A stretch of 46,506 nucleotides of DNA, taken from positions 1 through 46,506 of IMG/VR virus record IMGVR_UViG_2554235504_000004. One strand, given 5' to 3'. A program made the translations under genes and the position numbers. Below are positions 1-46,506 of the stretch, in pieces (position 1 is the first letter of the stretch; every line of letters starts with the position of its first letter). Origin of the DNA: a virus. Below the pieces are notes generated by a model that saw only the letters and a program-made list of their open reading frames with translations, was not told the DNA's origin and did no database searches.

Positions 1-89
1 GGCGCTTCTGGCGGACATCACAACCAGGGTGCCGCCTGGTCCTGCCGGATGAACACACCTTGTCAGGGCGGCACTTACGACGGTTCAGA
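1..89. repeat. Terminal redundancy copy 1 (identical to 46418-46506)
   Basis: Base-by-base comparison of ggcgcttctggcggacatcacaacc...cgacggttcaga at both ends. Confidence 0.95.
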
Positions 90-453
90 TGGTGCTGAGG
101 TTCCGTTCACGAGCCAGGTCTATGATGGGACGGTAGATCCTGATGTGCATCAATACGGTTACGTTGACCGCTGGCAGGCGGGAGGGAGTAAGGGCGAGTG
201 GACGACGATCGACTATCGTATTGAACTCAATACACCAGGGGTAGCGGATGGGCGTCTCATCGGGTGGGTGAACGGAGTGAAGGCGTTCGACAGAGAGGGC
301 TATCTGTTCCGAGACAAGGACCACGCACACCAGGGTGTCCGCTGTTGGCGCTGGCACTATTACTTCGGTGGTTCGTGGGGCTCGCCGAGTGATAACAAGC
401 TCTACGCTCGCAATTTCTCGGTGTGGGCTGACGAGAGCGTTCCGGAGATGTGA
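1..453 (+). CDS. C-terminal part of the junction-spanning polysaccharide-lyase-like protein (continuation of 45533-46417)
   Basis: The frame is continuous with the ORF left open at the window end. Motifs GGTKLPGW, ELNTPGVADGRLIGWVNG and HYYFGGSWGSP resemble the PF14099 / PL14-type jelly-roll lyase family. Confidence 0.6.
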   Translation, partial: GASGGHHNQGAAWSCRMNTPCQGGTYDGSDGAEVPFTSQVYDGTVDPDVHQYGYVDRWQAGGSKGEWTTIDYRIELNTPGVADGRLIGWVNGVKAFDREGYLFRDKDHAHQGVRCWRWHYYFGGSWGSPSDNKLYARNFSVWADESVPEM

Positions 454-455
454 GT

Positions 456-487
456 GTACAGCACATTATCGTCGTAATGTGGAGTAC
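456..487 (+). terminator. Hairpin just after the last late gene
   Basis: Perfect 7-bp stem cacatta/taatgtg (462-481) with a 6-nt loop, extended by a gtac/gtac helix. It starts 3 nt after the stop codon, but no T-run follows. Confidence 0.3.
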
Positions 488-748
488 TGGATATGACCCG
501 TAGGAACCCTCAGTCGCCAGTTATCCAAATGGGGATACCCCCACCTAGTGGGGTTGGTTAGGTGATACACTGGATAATGCGATAGAAAATTGATGGGAGG
601 TAGGGAAGTAGCTAACTCGTATCCAAGCCATGAATGCACACTACGAAACACCGGGGCGAGAGCCCCAGCGACGGCCATTGCTGGAACTTTTGGACAGGTT
701 CAGCAACGGCGCTAGTACCGTTTCCAGACCACAGTATAACTCTAGGGG

Positions 749-1066
749 ATGTCCGTGAGCCTACTCACTCAAGTCTGCGAAATCGATGTGCCGGACTCTC
801 AAGGCGACTATCTCCGGTGTCTCGACCGGAATCTACAAGACAAATGGCCAGGCATGACCGCGGTTAGGCTCCGACTCCTCCAGTCTACTTTCATCTCCCT
901 TCTGATTGGTGCTCTTGCATATTCGCTTGACGGGAGCCCGACGTTCGCTATTGGCTCCATCGCAGCCGTCAACATCGTTCTATTGGCAGATGTTATCGCA
1001 GTCGCCTCTGTCGAAGTGTCATCCTCTGGAATCACAGTCACAATGCAGGACAACGACGACGAATGA
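749..1066 (+). CDS. Small two-TM membrane protein (holin-like candidate)
   Basis: Hydrophobic segments LLQSTFISLLIGALAYSL and FAIGSIAAVNIVLLADVIAVASV with an acidic tail QDNDDE. ATGA overlap with the next ORF. An alternative start is ATG 854. Confidence 0.5.
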   Translation: MSVSLLTQVCEIDVPDSQGDYLRCLDRNLQDKWPGMTAVRLRLLQSTFISLLIGALAYSLDGSPTFAIGSIAAVNIVLLADVIAVASVEVSSSGITVTMQDNDDE

Positions 1067-1608
1067 TAAACGAACTCGTAACCCTCGCTCGTGGCATCGA
1101 TCCCGAACTAATCGGTATTCTCTTGACGTTCATCGTCGGACTCACAGAGACCGGCAGGCGATTTCAGAAGACAGGCAACATCCCGTACAGGAAGCTCCCG
1201 TGGGCGGCTAAACGCGAGTTGTTCCGATGGATTCGGAAAAGCTATTTTACCGTCGACAAGCCAGACCATCCCTCGTTTGTGGTCGATAAGTCAGTGGATG
1301 AGATTCGCAAGACGCTTGCACGGCAGGGATTCGTCCCTGAATGGCCTCTGAGCTACAAGTACGGTGGCGAGGACGGGAATCTACGTCAGTACATCTACGA
1401 CAGCGGCCAAGATCTCCCGAATAGACAGGTGCACGTTCGACTGTTCGAAGTGGAGGGTGGGACCGAGATCATGGCCCATTCGGAGCCGACGCCAGAGCAC
1501 CATCCAGAGGAGCACTTAGCGGAGACAGATATGGTGTTTGAGTCGGCGAACGATTTTGTCCGTTCCCGTCTTGAGGACCCGCGACCGATCGGCTATCCTA
1601 GCGACTAG
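1063..1608 (+). CDS. Hypothetical protein with N-terminal hydrophobic anchor
   Basis: 181-aa ORF translationally coupled to 749-1066. N-terminal segment IGILLTFIVGL, acidic remainder. Confidence 0.55.
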   Translation: MINELVTLARGIDPELIGILLTFIVGLTETGRRFQKTGNIPYRKLPWAAKRELFRWIRKSYFTVDKPDHPSFVVDKSVDEIRKTLARQGFVPEWPLSYKYGGEDGNLRQYIYDSGQDLPNRQVHVRLFEVEGGTEIMAHSEPTPEHHPEEHLAETDMVFESANDFVRSRLEDPRPIGYPSD

Positions 1609-1625
1609 TCACTCACCCGGCGGTC

Positions 1626-1631
1626 TTTTTT
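1626..1631 (+). terminator. Oligo-T tract between convergent genes
   Basis: T6 run 18 nt after the stop of 1063-1608. Archaeal terminators are typically oligo-T. Confidence 0.3.
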
Positions 1632-1675
1632 GCCGAGTGGGTTAGAACACTGCATATATGCAAACAGAGGCATCA

Positions 1676-1915
1676 CTACTCAGTAGCCGTCTGTAGGTAT
1701 AGTTCGGCGTGGTCACAACTAATCAACTGAGTTCGGCACTCAGGACACTGCTCAACGTCACATCCCTTTTCGTGCAGTTCGCCACGTTCAACCTGACAGT
1801 CATGGCATTTCTCCGAGTCGCGTGGGATGTACAACGCCGTACCGTCTGGGAGTTCGTTTCGTGTTTCTTCGCCGTACGGGATACGCTCAGTACCGTCTGT
1901 ATCGTGTTCACTCAT
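1676..1915 (-). CDS. Small Cys-rich protein (CxxC...CxxC)
   Basis: Start chosen at MSEHDT, giving the ATGAGTGA overlap with the upstream gene. Motifs CHDC and CPEC. Confidence 0.5.
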   Translation of the reverse strand: MSEHDTDGTERIPYGEETRNELPDGTALYIPRDSEKCHDCQVERGELHEKGCDVEQCPECRTQLISCDHAELYLQTATE

Positions 1916-2153
1916 CGTTGTATTCCTCATCAACACGGATATTCGCTAACGTCGTCTCAGCATCTTCTTGGTTATCAACCGTCTTTATGACGGCCGAATC
2001 CTCATGCTTTGCTTCAACGACGAGTCGTGCACTGTATTCCCGACTTTGAAGTTTCTCGAGTAGTTCCAAAGCGGTTTCTTCGCTCATGGGTTCTTCGTCC
2101 CATGTATCTGCGGCAGTCGTTGCTTTCCGGTCGTGGTGTACTTGTTCAGTCAT
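1908..2153 (-). CDS. Acidic hypothetical protein
   Basis: 81-aa ORF in an operon-like minus-strand string. Confidence 0.5.
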   Translation of the reverse strand: MTEQVHHDRKATTAADTWDEEPMSEETALELLEKLQSREYSARLVVEAKHEDSAVIKTVDNQEDAETTLANIRVDEEYNDE

Positions 2154-2171
2154 TGTTCTGGGATTCTTACT

Positions 2172-2363
2172 TTATGCTAAGTGATCCACGACTGCGAACT
2201 GTTCATTTCCGCACTTTGCACATGGGGTATCGCTGAACACATCCTTCGCGTGTTCAGCTTCTTCTTGCGCTTCTGCCTCCAAGTCAAGACCGGTCCGACA
2301 CTTCGCACACTTCAAATCAAACCCCCCTGTCTGTCGGAGTGGGTTCTTGTTACTCATAGTCAC
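2172..2363 (-). CDS. Zinc-ribbon mini-protein
   Basis: Motifs CAKC...CAKC. GTG start overlaps the stop of the upstream regulator (GTGA), and an ATG alternative lies at 2357. Its first codons lie in the 35-bp inverted repeat. Confidence 0.5.
   Translation of the reverse strand: MTMSNKNPLRQTGGFDLKCAKCRTGLDLEAEAQEEAEHAKDVFSDTPCAKCGNEQFAVVDHLA
2327..2361. repeat. 35-bp perfect inverted repeat, copy A (partner 20785-20819)
   Basis: The reverse complement equals gactatgagtaacaagaacccactccgacagacag at 20785-20819. Checked base by base, with mismatches on both flanks. Confidence 0.95.
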
Positions 2364-2701
2364 TCGTCACCGTCTCGGCTTTCTCCGAGGGCCTTGATAG
2401 CTTCCCACTCAAAGTTCGCGAATGCCTCTGCTGCTCCATTGTCTTTGTCAATCTGGTACATCCAAGCGTTACCAGCCTTTCTCGTCTTTTTGATGACGCC
2501 ATACTCAAGCAGGTCATCGATGTGACGGTGGATAGTTGATCGATCGGCATCCGCCATACGGGCAATATCGGAGAGATTGTAGTCTCTGTCAGGGTTGGTG
2601 AGGAGGGCCAAGAGCATCTTGGTCTTTGGGTGGTCGCCAAGCAGTCCGAGAACAACCTGTCCCTCGGGCTCGTCATCCATGGTTTTGCTCTTTGTCGCCA
2701 T
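2360..2701 (-). CDS. Winged-helix transcription regulator (ArsR/TrmB-like)
   Basis: Segment LSDIARMADADRSTIHRHIDDLLEYGVIKKTRK is a typical HTH plus wing. Start set at MATKSK (cat at 2699-2701). Confidence 0.7.
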   Translation of the reverse strand: MATKSKTMDDEPEGQVVLGLLGDHPKTKMLLALLTNPDRDYNLSDIARMADADRSTIHRHIDDLLEYGVIKKTRKAGNAWMYQIDKDNGAAEAFANFEWEAIKALGESRDGDE

Positions 2702-2824
2702 ACTTGTCCTATAACGTTCCAGTGCCATAAGTCTTTGCAGTCTTACCCCACCACATGCCTGAAGTAGCGCATTGGCGTTGCACAGAAACAACACACTTAT
2801 AACACACTAGTGTGTAGGAATAGT

Positions 2825-3118
2825 ATGGAGGTGAGAAATATAGACGAGCAAGAACTCAAAAACAAGGTAGTGTACTACCTCGTTCGGAACGACGTGACAG
2901 GTGGACACAACATGACTGTGGACCAAGTGAAAAGCAATGCAGCGATACCGACTCACGCGGAAGGTGACGCGGAGGACGCGATTCGCGACCTAATCCGCAA
3001 TCCGCCACCAGTCCAAGCCTACGGCGGGCAACGTGATGCAATCACGCTCACGTCACTCCCGGATGGGGTAGAGTACCTCAAGGACCACGGCGGAGATGTC
3101 CCATTTGGTTGGGACTGA
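2825..3118 (+). CDS. Hypothetical protein, divergent from the wHTH regulator
   Basis: The ATG at 2825 sits about 25-30 nt downstream of the TATA-like cttataac, consistent with a leaderless mRNA. The track ORF starts at GTG 2810. Confidence 0.5.
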   Translation: MEVRNIDEQELKNKVVYYLVRNDVTGGHNMTVDQVKSNAAIPTHAEGDAEDAIRDLIRNPPPVQAYGGQRDAITLTSLPDGVEYLKDHGGDVPFGWD

Positions 3119-3128
3119 CCAATTGACT

Positions 3129-3134
3129 TTTTTA
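3129..3134 (+). terminator. Oligo-T tract in a small hairpin
   Basis: ccaat-tgactttttt-attgg lies directly after the stop at 3118. Confidence 0.3.
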
Positions 3135-3226
3135 TTGGTCGGCTTGGGTAACTTGTGGTTCAAACAAGTGCTACACTGCACAACCAGATCCCGCACGAAA
3201 GCTAGAGACGATTTTCGGGTCTGTCG

Positions 3227-3355
3227 CTACTCCTCGTCTTCGACCTCGATTACCGACACCTTCACAGTCTTATTTGCGAACTCTATTCCGAGATTCACAC
3301 GTCCCCGATCGTCTGCTTTCAATGTCTCTACTTTATCTGGTAGTTCGTCAGTCAT
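3227..3355 (-). CDS. AbrB/SpoVT-type (VapB-like) small DNA-binding protein, 42 aa
   Basis: My translation is MTDELPDKVETLKADDRGRVNLGIEFANKTVKVSVIEVEDEE. The DDRGRVNLG looped-hinge motif supports the call. It is below the track size cutoff and replaces the basic plus-strand ORF 3096-3383. Confidence 0.5.
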   Translation of the reverse strand: MTDELPDKVETLKADDRGRVNLGIEFANKTVKVSVIEVEDEE

Positions 3356-3379
3356 AATCGATAATAGGGCTGCGGGAAC

Positions 3380-3844
3380 TTAGTATTGATTCGCCTCGAT
3401 AGCGATGTCATAATCTGCGACATCGCTTTCCTCTACGTCGTACAGAGAGACCTCAAACGGCCACTCTTTCCCTCCACCGAGTTCAGTCGTGTTAGCCATA
3501 TACGTGTCTATCTGCTGATCGTCATCGTTGTACGCACGCACACTAACTTCAACGTAGTCAATCAGCTCGTCAGTATTGTTCTTTACTGTCCCCTCGACGA
3601 CTAACTCGGTCGTCCCGTAATCGGTTTCAGTCGTCGTCATCTCGTGTTCCGTGATTGATGCTGTCTCCTCGTCTCCGCTTGAGGAGTTATCCCCTCCGTT
3701 GTCTCCTCCATTCCCGCTGTCTCCACCGTTGCCTTCCTCGTAGTCGTCATCGCTCGAACCAGAGCAACCGGCCACTGCTGCCGTCAGTCCAGTCGCGGTT
3801 CCCACCAATACACTCCGTCGGCTGAATTCGTTGTTGTCTGCCAT
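3380..3844 (-). CDS. Tat-exported lipoprotein with FxLYD-like C-terminal domain
   Basis: Twin-arginine SRRSVL, lipobox VAGC and a Gly/Asn/Asp/Ser linker. The C-terminal block TVKNNTDELIDYVEVSVRAYN...WPFEVSLYD resembles the haloarchaeal FxLYD domain. Start at MADNNE. Confidence 0.7.
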   Translation of the reverse strand: MADNNEFSRRSVLVGTATGLTAAVAGCSGSSDDDYEEGNGGDSGNGGDNGGDNSSSGDEETASITEHEMTTTETDYGTTELVVEGTVKNNTDELIDYVEVSVRAYNDDDQQIDTYMANTTELGGGKEWPFEVSLYDVEESDVADYDIAIEANQY

Positions 3845-3993
3845 CGACGTTTTACCGTACACGCCCATGGTATATAAAGAATGGGTTTTTGACCCACGAA
3901 GATATTAGCAAGGTTATTATTACCGATGGCCAGAAATTGACGCAAATAACGTATTCTTTTACCGATTGCGTTAGATAGCTACAGCAGAATACG

Positions 3994-4431
3994 ATGGAGA
4001 TTACGACCATCCGATTACCAGCAACGATGAAAGAGGCAATCGAGCGAGAAGCCGAGGAACAGGAACTTTCGCCTACAGAATACATGCGGACCATCCTCCG
4101 TAATCGCAAGCAGATTACTATGGAGGACTCTGCCAAAGAATCTGAGGGAGATTACGATGAACTCGCCGATCGGGTAGATGAACTAGAGCGGAGACTGAAC
4201 CACTTCGAAGAATCCGAGCCACGGGACACAGATCAACCCTCGACAGAGTATGATGAGATAATCCAGTGGGTGCGTGACAATCAGCCAGTGACCAAAAGGG
4301 ACGTGCTCGATGAGTGGCACTCTGAGGACATGATGTATGCAGAGCTAACCTGGTGGGAACAGGATGTCAAACCGGCATTGAAAGAGGCTGGATTTAGCCA
4401 CACTCGGAATATCGGCTGGACTGGAGAGTAG
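3994..4431 (+). CDS. Ribbon-helix-helix (CopG-like) protein with acidic C-terminal domain
   Basis: N-terminus MEITTIRLPATMKEAIEREAEEQELSPTEYMRTIL is a classic RHH pattern. Confidence 0.65.
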   Translation: MEITTIRLPATMKEAIEREAEEQELSPTEYMRTILRNRKQITMEDSAKESEGDYDELADRVDELERRLNHFEESEPRDTDQPSTEYDEIIQWVRDNQPVTKRDVLDEWHSEDMMYAELTWWEQDVKPALKEAGFSHTRNIGWTGE

Positions 4432-4452
4432 CTTTCAACAGAAACGTGGTGT

Positions 4453-4695
4453 CTACAACTGGCCCTTATTATTCGCCGGTGTCCGATCTATATCCCTGTG
4501 AGGACACCCGCTATAGTGACCGTATTCCTCGGCATCGAGTCCGAGAGTGCACTTACTATGGCACGTATCGCACCAGAATCCCCGATCTCCGAACTCGTAG
4601 TCATCAAACTTCGGATTGTAGTCAATCCGCTGGTGGGGCTCGTGAAGGGTTTCCTTCCCGTGCTCTTTGATAGCGTCGTCTCTAACACTACTCAT
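4453..4695 (-). CDS. Small Cys/His-rich protein
   Basis: Motifs CDTCHSKC...CPH. Start at MSSVRDD gives the ATGAGTAG overlap with the upstream gene. Confidence 0.45.
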   Translation of the reverse strand: MSSVRDDAIKEHGKETLHEPHQRIDYNPKFDDYEFGDRGFWCDTCHSKCTLGLDAEEYGHYSGCPHRDIDRTPANNKGQL

Positions 4696-4867
4696 TGGCC
4701 TTACTGAATCCGTCCGCATCCTCTTGCAGCTCCACACGTTCTACGTCGATGTTGACTCCGAACCGTTGCCCGTCTTTGGACTGTTTGACTATCTCGTGAT
4801 AAAACGCTTCAACATGATTAGAGGCTTCACCGCTGATTTTCAGATACGTCTCGTACTCGTCACTCAT
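4688..4867 (-). CDS. Hypothetical small acidic protein
   Basis: Start at MSDEYE gives an ATGA overlap with 4864-5244. Confidence 0.45.
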   Translation of the reverse strand: MSDEYETYLKISGEASNHVEAFYHEIVKQSKDGQRFGVNIDVERVELQEDADGFSKANE

Positions 4868-5244
4868 TGGAACATCCCTCTGTGCGCATAGAGATACGCA
4901 CGCGTTGGCCCGTGGTCGATCATGTCCACCGTATAGATAGTCCTGCAAATGCGGTTGCAGCCGTCATTGTAGTGGTGAATAAGGAACAGCACACCATACG
5001 GGTCTGAAGCGTCTAAATCGTAGAAGAACCGGCAACTGTGGGGCGTCTGTCCTCCGTTGTCCTCAACGTGACTCCGGATAGTGCTCACGTCGATCAACCG
5101 ATCAAACGCTTCCTCGGGAGAGACGCTATCTTCGGGAGTTCGTTCGTCCCACCGATCAAACAGCACGTGGTCGGACAGTCTGGTATCGTGGTCAGAGTGC
5201 AGTTTCCAGCGCTCTCGGTTGGAAATGGAGTAGGTAGTGCTCAT
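4864..5244 (-). CDS. Hypothetical protein
   Basis: 126-aa ORF, coupled by ATGA overlaps on both sides. Confidence 0.55.
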   Translation of the reverse strand: MSTTYSISNRERWKLHSDHDTRLSDHVLFDRWDERTPEDSVSPEEAFDRLIDVSTIRSHVEDNGGQTPHSCRFFYDLDASDPYGVLFLIHHYNDGCNRICRTIYTVDMIDHGPTRAYLYAHRGMFQ

Positions 5245-5678
5245 TCCAGCACCCCGTCGAAATCTGTCTGACTCTCGTCGTCGACTGCTTGCCGTTCCTT
5301 CCGCTTGGCTTTGGTCACGTGTGGACAGTCCGAAGACTGAGAAGGGTTGAGATTGTCGAACATCCCCTTGTTGTGATGGTAGTGCCAGCCCCTACACGAG
5401 CAGATCCACAGCGTGCATGAGTCAACTGCGACATCCGCGACCATTTGGGGATATTCGAGCGTTTCAATCTCCATGACGAGATACCCATCATCTCCGTCTT
5501 CTTTGAGTGAGATTCCCGAGTATCGGTTCACAACGTCGTTGATTGGGTAGCCGTGATCTCTGGCCCACTCAAAGGCCATGGGGATGAGTTGGAGTGCGTA
5601 CGGATCTGACGTGGGTTCGTGTTCGATTGTCAGACACTCGTCGTCAAGCTTCGCGACTCTCCTACTGCTCATCGTCAT
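5241..5678 (-). CDS. SWIM-type zinc-finger protein
   Basis: CSCRGWHYHH...(x)...CPH matches the CxCxnCxH SWIM signature. Confidence 0.6.
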   Translation of the reverse strand: MTMSSRRVAKLDDECLTIEHEPTSDPYALQLIPMAFEWARDHGYPINDVVNRYSGISLKEDGDDGYLVMEIETLEYPQMVADVAVDSCTLWICSCRGWHYHHNKGMFDNLNPSQSSDCPHVTKAKRKERQAVDDESQTDFDGVLE

Positions 5679-5928
5679 CCTCCTCTAGGAATTCCTCAAT
5701 CGCTTTTCCAACAGCAACGTATTTCTTCGAATCCGTTACCCGTGGTTCGTCAACAAACCGACTCCATTCGGGGTCGCCACTTCCAGCGATTGCATTCAAC
5801 GACTGAGTGATTGCACTCCCAGTATGCACTTCCGTAACTGCCGCTTCGTATCCGTCTTCGTGTTCTGCGACAGTGACCCGGTAATCACCCTCCACTTCGA
5901 TGGTTTTGGTCGTTCGAATGTCCCCCAT
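5662..5928 (-). CDS. Acidic hypothetical protein
   Basis: 88-aa ORF in the minus-strand operon. Confidence 0.5.
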   Translation of the reverse strand: MGDIRTTKTIEVEGDYRVTVAEHEDGYEAAVTEVHTGSAITQSLNAIAGSGDPEWSRFVDEPRVTDSKKYVAVGKAIEEFLEEDDDEQ

Positions 5929-6104
5929 CAGTCCGTCACCTCGTAGGTCTGTGCGTTCGGCCGGCGCTCTTCGGTCTCGTCTAACGCTTCCTCGAGTTCA
6001 TCGGCGCACATTTCATAGGAGACTGCACTCCCATGATTTCCGATGCTGCCCTCTTTGTCGGCCATATCTCGCCATTCCTCAACGAGTTCTCTCGGGTCCG
6101 TCAC
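5928..6104 (-). CDS. Hypothetical small acidic protein (GTG start)
   Basis: My translation is VTDPRELVEEWRDMADKEGS...AQTYEVTD. GTGA overlap upstream and a 1-nt stop/start overlap downstream. Below the track cutoff. Confidence 0.35.
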   Translation of the reverse strand: MTDPRELVEEWRDMADKEGSIGNHGSAVSYEMCADELEEALDETEERRPNAQTYEVTD

Positions 6105-6274
6105 AGGAAGTCACCACCAGGGAGTTCGCGATAGGTCGTGCACTCTGGACACGCGTGCACGTTGTTGAACTCGTCACCGATCACACGGGCCGTCTGTGGG
6201 ATGATGTGCGACCCACAGTTGCGACACTCCGTATCAGGCTTGGTATCCGCGCTGTAACTCGTCCACATCCTCAT
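6101..6274 (-). CDS. CPxCG-related mini zinc-finger protein, 57 aa
   Basis: My translation is MRMWTSYSADTKPDTECRNCGSHIIPQTARVIGDEFNNVHACPECTTYRELPGGDFL. This pattern is common in haloarchaea and their plasmids and viruses. ATGA overlap with the PadR-like gene. Confidence 0.55.
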   Translation of the reverse strand: MRMWTSYSADTKPDTECRNCGSHIIPQTARVIGDEFNNVHACPECTTYRELPGGDFL

Positions 6275-6573
6275 TCACCCACGAACTCGCGGTATCCGTC
6301 GAGGTCCTGCTCTCCGCTCGGTGTCAGGACGTAGTAATTGGTGCGACGGTCAATCTCTCCCTTCTCAACTAACCCATCCTCAACCAAGTCATCAAGATTC
6401 GGATATAATCTGCCATGAGTGGCATCAGGATATCCAGTCATTTGCAGTGCGTCGAGGATTTCCATCCCGCTTGGCTCCCCACCAAGCCGGTCAATCATGA
6501 CAAGGATGTCACGGCGAAATCCTGTGTTCTGGTCTGAGAGCGGGTTCGTAGTGAGTTTGGCATCCATACTCAT
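6271..6573 (-). CDS. PadR-family winged-helix regulator
   Basis: GRLYPNLDDLVEDGLVEKGEIDRRTNYYVLT is the PadR recognition helix plus wing. It is the first gene of the 6573-to-4453 minus-strand operon. Confidence 0.7.
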   Translation of the reverse strand: MSMDAKLTTNPLSDQNTGFRRDILVMIDRLGGEPSGMEILDALQMTGYPDATHGRLYPNLDDLVEDGLVEKGEIDRRTNYYVLTPSGEQDLDGYREFVGE

Positions 6574-6666
6574 TCTAAATCACGGCTTTAATGCCGTATA
6601 GACTCATTCACCGCTCTTTACTTATAGCTTTCCATGTCTATAACTGGCTAAAGACAATCTTTATCA

Positions 6667-6697
6667 TATATGCGTGCGTATAGTTGCTATATGCGTG
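6667..6697. promoter_or_regulatory. Two direct copies of TATATGCGTG, 21 bp apart, in a divergent promoter region
   Basis: Copies at 6667-6676 and 6688-6697, in the AT-rich gap between the PadR-like gene and the plus-strand methyltransferase operon. Confidence 0.35.
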
Positions 6698-6810
6698 TGG
6701 TTGATGACCAAGAGGAAATAGGCATCTGCTTTGTTTGTCAGATTCCAGGGCGGGGATTAGAGCGCACAGTTACCGGCGAACTCGCTCATGAGGGATGTAT
6801 CGATGGGTAG
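6691..6810 (+). CDS. Possible leaderless micro-ORF (39 aa, CxxC...HxxC)
   Basis: My translation is MRVVDDQEEIGICFVCQIPGRGLERTVTGELAHEGCIDG. The TATA-like ttatcatata lies about 25 nt upstream. Confidence 0.25.
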   Translation: MRVVDDQEEIGICFVCQIPGRGLERTVTGELAHEGCIDG

Positions 6811-7057
6811 CGTCAGTGTTGACTCGGATGACAAAGACTGGTTTGACGATTTCAAGGGCGGCAGAAACCAAGCCGAAGCCTTCGCCGAAATGGTTCAAAT
6901 CGTCAAGGCCTTCGAGGGCGAACCAGTGGACCACGAGCAGTTAGCAGAGGAATTGAGCCATACGCTGATACCCCAAGTGGAGGTCGCGTCGTACCGCGGT
7001 TCAAAGGAGTATCTCGAGCAACACGGAGCGGGAACGGAGAGCAACACCGGGCCATGA
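6788..7057 (+). CDS. Hypothetical acidic protein upstream of the methyltransferase
   Basis: 89-aa ORF with an alternative start at ATG 6803 (MGSVSV). ATGA overlap with 7054. Confidence 0.5.
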   Translation: MRDVSMGSVSVDSDDKDWFDDFKGGRNQAEAFAEMVQIVKAFEGEPVDHEQLAEELSHTLIPQVEVASYRGSKEYLEQHGAGTESNTGP

Positions 7058-7896
7058 AGTCAGTATTCCCCTATCCCGGTGGGAAGGCGAAGCTAGCAGA
7101 CTGGATTGTTAGCCACTTTCCAGACCACGGCTGTTACGTCGAAGTCTTTAGCGGGAGTGCTGCTGTACTAGTATCGAAGCCAGAAACTCGGGTTGAGGTT
7201 CTTAACGACTTGGATGGTGATATAGTCCATTTCTTCAAGACACTCCGGGACAGGGGTAACGAACTCCGCGAGTGGTTAAGGAACACGCCGTTCAGTCGGG
7301 AACTACATGATGAGTATGCAACGGAGTTCTACGACGGGAAGCGGCCAGACGATGATATTGAGAGAGCTGGTAAGTTCTTCTATCTCCGATCAACCCAATT
7401 TAGCACTAAGTACGCTAGCAAGAGTGGGTTTGCCACATCGAAACACCCTCAAGTAGACCAAGCAGGTGCATACATGAACCGGGCCGCAGACCTCGATGAG
7501 TTTTCCGACCGTCTTCGGGACGTTGTCATTGAGTCCAAGGACTTCGGAGATATGTTCGACACCTATGACGGGGCTGAGACACTATTCTATTGTGACCCGC
7601 CCTATGTCGGACCCGGTGACTCTCTCTACTCCCACGGAGGGGAATTTGAGCACAGACGATTAATGGAGAGAGTGGCCGAGTTGGAGGGGAAGGTCATCAT
7701 ATCATACGAGGATTTGCCAGAGAGTACACCCGAATCGTTCTATGTTGCTGAGAAGGGGACCACGTATAGCATGGGTACGAACGGCCATGATGAGCGTAAA
7801 GAGGCCACTGAACGATTGGTGATGAACTTCGACCCGGAGGAAGTAACGCCCTTCGCCGGAGTTGACCAAGCCAACTTGGAGGCATTTGGGGACTGA
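7054..7896 (+). CDS. DNA N6-adenine methyltransferase, Dam / D12 class (copy 1)
   Basis: N-terminal FPYPGGK, SAM-binding EVFSGSAAV and catalytic FYCDPPY motifs. Confidence 0.85.
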   Translation: MKSVFPYPGGKAKLADWIVSHFPDHGCYVEVFSGSAAVLVSKPETRVEVLNDLDGDIVHFFKTLRDRGNELREWLRNTPFSRELHDEYATEFYDGKRPDDDIERAGKFFYLRSTQFSTKYASKSGFATSKHPQVDQAGAYMNRAADLDEFSDRLRDVVIESKDFGDMFDTYDGAETLFYCDPPYVGPGDSLYSHGGEFEHRRLMERVAELEGKVIISYEDLPESTPESFYVAEKGTTYSMGTNGHDERKEATERLVMNFDPEEVTPFAGVDQANLEAFGD

Positions 7897-8309
7897 TGAG
7901 CAAGCGGACTAAGACAATCTATCGACAGTACCAGCGCCTCAATCACCAAGGCTGGGAAATAGATGGTGTCGAGAACTGCGTGAAATTTAACGGAGGTAGC
8001 GAGACGACGGCTCACCGGGTGGCAAAAACCGTCGCAGCCAGTGTCTGTATTGACGTGGGGTATCGAGTCCGAAGTGAGGTCGAGTGTCCAAGTGGCGATG
8101 CAGACATCCTCGCATTCGGGCTGGAGGACAGACGCCCGATCGTGGTGGAACTCGAGAATGACCTATCCGAAGACGTGGCCGAACGCAAGCGAGAACAGTA
8201 CAACGTTGGTGATGTATCTGAAGTCTGGATTATCGATCTTGATAATGCGCCTGTTATGCCAGACGAACTCTATACCCATATCGCGTATGAAACAGGACTA
8301 TCCGTCTGA
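7896..8309 (+). CDS. Small PD-(D/E)xK-like (restriction-endonuclease/Hjc-fold) protein, function uncertain
   Basis: GDADILAF...(13 aa)...VVELEND resembles a D...ExE/K nuclease core. Its start overlaps the methyltransferase stop by 1 nt. Confidence 0.45.
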   Translation: MSKRTKTIYRQYQRLNHQGWEIDGVENCVKFNGGSETTAHRVAKTVAASVCIDVGYRVRSEVECPSGDADILAFGLEDRRPIVVELENDLSEDVAERKREQYNVGDVSEVWIIDLDNAPVMPDELYTHIAYETGLSV

Positions 8310-8603
8310 CAGTTCGTCGGGACGAATCTCGCCAGACATGAGCCGATCCCCCATCGGAGTTAACCTATAATACCCACGTTCAGTCTGTTCGACTAAGCCG
8401 TTATCTTGCAAATCCTCCCGAAGTCTCGTCCCGACATGGTCTGCTCCGAATGGGACGTTTTTCGAGACAGTTGATGGACTCAAAATAGCCGGGTCGCCAT
8501 ATGGGTCTCGCGCGCTATGCAGAAATTCCAGTATAGACGGGTCCGCCGGAACCATCCACTCTACCCGTCCATGCATATCCCCGTTTCCGTTTTGAGGTAC
8601 CAT
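8298..8603 (-). CDS. phiH1-repressor-like winged-helix protein
   Basis: EWMVPADPSILEFL...LQDNGLVEQTERGYYRLTPMGDRLMSGE matches the haloarchaeal phiH1 repressor-like pattern. Start uncertain (8603, 8576 or 8555). The track extension to 8780 looks non-coding. Confidence 0.65.
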   Translation of the reverse strand: MVPQNGNGDMHGRVEWMVPADPSILEFLHSARDPYGDPAILSPSTVSKNVPFGADHVGTRLREDLQDNGLVEQTERGYYRLTPMGDRLMSGEIRPDELSDG

Positions 8604-8827
8604 AAGCTTGCAGAACATTTCATGGAATATGACTATTGGGGGACTGCAGGATCTAAATGGATATCTACAGTCAGCTAATTGGATGACTACCCAACACAAG
8701 GTATATAACCAGTTATCCACAGATATACGTTTGGAAGATGGTGTGGGGGGAGTGACTGTCACCCAAGGCTTCACTTTCACCGCGCATCACAAGGACATAT
8801 ATGAAAAGGGATGGAAAATCATTAGAG

Positions 8828-8950
8828 ATGGTGGAACTCAGATGCACTGACTGTAACACGATAGTAGAGCACCCGGTAGGGGAGCCGGGACAAAAGACAC
8901 TCTGCGAAGAACACATGTTTAAACGCCTTAGGGACGTTGATATGCTGTAA
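8828..8950 (+). CDS. Possible mini zinc-finger ORF (40 aa)
   Basis: My translation is MVELRCTDCNTIVEHPVGEPGQKTLCEEHMFKRLRDVDML. It lies in an AT-rich gap. Confidence 0.25.
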   Translation: MVELRCTDCNTIVEHPVGEPGQKTLCEEHMFKRLRDVDML

Positions 8951-9058
8951 GATAGGACACATCCTCTTTACGGCACGATTACTTACTACTACAATTGGCT
9001 TTCGCGGAACTAAAAGACAAAATAGTCATTAGGCCCCCATGCAAATAGCCTGATTGAG

Positions 9059-9544
9059 ATGGCAAAAGACGTAACTCCAGATCACCTCAAAATTGCAAAT
9101 CATAATTTTGCAACAGAGACGCAGGAGGAAGTTGCAAAGATCATCGACGAGGAATGGGACCCAGACACCACACTCAAAGATTTGCACAAGGCACATGAAG
9201 GGAAGAACCGGTCCGAATCCATGTTTGGGAAGGTCTATAAGCGATACATGGCCATTGATGACGATAAGCAGTTTAATGATGGACTCAACGATCCCCGAAC
9301 CATCCAAGAGATCAAGAAAGACCACGGCAAAGTGAAAACCTACATCGACGATCGCTACAAGGGCAGGATCACGAAGGACGATTATCGGCCCTACCTACCC
9401 GCTGACGAATTAGAACCGCGCGACCTGTCCGAGTCAGAACCAGAGCCAGACGAACCGATGGTATCTATGGAGCAGTACCGAACTATGATGCAAGAGATGT
9501 ACCGTCAAGGCTTCCAAGACGGCAAGGACGCAAATCAATCGTAA
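9059..9544 (+). CDS. Hypothetical Lys- and Asp/Glu-rich protein
   Basis: 161-aa ORF in a visibly AT-richer segment. No recognisable motif. Confidence 0.55.
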   Translation: MAKDVTPDHLKIANHNFATETQEEVAKIIDEEWDPDTTLKDLHKAHEGKNRSESMFGKVYKRYMAIDDDKQFNDGLNDPRTIQEIKKDHGKVKTYIDDRYKGRITKDDYRPYLPADELEPRDLSESEPEPDEPMVSMEQYRTMMQEMYRQGFQDGKDANQS

Positions 9545-9958
9545 TTATATCTTGAGGGCGCGCTTGAGCTTGCTACCGATAGAGTCTCCTCCATCGATTT
9601 TGCTAATCCACTCAGTCATCATATTTGCATTGGGACCCAACTCAACCGTGCCAGTGTCACGATCTCGCTTGACGATATCGTTTTCCTCAAGACGGCCGAG
9701 GTGAGTTTGCTGCATCGACACGTAGATCGTGTGCCGTTCGTTCCCGCTGATGTCTTCGATAGGTCGTCCATATTCGATTTCAGCGACCATATCCACAAGG
9801 TCCCCAAAGTCCAGCGGTCCGTGATCAACTAGGATTCGAAGGGCGGCCCGACGGCGACTATTCGAGAGGAGCGCAAATATCTCATCGATTTCCGCGCTAT
9901 TGCTGCCAGTATCTTCTAAATCGGTGCTTTCAAGTCGCTGGGACGTGTGTACACTCAT
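9545..9958 (-). CDS. Winged-helix regulator of the haloarchaeal 'LLSNxRRRxxL' (ArsR-like) type
   Basis: FALLSNSRRRAALRILVDHGPLDFGDLVDMVAEIEYG...IYVSMQQTHLGRLEENDIV is the characteristic pattern. Confidence 0.7.
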   Translation of the reverse strand: MSVHTSQRLESTDLEDTGSNSAEIDEIFALLSNSRRRAALRILVDHGPLDFGDLVDMVAEIEYGRPIEDISGNERHTIYVSMQQTHLGRLEENDIVKRDRDTGTVELGPNANMMTEWISKIDGGDSIGSKLKRALKI

Positions 9959-10290
9959 GTTGGCTTCCTCATGGAGCCACTCGTCCGGTGTATCAGCACC
10001 GGGCGGCGTCTTTTGCTACGCCGGTTCGTGGCTTCGTACCTCATACTCACGGCTAAGGGATAATAAATCCCGGTGTTTCTTCGATACTCATATGCCCCGT
10101 AGGACCGCAATAACACCTTCTTAGACGTTTTCGTGAGAATTAGGCCATCTAGGCCGCAGATTCCAAAACATACACGACTGTCATTACACGCCTAATGTAT
10201 GTCTTTCAGATCATATGCACGATTAGACACAGCAATCTGGATAGATAACGATAAGCTTTATATGAACAGCGAATGATGTCTTCACTAAGC

Positions 10291-10411
10291 GCGGTAGCAA
10301 GCCCAAGAAGGAGGGCCTGTCAGGAGTGTCGGTCACTCCTGGCGTCCCTTAACCCCTTCTTCTTCCCGGAGAGGCATAAAGTTTGCCTCTGAGAGTGGCT
10401 TCGCTGTCCGC
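10291..10411 (+). ncRNA. Candidate structured RNA / structured 5' leader (three-helix junction)
   Basis: P1 is 10291-10303 paired with 10397-10411 (13 bp, two 1-nt bulges). P2 is a long imperfect hairpin at 10305-10361 with a perfect 8-bp core caggagtg/cactcctg. P3 is gaggca/tgcctc at 10371-10389. A TATA-like tttatat at 10257-10263 would place the TSS near 10288. Confidence 0.4.
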
Positions 10412-10427
10412 GTGATGACAGACAGCC

Positions 10428-10880
10428 ATGAGCTCGAATACACGCGGACGTCAGAAGAACAGCCAACTAATATACCTCATCGGGCACCATGAGGTTGAGC
10501 ACGAACACTACCCGCTAACAGGGGCTAGTGGACTAAAATATCCGGCTGATTACCACAAGATCGGCATTGCAGCTGAGCCAAGGCAACGCTTAGTCCGACT
10601 CAACTCAGGAACGCCACACCAATTGGAAATGGTCACTACTCTTGAGTCAGACGACGCTGCTGTAGTCGAGCAGAAACTCCATCAGATATACAGTGCCTCC
10701 CAAAAGACCGGCGAATGGTTCAAACTAACGCACAATGACATCAACTCGTTCGTCGCATTGAACCAACTGGACGTTGCAGACGTGGAAGCATTGGGCGGAG
10801 GGATGGTTCCACAGTGGATTGAGAACGGTACTAATCTGTATATTGAGGTTGAGAAGAACCGTCAGGGTGGTTCTCAATGA
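10428..10880 (+). CDS. T5orf172 / MUG113 (GIY-YIG superfamily) domain protein
   Basis: IYLIGHH...YHKIGIAAEPRQRLVRLNSGTPHQLEMV...VEQKLHQIY...GEWFKL matches the T5orf172 pattern. Confidence 0.65.
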   Translation: MSSNTRGRQKNSQLIYLIGHHEVEHEHYPLTGASGLKYPADYHKIGIAAEPRQRLVRLNSGTPHQLEMVTTLESDDAAVVEQKLHQIYSASQKTGEWFKLTHNDINSFVALNQLDVADVEALGGGMVPQWIENGTNLYIEVEKNRQGGSQ

Positions 10881-10882
10881 GC

Positions 10883-10913
10883 TACTCTACTACTACTACT
10901 ACTACTACTACTA
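10883..10913. repeat. (TAC)n microsatellite, 8 perfect units plus 1 interrupted
   Basis: tac-tc-(tac)x8-ta read directly from the sequence, in the intergenic gap after the stop at 10880. Confidence 0.95.
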
Positions 10914-10945
10914 TGTACAAATGTACATTTGATGTACAATGTACA
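10913..10945. promoter_or_regulatory. Four copies of ATGTACA (palindromic core TGTACA) overlapping the presumed promoter of the replication operon
   Basis: Copies at 10913, 10921, 10932 and 10939. The last copy ends 26 nt before ATG 10971, which is the TATA-box position for a leaderless mRNA. Confidence 0.45.
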
Positions 10946-10970
10946 TTCTTAGGTCAGTGGGGTGGTCGCA

Positions 10971-11387
10971 ATGTCTGAGGAACGGCTCGTTGCAGAGGTC
11001 CCGGACGAACTCAAGCGTCTGGTTGACGCAGACTCTCGGTTCAACAAGGAAATTGTACAAGCTGCCCTCTGGAGAGAGTTCGGTGGCGAGAAGAACTCTG
11101 CCATAGATCAACGTATCGATGAGAAGAAAAAGCGTATCACTGTTGTAGAGAACGAACTCGAGAAGAGGGAGGCCGAACTCGAGGAACTCCGGCGAGAACT
11201 CAAGGCATTAGAGGCCAAGCGGGAAGAGAAGTCTTCGAAAGCAGAACAAGTCCGCGATAACCTCGAGAACATCCCTGAGGAAAGCCTTACGCCGGACAAT
11301 CCTGCCGTCAAGACGCAGGCTGAGAAGGTCGATATGGAACCCGCTGAACTTCTGAAGGAACTCGGTTACGAGGTGGATGAAGAATGA
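10971..11387 (+). CDS. RHH-like N-terminal domain plus coiled-coil protein
   Basis: RLVAEVPDELKRLVDADSRFNKEIVQAAL is followed by an EKREAELEELRRELKALEAKREE heptad-like segment. ATGA overlap with mcm. Confidence 0.6.
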   Translation: MSEERLVAEVPDELKRLVDADSRFNKEIVQAALWREFGGEKNSAIDQRIDEKKKRITVVENELEKREAELEELRRELKALEAKREEKSSKAEQVRDNLENIPEESLTPDNPAVKTQAEKVDMEPAELLKELGYEVDEE

Positions 11388-13390
11388 CGGTCCAACTCTC
11401 TAAAGAGGATATCGAAGACCTTCAGCTATTCCTCCGGCGGTACTACAAGGAGGACATCCTCGAGTTGGCCCAGAAGTACCCCAACGAGCAGCGGTCTCTC
11501 GAGGTAGACTATGCGGACATCTACCAGTACGATCCGGACCTGGCCGACGACATCCACGTTCAACCAGAACCGTTCCTTGATGGGTTCGATGAAGCCCTTC
11601 GGACGTTCGACGTGTCGATAGACGTGGATCTGGAAAAGGCACGGGTGCGTATCGTGAACGCCGAACCGAACAAACGGGTCAACTCCCTTCGGTCGGAAGA
11701 CATCGAGCGGTATATCAGCGTAACGGCACAGACTGAGGAAATCACGCAGGTCAAGCCGGAAATCCGGGTGGGTGTGTTCAAGTGCAAACTGTGTGATACC
11801 AAGAACTACGCGGAGAAACTGGGAGACACCATTAGCCCGCCGAACCAGTGTGACGGATGCGAACGAAAAGCTGGATTCGACTTCCTTCGGAACGAGTCGG
11901 AAATCCGGGACAAGCAACTCATCAATCTGAAGCCTCTCCCGGAGGATAGTGGTGGAGATACCACGGGCGACCTGAAGGTGGAAGCCTATGGCGATCTTGC
12001 CGGTGATGTGAAGGCAGGGGACCGGATCAAAGTCTCCGGTCAACTCAAGATGGACGTCGACAGTATGCAGGTCGAGACGAATCCGGACGCATCCCGTGAC
12101 CTGTATATGCGTGCGAACGGGTTCGAACGTGAGCAAGAGTCGTTCGACGACCTGGAAACGACTCGGTTAGACGAGATAAAGGAATTAGCATCCCGGCCGG
12201 ATCTATACGAAGCCCTGATTCGGAGTTTCGCCCCGCACATCCTTACCGATGACTATGGCGACACTCTGAAGCTCGGCACGGTCCTGCAACTGTTCGGTGG
12301 GGTTCGTCGAGAACTCCCGAACGGTGTTACCCGGAGAGGTGACATCAATGTCTTACTCGTAGGAGAACCCGGCACGGGTAAGTCACAGTACCTTAGCGCG
12401 TCTAACGAGATATCACCCAAGGGCGTGAAAGCGTCGGGTAAGGGTGCAACAGCGGCCGGTCTCACGGCCACGGCAGAGCAGTCCGAACTAACAGGCGGTT
12501 GGTCGCTCAAGGCCGGGGCGCTGGTGATGGCGAATAACGGTCATGCGTGTATCGACGAGTTCGATAAGATGAGCGATGGGGCGCGGAAATCGATGCACGA
12601 GGCACTCGAGGACCAAGAAATCCCCATCAACAAAGCCGGGATGAACGTGACGCTACCCGCACAGTGTAGTGTTCTTGCAGCGGCCAACCCTGAGTATGGA
12701 CGGTACGATCGGACCACCCCGCTTTCCGAACAGATCAATCTCGGACCGACGCTAATCAGTCGGTTCGACTTGATTTATGGTCTGACGGACTCGGTTAACG
12801 AAGAGCGGGACAAGAATATCTCGAGACACCAACTCAAGACAACTGGCGATGATCTGGAACCGGAGATTGAGACAGACCTACTCCGAGAGTACGTCGCGTA
12901 TGCGCGCCAAAACGTCCGACCTTCGTGGCCGGACGGTGAACCGGAGGAAGAACTCGCGGAGTACTATGCCGATCTTCGCGATGACTCGGATGACGAAACA
13001 ATGGGCCCGTCTATCGGCCCGCGTATGAACGACGGCCTTCGACGTCTCTCGGAAGCGTCGGCACGGGCTCGACTCTCGGACGAAGTTGAAACCCAAGACG
13101 TCGAACGCGCAATGTCGCTAATGAACTTCCACATCGGACAGGTGGCTCTTGACGAAGAGGGGAACATCACGCAGGCGGACGGGAGTAAGCCGGTGAAACA
13201 GCAGAAACGAGAGGAGTTCGCACAGTTGAAGCCGGATATTCTCGAGGTTATTGGCGAAGATGAGCTGTTCCAAGATGAAATTGCTCGAGCGGTCGGACAT
13301 CCCGAGTCGAAGGTAGGGAACTACCTAGAGACGATGACTTCCGAGGGCGATTTGATCGAAGAGAACGGGAAGTACAGGGTGAACGACTAA
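11384..13390 (+). CDS. mcm: MCM replicative helicase
   Basis: C4 zinc finger CKLC...CDGC, Walker A GEPGTGKSQ, Walker B ACIDEFDKM and arginine finger SRFDLIY. Confidence 0.95.
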   Translation: MTVQLSKEDIEDLQLFLRRYYKEDILELAQKYPNEQRSLEVDYADIYQYDPDLADDIHVQPEPFLDGFDEALRTFDVSIDVDLEKARVRIVNAEPNKRVNSLRSEDIERYISVTAQTEEITQVKPEIRVGVFKCKLCDTKNYAEKLGDTISPPNQCDGCERKAGFDFLRNESEIRDKQLINLKPLPEDSGGDTTGDLKVEAYGDLAGDVKAGDRIKVSGQLKMDVDSMQVETNPDASRDLYMRANGFEREQESFDDLETTRLDEIKELASRPDLYEALIRSFAPHILTDDYGDTLKLGTVLQLFGGVRRELPNGVTRRGDINVLLVGEPGTGKSQYLSASNEISPKGVKASGKGATAAGLTATAEQSELTGGWSLKAGALVMANNGHACIDEFDKMSDGARKSMHEALEDQEIPINKAGMNVTLPAQCSVLAAANPEYGRYDRTTPLSEQINLGPTLISRFDLIYGLTDSVNEERDKNISRHQLKTTGDDLEPEIETDLLREYVAYARQNVRPSWPDGEPEEELAEYYADLRDDSDDETMGPSIGPRMNDGLRRLSEASARARLSDEVETQDVERAMSLMNFHIGQVALDEEGNITQADGSKPVKQQKREEFAQLKPDILEVIGEDELFQDEIARAVGHPESKVGNYLETMTSEGDLIEENGKYRVND

Positions 13391-13601
13391 GCAACGACAC
13401 GCTCCGCACGACGTAACCATGGTGAATTAGCACGGCAAAAGTCTGTTTAGCCATCCTGTCCTGATCTAATTCCGTTCCAGGACTACCTCCTACTTATTTC
13501 ACACCCTATAGACTCATCTACACTGTGCCTTTAGTCTAGTAAAGCACACTATTAGAGATTAATCGCCAGCTTTATTATGAGTAGCGCCTATAGCTGTGAG
13601 T

Positions 13602-13772
13602 ATGGCACAGGAAACTGAGGATGCTGAGGCCAAGTCAATTTGGCTGAACGATACGGCACAAGTCCCGTTTCAGGAATACAAGGCGGTGCTGGAAGAGCGG
13701 GCGAACGCGGAACAGAACCCGTCACAAGTCGTTGAAAGCGCGTGCAAGACCGCGCTGGAGGTGGAGGGATGA
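13602..13772 (+). CDS. Hypothetical 56-aa protein
   Basis: My translation is MAQETEDAEAKSIWLNDTAQVPFQEYKAVLEERANAEQNPSQVVESACKTALEVEG. The TATA-like tttattat lies about 27 nt upstream. ATGA overlap downstream. Confidence 0.4.
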   Translation: MAQETEDAEAKSIWLNDTAQVPFQEYKAVLEERANAEQNPSQVVESACKTALEVEG

Positions 13773-13927
13773 GTACCACGCTTCAGAACTTCGACGGTGG
13801 GGTAGAGGAGAGGCCAGACGAGTGTCAGTGTATTCGGGCGTTCCACGACCTCGCGTGCTTCGCGTGTTACCGTGCAGGGTTCGATGAGCCGAATCCGGAC
13901 GCTCCGGAGGTGTCCGACGATGAGTGA
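13769..13927 (+). CDS. Small Cys-rich protein
   Basis: MSTTLQNFDGG...CQC...CFAC. The start is reset from the track's non-ATG start to the ATGA-coupled ATG. Confidence 0.45.
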   Translation: MSTTLQNFDGGVEERPDECQCIRAFHDLACFACYRAGFDEPNPDAPEVSDDE

Positions 13928-14015
13928 GATGGTACTCGTGGCAGTCGGTCTGACCATGATGGCAGCGGGGGCACTCCCGATGAAAGAGACGCAACCGGGT
14001 GATTCCGATGAGTAA
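13920..14015 (+). CDS. Possible 31-aa single-TM peptide
   Basis: MSEMVLVAVGLTMMAAGALPMKETQPGDSDE, with ATGAGTGA and ATGAGTAA junctions on either side. Confidence 0.25.
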   Translation: MSEMVLVAVGLTMMAAGALPMKETQPGDSDE

Positions 14016-14124
14016 CTACACAATCGTGACGGAGTCGCGTGTGCTGTCAATCTCGGACGCGGAGACGGCAGAGAAATACAGCAAACAGGGGCACAAAGTC
14101 ACAGCAAAGGGTGAGAGCGAATGA
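14008..14124 (+). CDS. Possible 38-aa protein
   Basis: MSNYTIVTESRVLSISDAETAEKYSKQGHKVTAKGESE, start/stop-coupled on both sides. Confidence 0.3.
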   Translation: MSNYTIVTESRVLSISDAETAEKYSKQGHKVTAKGESE

Positions 14125-14273
14125 GCGCAGTCGAGTATAGCGGAGAGTGTCCCAACTGTGGGACGATCGGGGACTCGGACGTGACCTATCGTCTGGACAA
14201 GGGAGAACAGTGCCAGTGTAATAACTGCGGGTCGACGAACGTCACGCACGTTCGGAGGGTTGACAATGAGTAA
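14121..14273 (+). CDS. Zinc-ribbon mini-protein (50 aa)
   Basis: MSAVEYSGECPNCG...CQCNNCG, with an ATGA overlap. Confidence 0.45.
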   Translation: MSAVEYSGECPNCGTIGDSDVTYRLDKGEQCQCNNCGSTNVTHVRRVDNE

Positions 14274-14406
14274 GGCAGGGACCGGGAAGTACGTCATTAT
14301 CACGGAGAGCGGCACACGGCGGACGGATGACAAAGAGGAGTGGACGATGCTGATGGACCTCCTCGAGGAGCGAGAAAAGGACTACGAAACGGAGGTAGAC
14401 GACTAA
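14266..14406 (+). CDS. Possible 46-aa acidic protein
   Basis: MSKAGTGKYVIITESGTRRTDDKEEW..., ATGAGTAA junction. Confidence 0.35.
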   Translation: MSKAGTGKYVIITESGTRRTDDKEEWTMLMDLLEEREKDYETEVDD

Positions 14407-15047
14407 TGGCCCGCTATACACTCATCAACCATACGGAAGACCGAGAGAACGACTTCGACGACAAGTCAAACGCCGAAAACACGAAGCAACTATTCGAGGA
14501 GAAAGGTGACGATGTGGAACTCGTCGACAACTACCGGTCAGACGGTGGAGGAGCATACGCCGTAGACGGTGCAGACGGGTCACTCATCGAAGAGCCAGAA
14601 GGCGACCACCAATCACCCGAGCCGGTAAAGAAACCCACTCGCGTAGAACCTGGGTCCATCGAGAGCGAAGAACAGTTCGTCACGCAGGTGAAGGGCGTCC
14701 CAGACCCGTTCATGGTCAATATGGGGACGACACAGGACAAGCAGATCCACATCAAGAAAGAGGGGTACTATTACCTCGCCAGCCAAGATGGGATCGACGT
14801 TCAGACAGAGCCGCTGAATCCGACGTGGGAAGGTGATGCTGAAACCTCTGCATGGAAAGCGACGGCCACGAAGGGAGATAAGGAATGGTCGAACGTCGGG
14901 ACGGCTCATCTTGAGGGAGAGGATATGCAGGGGGCCGAGCACAATCTCGACGAACTCGCGTCTACTCGTGCGGCCTGTCGGGTTCTGAGCATGGCGACGG
15001 GAGCTGGCGTTACGTCGGCAGAAGAAATGATGGAGGGCGACCAATGA
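14406..15047 (+). CDS. Hypothetical protein, possible ERF-like single-strand annealing protein
   Basis: Start reset to MARYTL. The blocks YYYLASQDG...WKATATKGDKEWSNVGTAHLEGED and LASTRAACRVLSMATGAGVTSAEEM are reminiscent of the P22 Erf core (YYVKATATITDGEN... and SSYARKYCLNGLFGI). The function is weakly supported. Confidence 0.35.
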   Translation: MARYTLINHTEDRENDFDDKSNAENTKQLFEEKGDDVELVDNYRSDGGGAYAVDGADGSLIEEPEGDHQSPEPVKKPTRVEPGSIESEEQFVTQVKGVPDPFMVNMGTTQDKQIHIKKEGYYYLASQDGIDVQTEPLNPTWEGDAETSAWKATATKGDKEWSNVGTAHLEGEDMQGAEHNLDELASTRAACRVLSMATGAGVTSAEEMMEGDQ

Positions 15048-15253
15048 GCACGACTGACGAGTGGACTCTTAAGAAGACGGACGAGTTGAACGCACTCGGG
15101 TGGACGCTATTCGACATTGATGGCGTGGAATATCCCGATCGGCCGGTCACAGTCACGCTGGTAAACAACGGGGACGTGACGGTGGCGGAGGGGGACAATC
15201 CGGACGGCTGGATAACGATAGATGAGGACGAACTCGAGGATGTGCTGCAATGA
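15044..15253 (+). CDS. Acidic hypothetical protein
   Basis: 69-aa ORF with ATGA overlaps. Confidence 0.5.
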   Translation: MSTTDEWTLKKTDELNALGWTLFDIDGVEYPDRPVTVTLVNNGDVTVAEGDNPDGWITIDEDELEDVLQ

Positions 15254-15414
15254 CGGACGAGTCTGAGAAGCCATGTGGGGAATACCATCCACTCCCCTGT
15301 GGACTGGACGTATCTTGCCCTGTAGACGCGGAGTATCATGATTCAGAGGCAACGAATGCCGAGATCGTAGAGCGGTCTGAACAATCGGGAACCAACTCGG
15401 AGACGGGGCCATGA
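15250..15414 (+). CDS. Possible 54-aa acidic protein
   Basis: MTDESEKPCGEYHPLPCGLDVSCPVDAEYHDSE..., ATGA-coupled at both ends. Below the track cutoff. Confidence 0.35.
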   Translation: MTDESEKPCGEYHPLPCGLDVSCPVDAEYHDSEATNAEIVERSEQSGTNSETGP

Positions 15415-15659
15415 AGGTAATCGTTAAACAAGGCCGAAATCGGTACAACAAGCACTATCACTACCCTTCAGAGGACGACCCAACGAAGCCGAAGTGCAAC
15501 ACGGTGAACCAGAATGGAAAGCCGTGGACGGTAAAAGACATCGAGCAAGTGCCGAACCATCACGAGTGCAAGCGGTGCTCGGGAGAGCACGAGCCAACGG
15601 GGACTCCTGGACGCCAGTTGTGTACTAAATTGTCCGATATGGACCCGGAGGCGGTCTAA
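15411..15659 (+). CDS. Small Cys/His protein, tandem paralogue 1
   Basis: Shares H.PSED.P..PKC...W..KD....P.H..CKRC.G....L..KL..MDPEA with the next ORF. Confidence 0.55.
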   Translation: MKVIVKQGRNRYNKHYHYPSEDDPTKPKCNTVNQNGKPWTVKDIEQVPNHHECKRCSGEHEPTGTPGRQLCTKLSDMDPEAV

Positions 15660-15904
15660 TGCACGTATTAGTCAAATCCCGCTGGTGCACGGGCGACCAA
15701 GTCTATCACGAGCCGTCTGAAGACAATCCAGACGAGCCGAAGTGTGGGTATGATATCCATCCAGATATCGAGTGGGTCCGTAAAGATCCGGACGTTATCC
15801 CGCATCATCGGCCTTGCAAGCGGTGTGAGGGGAAACGAGAGCAAGAGCAACTCGGGCCGAATCTGAGTTCGAAGTTGGCCAAGATGGACCCAGAGGCGAT
15901 ATAG
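15659..15904 (+). CDS. Small Cys/His protein, tandem paralogue 2
   Basis: Same architecture and C-terminal KMDPEAI as 15411-15659. Confidence 0.55.
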   Translation: MHVLVKSRWCTGDQVYHEPSEDNPDEPKCGYDIHPDIEWVRKDPDVIPHHRPCKRCEGKREQEQLGPNLSSKLAKMDPEAI

Positions 15905-16273
15905 ATGTCCGTGCGCCAATTTTCGGATTTGCCATCGGGGACTTCGATGTGGATACAGCACAATCGCCATGATCTTGAGAAGCTTCCCGAGCCGGGCGTA
16001 GAGTGGTCGAGTAACCAGATCGGGATGAGCAAGAGTAACATCTGCAAACTCCGGCACGAGGGTCTAATCACACTCGTCGAACGTCGAGAATACAAGAGCA
16101 AGGCAAACCTGTACATGACGAAACCAGTGGTGTATCAGGCAGTACAAGCGTACTTGGAGATGGACGATGAGGATGGATTCCTCCCGTGCGGGCATGATCC
16201 CTTCGTTAATCAGGGGGATGTGCTTGAGTGCAAAATCTGTGAGAAAGAACACCGGAAAGAGGCGGTTCAATGA
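15905..16273 (+). CDS. Hypothetical protein with HTH-like centre and C-terminal Cys cluster
   Basis: NQIGMSKSNICKLRHEGLI is HTH-like. The C-terminus carries CGH...CKIC. Confidence 0.5.
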   Translation: MSVRQFSDLPSGTSMWIQHNRHDLEKLPEPGVEWSSNQIGMSKSNICKLRHEGLITLVERREYKSKANLYMTKPVVYQAVQAYLEMDDEDGFLPCGHDPFVNQGDVLECKICEKEHRKEAVQ

Positions 16274-16542
16274 ACGAACTCCAATACATAGGCACCACAG
16301 AGTCGGGAAACTCGAAACTCATGGTACCCGGTGATGGTCACGAGTTCACGTTTGAGCGGTTAGATTACCAGACTATCCGTTTGCATACGGTCACAACGTT
16401 ACCGGGAGTGGAACGCGATTATGATGAGTTCAGCACAGTAGAGGAGCTGCCTGCTGGTGTTCGTCGAGTGATTGCGTGTTCGGAGTACAGAATGCGGAGT
16501 ACCAAGACGACCTTAGAGGGAGCGATGTCTCATGCCGACTGA
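16270..16542 (+). CDS. Hypothetical protein
   Basis: 90-aa ORF with an ATGA overlap. Confidence 0.5.
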   Translation: MNELQYIGTTESGNSKLMVPGDGHEFTFERLDYQTIRLHTVTTLPGVERDYDEFSTVEELPAGVRRVIACSEYRMRSTKTTLEGAMSHAD

Positions 16543-16625
16543 CTCATTGCGATGGGGAGACGTTCGTGTCCGAAGCGCATAGAGACGACCAAAATCACTT
16601 TGGTATTATAGCTGTCCGTAACTGG

Positions 16626-16641
16626 TTATAGGTAGCTATAA
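16626..16641. promoter_or_regulatory. Palindrome ttatag-gtag-ctataa in the intergenic promoter region
   Basis: 6-bp inverted arms with a 4-bp spacer, 36 nt upstream of ATG 16677. The neighbouring TATAGCTGT motif is at 16607-16615. Confidence 0.35.
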
Positions 16642-16676
16642 GTGGTTGTAACTCATTGCATTAACTGTAGAAGACA

Positions 16677-16982
16677 ATGACCACAGTAGATGTCAAAGAC
16701 GACGTAAAGGGGAAACTGGATGACCGGAAAATCCACGAGAACGAGTCCTATAACGACGTAATTGACCGTGTTATAGAGAACAATAGTCCAGAGTTCCGGG
16801 ATGCTCCTGATGTGGAACAGATCATAGAGGGGTTGGAGAATAGCATGGACAAGATTAGCATGGCGAACGACCAAACGACGGATATGGACGTTTCGGGTAT
16901 TATGGCTGAAATCAAGAAGGCCCAAGAGTTGGCAGAACAGGCGCGTGACAACACTGAGGACTTGAAAGCGGGGCTCCGATAA
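16677..16982 (+). CDS. RHH-like small protein
   Basis: TTVDVKDDVKGKLDDRKIHENESYNDVIDRVIEN resembles haloarchaeal RHH/antitoxin-like proteins. Confidence 0.5.
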   Translation: MTTVDVKDDVKGKLDDRKIHENESYNDVIDRVIENNSPEFRDAPDVEQIIEGLENSMDKISMANDQTTDMDVSGIMAEIKKAQELAEQARDNTEDLKAGLR

Positions 16983-17359
16983 TGACTGAACAACTCGAGG
17001 ACAAGCTATACCGCGTGAACGGTCACGAGTTCGAGACGGTCAAGGACTTCGGTGAACACGGCAAGATCGTCCGCTGTCAAGAGTGCCTGGTCCGTGAGGC
17101 ACTCGACGAAGATGACGACCCGAACGAAACGCTCGAACTGCGAACCCCTGACTGCCACATCCAGTGGCTCCGAGAGCCAGATGGCGGTTTCCACGGAGTG
17201 GCGCTCCGGAACACGAACTATTTCCCGGGACGGGAGTTGATCGGCGTGAAAGAGGATGACGGAGATCTCGAGGTCGCGGATTCAGTGCGAATCTACGACG
17301 ATGACGCTCCGCAGCTCGCGTCACTGCTCGACAAACAGACGTGGGAGGAGGTATACTGA
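16982..17359 (+). CDS. Hypothetical protein
   Basis: 125-aa acidic ORF. Confidence 0.55.
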   Translation: MTEQLEDKLYRVNGHEFETVKDFGEHGKIVRCQECLVREALDEDDDPNETLELRTPDCHIQWLREPDGGFHGVALRNTNYFPGRELIGVKEDDGDLEVADSVRIYDDDAPQLASLLDKQTWEEVY

Positions 17360-17360
17360 C

Positions 17361-17753
17361 ATGCCTGCTAAACACGGGGACGAAGGAAATCAGTTCTCCA
17401 GTTATCACGCGGAGTACTGCGAGAACTGCGGGCAGCTCGTTGACGCGGCCGATGAGATCGAAGACGAACTCGAGGAGCCGGTCCATCGGGTTGATATCAT
17501 CGAGGCGATCGGCCCGTTCGAGAAGGTAGGAGAGACTGTCGCGATGGAGCAAGGAGAGTGTGAGTGTACCGGGACGATTGTGAAACGACACTACGCGTAT
17601 CCTGCCGGTAACGTCCCTGAGCCCGATTTCGAACCAGATGAAGACGAGTTCACCGGACGCGACCCCGACGAAGACGCGCTTGTGAATTTCGGTGACGGTG
17701 ACTGGCAAGAGGTTCGAGAGGTTCCAGGGATCGAAGAAGGAGGTGATCTCTGA
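17361..17753 (+). CDS. Hypothetical Cys-containing acidic protein
   Basis: Start reset to MPAKHG, 2 nt after the upstream stop. Motifs CENCG and CECTG. Confidence 0.5.
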   Translation: MPAKHGDEGNQFSSYHAEYCENCGQLVDAADEIEDELEEPVHRVDIIEAIGPFEKVGETVAMEQGECECTGTIVKRHYAYPAGNVPEPDFEPDEDEFTGRDPDEDALVNFGDGDWQEVREVPGIEEGGDL

Positions 17754-17754
17754 T

Positions 17755-17964
17755 ATGTCCGCCGATGCCATTCAGCATAAACATGAGACCGGCGACGTAC
17801 TCGAGAAGTTCGACACGTCGGAGTGGCGGATCACCAATCGGATGATCGATGTGGACACGGACGAGGTGCTGTATCGACTCCGTGACGTTGCCTCAGAGTT
17901 CAACGATACAGAGATTGTCACGGACTCGGAGATAGCCCGGAACTTCGAGGTGAATCATGACTGA
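17755..17964 (+). CDS. Hypothetical protein
   Basis: Start reset to MSADAIQ. Confidence 0.5.
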   Translation: MSADAIQHKHETGDVLEKFDTSEWRITNRMIDVDTDEVLYRLRDVASEFNDTEIVTDSEIARNFEVNHD

Positions 17965-18232
17965 GAACGACGATGCACGACACGAGAAAGAAACCAAGCA
18001 GTACGACGACTGGAAAAGCCAGATTCGATCAGAGTTAGAGGCCTTCGAGGGCGAAGGCCCGCCCTCGATCGACGAATTGTGGTCTGTCGCACAGAATGAG
18101 TCCGAATCGGCAGCCTCGTGGATCCACGACATGCCGTGCACAGAGCAGGAGATCAAGACAGCGAAAGGCGACGTGTTGAAGGCCCTCGTAGCGCTCGAGA
18201 TGGCCGAAGACCGTCTAAACGAGGTGCGTTAA
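17957..18232 (+). CDS. Hypothetical protein, dispersed paralogue A
   Basis: About 85 percent of residues match 19346-19588 by eye across ELEAFEGEGPPSIDELWSVAQ...LVALEMAEDRLNEVR. Confidence 0.55.
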   Translation: MTENDDARHEKETKQYDDWKSQIRSELEAFEGEGPPSIDELWSVAQNESESAASWIHDMPCTEQEIKTAKGDVLKALVALEMAEDRLNEVR

Positions 18233-18243
18233 AGTGTCCGAAG
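18161..18243. repeat. 83-bp identical direct repeat, copy 1 (partner 19517-19599)
   Basis: gcgaaaggcgacgtgttgaagg...gtgcgttaaagtgtccgaag is identical in both places. It spans a stop codon and the GTG start of the following ORF. Confidence 0.9.
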
Positions 18244-18518
18244 AAACTGACCGCTGGGAACGGCCGTGGATCGAAACGGAAGCGGACGCCATCGACGAGG
18301 CCGCACAGGCTGCGTTTGAGATGTTGATGGAAGATCCCGACAACGCGGATCAAGAGACGTTCGAGTGGTCTACGGAGTATCAAGCAGAGAACTACAACGT
18401 CGAAAACCGACTCGGGGACGTTCGAAAAGAGACGCAAGAGAAGGCGTCACTCGTCGTCCCTAAGTCGTTCCTTGACTGCACACAAGAGTCGGATACTGAC
18501 CGAGGTGAGACAGCGTGA
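18234..18518 (+). CDS. Hypothetical acidic protein (GTG start)
   Basis: 94-aa ORF whose start lies within the 83-bp repeat. Confidence 0.5.
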   Translation: MSEETDRWERPWIETEADAIDEAAQAAFEMLMEDPDNADQETFEWSTEYQAENYNVENRLGDVRKETQEKASLVVPKSFLDCTQESDTDRGETA

Positions 18519-18811
18519 AATCAGAGAAAGACATTCCAAATAACGTCTCGAACATGAAGCGCGCCCTCGAGGACGGCCGCTGCTTCATGGCACAGTTCCG
18601 AACCCGTCGGCACTACTACGAATTCGTGGAAGACATCGGCTGGATCAAAACGGAGACGGACGGGCACGGCCGCGATCCAAGCACGCTGCCCGCAAGCAAC
18701 GAGGACTTTCAGACCGCGCTCCGTTTCGCGGATATCGTCGAGATCGATAGCGAGGACGCGCCGGTCAACGAGGACGATACGAAGGACTACTTCGGTGATT
18801 CCAGTGAGTGA
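18515..18811 (+). CDS. Hypothetical protein (GTG start)
   Basis: 98-aa ORF with a GTGA overlap. Confidence 0.5.
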   Translation: MKSEKDIPNNVSNMKRALEDGRCFMAQFRTRRHYYEFVEDIGWIKTETDGHGRDPSTLPASNEDFQTALRFADIVEIDSEDAPVNEDDTKDYFGDSSE

Positions 18812-18992
18812 TGGACTCGCGGGCGATACTGAACAGTGCCCCGAGTGTGGTTCAGATGCCCAGAATACGATAGCTTACGTTCGGGGACACCGAACCAGCG
18901 ACGGCTGGGAGTGTACAGAATGTGACTGGTGGTGTCTATTTGGAGAAGAACCGTGGGAAGTAGACACGGACACTGAACGAGGTGACGCGTAA
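18795..18992 (+). CDS. Zinc-ribbon mini-protein
   Basis: Motifs CPECG...CTEC. Non-ATG start at 18795 or 18804. Confidence 0.5.
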   Translation: MIPVSDGLAGDTEQCPECGSDAQNTIAYVRGHRTSDGWECTECDWWCLFGEEPWEVDTDTERGDA

Positions 18993-19150
18993 TGTCTGCC
19001 GATGGAGGTCGTCACGTCCCGCCAGAGGATTACAAGCTCTGGGACGAGGAACGCGAAGAACTCCGTTGTCCGTTCTGTGACGGACGAATCCTACGAATCG
19101 GAACCTACGGTGAGTGCACTGACTGTGGTGAGGGCTTCAAAAAACAATGA
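18992..19150 (+). CDS. Zinc-ribbon mini-protein (52 aa)
   Basis: My translation is MSADGGRHVPPEDYKLWDEEREELRCPFCDGRILRIGTYGECTDCGEGFKKQ, coupled at both ends. It replaces the track ORF 19002-19187. Confidence 0.45.
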   Translation: MSADGGRHVPPEDYKLWDEEREELRCPFCDGRILRIGTYGECTDCGEGFKKQ

Positions 19151-19353
19151 ACAGCGATTCATCTGGAAATGGGACCTCGCGCGGTAACGCCTCAGGCGAT
19201 ACTGACCGATCCGACCCCATCCGGCTTGGGTCGGCTTCTACCTGCGACTGCGGTTGGCGTGGGTTCCAAGCCGACATGGAAATCGGTGACGGGTACGAAT
19301 GTCCAGAGTGCGGTAGCAGGCTTCTTGGACGGGGTGACACGCTCCATGGCTGA
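19147..19353 (+). CDS. Zinc-ribbon mini-protein
   Basis: Motifs CDCG...CPECG. Confidence 0.5.
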   Translation: MNSDSSGNGTSRGNASGDTDRSDPIRLGSASTCDCGWRGFQADMEIGDGYECPECGSRLLGRGDTLHG

Positions 19354-19588
19354 ACGATACGCCGGCTGGAAAGACGAGATTCGAGCCGAGTTAGAAGCGT
19401 TCGAAGGCGAAGGGCCGCCGTCCATCGACGAACTATGGTCGGTGGCGCAGCACGAGTCGGAGTCCGCAGCCTCGTGGATGCACGACATGCCTTGCACCGA
19501 ACAGGAAATCCAGACGGCGAAAGGCGACGTGTTGAAGGCCCTCGTAGCGCTCGAGATGGCCGAAGACCGTCTAAACGAGGTGCGTTAA
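19346..19588 (+). CDS. Hypothetical protein, dispersed paralogue B
   Basis: Start reset to MAERYAGW. Paralogue of 17957-18232. Confidence 0.55.
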   Translation: MAERYAGWKDEIRAELEAFEGEGPPSIDELWSVAQHESESAASWMHDMPCTEQEIQTAKGDVLKALVALEMAEDRLNEVR

Positions 19589-19599
19589 AGTGTCCGAAG
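19517..19599. repeat. 83-bp identical direct repeat, copy 2
   Basis: Identical to 18161-18243. Confidence 0.9.
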
Positions 19600-19934
19600 T
19601 AGTCGGTCGCATTCCGGACCGAGGTGAGATCCGCGCACTGAACGGACTCTCGTGGGAACCGTGGGTGCTCGTCACTCGCGTCGAGCCCGACGACGGGAAT
19701 ATGCTGGCCCGATTCGCCGTGCTCGACAACATGGACGACGACGCACTCAACCCGGTTCCAGACAGTCGCGTCGCTGACCTGGATGCGAGTGTCGGCGATC
19801 TCGAGTGGAGGCAGATGATCGCCGCGGAGATCGACGAGAACGACGAGATCGATAAGCGTTGGTGCCCTGTTGAGCGTCTTGACGTGCTCGGTATGCCTGG
19901 GGTTCAGGGGGTGTCGTATGATGACCTCGAGTGA
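19590..19934 (+). CDS. Hypothetical acidic protein (GTG start)
   Basis: 114-aa ORF. Its first 10 nt are shared with 18234-18518 through the repeat. Confidence 0.5.
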   Translation: MSEVVGRIPDRGEIRALNGLSWEPWVLVTRVEPDDGNMLARFAVLDNMDDDALNPVPDSRVADLDASVGDLEWRQMIAAEIDENDEIDKRWCPVERLDVLGMPGVQGVSYDDLE

Positions 19935-20028
19935 TTCAGCCTCCCAGCGAGTCGGTCGCGATGAATCCGCGGGCGCTATTGATCGTCACAAAGCAGCGGA
20001 CGAACTCGAGGAACTGATCGATGAGTGA
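19918..20028 (+). CDS. Possible 36-aa peptide
   Basis: MMTSSDSASQRVGRDESAGAIDRHKAADELEELIDE fills the gap and ends in an ATGAGTGA junction. Confidence 0.25.
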   Translation: MMTSSDSASQRVGRDESAGAIDRHKAADELEELIDE

Positions 20029-20413
20029 GGAGTACCACGTTTACGAGATGTATGGAACATTATCAGACGATGGGTACGTCAAGCCGGTGGCAGATCCTGA
20101 TTTCATCCCCCGAGCAATCTGCAACTCTCCAGAGGGTGCCATAGAAGCGGCAGAGGAGTACGAGAGTTGGCAGTTCGAGGAGGATATGAAGGTTGGAGAC
20201 CGATACCCACATGCACTGATATTTGAGGTTGAGAGGGTAGACGATGGCGATAGCGATGTCAGTGAGGAAGATATCGAAGAGGCGAAGTATAGATTAGCGA
20301 AGGCGTATCGAATGGTCCAAATTTGGGACGAGGAGTACGCCAAGGCTGCAATCCGCCGTGGCTATGAAGCACTTGATGGGGATAAAGAGGAACTGATCGA
20401 CGATGACATTTGA
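20021..20413 (+). CDS. Acidic hypothetical protein
   Basis: 130-aa ORF. Confidence 0.55.
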   Translation: MSEEYHVYEMYGTLSDDGYVKPVADPDFIPRAICNSPEGAIEAAEEYESWQFEEDMKVGDRYPHALIFEVERVDDGDSDVSEEDIEEAKYRLAKAYRMVQIWDEEYAKAAIRRGYEALDGDKEELIDDDI

Positions 20414-20684
20414 ACCATACGACCACGACAACTCAGGGAATGAACTCCGAATCAAAGACGATGGCGTGTATGTGGCAATTCGTGGGGAAGAGGCATGGCA
20501 AGAGGGAGAATACGTGAACCGCGGGAATCGGACCATAGAGGTGCGGTTGCCAGACGATGAGGTGGAACGGTTCGTCAGAGAATACGCTGGGGAGATCGAC
20601 GAGTGCTTAGAGTCACATCCGGAGTGGCGTGAGGTCGGGCTCGATAAATGTCCGGTTTGTGGGGTGACGATTGACGATGAGTAG
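20403..20684 (+). CDS. Hypothetical protein with C-terminal CPVCG
   Basis: 93-aa ORF. Confidence 0.5.
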   Translation: MTFEPYDHDNSGNELRIKDDGVYVAIRGEEAWQEGEYVNRGNRTIEVRLPDDEVERFVREYAGEIDECLESHPEWREVGLDKCPVCGVTIDDE

Positions 20685-20796
20685 ACTGAGAGACCTATTA
20701 CCGTCACTCCCGCGGTTGGACGACGGTGGGGTACTCAAAGATGACGGGGACGAACTCGAAAGACACCGGGACGAGCAGGTGATAGACTATGAGTAA
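20677..20796 (+). CDS. Possible 39-aa peptide
   Basis: MSRLRDLLPSLPRLDDGGVLKDDGDELERHRDEQVIDYE, with ATGAGTAG and ATGAGTAA junctions. Confidence 0.25.
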   Translation: MSRLRDLLPSLPRLDDGGVLKDDGDELERHRDEQVIDYE

Positions 20797-20819
20797 CAAG
20801 AACCCACTCCGACAGACAG
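20785..20819. repeat. 35-bp perfect inverted repeat, copy B (partner 2327-2361)
   Basis: Covers the start codon and the first 10 codons (MSNKNPLRQT) of a small ORF, as in copy A. Confidence 0.95.
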
Positions 20820-20929
20820 AGAAGGGCGAACAGTGGTATCAAGCAGTGAAGCGATCAGAGGACTCGGCAGAGGAAACGTCCCGCAAGATCGGGCGGCTGT
20901 TCGGCATCGGGAGTGTTGACGATGAGTGA
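20789..20929 (+). CDS. Possible 46-aa protein sharing its N-terminus with 2172-2363
   Basis: MSNKNPLRQTEKGEQWYQAVKRSEDSAEETSRKIGRLFGIGSVDDE. Confidence 0.35.
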   Translation: MSNKNPLRQTEKGEQWYQAVKRSEDSAEETSRKIGRLFGIGSVDDE

Positions 20930-21108
20930 GAGCAACGCAGACGATTAAAGCAGTGCGTAACTCGATTAATGCAGTCGTTATATTTAAGTAGACAGCTATA
21001 ATACGTTAAGGCATACCCTTCGGCCCTCCAAGCCCACCCCGCTAATCCTCACACTGAGAACGTCACTGTGGAAGGGGACAAGCAAACGCCCCAACCCCGC
21101 CTAGTCCT

Positions 21109-21693
21109 ATGTCTGCCAAACCCAAGAGCGACGAGAGTAACGTCACCGTAGAGTGCGAGTATCCAAACTGCGAAGAGATAGGAAAGGTATGGGAGTTCCA
21201 CCATGGGGATTACTGTTCCAACAAGTGCGAGCTGAAGCACGAAGGGCGCAAAGAACTTGGAGGGATAAAGTTCGATCATTGCAGATGTTTCACCTGCATG
21301 ACCGAACTGAAAGAGATCGTCCCACCCAAGCCCGACCATGCGTTTGACGTATCAGGAGTCGGTTGGTACACTGACCCCGAGACAGGGACGGTACACATTG
21401 AACGATTCGGTCAAGAGGTAACACGGGAAGCCGCAGTCGGTTTTCAACACAAGACACCTAGTGCAGGCTTTGGAGAGAAAGAACACAACGAGCGCGTTGT
21501 TACAGGCACTGTGTGCGATAACTGCGGTAATACAGATCACACGGCACACGTTTCGTATTTAGCGAATCAGCATAGCGTGGTGACTCGAGTGGTTTCCTTA
21601 CTCGAGGACGTGGAGTTTTCAGTACAAGAGTTTCACCGGGAGTACGTACGGACAGACGACATCGAACTTGCTCTTGGGAAGGCATTAGAATGA
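21109..21693 (+). CDS. Cys-rich protein with TRASH/FCS-like N-terminal zinc finger
   Basis: CEYPNC...(19 aa)...CSNKC, plus CRCFTC and CDNCG clusters. It is the first gene after the TATAGCTGT-containing promoter region. Confidence 0.55.
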   Translation: MSAKPKSDESNVTVECEYPNCEEIGKVWEFHHGDYCSNKCELKHEGRKELGGIKFDHCRCFTCMTELKEIVPPKPDHAFDVSGVGWYTDPETGTVHIERFGQEVTREAAVGFQHKTPSAGFGEKEHNERVVTGTVCDNCGNTDHTAHVSYLANQHSVVTRVVSLLEDVEFSVQEFHREYVRTDDIELALGKALE

Positions 21694-21839
21694 GAGCGCT
21701 GTCCCAGCAGTTCAGTTGCACACTCTGTGGCAACGTGACGTGTCTTATCGAGGAGGAGCATCAAGAGCGCACGGAGTCCTATTGTCGGCAGTGCGAGTCC
21801 AAGACAGTCCACACAAAGGATACCAGTCGTGGCCGATGA
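21690..21839 (+). CDS. Zinc-ribbon mini-protein (49 aa)
   Basis: My translation is MRALSQQFSCTLCGNVTCLIEEEHQERTESYCRQCESKTVHTKDTSRGR, with an ATGA overlap. Confidence 0.4.
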   Translation: MRALSQQFSCTLCGNVTCLIEEEHQERTESYCRQCESKTVHTKDTSRGR

Positions 21840-21878
21840 GTATAGGGAGGAACAGCATGTCGACGTTATTCGTAATGG

Positions 21879-22715
21879 GTGACTATGCCTCAAAACGTCT
21901 TTCCCTATCCCGGTAACAAAGCACGCCATAGTGAGTGGATCATAGGGCACTTACCAGAGCATACCTGCTATGTGGAACCCTTCGGAGGTGCCGCCGGAGT
22001 CCTATTCAACAAGCCCAAGAGCAAGGTAGAGGTTTACAACGATGTCAACGGGGACCTCGTCCATTTCTTCAAGACACTCCGTGAACGCGGTGATGATCTA
22101 CAAGAGTGGTTGAAGAACGTCCCCTTCTCACAGTCCGTTTACCGAGAGTGGCGTGATGAGTTCCTTGGTGGCGAAAGGGTTGATGACCCAATCGAACGAG
22201 CAGGCCGATTCTTCACACTCCGCTACCAGTCCTTCGGTGGGGCGTTGGATAATACCGCATCTTGGCGAAGACCCTCCTCTGAAATACCAGAATCTTCGAA
22301 GTTCGTCAAGAAGGTTGACGCATTAACACCCTTCCGAGATAGACTGCGCGGTGTCCATATCGAGGAACAGTCTGCGATCGACCTCATTGACAGGTACGAC
22401 AGTGAAGACACAGTGTTCTACTGTGACCCGCCATACATTGGGACAGAACACCGTTACGCCAATAGCGACTTCAACCATCGTTGTCTGCACAAACGGTTGT
22501 CTGAGTGTGAGGGTAGTGTTCTACTCTCCTATGACGATATACCGCCATGGTACGGTGATGGGTGGCAAGTAGTCACGAAGGACGCCAACTTTGCGATTGA
22601 CAACGTCGACGGCGTGAAGGATGCAACTGAAGTTCTCCTAATGAACTTCGATAGTGACGGTGAACCCCTTATGTCCGGTGTAGGACAGCAGGGCTTAGAC
22701 GCTTTTGCAGACTAA
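21879..22715 (+). CDS. DNA N6-adenine methyltransferase, Dam / D12 class (copy 2)
   Basis: FPYPGNK, EPFGGAAGV and FYCDPPY motifs. Roughly half the residues match copy 1 by eye. An ATG alternative lies at 21885. Confidence 0.85.
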   Translation: MTMPQNVFPYPGNKARHSEWIIGHLPEHTCYVEPFGGAAGVLFNKPKSKVEVYNDVNGDLVHFFKTLRERGDDLQEWLKNVPFSQSVYREWRDEFLGGERVDDPIERAGRFFTLRYQSFGGALDNTASWRRPSSEIPESSKFVKKVDALTPFRDRLRGVHIEEQSAIDLIDRYDSEDTVFYCDPPYIGTEHRYANSDFNHRCLHKRLSECEGSVLLSYDDIPPWYGDGWQVVTKDANFAIDNVDGVKDATEVLLMNFDSDGEPLMSGVGQQGLDAFAD

Positions 22716-22826
22716 CCAGTGGCATGTAACCCATCACATACACCTGTAACGATATATAACCCAGTGCGTTAGGCCATCTAGAGTATCAGATACGAATACG
22801 GCGGTACTCCCGTAAATCAGTTAGCT

Positions 22827-22949
22827 ATGACAGACCTTTCGGACATTTCGATTGACGTACAACGCTTTCACTACTACACCGGGGACGTAGTTACATACCT
22901 CAAAGACCCGATTTCTGCAGAGTGGCGCGTATTCCGAGCGGCTCAGTAG
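22827..22949 (+). CDS. Possible 40-aa ORF before terS
   Basis: MTDLSDISIDVQRFHYYTGDVVTYLKDPISAEWRVFRAAQ. It has no supporting motif. Confidence 0.2.
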   Translation: MTDLSDISIDVQRFHYYTGDVVTYLKDPISAEWRVFRAAQ

Positions 22950-22980
22950 CGGATACCAAAACAACACAGGCCATGCAACT

Positions 22981-23604
22981 ATGACAGAGAAGTGTGTAGC
23001 ATCATGCAAAGACGGGTCCGACTGTGGGGCCTATCCTATCGAAGGGTCCGATAAGTGCCGGATGCACGCCGGGACGAGTTCAGATGGGAAATCTCACGAA
23101 GGGAACGATAACGCTGTTGGGAACGACGGTGGGGCAGAGGAAGGCAACACGAACTCTGTTTCCCACGGGGCATATGCAGAACAGTCCAACCTATATAACG
23201 ACGTGTTTACCAATGCAGAGCGTGACATAGCCGACGATATCTTTGAGGACTATAAGAACAGATATCTCGAGGCCCACGGGGATATTCCCACCGGGCACGA
23301 GCTTCGGTTGTTCAAACTGTCTGTAAACGCGGTGACTGAGATCCGAGTTGAGAATTGGGCGACCGATCGGCCCGAAGTGCTTGACTCTGGTACGCCCCAT
23401 ATCGACAGTGAACAGCACTTCACAGAAGGCGGGCAACGCTATTTCAAGTACAAGAAGAGTCCGTCATTAGCGGCCAAGAAGACGTTGAGTAACGAGAATC
23501 GGATGTGGCTCAAGGACCTTGGCTTACTCGAGGACCCACAGTCACAGACGGCCAATTCAGTTGCGGACTTAGCAGAGGTGTGGGAATCGGACCTCACGGA
23601 CTAA
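22981..23604 (+). CDS. terS: Terminase small subunit (haloviral type)
   Basis: It lies directly upstream of terL. It has an N-terminal Cys cluster and a GNDNAVGN...NSVSHGAYAE motif, as remembered from haloarchaeal virus small terminases. Confidence 0.6.
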   Translation: MTEKCVASCKDGSDCGAYPIEGSDKCRMHAGTSSDGKSHEGNDNAVGNDGGAEEGNTNSVSHGAYAEQSNLYNDVFTNAERDIADDIFEDYKNRYLEAHGDIPTGHELRLFKLSVNAVTEIRVENWATDRPEVLDSGTPHIDSEQHFTEGGQRYFKYKKSPSLAAKKTLSNENRMWLKDLGLLEDPQSQTANSVADLAEVWESDLTD

Positions 23605-23641
23605 CTCACTCATAGATACCTATAGCGAGTTATAGATACAC

Positions 23642-25192
23642 ATGAAGATAGAGGACTTACCCCGGCCCCGGAACTACAAACCGGGAACTGGAAACAACAG
23701 ATACGCTCGTTTCATCGGGGACTGGTTGGGCCTCGAGCGTACCGAAGTCCTTGACGACATTGCCGAAAGCCTGGATGAACACGGACAGACCCTCGTTGTA
23801 GGGGGTAATGGTCTTGGCAAGTCCTACGACGCGAGTGCATTAGGCATAGCGGCACTCTACTGTAACCCCAATACAGTCGTCCCGATTACAGCAGGGAATG
23901 GGGACACTCTCAAGAACAGTATCTGGAAGCCGATTAAGTCACTGTGGCGCAACTCGGAGCTTCCAGGGGACTACAAGGATAACGATCGCTCCCTACACAC
24001 TGGTTTTGATGACGAGTGGTTCCTCGAGTGTCATAGTCCGAAGTACCCCGATGATCTTGAAGGGGACCACAATGCGAACGTCATTTACATAATCGAAGAG
24101 GCGGACAAACCCGGACTCACTGCTGAACACATTGACAGTGCCCGGAGTACGCTGGCAGAAGGGGACCATATCTTAGTCCTCTGCAACCCACCGACTGACG
24201 AGACTAACATCGTCTACGAGCTGGAACAACGAGACTCGTGGAACGTTCTCCGGTATCCGACGTGGGAGTCACGTAACGCTCGAGCCGATCGGGGCCTAAC
24301 TGACCGGCCCAAGATTGGTGGGCTCTCTGGCGTTGGGAAGATGAAAGACGATTGGGCCGAGTATCATGATGAGGAATGGCCTGGTATTGACCAAGTCATT
24401 GAGTGGTCCAGTCCGTATCTGACCGAAGACGGAGAGCCCACTGTTCGTGAGACAGTGGCAGAAGAGGACAATCCAGACTTCCGGACGGACTTGCATGAGA
24501 AGTGGTACAAGCGGCGCGCTGGTGTCATGCCACCACAGGGGGCATCGAAGTGGCGGCCGTTCAGTATCTCGGATGTTCGTGCGGCCTACAAGCGCACTGA
24601 GTTCCGCGATGGGGCGTGCAACACTGCTGGCCTTGACGTTGCCCGAAGTAATGACGAAACCGTTCTCAGCGGGAAACACGGCCAGCATATCCGTGTCCAC
24701 TACAACGAGAAGGGGACAAATCACGTCAAACAGAAAGAAGCGATTCGGGCAGAGTTGCTCGACCTCAATGGGCCAGAGATAGCAGTTGACGCTGTTGGTG
24801 AAGGCTCTGGTTTGGCCGATGAGTTGGATATGCACTTCTCGAGTGTCCATCGTTTCAGTAACGGGGCCACAGCAAGAGACGACGAGGAATATCGGGACTG
24901 TTGGGCCGAAGCCCTCGCCCTGTTTGGCGAGTTCCTCGATAACGGCGGTGTGATCCACAACGATCGGCTCCGTGAGGAACTAATGGCCGCTGCCCGTGTA
25001 GTCGAATTTGATGATAAGACCCTCCGAAGTCGTGGCGGGGACGTTATCGAAGCCACTCCGAAAGAGGAAATTAAGGAACAACTCGGCCATTCGCCGGACT
25101 ACCTGGATAGCGCACTAATGGCGAATTGGGTTGACTTAGCAAAAGAAACCCATAGAGTCGTCAAACCGAGCGTAACCGAACCAATAATCTAA
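23642..25192 (+). CDS. terL: Terminase large subunit
   Basis: Walker A GGNGLGKSY, Walker B VIYIIEEAD and nuclease-domain AGLDVARSNDETV. Confidence 0.9.
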   Translation: MKIEDLPRPRNYKPGTGNNRYARFIGDWLGLERTEVLDDIAESLDEHGQTLVVGGNGLGKSYDASALGIAALYCNPNTVVPITAGNGDTLKNSIWKPIKSLWRNSELPGDYKDNDRSLHTGFDDEWFLECHSPKYPDDLEGDHNANVIYIIEEADKPGLTAEHIDSARSTLAEGDHILVLCNPPTDETNIVYELEQRDSWNVLRYPTWESRNARADRGLTDRPKIGGLSGVGKMKDDWAEYHDEEWPGIDQVIEWSSPYLTEDGEPTVRETVAEEDNPDFRTDLHEKWYKRRAGVMPPQGASKWRPFSISDVRAAYKRTEFRDGACNTAGLDVARSNDETVLSGKHGQHIRVHYNEKGTNHVKQKEAIRAELLDLNGPEIAVDAVGEGSGLADELDMHFSSVHRFSNGATARDDEEYRDCWAEALALFGEFLDNGGVIHNDRLREELMAAARVVEFDDKTLRSRGGDVIEATPKEEIKEQLGHSPDYLDSALMANWVDLAKETHRVVKPSVTEPII

Positions 25193-25194
25193 CA

Positions 25195-26784
25195 ATGGGA
25201 CTACGAGACAAACTCACGGCGATGCTACAGGCAGCGCCCCAGACAGTCGAAACGACCGGTGGGGGACCCGTCGACCGCGGTAACGACATCCAGCGCGACA
25301 CCCCTCCGAAAGACGACTACCATACCTATCGCCGACAGTATCGGACGAATCCATTTGTTGCGGCAGCACTCGACATCCGTGCATCAGAGACCGTCCGTCC
25401 GGGCTATCGTATCGAAGCCGATGACGACTCTCTGAAGCAAGAACTCGAGGATTGGGCACGTGAAGCGGCCTACTACGCCGGAGAGTCTGGCGAGGATTTG
25501 AGTCCGCTCTTGTGGACAGTTGCACGAGATCACGATCTTGACGGCATTGTCCTGGCCGAAAACGTCTGGGATGACCCGAGTGATCCCTCTACGCTCGAGG
25601 GAGTCAAGCAATTCGACCCGGCACAGACGGACTTTCTAACTCCGGATAACAGTTCGATGCTGTTTCCTGCCGACGAGGAGGATCTCCCGCGGGATGAGGA
25701 GGGCAATCGGATAGCTCCGGAGGAACGCACTCCATCGGGTAAGATTCCCTCTGCGGTTCAGTATCCAGAGGGATGGGGATTCGACGAAAACGAGAATTAC
25801 CTCTCTCAAGACGATTACATCAAACTGACTCGGTCACCTGGCTTCAGCGATAAGCGAGCACCAGGAGGGAACGCTCCCAAGTCGGCAGACTTTGGTCCGA
25901 ATCGTGGCGTCTCTCTTGTTGAGAGCATTTCGGCCGAGGTCGATCGGATGGAAGCGCGCTCGCAGGACTATAATGCGAGCATCGCAGCGCACGCATACCC
26001 ACGACTCAAGGTCCAGTTTGAGGACTACGAGCGCGGCAATGAGGTCGTCTCGTGGGACCGAGAGAAGATTGCGGACTACATGGGCAAACTCACTCGGGAG
26101 GGGGACAATAAGAAATACTCTCTCGATGGGGACTGGGTAGATCCCGGTGGGTCGGTTGGTTCCCCGCCTGGAGCTGACGCTGAACTCATCGAGGGTTCGG
26201 TGCCGGACGTGATCGACTCGCTTCACTACTCAGTTGACTACATCTTGAGTGGCCTGCGAGTCCCGAAGGCCCTGGTCGGATTCGGGGACAATATCAACCG
26301 CGATATCACGGGAGACCAACGCGGCCAGTTCGAGCAGGACATCTATCATAACCGGCGGAAGATTGAACGAAAGTTCTTGACGCCGCTGTTTCGGATGAAG
26401 GCCCGTGAGATTCGTGGCGATGGTCCGTTTGATGAGTCGGTTGATGTCTCGGACGTGACTGGCCATCTCGAGCCCGAAGACGAGGAGAACCCCCTCAAGG
26501 ATGAGGACTTCGACGCGCAAGAGTTCAAGACGATGATGGAGGGAGTGACGAACTTCCTTGATTCGGGTGCTGATGTCTACTTCGAGGACGTGACTGAACT
26601 CTTAGGCGAGATTCTTGGGATGGACCTAGAAGAATACGCTGTTGACCCTGAGGAACTCGAGCAAGAGTTGAACGAGATGGGTCCGCTTGACGACGGCCAA
26701 GACCCAGATATTCCTGAAGAAGGTGATGAACCTCCGGAGCCGCCTGAAGAACAAGGGGGAGATGGAATCCCGGCCGATGACTAA
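25195..26784 (+). CDS. Portal protein
   Basis: 529 aa, immediately after terL, with an acidic Pro/Glu-rich C-terminus. Position and size are canonical. Confidence 0.75.
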   Translation: MGLRDKLTAMLQAAPQTVETTGGGPVDRGNDIQRDTPPKDDYHTYRRQYRTNPFVAAALDIRASETVRPGYRIEADDDSLKQELEDWAREAAYYAGESGEDLSPLLWTVARDHDLDGIVLAENVWDDPSDPSTLEGVKQFDPAQTDFLTPDNSSMLFPADEEDLPRDEEGNRIAPEERTPSGKIPSAVQYPEGWGFDENENYLSQDDYIKLTRSPGFSDKRAPGGNAPKSADFGPNRGVSLVESISAEVDRMEARSQDYNASIAAHAYPRLKVQFEDYERGNEVVSWDREKIADYMGKLTREGDNKKYSLDGDWVDPGGSVGSPPGADAELIEGSVPDVIDSLHYSVDYILSGLRVPKALVGFGDNINRDITGDQRGQFEQDIYHNRRKIERKFLTPLFRMKAREIRGDGPFDESVDVSDVTGHLEPEDEENPLKDEDFDAQEFKTMMEGVTNFLDSGADVYFEDVTELLGEILGMDLEEYAVDPEELEQELNEMGPLDDGQDPDIPEEGDEPPEPPEEQGGDGIPADD

Positions 26785-27608
26785 TGGTCAAACGCAAGAC
26801 GAACCCACGGACGCAGATCACGGAGATACAGAAAGCGTTTGAGTCCGACATCTACCATCGGCTCATCCGTGACTCAGACGGGGAGCCCTTGTCCCCTGAA
26901 ATCCGTGAGCGCGTTGTAGAGGAAGACGCCCTTGGACTTGAGACGATACAACTCCAGTTCGAGTTCCCGGAGAATCCTGAAGCCGCTGCTGACTTCGAGG
27001 ACTGGCTTGATGGAAAGATTCGGTCGGATGTGCTTGAGTCGGCATCTCGAAGACAAGTCGTAGATGGTCGTCACTATTCGAGTGACTATCTATATCAGTC
27101 CAGTCAGCAGGGAGTCAAGCACTCCCATCGGGAGTTACGGCGTGCGGGGGTAGACCTCTCGGATGAGGATACGCAGATTGGGACGGTCCTACGGACGCCA
27201 GTCCATGAGGATATCTTGTCATCTGCCTACGTCAGAGCATACGATGAACTCGACAATATCACGTCGGAAATGTCGACTGAGATAAGCCGGGTGATGTCTG
27301 ACTCTCTGGCCGAGGGAGTGAATCCGAGGGAGACGGCACGTCGTATGACCGACCGGGTTGACGTAGGTCTGACTCGAGGCCGGCGGATTGCTCGGACAGA
27401 GACGGCACGGACGTATAACCTCCATAGTGCGGCCCGATATTCCGATTTGGGTGTGACGGAAGTCCGCATCCTTACTGCGAATCCGTGCGATCGGTGCGTA
27501 GACTTGCGAGAATCAGGGCCATATCCTATTGAGGAGGCGGGTTCGCTCCTCCCAGAGCATCCGAATTGTGTTTGTTCCCTCGCACCGATAACTGAAACAA
27601 TGCAGTAG
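26784..27608 (+). CDS. Head morphogenesis protein (Mu F / SPP1 gp7 family)
   Basis: RIARTETARTYN and C-terminal EHPNCVCSL motifs. It follows the portal gene. Confidence 0.75.
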   Translation: MVKRKTNPRTQITEIQKAFESDIYHRLIRDSDGEPLSPEIRERVVEEDALGLETIQLQFEFPENPEAAADFEDWLDGKIRSDVLESASRRQVVDGRHYSSDYLYQSSQQGVKHSHRELRRAGVDLSDEDTQIGTVLRTPVHEDILSSAYVRAYDELDNITSEMSTEISRVMSDSLAEGVNPRETARRMTDRVDVGLTRGRRIARTETARTYNLHSAARYSDLGVTEVRILTANPCDRCVDLRESGPYPIEEAGSLLPEHPNCVCSLAPITETMQ

Positions 27609-27687
27609 ATAGCGGCCGATGACGGCGGAACGACACCCATCACACGAGTGGTGACGCCCGAGGATTTGTGACACGAGAATCGACAGT

Positions 27688-28848
27688 ATGACGCACCAGA
27701 ATCCAGTCCGAGCAACGTTAGAAGCGGACACGTTCGATGAAGATGCTGGTGTTTGGACGTTCTACGGAACGGTTATCGAGAACGATGAAGTGACCAATGG
27801 GTCTCATGGGAAGAAGTATTGGCCCGCAGCCGCACTTGAGGAAGCGGCTGGTTCTCTCACGGATCGTCCGGTTGTTGACGGACATTCCTACGATGACAAC
27901 GGCCAGCCGCTGAATGAGGCCGTTGAGGGGAAGGTTACGAACGATTGGTACGATCCGGATACGGGCTGGCGCTATGAGATGGAAGTGGGTGACGCGGAAC
28001 TCGCCCGCAAACTCAACAACAACCATCTTGAGGTGTCATTTCATGGCGGTGGCGCAAATGCCGGAGAGACTGATGACGGGGCGGCAACGATGTCTAACAT
28101 CTATTCGCGCGACTTAGCGATTGTCCCGTTTGGCGGCGCTCGAGGGAACGAAGTGAACGCTGGCCCGGCTCCGGATAGTCCGGCGTCGGCAGCGGCACTT
28201 TCGGCATCACTCGAGGGTGGCGACTCTCAACTTGTCGAACTCGATAACGCAAGTCCGGACACTGACACAGGCAACGAAGGGGCGGAATCCTCAGCGGATG
28301 ACAACGACTCTATGACTGACGACGATAATCCAGACACTCCCGACCTTGACCTTGACGGGCGGGTCGTTATCGACGAGGAACGGCACGCAGAACTGACCGC
28401 TGCAGAGACCGAACTCGAGGACCTTCAGGAAGAAAACGAGGAACTCGAGTCGGAACTTGAGGCGAAAGACGAACAGATCGACAAGGTGAAGGGCATCTAT
28501 GCTGCCAAGCTCGCCGAACTCTCCGGATTCTCGGAAGAGTTCTTCGAGGACAAGGACATTGACGTTCTTGAATCTGAACTGTCGAACCAACTCGACGTTG
28601 ATGAGGAGGAAGCTGCCGAGGCAGCCCTCTCGGGGATGGCAATGCCCCAGACCGGTGACGGTGGCGGTGAGAGCGTTACGGCGACCCTCTCCGGACTCGA
28701 CGACGAGGAACGCGAGGAGATTGCCCATCTAGCCAACCGGGCTGACATGCTCGACTCGGTAGACGCGGAGTATGCGGCCGAACTCCGAGAACAGGCAGCC
28801 GATATGGCTGGTGCAGACGAGTTCGCGGAACTTGAGGAGGTGCTCTAA
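27688..28848 (+). CDS. Putative prohead protease-like N-domain fused to acidic coiled-coil scaffold
   Basis: RPVVDGHSYDD...LEVSFHGGG resembles S78/HK97 gp4-like His and Ser blocks. The C-terminal half is Glu/Asp/Leu-rich. It lies between the MuF-like and capsid genes. Confidence 0.5.
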   Translation: MTHQNPVRATLEADTFDEDAGVWTFYGTVIENDEVTNGSHGKKYWPAAALEEAAGSLTDRPVVDGHSYDDNGQPLNEAVEGKVTNDWYDPDTGWRYEMEVGDAELARKLNNNHLEVSFHGGGANAGETDDGAATMSNIYSRDLAIVPFGGARGNEVNAGPAPDSPASAAALSASLEGGDSQLVELDNASPDTDTGNEGAESSADDNDSMTDDDNPDTPDLDLDGRVVIDEERHAELTAAETELEDLQEENEELESELEAKDEQIDKVKGIYAAKLAELSGFSEEFFEDKDIDVLESELSNQLDVDEEEAAEAALSGMAMPQTGDGGGESVTATLSGLDDEEREEIAHLANRADMLDSVDAEYAAELREQAADMAGADEFAELEEVL

Positions 28849-29220
28849 ATGGCGAAACCAGCAGGACATGCAGTCTACGACGGACGTACCGTTTCCTTCC
28901 CGACTGATGGCAGTGTCGCGAGTGGCGAGATTGTTGCACTTGACGGCAGCGGACAGGCAAGTTCGATGGCTGGGGACGGCTCCTCGAATGCGATCGGGAT
29001 TGTCTCCGATAAGGCCAACCCGGACGCTGAAGCAGGCGACAATATCCCAGTCCATGTGACTGGCGTTGTTATCGGCGAAGTTCCATCGGGTACGGCAGCA
29101 GGCGAGACCGTTGCGAACGGCAAGTACGACACGTTCAGTGACGAAGGCGGCCAATTCAAGCAGCATGATACCAGTAGCGTTTCTCTCGATGCTGGCTACG
29201 CTGCGGTTCACCTCGGGTGA
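28849..29220 (+). CDS. Head decoration / DUF2190-like protein
   Basis: 123-aa Gly/Ala/Val-rich protein directly upstream of the major capsid gene. Confidence 0.5.
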   Translation: MAKPAGHAVYDGRTVSFPTDGSVASGEIVALDGSGQASSMAGDGSSNAIGIVSDKANPDAEAGDNIPVHVTGVVIGEVPSGTAAGETVANGKYDTFSDEGGQFKQHDTSSVSLDAGYAAVHLG

Positions 29221-29228
29221 TATAATCT

Positions 29229-30077
29229 ATGGCAACCCCAATTAGCTACCACGACGTTCCGACTGATACCGACATGCAGACGACTCTCCTCCCCGAGCCG
29301 GAGGAGATGTACGCGTTCCGAAATGCGTTCCAGGTCGACAACGAGGCTCCCAACCGAGACGGGGATACTGTCGAATACCCCCGTATCCAAGACGACTTCG
29401 AGGGCGACCTTGTCGAGATTGAACCCGACGAGGAGCATCCTGAGGCCAAACTCGAGTTCGACGGCCTGCAGGCTGTTTGGACCGAGTACGGCTTCAAGTT
29501 CCGTATCCGCGACAAGGATGTCCGGAACTCCAAGATCAACCTCGTGATGACCAACCAGCAGGAAATGGCCCGTGAGGAAATGCGGCGTCTTGATGCTATT
29601 GCTGGCCTGGTTATCGAGAACAACCGCAACTCTGTTGAAGTCGGTGACTCGACTAACGACTTCAACTACGAGGCGGCCGTCGACATGGAGACGGAGCTGA
29701 TCAACGCCGGTTACAACCAGAACCGGTTCCTGTTCATCCTCTCCCCGACTGCATGGGGCGGGCTCGCGAAGACTGCCGGCGACTCTGGATTTGCAGCCCA
29801 GACGGAACGCTTCGCTAATGAACTCCGGTCTGAGGGCATCCAACACGGCGAACTGCTCGGACACCCGGTCATCCGGACGAATACTGGATTCATGGGCGAG
29901 CAGGAAGCGTACCTCATCGACACCGGCATCTACGGCTGGGAAAGCCCGCGCAAGGCTTTCGATGTCACGCAGTGGCGAGATGACGACGAACGGTGCTGGT
30001 TCTACGGACTCAACGGCGAGATTGACTGGGTTCCCACGGAACCAGAAGCAGCTCTGAAAGCACTCGGCGGGGTCTAA
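29229..30077 (+). CDS. Major capsid protein (HK97 fold expected)
   Basis: 282 aa in the canonical position after scaffold and decoration. The long antisense ORF 29208-30158 is a shadow of it. Confidence 0.75.
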   Translation: MATPISYHDVPTDTDMQTTLLPEPEEMYAFRNAFQVDNEAPNRDGDTVEYPRIQDDFEGDLVEIEPDEEHPEAKLEFDGLQAVWTEYGFKFRIRDKDVRNSKINLVMTNQQEMAREEMRRLDAIAGLVIENNRNSVEVGDSTNDFNYEAAVDMETELINAGYNQNRFLFILSPTAWGGLAKTAGDSGFAAQTERFANELRSEGIQHGELLGHPVIRTNTGFMGEQEAYLIDTGIYGWESPRKAFDVTQWRDDDERCWFYGLNGEIDWVPTEPEAALKALGGV

Positions 30078-30084
30078 GACAGCA

Positions 30085-30324
30085 ATGGCCCGTCTAACCT
30101 GTAGTCGATCGGGTTGGGGGACAGTACGCGACCCCAAGACGGGCGAGCGTATCCCCATTGATTCGGACCTCTCTGATGAACAGGCAGAGCGGCTGGCCGA
30201 TCAATACGGTCCAATCAGTTACGAGGGGACAGAGGATGACACCGATGAAACTGATATCTGCACCGTTGAGATGACTAACGAGGAAACGTGTGGACGGGAA
30301 CGTCCATGCCCGTACCATGACTGA
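30085..30324 (+). CDS. Hypothetical small acidic protein
   Basis: 79-aa ORF between the capsid and connector genes. Confidence 0.45.
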   Translation: MARLTCSRSGWGTVRDPKTGERIPIDSDLSDEQAERLADQYGPISYEGTEDDTDETDICTVEMTNEETCGRERPCPYHD

Positions 30325-30326
30325 TC

Positions 30327-30710
30327 ATGGTCCGAACCACTCCTACCCTTATCCGGGATGAACTCGACGTTGATAGCACGGAACTCTCGGATAGTGTTGC
30401 AGAGCGCTACGCCCGTCGTGCCCATGCACTCGTCGAGGAACGGGTTTGCGACATCGAAGATATAGATGAGCAAATCCTCGAAGACCTCGAGACTCTCGTA
30501 GCTGCACACTTCGCAGTCTCACGAGTAACGGGCGGTGCGAAAGGCGAGCAAGTCACTCGGGTCCAACAGGAAAGCGCACAAGTCACGTTCGCTAGCGCGT
30601 CCAGTGACTCCGCTGAGGGGACTTCCTATTGGGATCAGGCTATCATGCTTGACCCGTCTGGATGTCTTGGTCAGCGGTCTGTTGCTCCGTCTATCGTGGG
30701 GGTGCGATAA
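30327..30710 (+). CDS. Head-tail connector (gp6-like) protein
   Basis: Size and position, plus a helical N-terminal segment. Confidence 0.5.
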   Translation: MVRTTPTLIRDELDVDSTELSDSVAERYARRAHALVEERVCDIEDIDEQILEDLETLVAAHFAVSRVTGGAKGEQVTRVQQESAQVTFASASSDSAEGTSYWDQAIMLDPSGCLGQRSVAPSIVGVR

Positions 30711-31072
30711 TGGCGAACGACTTAGCTAAGATAGCCGGACTGAACGCGCTGAAAAACGCGTTCGATAATATGTCCGAGCAGGTCACGCCCATCGATGCCT
30801 ACGCAGTCGGGTCACCGATCAAATACGGCCCATTTCTCGAGGAAGGCACCTCACGTATGCCTCCATATCCGTGGTTGCAACCGGCTGTTGACGAGACAGT
30901 CCGGGATGGCAAGCGGATTGCAAAGCAAGCGTCAACCACAAACGAGTTACTCCGGATCACGGCGTTGGATATCGAAGCTAATGCCCGTGCTCGACTTGAG
31001 GACACGAGCACACGGCCGTATCCACAGACCGGGACACTCGCGGGCAGTGTCGAGACAGTCCCCTTAGAGTGA
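30710..31072 (+). CDS. HK97 gp10-like head-tail joining protein
   Basis: Start reset to MANDLAK. The YGPFLEEGTSRMPPYPWLQPAVDE motif is typical of the gp10 family. Confidence 0.6.
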   Translation: MANDLAKIAGLNALKNAFDNMSEQVTPIDAYAVGSPIKYGPFLEEGTSRMPPYPWLQPAVDETVRDGKRIAKQASTTNELLRITALDIEANARARLEDTSTRPYPQTGTLAGSVETVPLE

Positions 31073-31080
31073 CCTAAACG

Positions 31081-31437
31081 ATGGATCTTGAACAGTACAC
31101 GAGAGGCCCGGCAAAGTGGTTACTCGATGCATCCGGGGAATCCGTCACGATAGTAACGCGCACTCAGACCGGCCAGGACGAATACGGAGATCCGGAATAC
31201 TCTACAACGGAGACCGAGGCAACTGCCGAGATCGTTCTCCGTGGAACTCCAGCGTTCGAACGCCGGATTGACGGCGTAGACAGTGATGTCCGGGCAGTTG
31301 CGTGGGTCATGGACACGCATACAGTCGAATCAGACGATGGGCTAACGACAATCAAGTCATCGACCCACGAGTTCGAGTTGCACAACTGGTTTGACGAGCA
31401 CAACGGAAAGCTAAGACTCCACTTGACCGATGCCTGA
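31081..31437 (+). CDS. Head closure / head-tail adaptor protein
   Basis: 118 aa, with position and pattern similar to SPP1 gp16-like proteins. Confidence 0.5.
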   Translation: MDLEQYTRGPAKWLLDASGESVTIVTRTQTGQDEYGDPEYSTTETEATAEIVLRGTPAFERRIDGVDSDVRAVAWVMDTHTVESDDGLTTIKSSTHEFELHNWFDEHNGKLRLHLTDA

Positions 31438-31957
31438 TGTAACTCCATACGACCCGAAGGTCATCATAATGGATCTGCTCCGTGGCCACTGGTCCGATGC
31501 CAGTGTCACGACAGACTTCGCCAATCGATACGATGACTTCGATTGGGTGATTGACAATCACTTCGACACGGCATGGATTCATACAGGCTGGTTCGACTCC
31601 ACATCAGAGAATCCGCAAGTGTCCGTGACGTTCGACAGTACGGACCCAGGGACGCCGACTGGATTCGACGCAACGACTGGAGAGGGCGGCAAGTCGGCAC
31701 TCCTCGATAACACGGCCTACATAGATACGTGGGTCCACAATGACCGGGATCTGACCGGCGGCATCAATCCGAAAAAGTACGCCTGGCAATTGCGTCTCCG
31801 GGCTGAGTTAATTGTCTTGGACAATGCACCCCATGGAGACCACCCTTGGGACTCACTCGGAACGGGACAAATCCGTAGTCCTGAGGAACCAGAGGAAACG
31901 CCAATCGGCTCCCGCTGGCGCATCCCGGTATTGTTCAGCGACATGAAAAAGACGTAA
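31430..31957 (+). CDS. Tail terminator-like protein
   Basis: 175 aa, the last connector-module gene before the major tail protein. Confidence 0.4.
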   Translation: MPDVTPYDPKVIIMDLLRGHWSDASVTTDFANRYDDFDWVIDNHFDTAWIHTGWFDSTSENPQVSVTFDSTDPGTPTGFDATTGEGGKSALLDNTAYIDTWVHNDRDLTGGINPKKYAWQLRLRAELIVLDNAPHGDHPWDSLGTGQIRSPEEPEETPIGSRWRIPVLFSDMKKT

Positions 31958-32041
31958 CTCAACCGCTATCGACAGCGTTTGAGACTTTCCTTTCCGCCGG
32001 TCGCTATAGTGAGCGAGCGGCATGACGACCACCCCGAAATT

Positions 32042-32227
32042 ATGGGCTGGATTCAAACAGAAAACGAGCATCAAGTAGCGTTCAGTGACGCCGAGATGGA
32101 TGAAACCGTCGAATGGTCCGATAACCATACGGCGAACGTCTCGGCTGAACTCGAGGAGTACCTCATTGAGGCCTACGACTCGATTTCGTCGGTTGATGAG
32201 GACGAGACGAGTTCTGACCAGCAGTAA
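32042..32227 (+). CDS. Small acidic hypothetical protein
   Basis: ATG at 32042 (MGWIQTENE). The track ORF begins at a non-ATG codon at 31979. Confidence 0.35.
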   Translation: MGWIQTENEHQVAFSDAEMDETVEWSDNHTANVSAELEEYLIEAYDSISSVDEDETSSDQQ

Positions 32228-32248
32228 CACACCCAGAGACTACAATTC

Positions 32249-33544
32249 ATGAGTGTCAACCCTAATCAGCAGACAGAACAGCAGACGCCAGAGAGCGGGC
32301 TACGATTCGATCGTGCCTGGTTCGTTCGGGAGGCCGAAAAGGGCGTTACTCCGACTGACCCGGACTGGAATCTCTATTCCGACCGGCTCGTAAGCACGGA
32401 GGGAGACCTTGACCCTGGCCTTGAGCGTCTTGACGGCCTCGGAACGCCGGACCCTGCCGAGTTCGGACGAGCAATCGAGGAGAACGAGGTTACCATTGCG
32501 TACTCGCTCCAGCAGGCTGTCGTGGATGCCTCTGGGGAGCCCGTTGACGCCGTTTATGACGCGCTCACTCGGAACCAGGCAAATCAGATCCCGAACACCC
32601 ATAGTATGGTTGGGCGGGATAACAACCCCAGTCCGGGGCCGAACGATCCCGATGGGGCAGAGGGGCAGCGCCGCTATCTCGTCATGCAGGGCGGGAAGGC
32701 AGATGCGACGATGGAGCCCGATGCGACTGAGGCCGATCCTGTCCCTGTTGAACTGACGTACATGGGCGAAAAGGTTCGCTCGTATCACATCTATCAGCCT
32801 GAAGGCTCTACGTTGCTTGCCCTTCAGTCGACGGATGACAGCGACACGATGACGGTTACCATCGAGGATGAAGGGGCAGCGACGACGGATGAAATTACAC
32901 TGAACGGAACTACCCCTGTCTCAACGACCGTCGAGTTCGACAACATTGACGCGTTCGAACTCTCGGAACCTGCTACGGGTGACGTGACGCTCCATATTAA
33001 CGACGGGACTGATGCCGATCCTACGGTTGGAAGTGAACTCTCCAAGCTTGATGGCGGTGTCACACTCGCAGATGGCGGTGGAGAGCGTGAGGGAGATACT
33101 GGTGTTCCAGCACTCGGTGCTGGGTCGGCTCCGAGTCCCATCGATCAGCCGTTCGAGGACTTCTGTGGATCGATCTTTAACTTTGCATTTGATGGTAACG
33201 CCCCCGATCCCGATCTGAATAACATCACGCTTGAGGTTGCGAATAACCTTGAAGCTCGCCCGTCGGGAGACGGTGGTGGCTGTCGCCCCTCGATTGAGGA
33301 AGGGAACCGTGAAATCACGATTGAGGCAAACGTCGTCGGCGAGCGTGCCTCTCATGATATCCTCCGGAGTGCGTACACGAACAACCCGGCAGATATGGGT
33401 TGGGAACTCTCGAGGACTATCTTCACGTTCCCGAGTTCCCGATGCACTGAGGCACCTGCATTCGCTCGGGAGTCCGACGAAGCGTATGCGGAGACGGATG
33501 GGACGTGGGAATCAATTGGCGTCGAACTCCAGAACAACGCATAA
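32249..33544 (+). CDS. Major tail protein (large, siphovirus type)
   Basis: 431 aa, immediately upstream of the G/GT chaperone pair and tape measure. There is no separate tube gene, which argues against a sheath. Confidence 0.55.
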   Translation: MSVNPNQQTEQQTPESGLRFDRAWFVREAEKGVTPTDPDWNLYSDRLVSTEGDLDPGLERLDGLGTPDPAEFGRAIEENEVTIAYSLQQAVVDASGEPVDAVYDALTRNQANQIPNTHSMVGRDNNPSPGPNDPDGAEGQRRYLVMQGGKADATMEPDATEADPVPVELTYMGEKVRSYHIYQPEGSTLLALQSTDDSDTMTVTIEDEGAATTDEITLNGTTPVSTTVEFDNIDAFELSEPATGDVTLHINDGTDADPTVGSELSKLDGGVTLADGGGEREGDTGVPALGAGSAPSPIDQPFEDFCGSIFNFAFDGNAPDPDLNNITLEVANNLEARPSGDGGGCRPSIEEGNREITIEANVVGERASHDILRSAYTNNPADMGWELSRTIFTFPSSRCTEAPAFARESDEAYAETDGTWESIGVELQNNA

Positions 33545-33547
33545 CGC

Positions 33548-34024
33548 ATGAGTGAATCAGAACCTAATACCCCGACGAAAGAAGAAATGGACGAAGCGTT
33601 TGGTGTTGAACCGGACGAGCAGGCTGACAATGCTCCCCCGGACCCGTCTAAACTCGATCCTCTCACGAAAGACGAAGCAGAGTATGAGAGAGACCCAGAC
33701 GGAAACCTCAAACCGAATGCACACGCTGTCCAGTACAATGGCGAATGGCGGCGTGTAACGGTCCGTCCACTACTCCCAACCGACCAAGTAGAACTTGAAA
33801 ATAAGTTCAAGGGGCGCGAGGATGTTGACTTTGAGGAGATAAACCCGATCCTCGAGAATCATATTGAGGAACCGGCAGGTGTCGATTGGGAGTTTGCAAA
33901 GCCAGATGTCTTCATGCCGTGTCTGATGGCACTCATGGAGGAGTTCACTGGCGGCGCTGACAACGAGTTTTACGAGGGAGTGGAGGAGGAACTCGAGAAG
34001 CGAGACGGTGGCGAGGGAAACTAA
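33548..34024 (+). CDS. Tail assembly chaperone G
   Basis: Acidic 158-aa ORF before the tape measure. It ends with the slippery heptamer followed by TAA. Confidence 0.65.
   Translation: MSESEPNTPTKEEMDEAFGVEPDEQADNAPPDPSKLDPLTKDEAEYERDPDGNLKPNAHAVQYNGEWRRVTVRPLLPTDQVELENKFKGREDVDFEEINPILENHIEEPAGVDWEFAKPDVFMPCLMALMEEFTGGADNEFYEGVEEELEKRDGGEGN
34015..34021 (+). promoter_or_regulatory. -1 programmed ribosomal frameshift site G GGA AAC
   Basis: A canonical X XXY YYZ heptamer in the zero frame, one codon before the stop (compare lambda G GGA AAG). The -1 frame is open for 89 further codons. Confidence 0.55.
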
Positions 34025-34284
34025 ACCCTGTTGAGGGAAAGGCACTCGAGATAGACATCCTTCATCGGAAGGGGTACACGTTCAACGGAGATGCACCAAT
34101 CTCGGGACTGACTACTGGCGAACGGAAACTAACTATTCTCGGTCACATCGTCTACAACGAGCAACAACAGCCAGACGATTCGTCCGGATCACCCGGTAGT
34201 CGGAGGAAGTACTCGGAGCCAAAGCACACTCTTGACGAGGCGATGGATAACTATTCGCAGAAACACGATCTGGCGAGTGCCTAA
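34015..34284 (+). CDS. T extension of the G-T frameshift fusion chaperone (-1 frame)
   Basis: The -1 frame reads GKLNPVEGKALEIDILHRKGYTFNGDAPISGLTTGERKLTILGHIVYNEQQQPDDSSGSPGSRRKYSEPKHTLDEAMDNYSQKHDLASA. It has no usable start codon of its own. Confidence 0.55.
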   Translation, partial: GKLNPVEGKALEIDILHRKGYTFNGDAPISGLTTGERKLTILGHIVYNEQQQPDDSSGSPGSRRKYSEPKHTLDEAMDNYSQKHDLASA

Positions 34285-34526
34285 GCCGATTTGTAGGTAG
34301 CTGGCTTTCTACTTTCTACTTTTCGACCAGAGAAGTACGCAAGTGCCATCATGGGGAGTCCGACCACAGCACCGATGACACTGGCCGTTAAGAGTCCCCC
34401 TAGGATGTAAAAGATAGCACGCAGTGTCTTGCCTTCTGCGCTGGGTTCATACCCACACTGAGGGCAGGTGATTGCGTCTGTGGATATCTCTGAGTGGCAT
34501 TTTTGACAGGTTCCTTTCTCAGCCAT
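34281..34526 (-). CDS. Zinc-ribbon membrane protein encoded antisense within the tail module
   Basis: MAEKGTCQKCHSEISTDAITCPQCGYEP is followed by the hydrophobic stretch AIFYILGGLLTASVIGAVVGLPMMALAYF. It is the only minus-strand gene between 10.4 kb and the genome end. Confidence 0.6.
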   Translation of the reverse strand: MAEKGTCQKCHSEISTDAITCPQCGYEPSAEGKTLRAIFYILGGLLTASVIGAVVGLPMMALAYFSGRKVESRKPATYKSA

Positions 34527-34594
34527 AGCTGTATCTTCTGTCTCTTGATACAAGAATCGCTCGATGAGTAACGTCTTCAACACACATATGTCAA

Positions 34595-37150
34595 ATGGTT
34601 AGCAATCCGTTTCAAGACGGCCTTCATGTACAGATAGACGGGTCTGCAGAGGGTCTGACCTCGTCAATTGGGGAGGCGATGCAATCCCTTGGTGGTCTTG
34701 AGGCCGCCGTTGCCGGAGTTGGTCTTGCCCTTGCAGGTCTTTCAGCAGGAGGGTTAGCGAAAGCGACCCAGAGTGCTGCGGCCTTTGAGGAGCAGATGGT
34801 TGAAGTCGAGAAGGTCACCACCCCGGAGACGGCCAGCGAGATGGGCGATGCCATCCAAGATATGGCGTCCCAGATGCCGGTTGCCCAAGAAGAACTCGCG
34901 GGCATTGCCGAGCAGGCAGGTCGCTTCGGGATTGAGGGTTCTGAGAACATCCAGAACTTTACCGAGACTGTCAGTAAGATGGCCGTCGCGACGGACCTCT
35001 CGACCTCCGAGGCCGGCGAGTCGTTCGCGCGGCTCTCGACGTTGATGGACGAGCCGATTGAGAACGTCGGCGACATGGGCAACGTCATCAACGAGCTGTC
35101 CAATACCATGGCTACGTCCTCGACGGAGATTACGGACGCGGCCCTTCGGAGTTCGGGTACACTCTCGCAGATGGGAGCCTCGAGCGAGGACATTCTGAGC
35201 CTCAACGCCGCGATGAACGAGGCTTCCGAAAGCTCCGAACGAGCCGGTACACGGCTACGTCGGATGGCCCAGGAGATCCAAGATCCGAAGAAAGTCGAGG
35301 AGTTGGCTGTGGCGCTCGGGATGAACGTTGACGAGTTCGAGGCAATGCGGTCGAGCGACCCGACAGCGCTATTCCGCCAGATGGCAACAACGATGGGCGA
35401 GGGCGATGAGGCTGCCGACGCCCTCCGTGGGACGTTGTCGACGACATCCCAGCAAGCCCTGACGGCCCTCTCGCAGAACATGGACGGGCTGTCACAGGCC
35501 CAAGAGACTGCGAACCAGCAAATGCGGAATGGGACCTCTCTCCAAGAGGAATATCAGAGTGCATCGAGCACGTTCAACTCCCAGTTACAGATCACGCGTA
35601 ACCGACTTCGGAATATCGGGATTTCGATTGGCGAGACGCTGCTTCCGTATCTCTCATCGTTTCTAGAGTGGATCAATAACGGGATCAGTGCCTTCTCGCG
35701 GTTCAACGAGTCGACGAACGGAGTGGCTGGTTCCCTCACTCTCATAACTACCCTCATTACCGGTCTTGTGGGAGGTCTTGCCGGACTTGCCTCACAAGTC
35801 GGACTTGCGACCTCAACGACGACGGCGCTCACCGGAGCACTGAGTGCGCTCACGGGACCGATTGGACTTGTCATCGCAGCGGTTGCAACTCTAGCCACAG
35901 CGTTTGCGACAGACTTCGGGGGTATTAGAACCCAAACCATGCGGGTTGTGGATGCCTTCCGAGAGGCACTCCAGCCGGCAATTGAGTGGATTCAGTCCAA
36001 TGGAATCTCAATCTTCAATCGGATTAAAAACGCCGTTGTCGAGTTCGTCAATCTTGCTGAGCCCTACGTCTCTCGGTTCGTCTCTCTCCTCTCTGACGGA
36101 CTCATTGTCACCATTCGGACTGCTGCCAACGTTGCCAAGACAGCATTTGGGATCATCTCGACCGTAATCACGACCGCATGGGAGAACGTCATTCGCCCGT
36201 TCCTCGAGTGGAGTTCAACAATCTGGGACGAACCCCTTTCCCAGCCGGTCAAAGAAGCCGGTCAAACCCTTCAGGTCTGGTCTGAGGGAGTCAACGAGGT
36301 CATTACCTGGATACAGAACACCGTCATCGGACCGTTCCTCGAATGGGCCGATGAGAATATCAGCCAGTTACTCAATGATATCTCGTCCTGGTGGTCAGAG
36401 CACAAGGACGAGGTCATGTCCGTGGTTCGGCCCTTGTTCAACACCATTCAGAGTGTTGTTGAGGGATTCATCGCGACAGTCTCCGAAGCGTTCTCTGCTT
36501 TCTTCGCGCTCCTCCGCGGTGATTGGGAGACTGTTCGTGAGAACATCGAGTCTATCGTAGACCGGCTAGTCAGTGGCGTTATCGACCTGTTCGAGTGGCT
36601 CTGGGAGAAGGTCACTGGTTGGGTTGGCGACCTGAAAGACGACGTTATTGAGACGGTCAGGAACCTGAAAGACGACTTCGTGCAGTCGATCAACAACCTG
36701 ATTGATGACGGTCTGTCTGCGCTCGATAACGCTGTATCGGACTTCGTCAGCGCTGGGAAGGGCCTTGTTGATGCGATTGTCGACGGAATCAAAGACTCCC
36801 CTGGAGCGGTGAAAAACGCTGTTGAGGACGTGGTTGGCGATGCACGCGAGTATCTCCCCTTCTCGCCTGCTAAAGAGGGTCCAATGTCGGACCTCGATGA
36901 GTCTGGCGCATCTATCCCCGAGACGCTCGCGGAGAACGCCCAGGCGAATATGGGAACACTACAGAACGCCCTCACAGAAATGCCGTCTCCGACAGTTTCC
37001 CAAGGCGTGGGTGCTGCTGCTGGCGGCGGGGGTGGTGATACCATCAATATCGAAGTTGACGCCCGCGGGTCTGAGAACCCACAACAGACGAGAACCAACG
37101 CCAATCGTGGTCTTGCACAGGCACTTGACGCCTACAACGTGGGGCGGTAG
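34595..37150 (+). CDS. Tail tape measure protein
   Basis: It is the longest ORF (851 aa) and lies downstream of G/GT. It is helical and Ala/Leu/Glu-rich, with a central hydrophobic block GSLTLITTLITGLVGGLAGLASQVGLA...AAVATLATAFA. Confidence 0.85.
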   Translation: MVSNPFQDGLHVQIDGSAEGLTSSIGEAMQSLGGLEAAVAGVGLALAGLSAGGLAKATQSAAAFEEQMVEVEKVTTPETASEMGDAIQDMASQMPVAQEELAGIAEQAGRFGIEGSENIQNFTETVSKMAVATDLSTSEAGESFARLSTLMDEPIENVGDMGNVINELSNTMATSSTEITDAALRSSGTLSQMGASSEDILSLNAAMNEASESSERAGTRLRRMAQEIQDPKKVEELAVALGMNVDEFEAMRSSDPTALFRQMATTMGEGDEAADALRGTLSTTSQQALTALSQNMDGLSQAQETANQQMRNGTSLQEEYQSASSTFNSQLQITRNRLRNIGISIGETLLPYLSSFLEWINNGISAFSRFNESTNGVAGSLTLITTLITGLVGGLAGLASQVGLATSTTTALTGALSALTGPIGLVIAAVATLATAFATDFGGIRTQTMRVVDAFREALQPAIEWIQSNGISIFNRIKNAVVEFVNLAEPYVSRFVSLLSDGLIVTIRTAANVAKTAFGIISTVITTAWENVIRPFLEWSSTIWDEPLSQPVKEAGQTLQVWSEGVNEVITWIQNTVIGPFLEWADENISQLLNDISSWWSEHKDEVMSVVRPLFNTIQSVVEGFIATVSEAFSAFFALLRGDWETVRENIESIVDRLVSGVIDLFEWLWEKVTGWVGDLKDDVIETVRNLKDDFVQSINNLIDDGLSALDNAVSDFVSAGKGLVDAIVDGIKDSPGAVKNAVEDVVGDAREYLPFSPAKEGPMSDLDESGASIPETLAENAQANMGTLQNALTEMPSPTVSQGVGAAAGGGGGDTINIEVDARGSENPQQTRTNANRGLAQALDAYNVGR

Positions 37151-37156
37151 ATAGAG

Positions 37157-38629
37157 ATGGTCACAACCGTCAATAACGTTGAGTTGAGCGTCTGGCATCA
37201 AAACCAGCCCGGAGACCCAGATGATCCGCCGGACACGGTGATTGAAGGCGAAGATCTCAATTCAGTCGAAATCAGTGGGCGAGCTGAGGACGTTCTTGAT
37301 GAGGCATCTATAGAGGCCAAACTCCCTCTCAACGAGGAGTACGATCTCCGAGTCGGAGACCGAGTACAGTTCGACGCTGATATTCTGGTCGGCGTTGGGT
37401 ATGGTGTCTCCTACGGAACGAACTACGGCGGCGGCTTCACCGTCTCGTGGACGGGACGGATTAAACCCACGGGACGATCACGCTCCCACTGCGGGCGAGT
37501 GGATTCGACACTCGAGACGGACGCGACGGACTTTGTGGGTAATATCCTACAGGATCGGAAGGTCACTGGAAGTTGGGTCAACGATGATGTAGGGAAGATC
37601 ATCCGAGATATCATCAACCAAAACGCCAGCGAGGTTGATGGGTCGAACATCCCTGACTTAGGGGTCTCGACCGACCAGTTCGCTCAGCAGGCCGACGCAT
37701 GGGATATGATCGTTGGGTTGGCTGCAAAAGCCGACTGTCTGCTCTACCAGGATGGTCGAGAGCTCCACGTGGAGCCGATCGACAATCTCGAGTATGCTTT
37801 CTCACTTGAGCCACAGGACTGGCTGTATCCCTGGAGTACAGACACTGACGACAACGTCAAGAACATCATTCGTGTCGACTCGGGTGTAGCACGCCGAGAG
37901 GAGCAAAGCCAAGAGACACAGGACTCCTTTGACCGGGTTACGGAGTCATCGAGACTGACGTACCGGCTCCGTGCTCGAAAATCCGAGATTCACTCTGTTG
38001 ACCTCTACGTTAGTTCGGTCTCCGACGAGAGCCTGGAGGTCCGATTGCAGGCCGATGAAGGCGGTTCTCCGGTTGCGATTGATGATACTGACTCGGACAT
38101 CGAAAGCACGTCGTGGGATGCCGATAACCTCCCTGGAGAAGGCTGGCAGTCGTTCTTCTTCCCGAATCACACGTTGCCCGACCGGGACCCGTGGCTTATC
38201 ATCCAGACGGATGGCCCAAACGGTCACGATATCGGGGTTAACACTGACGGCGACCCGACATTCCGGTCGTACTACCCGCATCCGCTGACATACGAGGTAT
38301 CCTCAACTGAGTCAATCGATGAGTTCGGCGCACGGGAACTCTCGATCGAGCGTGAGAACCTCGAGACAGTGACAGCTGTCCAAGATGCGGCCCAGTCCGA
38401 ACTCGCACGGAGGGCGTGGCCGAGCAAGACAATCGAGTTCGCCGCGAACTCGATCCGAGCACATGCTCTTGAGCCGGGGCAGATAATCGAGGTTGATCGG
38501 CCGGATGTGGACGCTGTCGGCGAGTTTATCGTAGTCGAGGTGTCGCACTCGTACAATGCAGATGACATCAAACTTGAGACGCAAATCACCGCTAAGTGGC
38601 GGAAAGGCGTCCTCGAACCCCAGAATTAG
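37157..38629 (+). CDS. Distal tail / tail tip structural protein
   Basis: 490-aa ORF immediately after the tape measure. Confidence 0.5.
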   Translation: MVTTVNNVELSVWHQNQPGDPDDPPDTVIEGEDLNSVEISGRAEDVLDEASIEAKLPLNEEYDLRVGDRVQFDADILVGVGYGVSYGTNYGGGFTVSWTGRIKPTGRSRSHCGRVDSTLETDATDFVGNILQDRKVTGSWVNDDVGKIIRDIINQNASEVDGSNIPDLGVSTDQFAQQADAWDMIVGLAAKADCLLYQDGRELHVEPIDNLEYAFSLEPQDWLYPWSTDTDDNVKNIIRVDSGVARREEQSQETQDSFDRVTESSRLTYRLRARKSEIHSVDLYVSSVSDESLEVRLQADEGGSPVAIDDTDSDIESTSWDADNLPGEGWQSFFFPNHTLPDRDPWLIIQTDGPNGHDIGVNTDGDPTFRSYYPHPLTYEVSSTESIDEFGARELSIERENLETVTAVQDAAQSELARRAWPSKTIEFAANSIRAHALEPGQIIEVDRPDVDAVGEFIVVEVSHSYNADDIKLETQITAKWRKGVLEPQN

Positions 38630-38634
38630 AAAAC

Positions 38635-38868
38635 ATGCCACTCAACGACGACAATCACCGAGCAACACGGAAGATCAAAGATCTCGACGAGAGGGTATCG
38701 AATCTTGAGCAAAAGTCCCGGTCGACCGAGACACCGACCTTTCTTGTCACACTGTCTGACCAACTTGGGATCGGAGATCGAATCGACTCGGTTGACGAGC
38801 TCACGATGACAACAGGACAGTGGGACAATACCGGCTGGCGCACTTCTTCGTGGGGTTCCTATGAGTGA
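38635..38868 (+). CDS. Small tail-module protein
   Basis: Start reset to MPLNDD. It has a short coiled segment KIKDLDERVSNLEQK. Confidence 0.45.
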   Translation: MPLNDDNHRATRKIKDLDERVSNLEQKSRSTETPTFLVTLSDQLGIGDRIDSVDELTMTTGQWDNTGWRTSSWGSYE

Positions 38869-39412
38869 CGTTGATGTCCGCGACGGGGCCACAATCCACG
38901 GTCATGTGGAGATTCGTATCTGGGATGTTGATACGGTCGAGAACGCAGATCCCGAGTGGCCCAACCGTCCGAGAGAAGAACGCCACGCCATGCTGCAAGA
39001 TCCGTCGACCTATCCGGCGGCCCCTATCCACGAGGGCGAGACGACGAATCTTGCGGTTGATGGCTACTTCGAGGCGCTCGCAGCGGGAGACAATCCACAA
39101 CCAACCCATCTTGCAATCGGAGACGACGACACGCCTGCAGAAGCCACGAATACGAGTCTCAATAACGAGGTCTATCGGACGGTTGTCGGAGACGATGAGC
39201 CGGATGGTCGTGACCGCGTTACGTCCACGTTCATCAGTCAAAACGAGGCGAACGGGTACACGCTTCGTGAGATTGGCTTTGTGACTGGGGCGGTGGACGA
39301 CAACTGGCAACTGCTTACGCACGTGGCTCTCGATTCTACTGACCACATCGATAAAACGAGCAACAACATGATTGTGTATAATTACACCCTTGAATGGAGG
39401 CGCGTATCGTAG
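38861..39412 (+). CDS. Tail/baseplate-associated structural protein
   Basis: 183-aa ORF with an ATGAGTGA junction. Confidence 0.5.
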   Translation: MSDVDVRDGATIHGHVEIRIWDVDTVENADPEWPNRPREERHAMLQDPSTYPAAPIHEGETTNLAVDGYFEALAAGDNPQPTHLAIGDDDTPAEATNTSLNNEVYRTVVGDDEPDGRDRVTSTFISQNEANGYTLREIGFVTGAVDDNWQLLTHVALDSTDHIDKTSNNMIVYNYTLEWRRVS

Positions 39413-40231
39413 ATGTCCGATTTGGTCACGCCTGGAGAGGTTGACGCCGAAATCGACTCGACATCGACGGGCCACGCACTCGCAAAAGCGGGGACAGGCG
39501 GCTGGGTTGTTAATGGCGTGGATCTGGCTGGCAACTATACATCGCTAGATGAGACCGGAGTCAATTCGTTCGCCATTTCGTCGACCAGCGGTCTCGACGT
39601 GACGTTTGATGGAGGAGAGGCCTACGTTGCTGGCTGGCTCTGTCGGGATAGACAGACGACCGTCACGCTCCCAGACGATAGCACGACGACGGTTTACGTT
39701 GGGTACGACGCGGGTTCAGTCCTATCGTCGGGTACAGCCCCCGCGGATAACGATAACGTCATCATAGGCCCATCGGGTGATTTTGCGTCTGAGGACCCAC
39801 AATATCCAGTCTGGGAGATCGTGACCTCTGGCGGGAGTGTCTCCGACTCCACACGAGTTCAGCCGACTCGGAAGCCGATGGAATACGACCCAACAGTCCC
39901 ATCGTTCGACTTCGCCGGTCAAGTCCTTGGGGAACGCACGCTGAGACTCAGTGACCCACAAGGCGACTATGGCAACGTCTACATGCACAATAGTCGTGAG
40001 TTCGACAATACGATGGGGCACTATGTCACGACGACCACACCCCATCTGCCGTTCATTATCCGCAATAACGCCACGAACACTCTGGTAGCCGATAACGGGG
40101 ATATAGATGTTCCTGTCGGCCATATCTACTATCAGGGGGACGCTACGCTCCGAGTGACTCAGGACTGGAACGGCGACTCGATGGTGCTCGAATCGTCGAA
40201 CGGAGACACGATTGAACTCGTGCGAGAGTAA
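39413..40231 (+). CDS. Tail tip structural protein
   Basis: 272-aa Thr/Ser/Gly/Asp-rich ORF. Confidence 0.5.
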   Translation: MSDLVTPGEVDAEIDSTSTGHALAKAGTGGWVVNGVDLAGNYTSLDETGVNSFAISSTSGLDVTFDGGEAYVAGWLCRDRQTTVTLPDDSTTTVYVGYDAGSVLSSGTAPADNDNVIIGPSGDFASEDPQYPVWEIVTSGGSVSDSTRVQPTRKPMEYDPTVPSFDFAGQVLGERTLRLSDPQGDYGNVYMHNSREFDNTMGHYVTTTTPHLPFIIRNNATNTLVADNGDIDVPVGHIYYQGDATLRVTQDWNGDSMVLESSNGDTIELVRE

Positions 40232-40233
40232 TC

Positions 40234-40983
40234 ATGCCGTGGCTCACAAACAGTAACGAGACTGCGCCGAAACTCCCAGATGGGGAGCCTGCGGATGTTG
40301 TTTACGTCAACGGCGTCGAGGTCTACGTGGCTGAAATCCCGATCGACATCTTTGATCGGTCGTCTCTCGGCTACTATATCGGGGACACGGGACAGGCAAC
40401 ACTCCCGCAGATCGTCAGCAACGAGGGCTACGACAACCCGGACGCGGTCTGGCTCCCGTACGACAATCCCAACGACGCTTCGAATCTCGCATCGGACAAC
40501 TCCGGTTACGACTCAAGCATGCAGGATGTGGACCTCGAGAACTACCTTCGAACGGGCCAAATCGCAGAAATCTATCTTCGGCCCGCGACGTGGGGATCAA
40601 ATTCCCAGTTCCGGTTTTCGTTCCTCTGTGACGGATATTATCCGAGCAATCACATCCGATTGCGCTTTACGGACGGTTACTGGCGCATCGAGCAGGGTAG
40701 CACCGTGTATGGGGGGACTGGGGATGCAGAGTCTTTCACTGGATTCAACGACAACGGTAACTATCATCGTGTTGTCGTCGATCTCAGCCAGTTCCCGTAC
40801 ATTGAGTGCCATCTATGGGATGCTGGCACGGGGAATTTCATCAGCACGATCAGCGGAGAGGATAGCAGTCCGGACACGGACGAGGCCGGACATCAATTCT
40901 GGTTCAATTCTGTCACAGAAATATACGGCAGCGATTACCGGATAATCGATTCTGACGACTTTACGGCCGGCCAGGATATGTGA
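40234..40983 (+). CDS. Tail tip protein, possibly lectin/jelly-roll-like
   Basis: 249-aa ORF. The overlapping frame 40280-40945 is rejected. Confidence 0.5.
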   Translation: MPWLTNSNETAPKLPDGEPADVVYVNGVEVYVAEIPIDIFDRSSLGYYIGDTGQATLPQIVSNEGYDNPDAVWLPYDNPNDASNLASDNSGYDSSMQDVDLENYLRTGQIAEIYLRPATWGSNSQFRFSFLCDGYYPSNHIRLRFTDGYWRIEQGSTVYGGTGDAESFTGFNDNGNYHRVVVDLSQFPYIECHLWDAGTGNFISTISGEDSSPDTDEAGHQFWFNSVTEIYGSDYRIIDSDDFTAGQDM

Positions 40984-41180
40984 CGAATTGTTCTCCTCAG
41001 AGAATACGGTAGGTGGGTGAGCTGGCAGAGGAGTAGATTTGTGTCGATGAGGCGTCATCCCCCCTGCCGTTCTTTGATGAGTTATCCGAATAGATTAACC
41101 TTCCGACATTCGTCCACCGATAGCATCACAACCGAAACGACACGGGCGGAATCCCGAGCGGGACGGCTGCAGAGATAATA

Positions 41181-41987
41181 ATGCCAGATCAGACATCACG
41201 ATTAGGACTCGACACGTATAGCCAAGGGGAGTCATGGGATCACACGGACACAGTCCAGGCCGTCGACAAACACGCGATTGTCCACGGCCCGATTGCCGAC
41301 CGCCCGTCGACGGGAGACTATGACGATGAACTCTATCACGCGACGGACCAGAATATCACGTGGCGCTGGGACAGTGACTCAGGGGACTGGGAGTTTTTCA
41401 GCGGTCAAGGGAGTTCCAGCCAACCAGTCCCTGGAATATCTAAATATGAAGCATTAGACGCTGGAACTACGACGGATACATATGAATCCGTTTTACGGAT
41501 CTTCCGGAATGGATCACCCGTCGGTTGGTTGGATAACTCTGGCACAAACGCTCGATTAAAGGCCGCATCGGGTTCAAGTGCTATGATTATCAATAATAGC
41601 GACCAAGGTATTGAGATTACTCCCGGCGGAACGATTGATTTCAGCGCTGGAAATATCCTCAATATGGATGTGGGGCCGCAAGATGACACGTTCGACAATC
41701 CACTCCGGATTTTGAGGAACGGCAGCCCGGTTGGTTGGTTCGACAACTCCGGGTCTGACTTGAGAGTGAAATCTGCATCTGGCTCAAGTGTCCGTCTCAT
41801 CAACAACAATAACAACGGAGTTGAGGTCACACCGAGTGACAAAATTAGCTTCGGAGGGAATGACGTAGGTGATATGCCCCAGTACTCCGACGATACGGCA
41901 CCACCGAACGATACGATGTTTTTCGATACCACAGATTCTCAACTCGAGTACAAAGACCCGAGCGGCAACAACCATGTTCTGGGTTGA
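41181..41987 (+). CDS. Tail fibre protein 1 with two internal repeat modules of about 70 aa
   Basis: The N-terminus TSRLGLDTYSQGESWDHTD...DKHA is a typical fibre start. The LRI(F/L)RNGSPVGW(L/F)DNSG...(K)(A/S)ASGSS... module occurs twice, at aa 101-165 and 171-232. Confidence 0.65.
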   Translation: MPDQTSRLGLDTYSQGESWDHTDTVQAVDKHAIVHGPIADRPSTGDYDDELYHATDQNITWRWDSDSGDWEFFSGQGSSSQPVPGISKYEALDAGTTTDTYESVLRIFRNGSPVGWLDNSGTNARLKAASGSSAMIINNSDQGIEITPGGTIDFSAGNILNMDVGPQDDTFDNPLRILRNGSPVGWFDNSGSDLRVKSASGSSVRLINNNNNGVEVTPSDKISFGGNDVGDMPQYSDDTAPPNDTMFFDTTDSQLEYKDPSGNNHVLG

Positions 41988-42038
41988 TGTTCCGGATAAG
42001 GTATGGCATCGAAAGGGAACTTGCGACACTATTAAACT

Positions 42039-42317
42039 ATGACAACTTGGGTAGAGAGTAGTAACACGCTTCAAGACGGTTCACCAGTATCGCGCCGAAT
42101 CAAAATTGACGAGATATCAGAGGAGGTCTGGTTCACCGACAACGCCTATGCAGAGGTCAGTGATGACGTAGCTGATATCCTCGCGAATAACCTCGATAGT
42201 ATCACCAAAGTCTCGGAACCCTCCGATCCGGGGACGTACTATAATGAGGACAACGCTAATACGACGATCGAGATAATTGTCGAGGATGGTACGTTCGATG
42301 CTGTTACTGCCGAAGTC
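42039..42317. repeat. Diverged direct repeat encoding the shared fibre N-terminal anchor, copy 1 (partner 44033-44311)
   Basis: Includes identical runs such as gtctggttcaccgacaacgcctatgcagaggtcagtga and aatacgacgatcgagataattgtcgaggatgg. The upstream attaaac(t/a)ATG is also shared. Confidence 0.85.
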
Positions 42318-43139
42318 GGAGACATTGATGATCTGAGCACCGAGCAGATGTTTGTCCTTCCGACTGACCTCTCACAAGTCAGTGGCTCGGACACCACACT
42401 CCACCTGCACGATGGGACGAACTCGATTACGCTCGCAGACGGATCGACGACGAGCAATGTCGGGTACTATCGCTGGGACGAAAGTGCATCTGGATGGAGG
42501 CAGATAGGCCAGGACGCAGACACAGTCGACGGCTATCACGGCGACCAGCTCGCGAAACTCGCAGGAGACACGTTCACTGGCTCCGTACGTGTTGATACGG
42601 ACGGAGAAGATGCGCTTCTCGAACTCCTAACGGCCGCTGGCTCACAGTACTTCCCGACTCTCCATCTTGGTGGAGATCAAGATAACGGCATTCGGTCCCA
42701 GCACGAGCCAGACACGGGTATGGGACGTATTGGGACCGTCGATGCAGGGACGTTTACGGGTATCCTCAACTTCGACCCGGCTGCTGGGAATGCCTCTTTT
42801 GAGCACGTCCGTGACATCGACGTAGGATCATATGATGATTCGTTTGAGTCGGCGCTTCGAGTCCTTCGGAATGGAAGCGCAGTCGGATGGCTCGATAACT
42901 CGGGCTCTAATGTGCGTCTCAAGGCAGCGGCATCATCGAGCGCAGAGCTAATCAACAATAACAACAACGGACTCGAAGTCACTCCGAGTGATAAAATTAG
43001 CCTCGGTGGGAATGACTTTGGGGATCTTGCCGAATACTCTGATGACACTGCCCCATCCAATAGCACTCTATTCTTTGACACCACCGACTCACAAGTAGAG
43101 TACAAAGATTCGAACGGAACAAACCACGTTCTTGGGTGA
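42039..43139 (+). CDS. Tail fibre protein 2 (shared N-anchor with fibre 3, shared C-module with fibre 1)
   Basis: The first ~93 aa nearly match those of 44033-45526. The last 98 aa are homologous to the last 98 aa of 41181-41987. Confidence 0.65.
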   Translation: MTTWVESSNTLQDGSPVSRRIKIDEISEEVWFTDNAYAEVSDDVADILANNLDSITKVSEPSDPGTYYNEDNANTTIEIIVEDGTFDAVTAEVGDIDDLSTEQMFVLPTDLSQVSGSDTTLHLHDGTNSITLADGSTTSNVGYYRWDESASGWRQIGQDADTVDGYHGDQLAKLAGDTFTGSVRVDTDGEDALLELLTAAGSQYFPTLHLGGDQDNGIRSQHEPDTGMGRIGTVDAGTFTGILNFDPAAGNASFEHVRDIDVGSYDDSFESALRVLRNGSAVGWLDNSGSNVRLKAAASSSAELINNNNNGLEVTPSDKISLGGNDFGDLAEYSDDTAPSNSTLFFDTTDSQVEYKDSNGTNHVLG

Positions 43140-44029
43140 TTGCCGTGCGAGTATACTCAGGAGAAGTCCGGCAAGGGTTGTCTGGTTGGGACATCAACTC
43201 TGACCAAGAGCTATGCAGCGTCGACGGTACTTGGCTGGACTCAATTCCGTTAGTCGTCGGAGACAATATCCGTCTCACGAGTACCGATAACGGTAACGAC
43301 GCGTCTTACACAATCGCACGGACTCACGACGATAGTGGTAGTCAATACGTCCGGATGGGGTCGCCCGCTCGCGATCGACTCTATGATAGCAACACGACAA
43401 CCCCCGATACGTTCGGTTGCGAGTTCATCGCGAGTATCCCTCATCAGACGAGTAAATCGGAAGCAGAAGCAGATTCACGAGGAGAGTTGTGGGAACAAAC
43501 CGTATCACACCCTTCTCATGAGTTTGTCGCAACCGCCCCCCATGCTGGCGATGTAGAGTATAACACAGGGTACCAGGCCCGCAAATGTCACGAGTATCTT
43601 GCAAACAGTTCCTTGTGGGTCTGCGATAGTCATGGTGGGGTCAACGGAGCATTTGACCGCTGGCACATCACATCTACTGATGTTAGCTCTTCGTCGTATC
43701 CTGGGCTGACTAGACTCGAATCAGTCGGATATACTGCCGCAGTGTCGTTCCACGGCTATTCGGGAGATACAGTATTAGTTGGGGGTAGAGCCCCCGATAC
43801 CGTCAAGCAAAAAATAGTGGACTCTCTGAATGAACTCGGCGGAGCAACGGCGGAGGTTGTTGGGGAGGGTGACTCTCTGAGTGGGACTGATACATCCAAC
43901 TATGTCAATCAGATAACCCAGTCAGGTGATGACGGTATCCAACTCGAACAACCCTATTCCTTCCGGGATAACTACGCAGAGGAATCGGCACGACGTGTTG
44001 CAAAAGTAATCCTACAGTACTACGATTAA
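43136..44029 (+). CDS. PghP-type poly-gamma-glutamate hydrolase family protein (PF05908-like) with an N-terminal extension of about 125 aa
   Basis: The blocks APHAGDVEYNTG, DRWHITSTD, AAVSFHGYSGDTVLVGG and DDGIQLEQ line up with the conserved blocks of Bacillus phage PhiNIT1 PghP (PHAGGIEVGT, LHVTSTHFD, AVSFHGY..NTLVGG, GVQLE). The GTG start overlaps the stop of fibre 2. Confidence 0.7.
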   Translation: MIAVRVYSGEVRQGLSGWDINSDQELCSVDGTWLDSIPLVVGDNIRLTSTDNGNDASYTIARTHDDSGSQYVRMGSPARDRLYDSNTTTPDTFGCEFIASIPHQTSKSEAEADSRGELWEQTVSHPSHEFVATAPHAGDVEYNTGYQARKCHEYLANSSLWVCDSHGGVNGAFDRWHITSTDVSSSSYPGLTRLESVGYTAAVSFHGYSGDTVLVGGRAPDTVKQKIVDSLNELGGATAEVVGEGDSLSGTDTSNYVNQITQSGDDGIQLEQPYSFRDNYAEESARRVAKVILQYYD

Positions 44030-44032
44030 ACA

Positions 44033-44311
44033 ATGACAACCTGGTTAGAGAGTAGTAACACACTCCAAGATGGAACTCCAGTATCACGCCGAATAAAGAT
44101 TCCCGAAATCTCTGAAGAAGTCTGGTTCACCGACAACGCCTATGCAGAGGTCAGTGACGACGTAGCAGACATCCTAGCGAATAACATTGGCAGTATCAGT
44201 AAAGTCAGTGAGCCAACCGATCCAGGGACGTACTACAATGACGACAACGCGAATACGACGATCGAGATAATTGTCGAGGATGGAACGTTCGATGCACTGA
44301 CTGCGGAGTCT
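44033..44311. repeat. Diverged direct repeat encoding the shared fibre N-terminal anchor, copy 2
   Basis: See 42039-42317. Confidence 0.85.
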
Positions 44312-45526
44312 GTCGACGCTGATACAGCTACGATCACAGCCACGGATACGACTGGCGAACTCCAAACACAACGTGACGTTGAATCGTGGTATTCGACACG
44401 CGGTGGGCCTGTGGCAACGATGCCTCCCGCTGCTTCGTTGTTCGAGGATCTATCTGAGTGGTATGTCTCTGTCGGGTCGTTGAGTGCATCGACGAACAAC
44501 GTGTACCGTGGGAGTCAAAGCGGCCATCTGACTTCTCCGGATAGCGATACTGCCGTTATCAGATACACGTTTAGTTCGGCAGTTGACCTAACGAACATCA
44601 ACCCGTCGATCAGTGCTCGCTCACCAGTCGATAAGCTACTTCGGGTTGAAGTCCGATATCGAGATTCGAACGGGAATACCGTTACCCACCGAAATCTCTA
44701 CGCTCAGAAGAACGCGGTCGGCGAGTGGGCGCGGCATGATCTTGGCGTCTCGAACGATGGTGGTGTCGACCTCACGGCTGTTAGCGAGGTAGATGTTCGG
44801 ATCATCACGAATGACGGTTCGAACGGGATCGACGTATATCTCGATGATCTACGGTTCGTCGAAGGCTTAGACAAGGGTATTGTTATTCTCACTTACGACG
44901 ATGGGCGAAGTTCGGTCTATGAGAACGCGCTTCCGAATCACGAGAAGTACGGTTTACCGGGCGGGATCGGTGTAATGACTGGTTCGGTTGGTGATTCGGG
45001 ATACATGACGTGGGACCAGATCGGAGAGTTCGAAGCTGCGGGGTGGGACGTGAACAACCACCAAGTCACGAACACTGATCTGACTGGAATGACCGAATCT
45101 GAGGTTGATGAACAGCTCCGCCCGGCGAAGCGAGAGCTTATCGAGAACGGCGTCACGAACGGTCTCGATGTGGTGTACTACAGGGGTGGGAATTACGATA
45201 CCACAGCGGTTGAAGCAACGGAGAAACATGCGGACTTAGCGTTCACCACAGGGTCTAAGTCAAGCGCGGTCACGTCGCCAGCCCCAACATCGCCGTTAAC
45301 GATGAATCGTTGGTTCCCGCGTAGCGATACGGCGGGCGTCTCAACGATGCTGGATTATGCCGAGACCTATAACGACCTTCTCGTCTTGGGCTGGCATACG
45401 GTTGGAACGACAGACGACGAGATCACAACCGCAGACCATGACTCGGTATTGAGCGATATTGTAAGTCGCAATCTGACGGTTCTCACTCCGAGTCAATTCG
45501 CCGCCACGCAGTCAAATCACTGGTGA
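44033..45526 (+). CDS. Tail fibre protein 3: shared N-anchor + CBM-like beta-sandwich + NodB/CE4 polysaccharide deacetylase domain
   Basis: NodB motifs LTYDDG, GWDVNNHQV, YYRGGNY and LVLGWHTV lie at aa 282-490. A jelly-roll-like middle region (VYRGSQSGHL...IDVYLDDLRFVEG) spans aa 135-278. Confidence 0.7.
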   Translation: MTTWLESSNTLQDGTPVSRRIKIPEISEEVWFTDNAYAEVSDDVADILANNIGSISKVSEPTDPGTYYNDDNANTTIEIIVEDGTFDALTAESVDADTATITATDTTGELQTQRDVESWYSTRGGPVATMPPAASLFEDLSEWYVSVGSLSASTNNVYRGSQSGHLTSPDSDTAVIRYTFSSAVDLTNINPSISARSPVDKLLRVEVRYRDSNGNTVTHRNLYAQKNAVGEWARHDLGVSNDGGVDLTAVSEVDVRIITNDGSNGIDVYLDDLRFVEGLDKGIVILTYDDGRSSVYENALPNHEKYGLPGGIGVMTGSVGDSGYMTWDQIGEFEAAGWDVNNHQVTNTDLTGMTESEVDEQLRPAKRELIENGVTNGLDVVYYRGGNYDTTAVEATEKHADLAFTTGSKSSAVTSPAPTSPLTMNRWFPRSDTAGVSTMLDYAETYNDLLVLGWHTVGTTDDEITTADHDSVLSDIVSRNLTVLTPSQFAATQSNHW

Positions 45527-45532
45527 AACACC

Positions 45533-46506
45533 ATGTTTAACGCACTCCTTGAACTCCTCAAACTCATCTTTGGGGGGACAGACAACGACAGTGGCAACGA
45601 CAACGAACAACCAGAGCCAGACGAACCAGACACTCAGCCTACTCCCGAACCGGAGCCCGAGCCTGAACCCGCACCTGAACCAGAACTTGAGCCGCTGGGT
45701 CTCCTCGAAGACTCGAGCGCGCAAAAGGGACAGACACGTCACTCTGGCGTCCGAATCCGCACGAAACAGGCCCTCGAAGGGCTGGAATGTCGCCTCTCCG
45801 ATCGGACTAGCGGCGTGACGATGGCCTACCTCAAGACGGTACCCGGCGAAATAATTGAGTCTCAGCCGATCACTGATCGGACAGTTCGCTTCACGAGTTC
45901 GCTTGAATCTGACTCGGGCTATCAGGTCGTCTGTGCTGCGGGCGGCAACGTCTACGAGAGAGGTCGCCGTATCGTCGACTATCCCGTCAAGAGCGAAGCC
46001 CTGGACGCAACACACGGGATTTACTCGTCCGGCGGCTCTCAGAGCCGCAAATATCGCTATAACTTCGCCGAGATTCAGCCTCTCACTGACAGTCCGAGAG
46101 ACGCGCCTGTAGCCGGCGTGAGCGAGGGCGAACCCAAGCCGGACTATCACTCGCAAAAGCTCCGGGAGACGACGAGGGCCGAACGCTGCCACATTGTGCG
46201 GACGGGTGATGGGGATGGGGACGCACTCCAGGTCAACTATCCCGAGGGAGAGACCGACGGCATTAATGAACGTGTCTATCTCGAAAACGCAGTTGGCTAC
46301 GAGCCAGAGGTAGCACACGCGCGGTATGAGTTGTATGTTCCCGATGACTGGGAAGTGTGGAACGACGGGATCAATGGAGGGACGAAACTCCCAGGATGGG
46401 CTAATCAGGCCGAGGGTGGCGCTTCTGGCGGACATCACAACCAGGGTGCCGCCTGGTCCTGCCGGATGAACACACCTTGTCAGGGCGGCACTTACGACGG
46501 TTCAGA
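45533..46506 (+). CDS. Polysaccharide-lyase-like protein (PF14099/PL14-type), N-terminal and central part; open at the window end and continuing at 90-453
   Basis: My translation from ATG 45533 has no stop up to 46506 and is in frame with 49-453 across the 89-bp overlap, giving about 445 aa in total. It has a hydrophobic N-terminus MFNALLELLKLIFGG and a PEPEPEPEP linker. The ORF track missed it because it lacks a stop inside the window. Confidence 0.6.
   Translation, partial: MFNALLELLKLIFGGTDNDSGNDNEQPEPDEPDTQPTPEPEPEPEPAPEPELEPLGLLEDSSAQKGQTRHSGVRIRTKQALEGLECRLSDRTSGVTMAYLKTVPGEIIESQPITDRTVRFTSSLESDSGYQVVCAAGGNVYERGRRIVDYPVKSEALDATHGIYSSGGSQSRKYRYNFAEIQPLTDSPRDAPVAGVSEGEPKPDYHSQKLRETTRAERCHIVRTGDGDGDALQVNYPEGETDGINERVYLENAVGYEPEVAHARYELYVPDDWEVWNDGINGGTKLPGWANQAEGGASGGHHNQGAAWSCRMNTPCQGGTYDGS
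46418..46506. repeat. Terminal redundancy copy 2 (identical to 1-89)
   Basis: Same 89-bp string as the window start. It may be an assembly overlap of a circular or permuted genome, or a short direct terminal repeat. Confidence 0.95.

Follow-up and report, generated by a model that had tools for sequence, protein, structure and literature searches.

A predicted two-domain poly-γ-glutamate hydrolase encoded beside a fibre-type gene in a tailed-virus genome from Natrialba taiwanensis

Characterised PghP-type enzymes and the virus genome

The closest characterised relatives of the protein described here are the phage-encoded PF05908 members PghP of PhiNIT1 (PDB 3a9l) and PghP of PM1 (21dc), together with PghL/YndL of Bacillus subtilis, a prophage-derived, single-domain protein of the bacterial chromosome solved in complex with a γ-PGA hexapeptide (5onj). 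PghP, the founding member, was purified from culture supernatant. Its presumed role is removal of the polyglutamate barrier, and a Bacillus phage without PghP cannot infect PGA-producing cells. Glu165 and His78 of PghP are both needed for activity (PMC6506827), and Arg171 of PghL is the essential anchor of the PGA α-carboxylate. All characterised PF05908 members are single-domain proteins of ∼200 aa. For cellular PghP-like genes a nutritional role has been proposed (Mamberti et al.).

Among isolated archaeal viruses, the closest proteins are gp129 of HCTV-1 and gp133 of HCTV-16 (Druskaviridae, infecting Haloarcula californiae), both annotated as poly-γ-glutamate hydrolase in GenBank and RefSeq. 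The literature on these two viruses, as far as accessible, does not discuss the enzyme, and no discussion of a PghP-type enzyme in archaeal viruses was found in the literature searched. Bacteriophage tail-borne depolymerases and deacetylases (PMC5380687) are a further point of comparison, being envelope enzymes encoded in the receptor-binding block, as in the genome described here. No archaeal-virus depolymerase of this tail-borne type, or with a defined substrate, was found in the literature searched. To our knowledge, very little work has addressed how archaeal viruses cross the layers that lie outside the S-layer.

The window analyzed (46,506 nucleotides) is a whole contig of N. taiwanensis whose ends overlap by 89 bp, positions 1–89 being an exact copy of 46418–46506. 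This assembly overlap closes a circle of 46,417 bp and thus indicates a circular 46.4-kb tailed-virus genome, which appears to be complete and resident in culture-collection strain DSM 12281. Genes for terminase, portal, capsid, tape measure (34595), and baseplate-type proteins all lie upstream of the enzyme gene. A scan of the ORFs, covering part of the small ones, revealed no integrase, and no discussion of a provirus of N. taiwanensis was found in the literature searched. A nucleotide search of 50,697 phage records with the 5.5-kb fibre cassette returned no match, and for a putative capsid-region protein the sole match was a weak one, to the HGTV-1 prohead protease. The virus is therefore without a close sequenced relative in that collection.

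The enzyme gene, an ORF at 43136–44029 on the plus strand (as are all genes below), exists as the first-pass annotation described it and encodes 297 aa when read from GTG 43136. That annotation also described a GTGA overlap with the upstream gene. GTG 43136 does overlap the TGA (43137–43139) of ORF 42039–43139, but the start may lie elsewhere: a second in-frame GTG at 43145, preceded by GGTGAT, would yield 294 aa and lines up with the initial Met of the nearest homologues (MRVYSGEV..., MRRFEGEV...). Judged by this alignment, GTG 43145 may be the true start rather than GTG 43136, and the uncertainty of the start codon makes GTGA coupling to the upstream ORF uncertain as well. The RefSeq model (WP_152422695.1; 224 aa, from ATG 43355) already gives the enzyme its name, though in truncated form. 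It cuts the N-terminal domain, dropping most of a conserved domain, and needs extending. Because the enzyme gene lies in the −1 frame of the upstream ORF, fibre and enzyme might be joined by a programmed −1 frameshift, a possibility that was considered and rejected: the enzyme frame is open for just 19 codons upstream, no slippery heptamer is evident, and a fusion is not conserved in another halovirus contig (L047), where fibre and enzyme genes share a frame and are separated by TAA plus 6 nt.

Catalytic and N-terminal domains

The initial reading of the protein as a PghP-type γ-PGA hydrolase is one to which Pfam, residue alignment, and predicted fold all point. The PF05908 match (53.9 bits, gathering cutoff 22; E 2.1e-14) covers residues 112–280 (43469–43975) and profile positions 10–168 of 191, and PHROG 4175, “poly-gamma-glutamate hydrolase,” is matched over residues 4–285 (E 1e-66). 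PDB 3a9l was matched with E 9.6e-8 by the single sequence and 4.5e-19 by the family profile, and the profile matches to 3a9l, 21dc, and 5onj (E 4.5e-19 to 1.1e-13) place every motif in register. In a Foldseek search with the AF2 model (pLDDT 94.1, pTM 0.90), the same three structures were the top PDB matches, with TMt 0.66–0.70 and rmsd 2.6–3.4 Å (TMt and TMq denote TM-score normalised by target and query length, respectively). The two phage enzymes, which share the open α/β zinc-carboxypeptidase-like fold, superpose with TMt 0.69–0.70 and rmsd 2.6–2.7 Å. The family assignment is solid and already in databases. At the level of identity, the window protein is ∼27% identical to the phage PghP enzymes and ∼20% identical to PghL/YndL, and it differs from the former in its extra ∼100-aa domain, archaeal host, and fibre-gene pairing.

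The four motifs named in the initial reading are present in the order given: PHAGDVE (135–141), WHITST (176–181), SFHGYSGDTVLVGG (204–217), and GIQLE (267–271). By alignment, H136 and E141 (H-A-G-D-V-E, 43541–43558) are the counterparts of two PghP zinc ligands, His40 and Glu45, and H206 (43751–43753) is that of the third, His103, consistent with the predicted His/Glu/His zinc site. H177-I-T179-S180 (43664–43675) corresponds to the substrate carboxylate-binding His78/Thr80/Ser81 of PghP. The E271 to R277 stretch (43946–43966) supplies equivalents of catalytic Glu165 and of Arg171 of PghL, with an E-x5-R spacing equal to that of the solved enzymes. All five PghP catalytic residues are thus present, together with the Thr/Ser that recognise substrate and with the essential Arg. 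The counterparts of His77, Thr79, Ser80, Asn151, and Arg171 of PghL are likewise kept, the Asn151 position being occupied by N255/N258. Across 29 sequences, H136, H177, and E271 do not vary, and conservation is at least 90% for each of E141, T179, S180, H206, and R277; the residues of PghP or PghL to which these correspond are ones whose mutation abolishes activity (PMC6506827). By homology, zinc would be held by H136, E141, and H206, water would be activated by E271, and the free α-carboxylates of a γ-linked glutamate chain would be gripped by H177, T179, S180, and R277.

Phage adhesins are sometimes enzymes that have lost their activity, and the gene is located among receptor-binding genes, so a catalytically dead or repurposed domain that would recognise the polymer but leave it uncut was considered. 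With the zinc ligands, catalytic Glu, and His/Thr/Ser/Arg recognition residues all conserved, both here and in 29 homologues, such a receptor-binding protein is highly improbable, and the protein is treated below as a predicted active hydrolase.

The first-pass annotation had also noted an N-terminal extension absent from PghP. The extension is present, but its length is ∼100–110 aa rather than 125. Its fold, as modeled by AF2 (pLDDT 84–96 across the stretch) and matched by Foldseek, is a double-psi β-barrel (DPBB) spanning residues ∼4–100 (43145–43435). The structural matches include p97-N, expansin/loosenin (9ce9), viral RlpA-like proteins, and the designed DPBBs 7du6 and 7dvh (TMt 0.75–0.77). 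No Pfam or NCBIfam match to a curated DPBB family was found over residues 1–110. The barrel is conserved across 28 homologues, and the two-domain DPBB-PF05908 form is widespread. Most members are cellular and have no fibre partner; they include uncharacterised secreted proteins of haloarchaea, Nitrososphaeraceae, and many bacteria that share the architecture and motifs (28–38% identity), often carry Tat/Sec signal peptides or lipoboxes, and lie in housekeeping contexts. The two-domain layout is an architectural difference from the characterised PF05908 members and does not exclude the protein from the family. In HCTV-1 gp129 and HCTV-16 gp133, a DPBB-PF05908 unit (27% identity, Foldseek E 1.6e-20, TMq 0.71) forms the C-terminal end of a 1045-aa protein, in contrast to the free-standing ∼295-aa enzyme of the window. 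HCTV-16 gp133 contains about 8 DPBB-like stretches at ∼100-aa spacing.

The fibre–enzyme pair and neighbouring genes

The first-pass annotation placed the enzyme gene in a tail-fibre block, and it does lie there, downstream of the tape measure and between two genes with a common fibre-type anchor. The upstream partner (42039–43139) encodes a baseplate/fibre-type protein of 366 aa, of which residues 1–92 constitute a virus-specific anchor. After residue 92 it is 55–59% identical to the products of genes directly upstream of the enzyme in halovirus contigs L047 and L048, and it is homologous to HCTV-16 gp132. It gave no Pfam (E up to 10), PHROG, or NCBIfam match, and its AF2 model, built from just seven sequences, has a pLDDT of 38.8. 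That it is a fibre protein is suggested by its position, its modular build, and its homology to unnamed genes beside the baseplate. It also contains a DADTVDGYH...GDTFTG segment, which may be a common tail-fibre motif. Its N- and C-terminal modules are exchangeable: its C terminus is 64% identical to the C-terminal 120 aa encoded by a paralogous fibre-like gene (41181–41987), and its anchor recurs in the downstream gene described below.

The fibre partner sits next to the enzyme in both L047 and L048/L049 (fibre 55–59% and enzyme 49–52% identical), the remainder of these genomes being unrelated to the window. The same pair occurs as gp132 and gp133 in HCTV-16, directly after the baseplate hub, and as gp128 (the partner homologue) followed by gp129 in HCTV-1. 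A segment of the partner also matches HRTV-11 gp31, which adjoins a baseplate J-like gene. The pairing is seen in four virus lineages. The description of the enzyme as unusual for an archaeal virus was overstated at the database level, as HCTV-1 gp129 and HCTV-16 gp133 are annotated as such enzymes and both fall in PHROG 4175. What appears to be new is the viral setting, the extra domain, and the conserved fibre–enzyme pair, none of them described in the literature searched.

Downstream, the gene at 44033–45526 had been called another fibre gene. Its first 92 aa are indeed 90% identical to the anchor of the upstream partner, and residues 280–399 of the product form a polysaccharide deacetylase (CE4) domain, PF01522. 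The product of the gene that follows is 445 aa long and combines a Pro/Glu-rich linker with a polysaccharide lyase 14 (PL14) domain, PF21294; this gene crosses the circular junction, with its first part at 45533–46506 and its last part at 90–453. The CE4 and PL14 domains are consistent with the earlier suggestion that both downstream genes would encode further envelope-active enzymes.

The CE4 neighbour, with its fibre-type N-terminal anchor, has the usual design of phage tail-borne depolymerases. In contrast, the 92-aa anchor common to the two flanking proteins has no counterpart in the PghP-like protein, which also lacks a recognisable trimerisation module and a signal peptide. These absences, the position of the genes, which close the late operon as the lysis genes of many phages do, and the recovery of PghP itself from culture supernatant would suit an exit module, in which three enzymes made late loosen envelope and exopolymer for progeny escape and act outside the virion. 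However, tight pairing of the enzyme gene with a gene of baseplate/fibre type recurs in the four lineages, the anchor shared by the CE4 protein and the fibre argues that some of the set, at least, is tail-mounted, and no holin-like or membrane-disrupting gene was identified beside the three enzyme genes. Dedicated exit enzymes are therefore an improbable reading of the set. The question of whether the hydrolase is itself mounted on the particle is more evenly balanced, a free enzyme released at lysis and a fibre-bound enzyme being about equally likely; its action would fall either in entry or in spread after lysis.

Host polymer and proposed role

Natrialba is the archaeal genus known as a γ-PGA maker, and N. 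aegyptiaca makes extracellular γ-L-PGA. The hint about the host envelope drawn from the enzyme at first reading fits the source of the contig, since N. taiwanensis is a close relative of this producer. PGA production is documented for N. aegyptiaca and not for N. taiwanensis, for which the reported PgsB-like matches are short and weak (171–184 aa, 25–27% identity). In this setting, the protein is probably an active zinc-dependent PghP-family endo-γ-glutamyl hydrolase with a DPBB, cutting a Natrialba polyglutamate-type exopolymer on behalf of the co-inherited fibre. The enzyme gene would travel with the gene for the baseplate-attached fibre as a two-gene module. Its most likely role would be cleavage of the poly-γ-glutamate-type exopolymer so that the fibre reaches its receptor, with the fibre-anchored CE4 deacetylase and the PL14 lyase from the downstream genes adding to polymer attack.

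Natrialba chromosomes also hold PF05908 genes, some with Tat signal peptides, and the nutritional role proposed for cellular PghP-like genes by Mamberti et al. raises a different explanation, namely recent capture from the host as a “moron” without a role in infection, by which a lysogen would feed on environmental PGA. Sequence relationships argue otherwise: the enzyme shares 31% identity with the homologue on the N. chahannaoensis chromosome (which in turn shares 34% with P0071, a chromosomal protein of N. taiwanensis), as compared to 49–62% with proteins on other virus contigs. It also has no signal peptide of the kind that a secreted host enzyme needs, and its gene sits inside the late structural operon, paired with the fibre gene. 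A nutritional acquisition is thus very unlikely. Mamberti et al. list ELY88023.1 (N. taiwanensis) and ELZ06690.1 (N. aegyptia), which differ from the chromosomal homologues; these may be an old record of the enzyme gene and a related N. aegyptia element, respectively.

An enzyme of the same family could instead act on another γ-glutamyl or isopeptide component of the envelope, e.g., a Natronococcus-type glycosylated poly-γ-glutamine wall or an undescribed Haloarcula or Natrialba polymer. The same domain occurs in HCTV-1 and HCTV-16, and no report of PGA was found for their host, Haloarcula californiae; literature searches likewise yielded nothing useful on PGA genes of other haloarchaea. The viral enzymes are just 27–34% identical to characterised PghP enzymes, the DPBB resembles glycan-binding RlpA/expansin folds, and the CE4 and PL14 neighbours point to a glycan-containing target. 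Set against this are the residues that grip the PGA carboxylates in PghL (H-x-T-S, Asn, and Arg171 six after the catalytic Glu), which are kept with identical spacing; an amidated or glycosylated α-position would have no need of the Arg. A substrate other than free poly-γ-glutamate is accordingly judged unlikely.

Extending the preferred reading, in which a polyglutamate-type exopolymer is cut for the fibre, a bolder and less likely proposal is that the free-standing DPBB-PghP enzyme docks on the C-terminal part of its fibre partner and that the two genes form a portable kit that binds and cuts the polymer, swapped among unrelated haloarchaeal tailed viruses to infect polyglutamate-coated hosts. 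If so, no earlier capsule-depolymerase system would have been demonstrated in archaeal viruses, and γ-glutamyl exopolymers would be a widespread antiviral barrier in haloarchaea, even in genera such as Haloarcula, from which none is known. The solved family mechanism, a host genus with a γ-L-PGA producer, and an apparently complete, resident genome make the idea directly testable. The fibre–enzyme pair would also serve as a metagenome marker for viruses of polyglutamate-coated haloarchaea. The enzyme is highly acidic, as expected of a halophile protein, and a salt-active γ-L-PGA hydrolase may be of use in tailoring archaeal PGA.

Family assignment, active site and N-terminal barrel

The 297-aa ORF at 43136..44029 (plus strand) had been read in the first-pass annotation as encoding a PghP-type poly-gamma-glutamate (PGA) hydrolase, and the four motifs claimed for it are all present in the claimed order: PHAGDVE (residues 135–141), WHITST (176–181), SFHGYSGDTVLVGG (204–217) and GIQLE (267–271). 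Membership in PF05908 was borne out by a Pfam match scoring 53.9 bits, where the gathering threshold is 22, and residues 4–285 matched PHROG 4175, "poly-gamma-glutamate hydrolase" (E 1e-66). As a single-sequence query, the protein matched PghP of Bacillus phage PhiNIT1 (3a9l; E 9.6e-8), while a profile of 29 family members matched PghP (E 4.5e-19), PM1 PghP (21dc; E 3.4e-17) and Bacillus subtilis PghL/YndL (5onj; E 1.1e-13), with all motifs in register in the three profile alignments. By alignment numbering, the PghP zinc ligands His40, Glu45 and His103 are predicted to correspond to H136, E141 and H206, and PghP His78 and Glu165 to H177 and E271; alanine at any of these five PghP positions is reported to impair activity (PMC6506827). 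Substrate contacts described for the PghL-PGA complex (Thr79/Ser80, Asn151 and the essential Arg171) have putative equivalents in T179, S180, N255/N258 and R277, the last of which is six residues C-terminal to the catalytic Glu, a spacing identical in the solved enzymes. Across the alignment, the zinc, catalytic and recognition residues are each either invariant or conserved in at least 90% of sequences. An AlphaFold2 model built on the same alignment (mean pLDDT 94.1, pTM 0.90) had the three solved gamma-PGA hydrolases as its three best PDB matches, in agreement with a PghP fold (TM-scores normalized by target length 0.66–0.70, rmsd 2.6–3.4 Å). The protein is almost certainly a PghP family member; the original observation is confirmed and the core of its interpretation supported.

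At the level of protein family this is no surprise. RefSeq names the product "poly-gamma-glutamate hydrolase family protein", and gp129 of HCTV-1 and gp133 of HCTV-16 are annotated likewise in GenBank and RefSeq and grouped in PHROG 4175. A PghP-like protein was listed for N. taiwanensis and four other haloarchaea by Mamberti et al. (2015), who stated that a dedicated phage was not known (PMC4497714). The enzyme is not mentioned in the accessible literature on haloarchaeal tailed viruses, and the literature and databases searched yielded no description of the N. taiwanensis gene as part of a complete viral genome, the N-terminal domain, the conserved fibre-enzyme module, the full preserved set of PGA-recognition residues or the truncated RefSeq gene model. 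As a candidate for the first capsule-type depolymerase of an archaeal virus, the enzyme is well defined and can be tested directly.

The GTGA overlap proposed for the gene start is present, GTG 43136 sharing bases with the TGA stop of ORF 42039..43139 upstream, but which start codon is used is uncertain, because a second in-frame GTG at 43145 is preceded by GGTGAT and lines up with the initial Met of the nearest homologues (P0002, MRVYSGEV; P0004, MRRFEGEV). The RefSeq model WP_152422695.1 (224 aa, from ATG 43355) is too short, cutting off ∼70 residues of the N-terminal domain (43136..43354) that are kept in 28 homologues and modelled with pLDDT 84–96. In Logan data the gene was independently called at 297 aa, and the homologues and this call together support an enzyme of 294 or 297 aa. 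The extra N-terminal domain noted earlier was identified by Foldseek on the model as a double-psi beta-barrel (DPBB; residues ∼4–100), with matches to designed DPBBs (TM-scores normalized by target length 0.75–0.77) and further matches to the p97 N-domain, expansin, loosenin and viral RlpA-like proteins; in Pfam and other family searches, no curated sequence family covers it. The high whole-chain pTM suggests that the modelled barrel would pack in a fixed way on the catalytic domain. The DPBB-PF05908 combination is not confined to this virus, occurring also in bacterial MAGs, Nitrososphaeraceae and Halobacteriales, and the cellular proteins are often headed by a signal peptide (Sec or Tat) or a lipobox. 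Since secreted cellular enzymes without a fibre partner have the same barrel, we infer that it is more likely to bind polymer than to dock to the virion.

Viral genome and the pairing of enzyme and putative fibre

An identical protein is on record for Natrialba taiwanensis, on a 46,506-bp contig. An exact 89-bp direct repeat (1..89 = 46418..46506) closes this contig into a 46,417-bp circle. Encoded in the window are a terminase large subunit, a portal, a Mu-F-like protein, a capsid protein, an 851-aa tape measure, tail-type proteins, a helicase and two Dam-type methyltransferases; its GC content is 50–58%, no tRNA genes are present and the ORFs tested included no integrase. Our interpretation is that it comprises a complete archaeal tailed-virus genome, present in circular or concatemeric form in the sequenced culture; nothing closely related turned up among 50,697 phage records. 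Within this one 46-kb genome, the two methyltransferase genes, of the D12 class (N6-adenine DNA methyltransferases), lie at 7054..7896 and 21879..22715; a T5orf172/MUG113-domain protein is encoded at 10428..10880, and the minus strand encodes a DUF7344 protein at 9545..9958.

The putative fibre partner (42039..43139, plus strand, 366 aa) yielded no family or fold match itself. Its first 92 residues are 90% identical to those of the 497-aa protein encoded downstream of the enzyme (module copies at 42039..42314 and 44033..44308, plus strand), and the same ∼92-aa module is elsewhere fused to other C-terminal parts: P0034 is a metallophosphoesterase protein headed by it, and P0035 comes from Halosimplex. 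Tail fibres are usually built in this way, from an N-terminal anchor specific to the virus and distal parts that can be exchanged, and the module looks like a shared baseplate-docking adaptor. A central segment of the partner has homologues in HCTV-16 gp132, HCTV-1 gp128 and the gp31 proteins of HRTV-11 and related hafunaviruses; the gp31 gene directly follows a baseplate J-like gene and precedes the P2 gpI-like and tail-fibre genes. The partner's C-terminal 120 residues are 64% identical to the C terminus of the preceding gene product (41181..41987), which suggests that the two may be fibres with related tips; the preceding fibre-like protein also contains an internal duplication (∼residues 99–162 and 162–268).

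Hypersaline sequencing runs also gave two other virus-like contigs, which encode the nearest full-length homologues of the enzyme: P0004 on L047 (46,964 bp; 52% identical) and P0005 on L048 (32,826 bp; 49% identical). Directly upstream of each is a gene whose product is 55–59% identical to residues ∼90–366 of the fibre partner, with an ATGA overlap between the two genes in L048 and a 6-nt gap in L047. Nothing besides this pair is shared between the tail block of the window and those of the two contigs, and the portals are only ∼25% identical. HCTV-16 exhibits the same order after its baseplate hub, with gp132, the partner homologue (E 5e-16), followed by gp133. No fibre partner was found beside the more distant enzyme homologues (∼30–35% identity). 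Judged from these sequence comparisons, unrelated tailed viruses of haloarchaea appear to exchange the pair as a module, which argues that fibre and enzyme work on the same target. HCTV-16 gp133 (6715..9852 of its genome, L001; 1045 aa) comprises ∼8 DPBB-like stretches spaced ∼100 aa apart (full-sequence E 1.2e-23; two individually significant), then a C-terminal PF05908 domain; this repeat architecture is absent from the annotation of the record.

Predicted envelope enzymes downstream

The proposal of a three-enzyme set is right at the family level, with PF05908 followed by PF01522 and PF21294. The second gene (44033..45526, plus strand) encodes a 497-aa protein with a polysaccharide deacetylase domain (CE4; PF01522, 48.5 bits versus a cutoff of 23.1), in which the stretch at protein residues ∼285–345 includes a TYDDG motif. 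The metal motif of CE4 enzymes is usually H-[ST]-x-x-H; by eye, this protein reads NNHQVTN at that place, with the second His apparently replaced, and its metal site may be atypical. The third gene (45533..46506 joined to 90..453, plus strand) encodes a 445-aa protein with a Pro/Glu-rich, low-complexity linker (PEPEPEPEP...) and a polysaccharide lyase 14 domain (PF21294, 51.1 bits versus a cutoff of 27); PL14 is the family of the Chlorella-virus cell-wall lyase. The gene spans the contig junction, ending at window position 453, and is missed in ORF lists of the linear contig.

Proposed function and host polymer

The viral protein would act as an active zinc endo-gamma-glutamyl hydrolase, clearing a barrier of polyglutamate type and giving the co-transferred fibre access to the cell. 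Bacillus offers a precedent: infected cultures yielded PghP from their supernatant, and a phage without PghP is unable to infect PGA-producing cells (PMC4497714). The enzyme probably hydrolyzes a gamma-glutamyl polymer, and a role in crossing the host exopolymer is favoured with somewhat less confidence. Physical attachment to the virion is judged somewhat less likely than not: the conserved pairing with a fibre gene speaks for it, while the enzyme lacks the N-terminal anchor of its CE4 neighbour. Reviews describe N. aegyptiaca as the classic archaeal producer of extracellular gamma-L-PGA and, with reference lists, indicate that the same taxonomic paper separated N. taiwanensis from N. asiatica; the literature searched, in which that paper is represented by such secondary sources, contains no statement of PGA production by N. 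taiwanensis itself. For N. taiwanensis, the PgsB-like matches that Mamberti et al. list are both short and weak (PMC4497714). HCTV-1 and HCTV-16, which both carry the enzyme domain, infect Haloarcula californiae, for which no report of PGA was found in the literature searched, and this host counts against a simple PGA story. Circumstantially, chromosomal PF05908 genes in Natrialba species fit a genus handling gamma-glutamyl polymers. That of N. chahannaoensis encodes a twin-arginine signal and sits between GatB, acetyl-CoA synthetase and SMC genes, and a 346-aa homologue in housekeeping context is common to N. taiwanensis (P0071), N. aegyptia (contig L062, 8001..9041) and N. asiatica. The 346-aa protein reads WHIMSA, and its activity or specificity may differ because Met replaces the equivalent of PghP Thr80, a residue reported as needed for PghP activity. 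The PghP-like accessions in Table S1 of Mamberti et al. (PMC4497714) are ELY88023.1 for N. taiwanensis and ELZ06690.1 for N. aegyptia; as these differ from the chromosomal homologues found, N. aegyptia may harbour a viral element that is related to this one and encodes the same enzyme.
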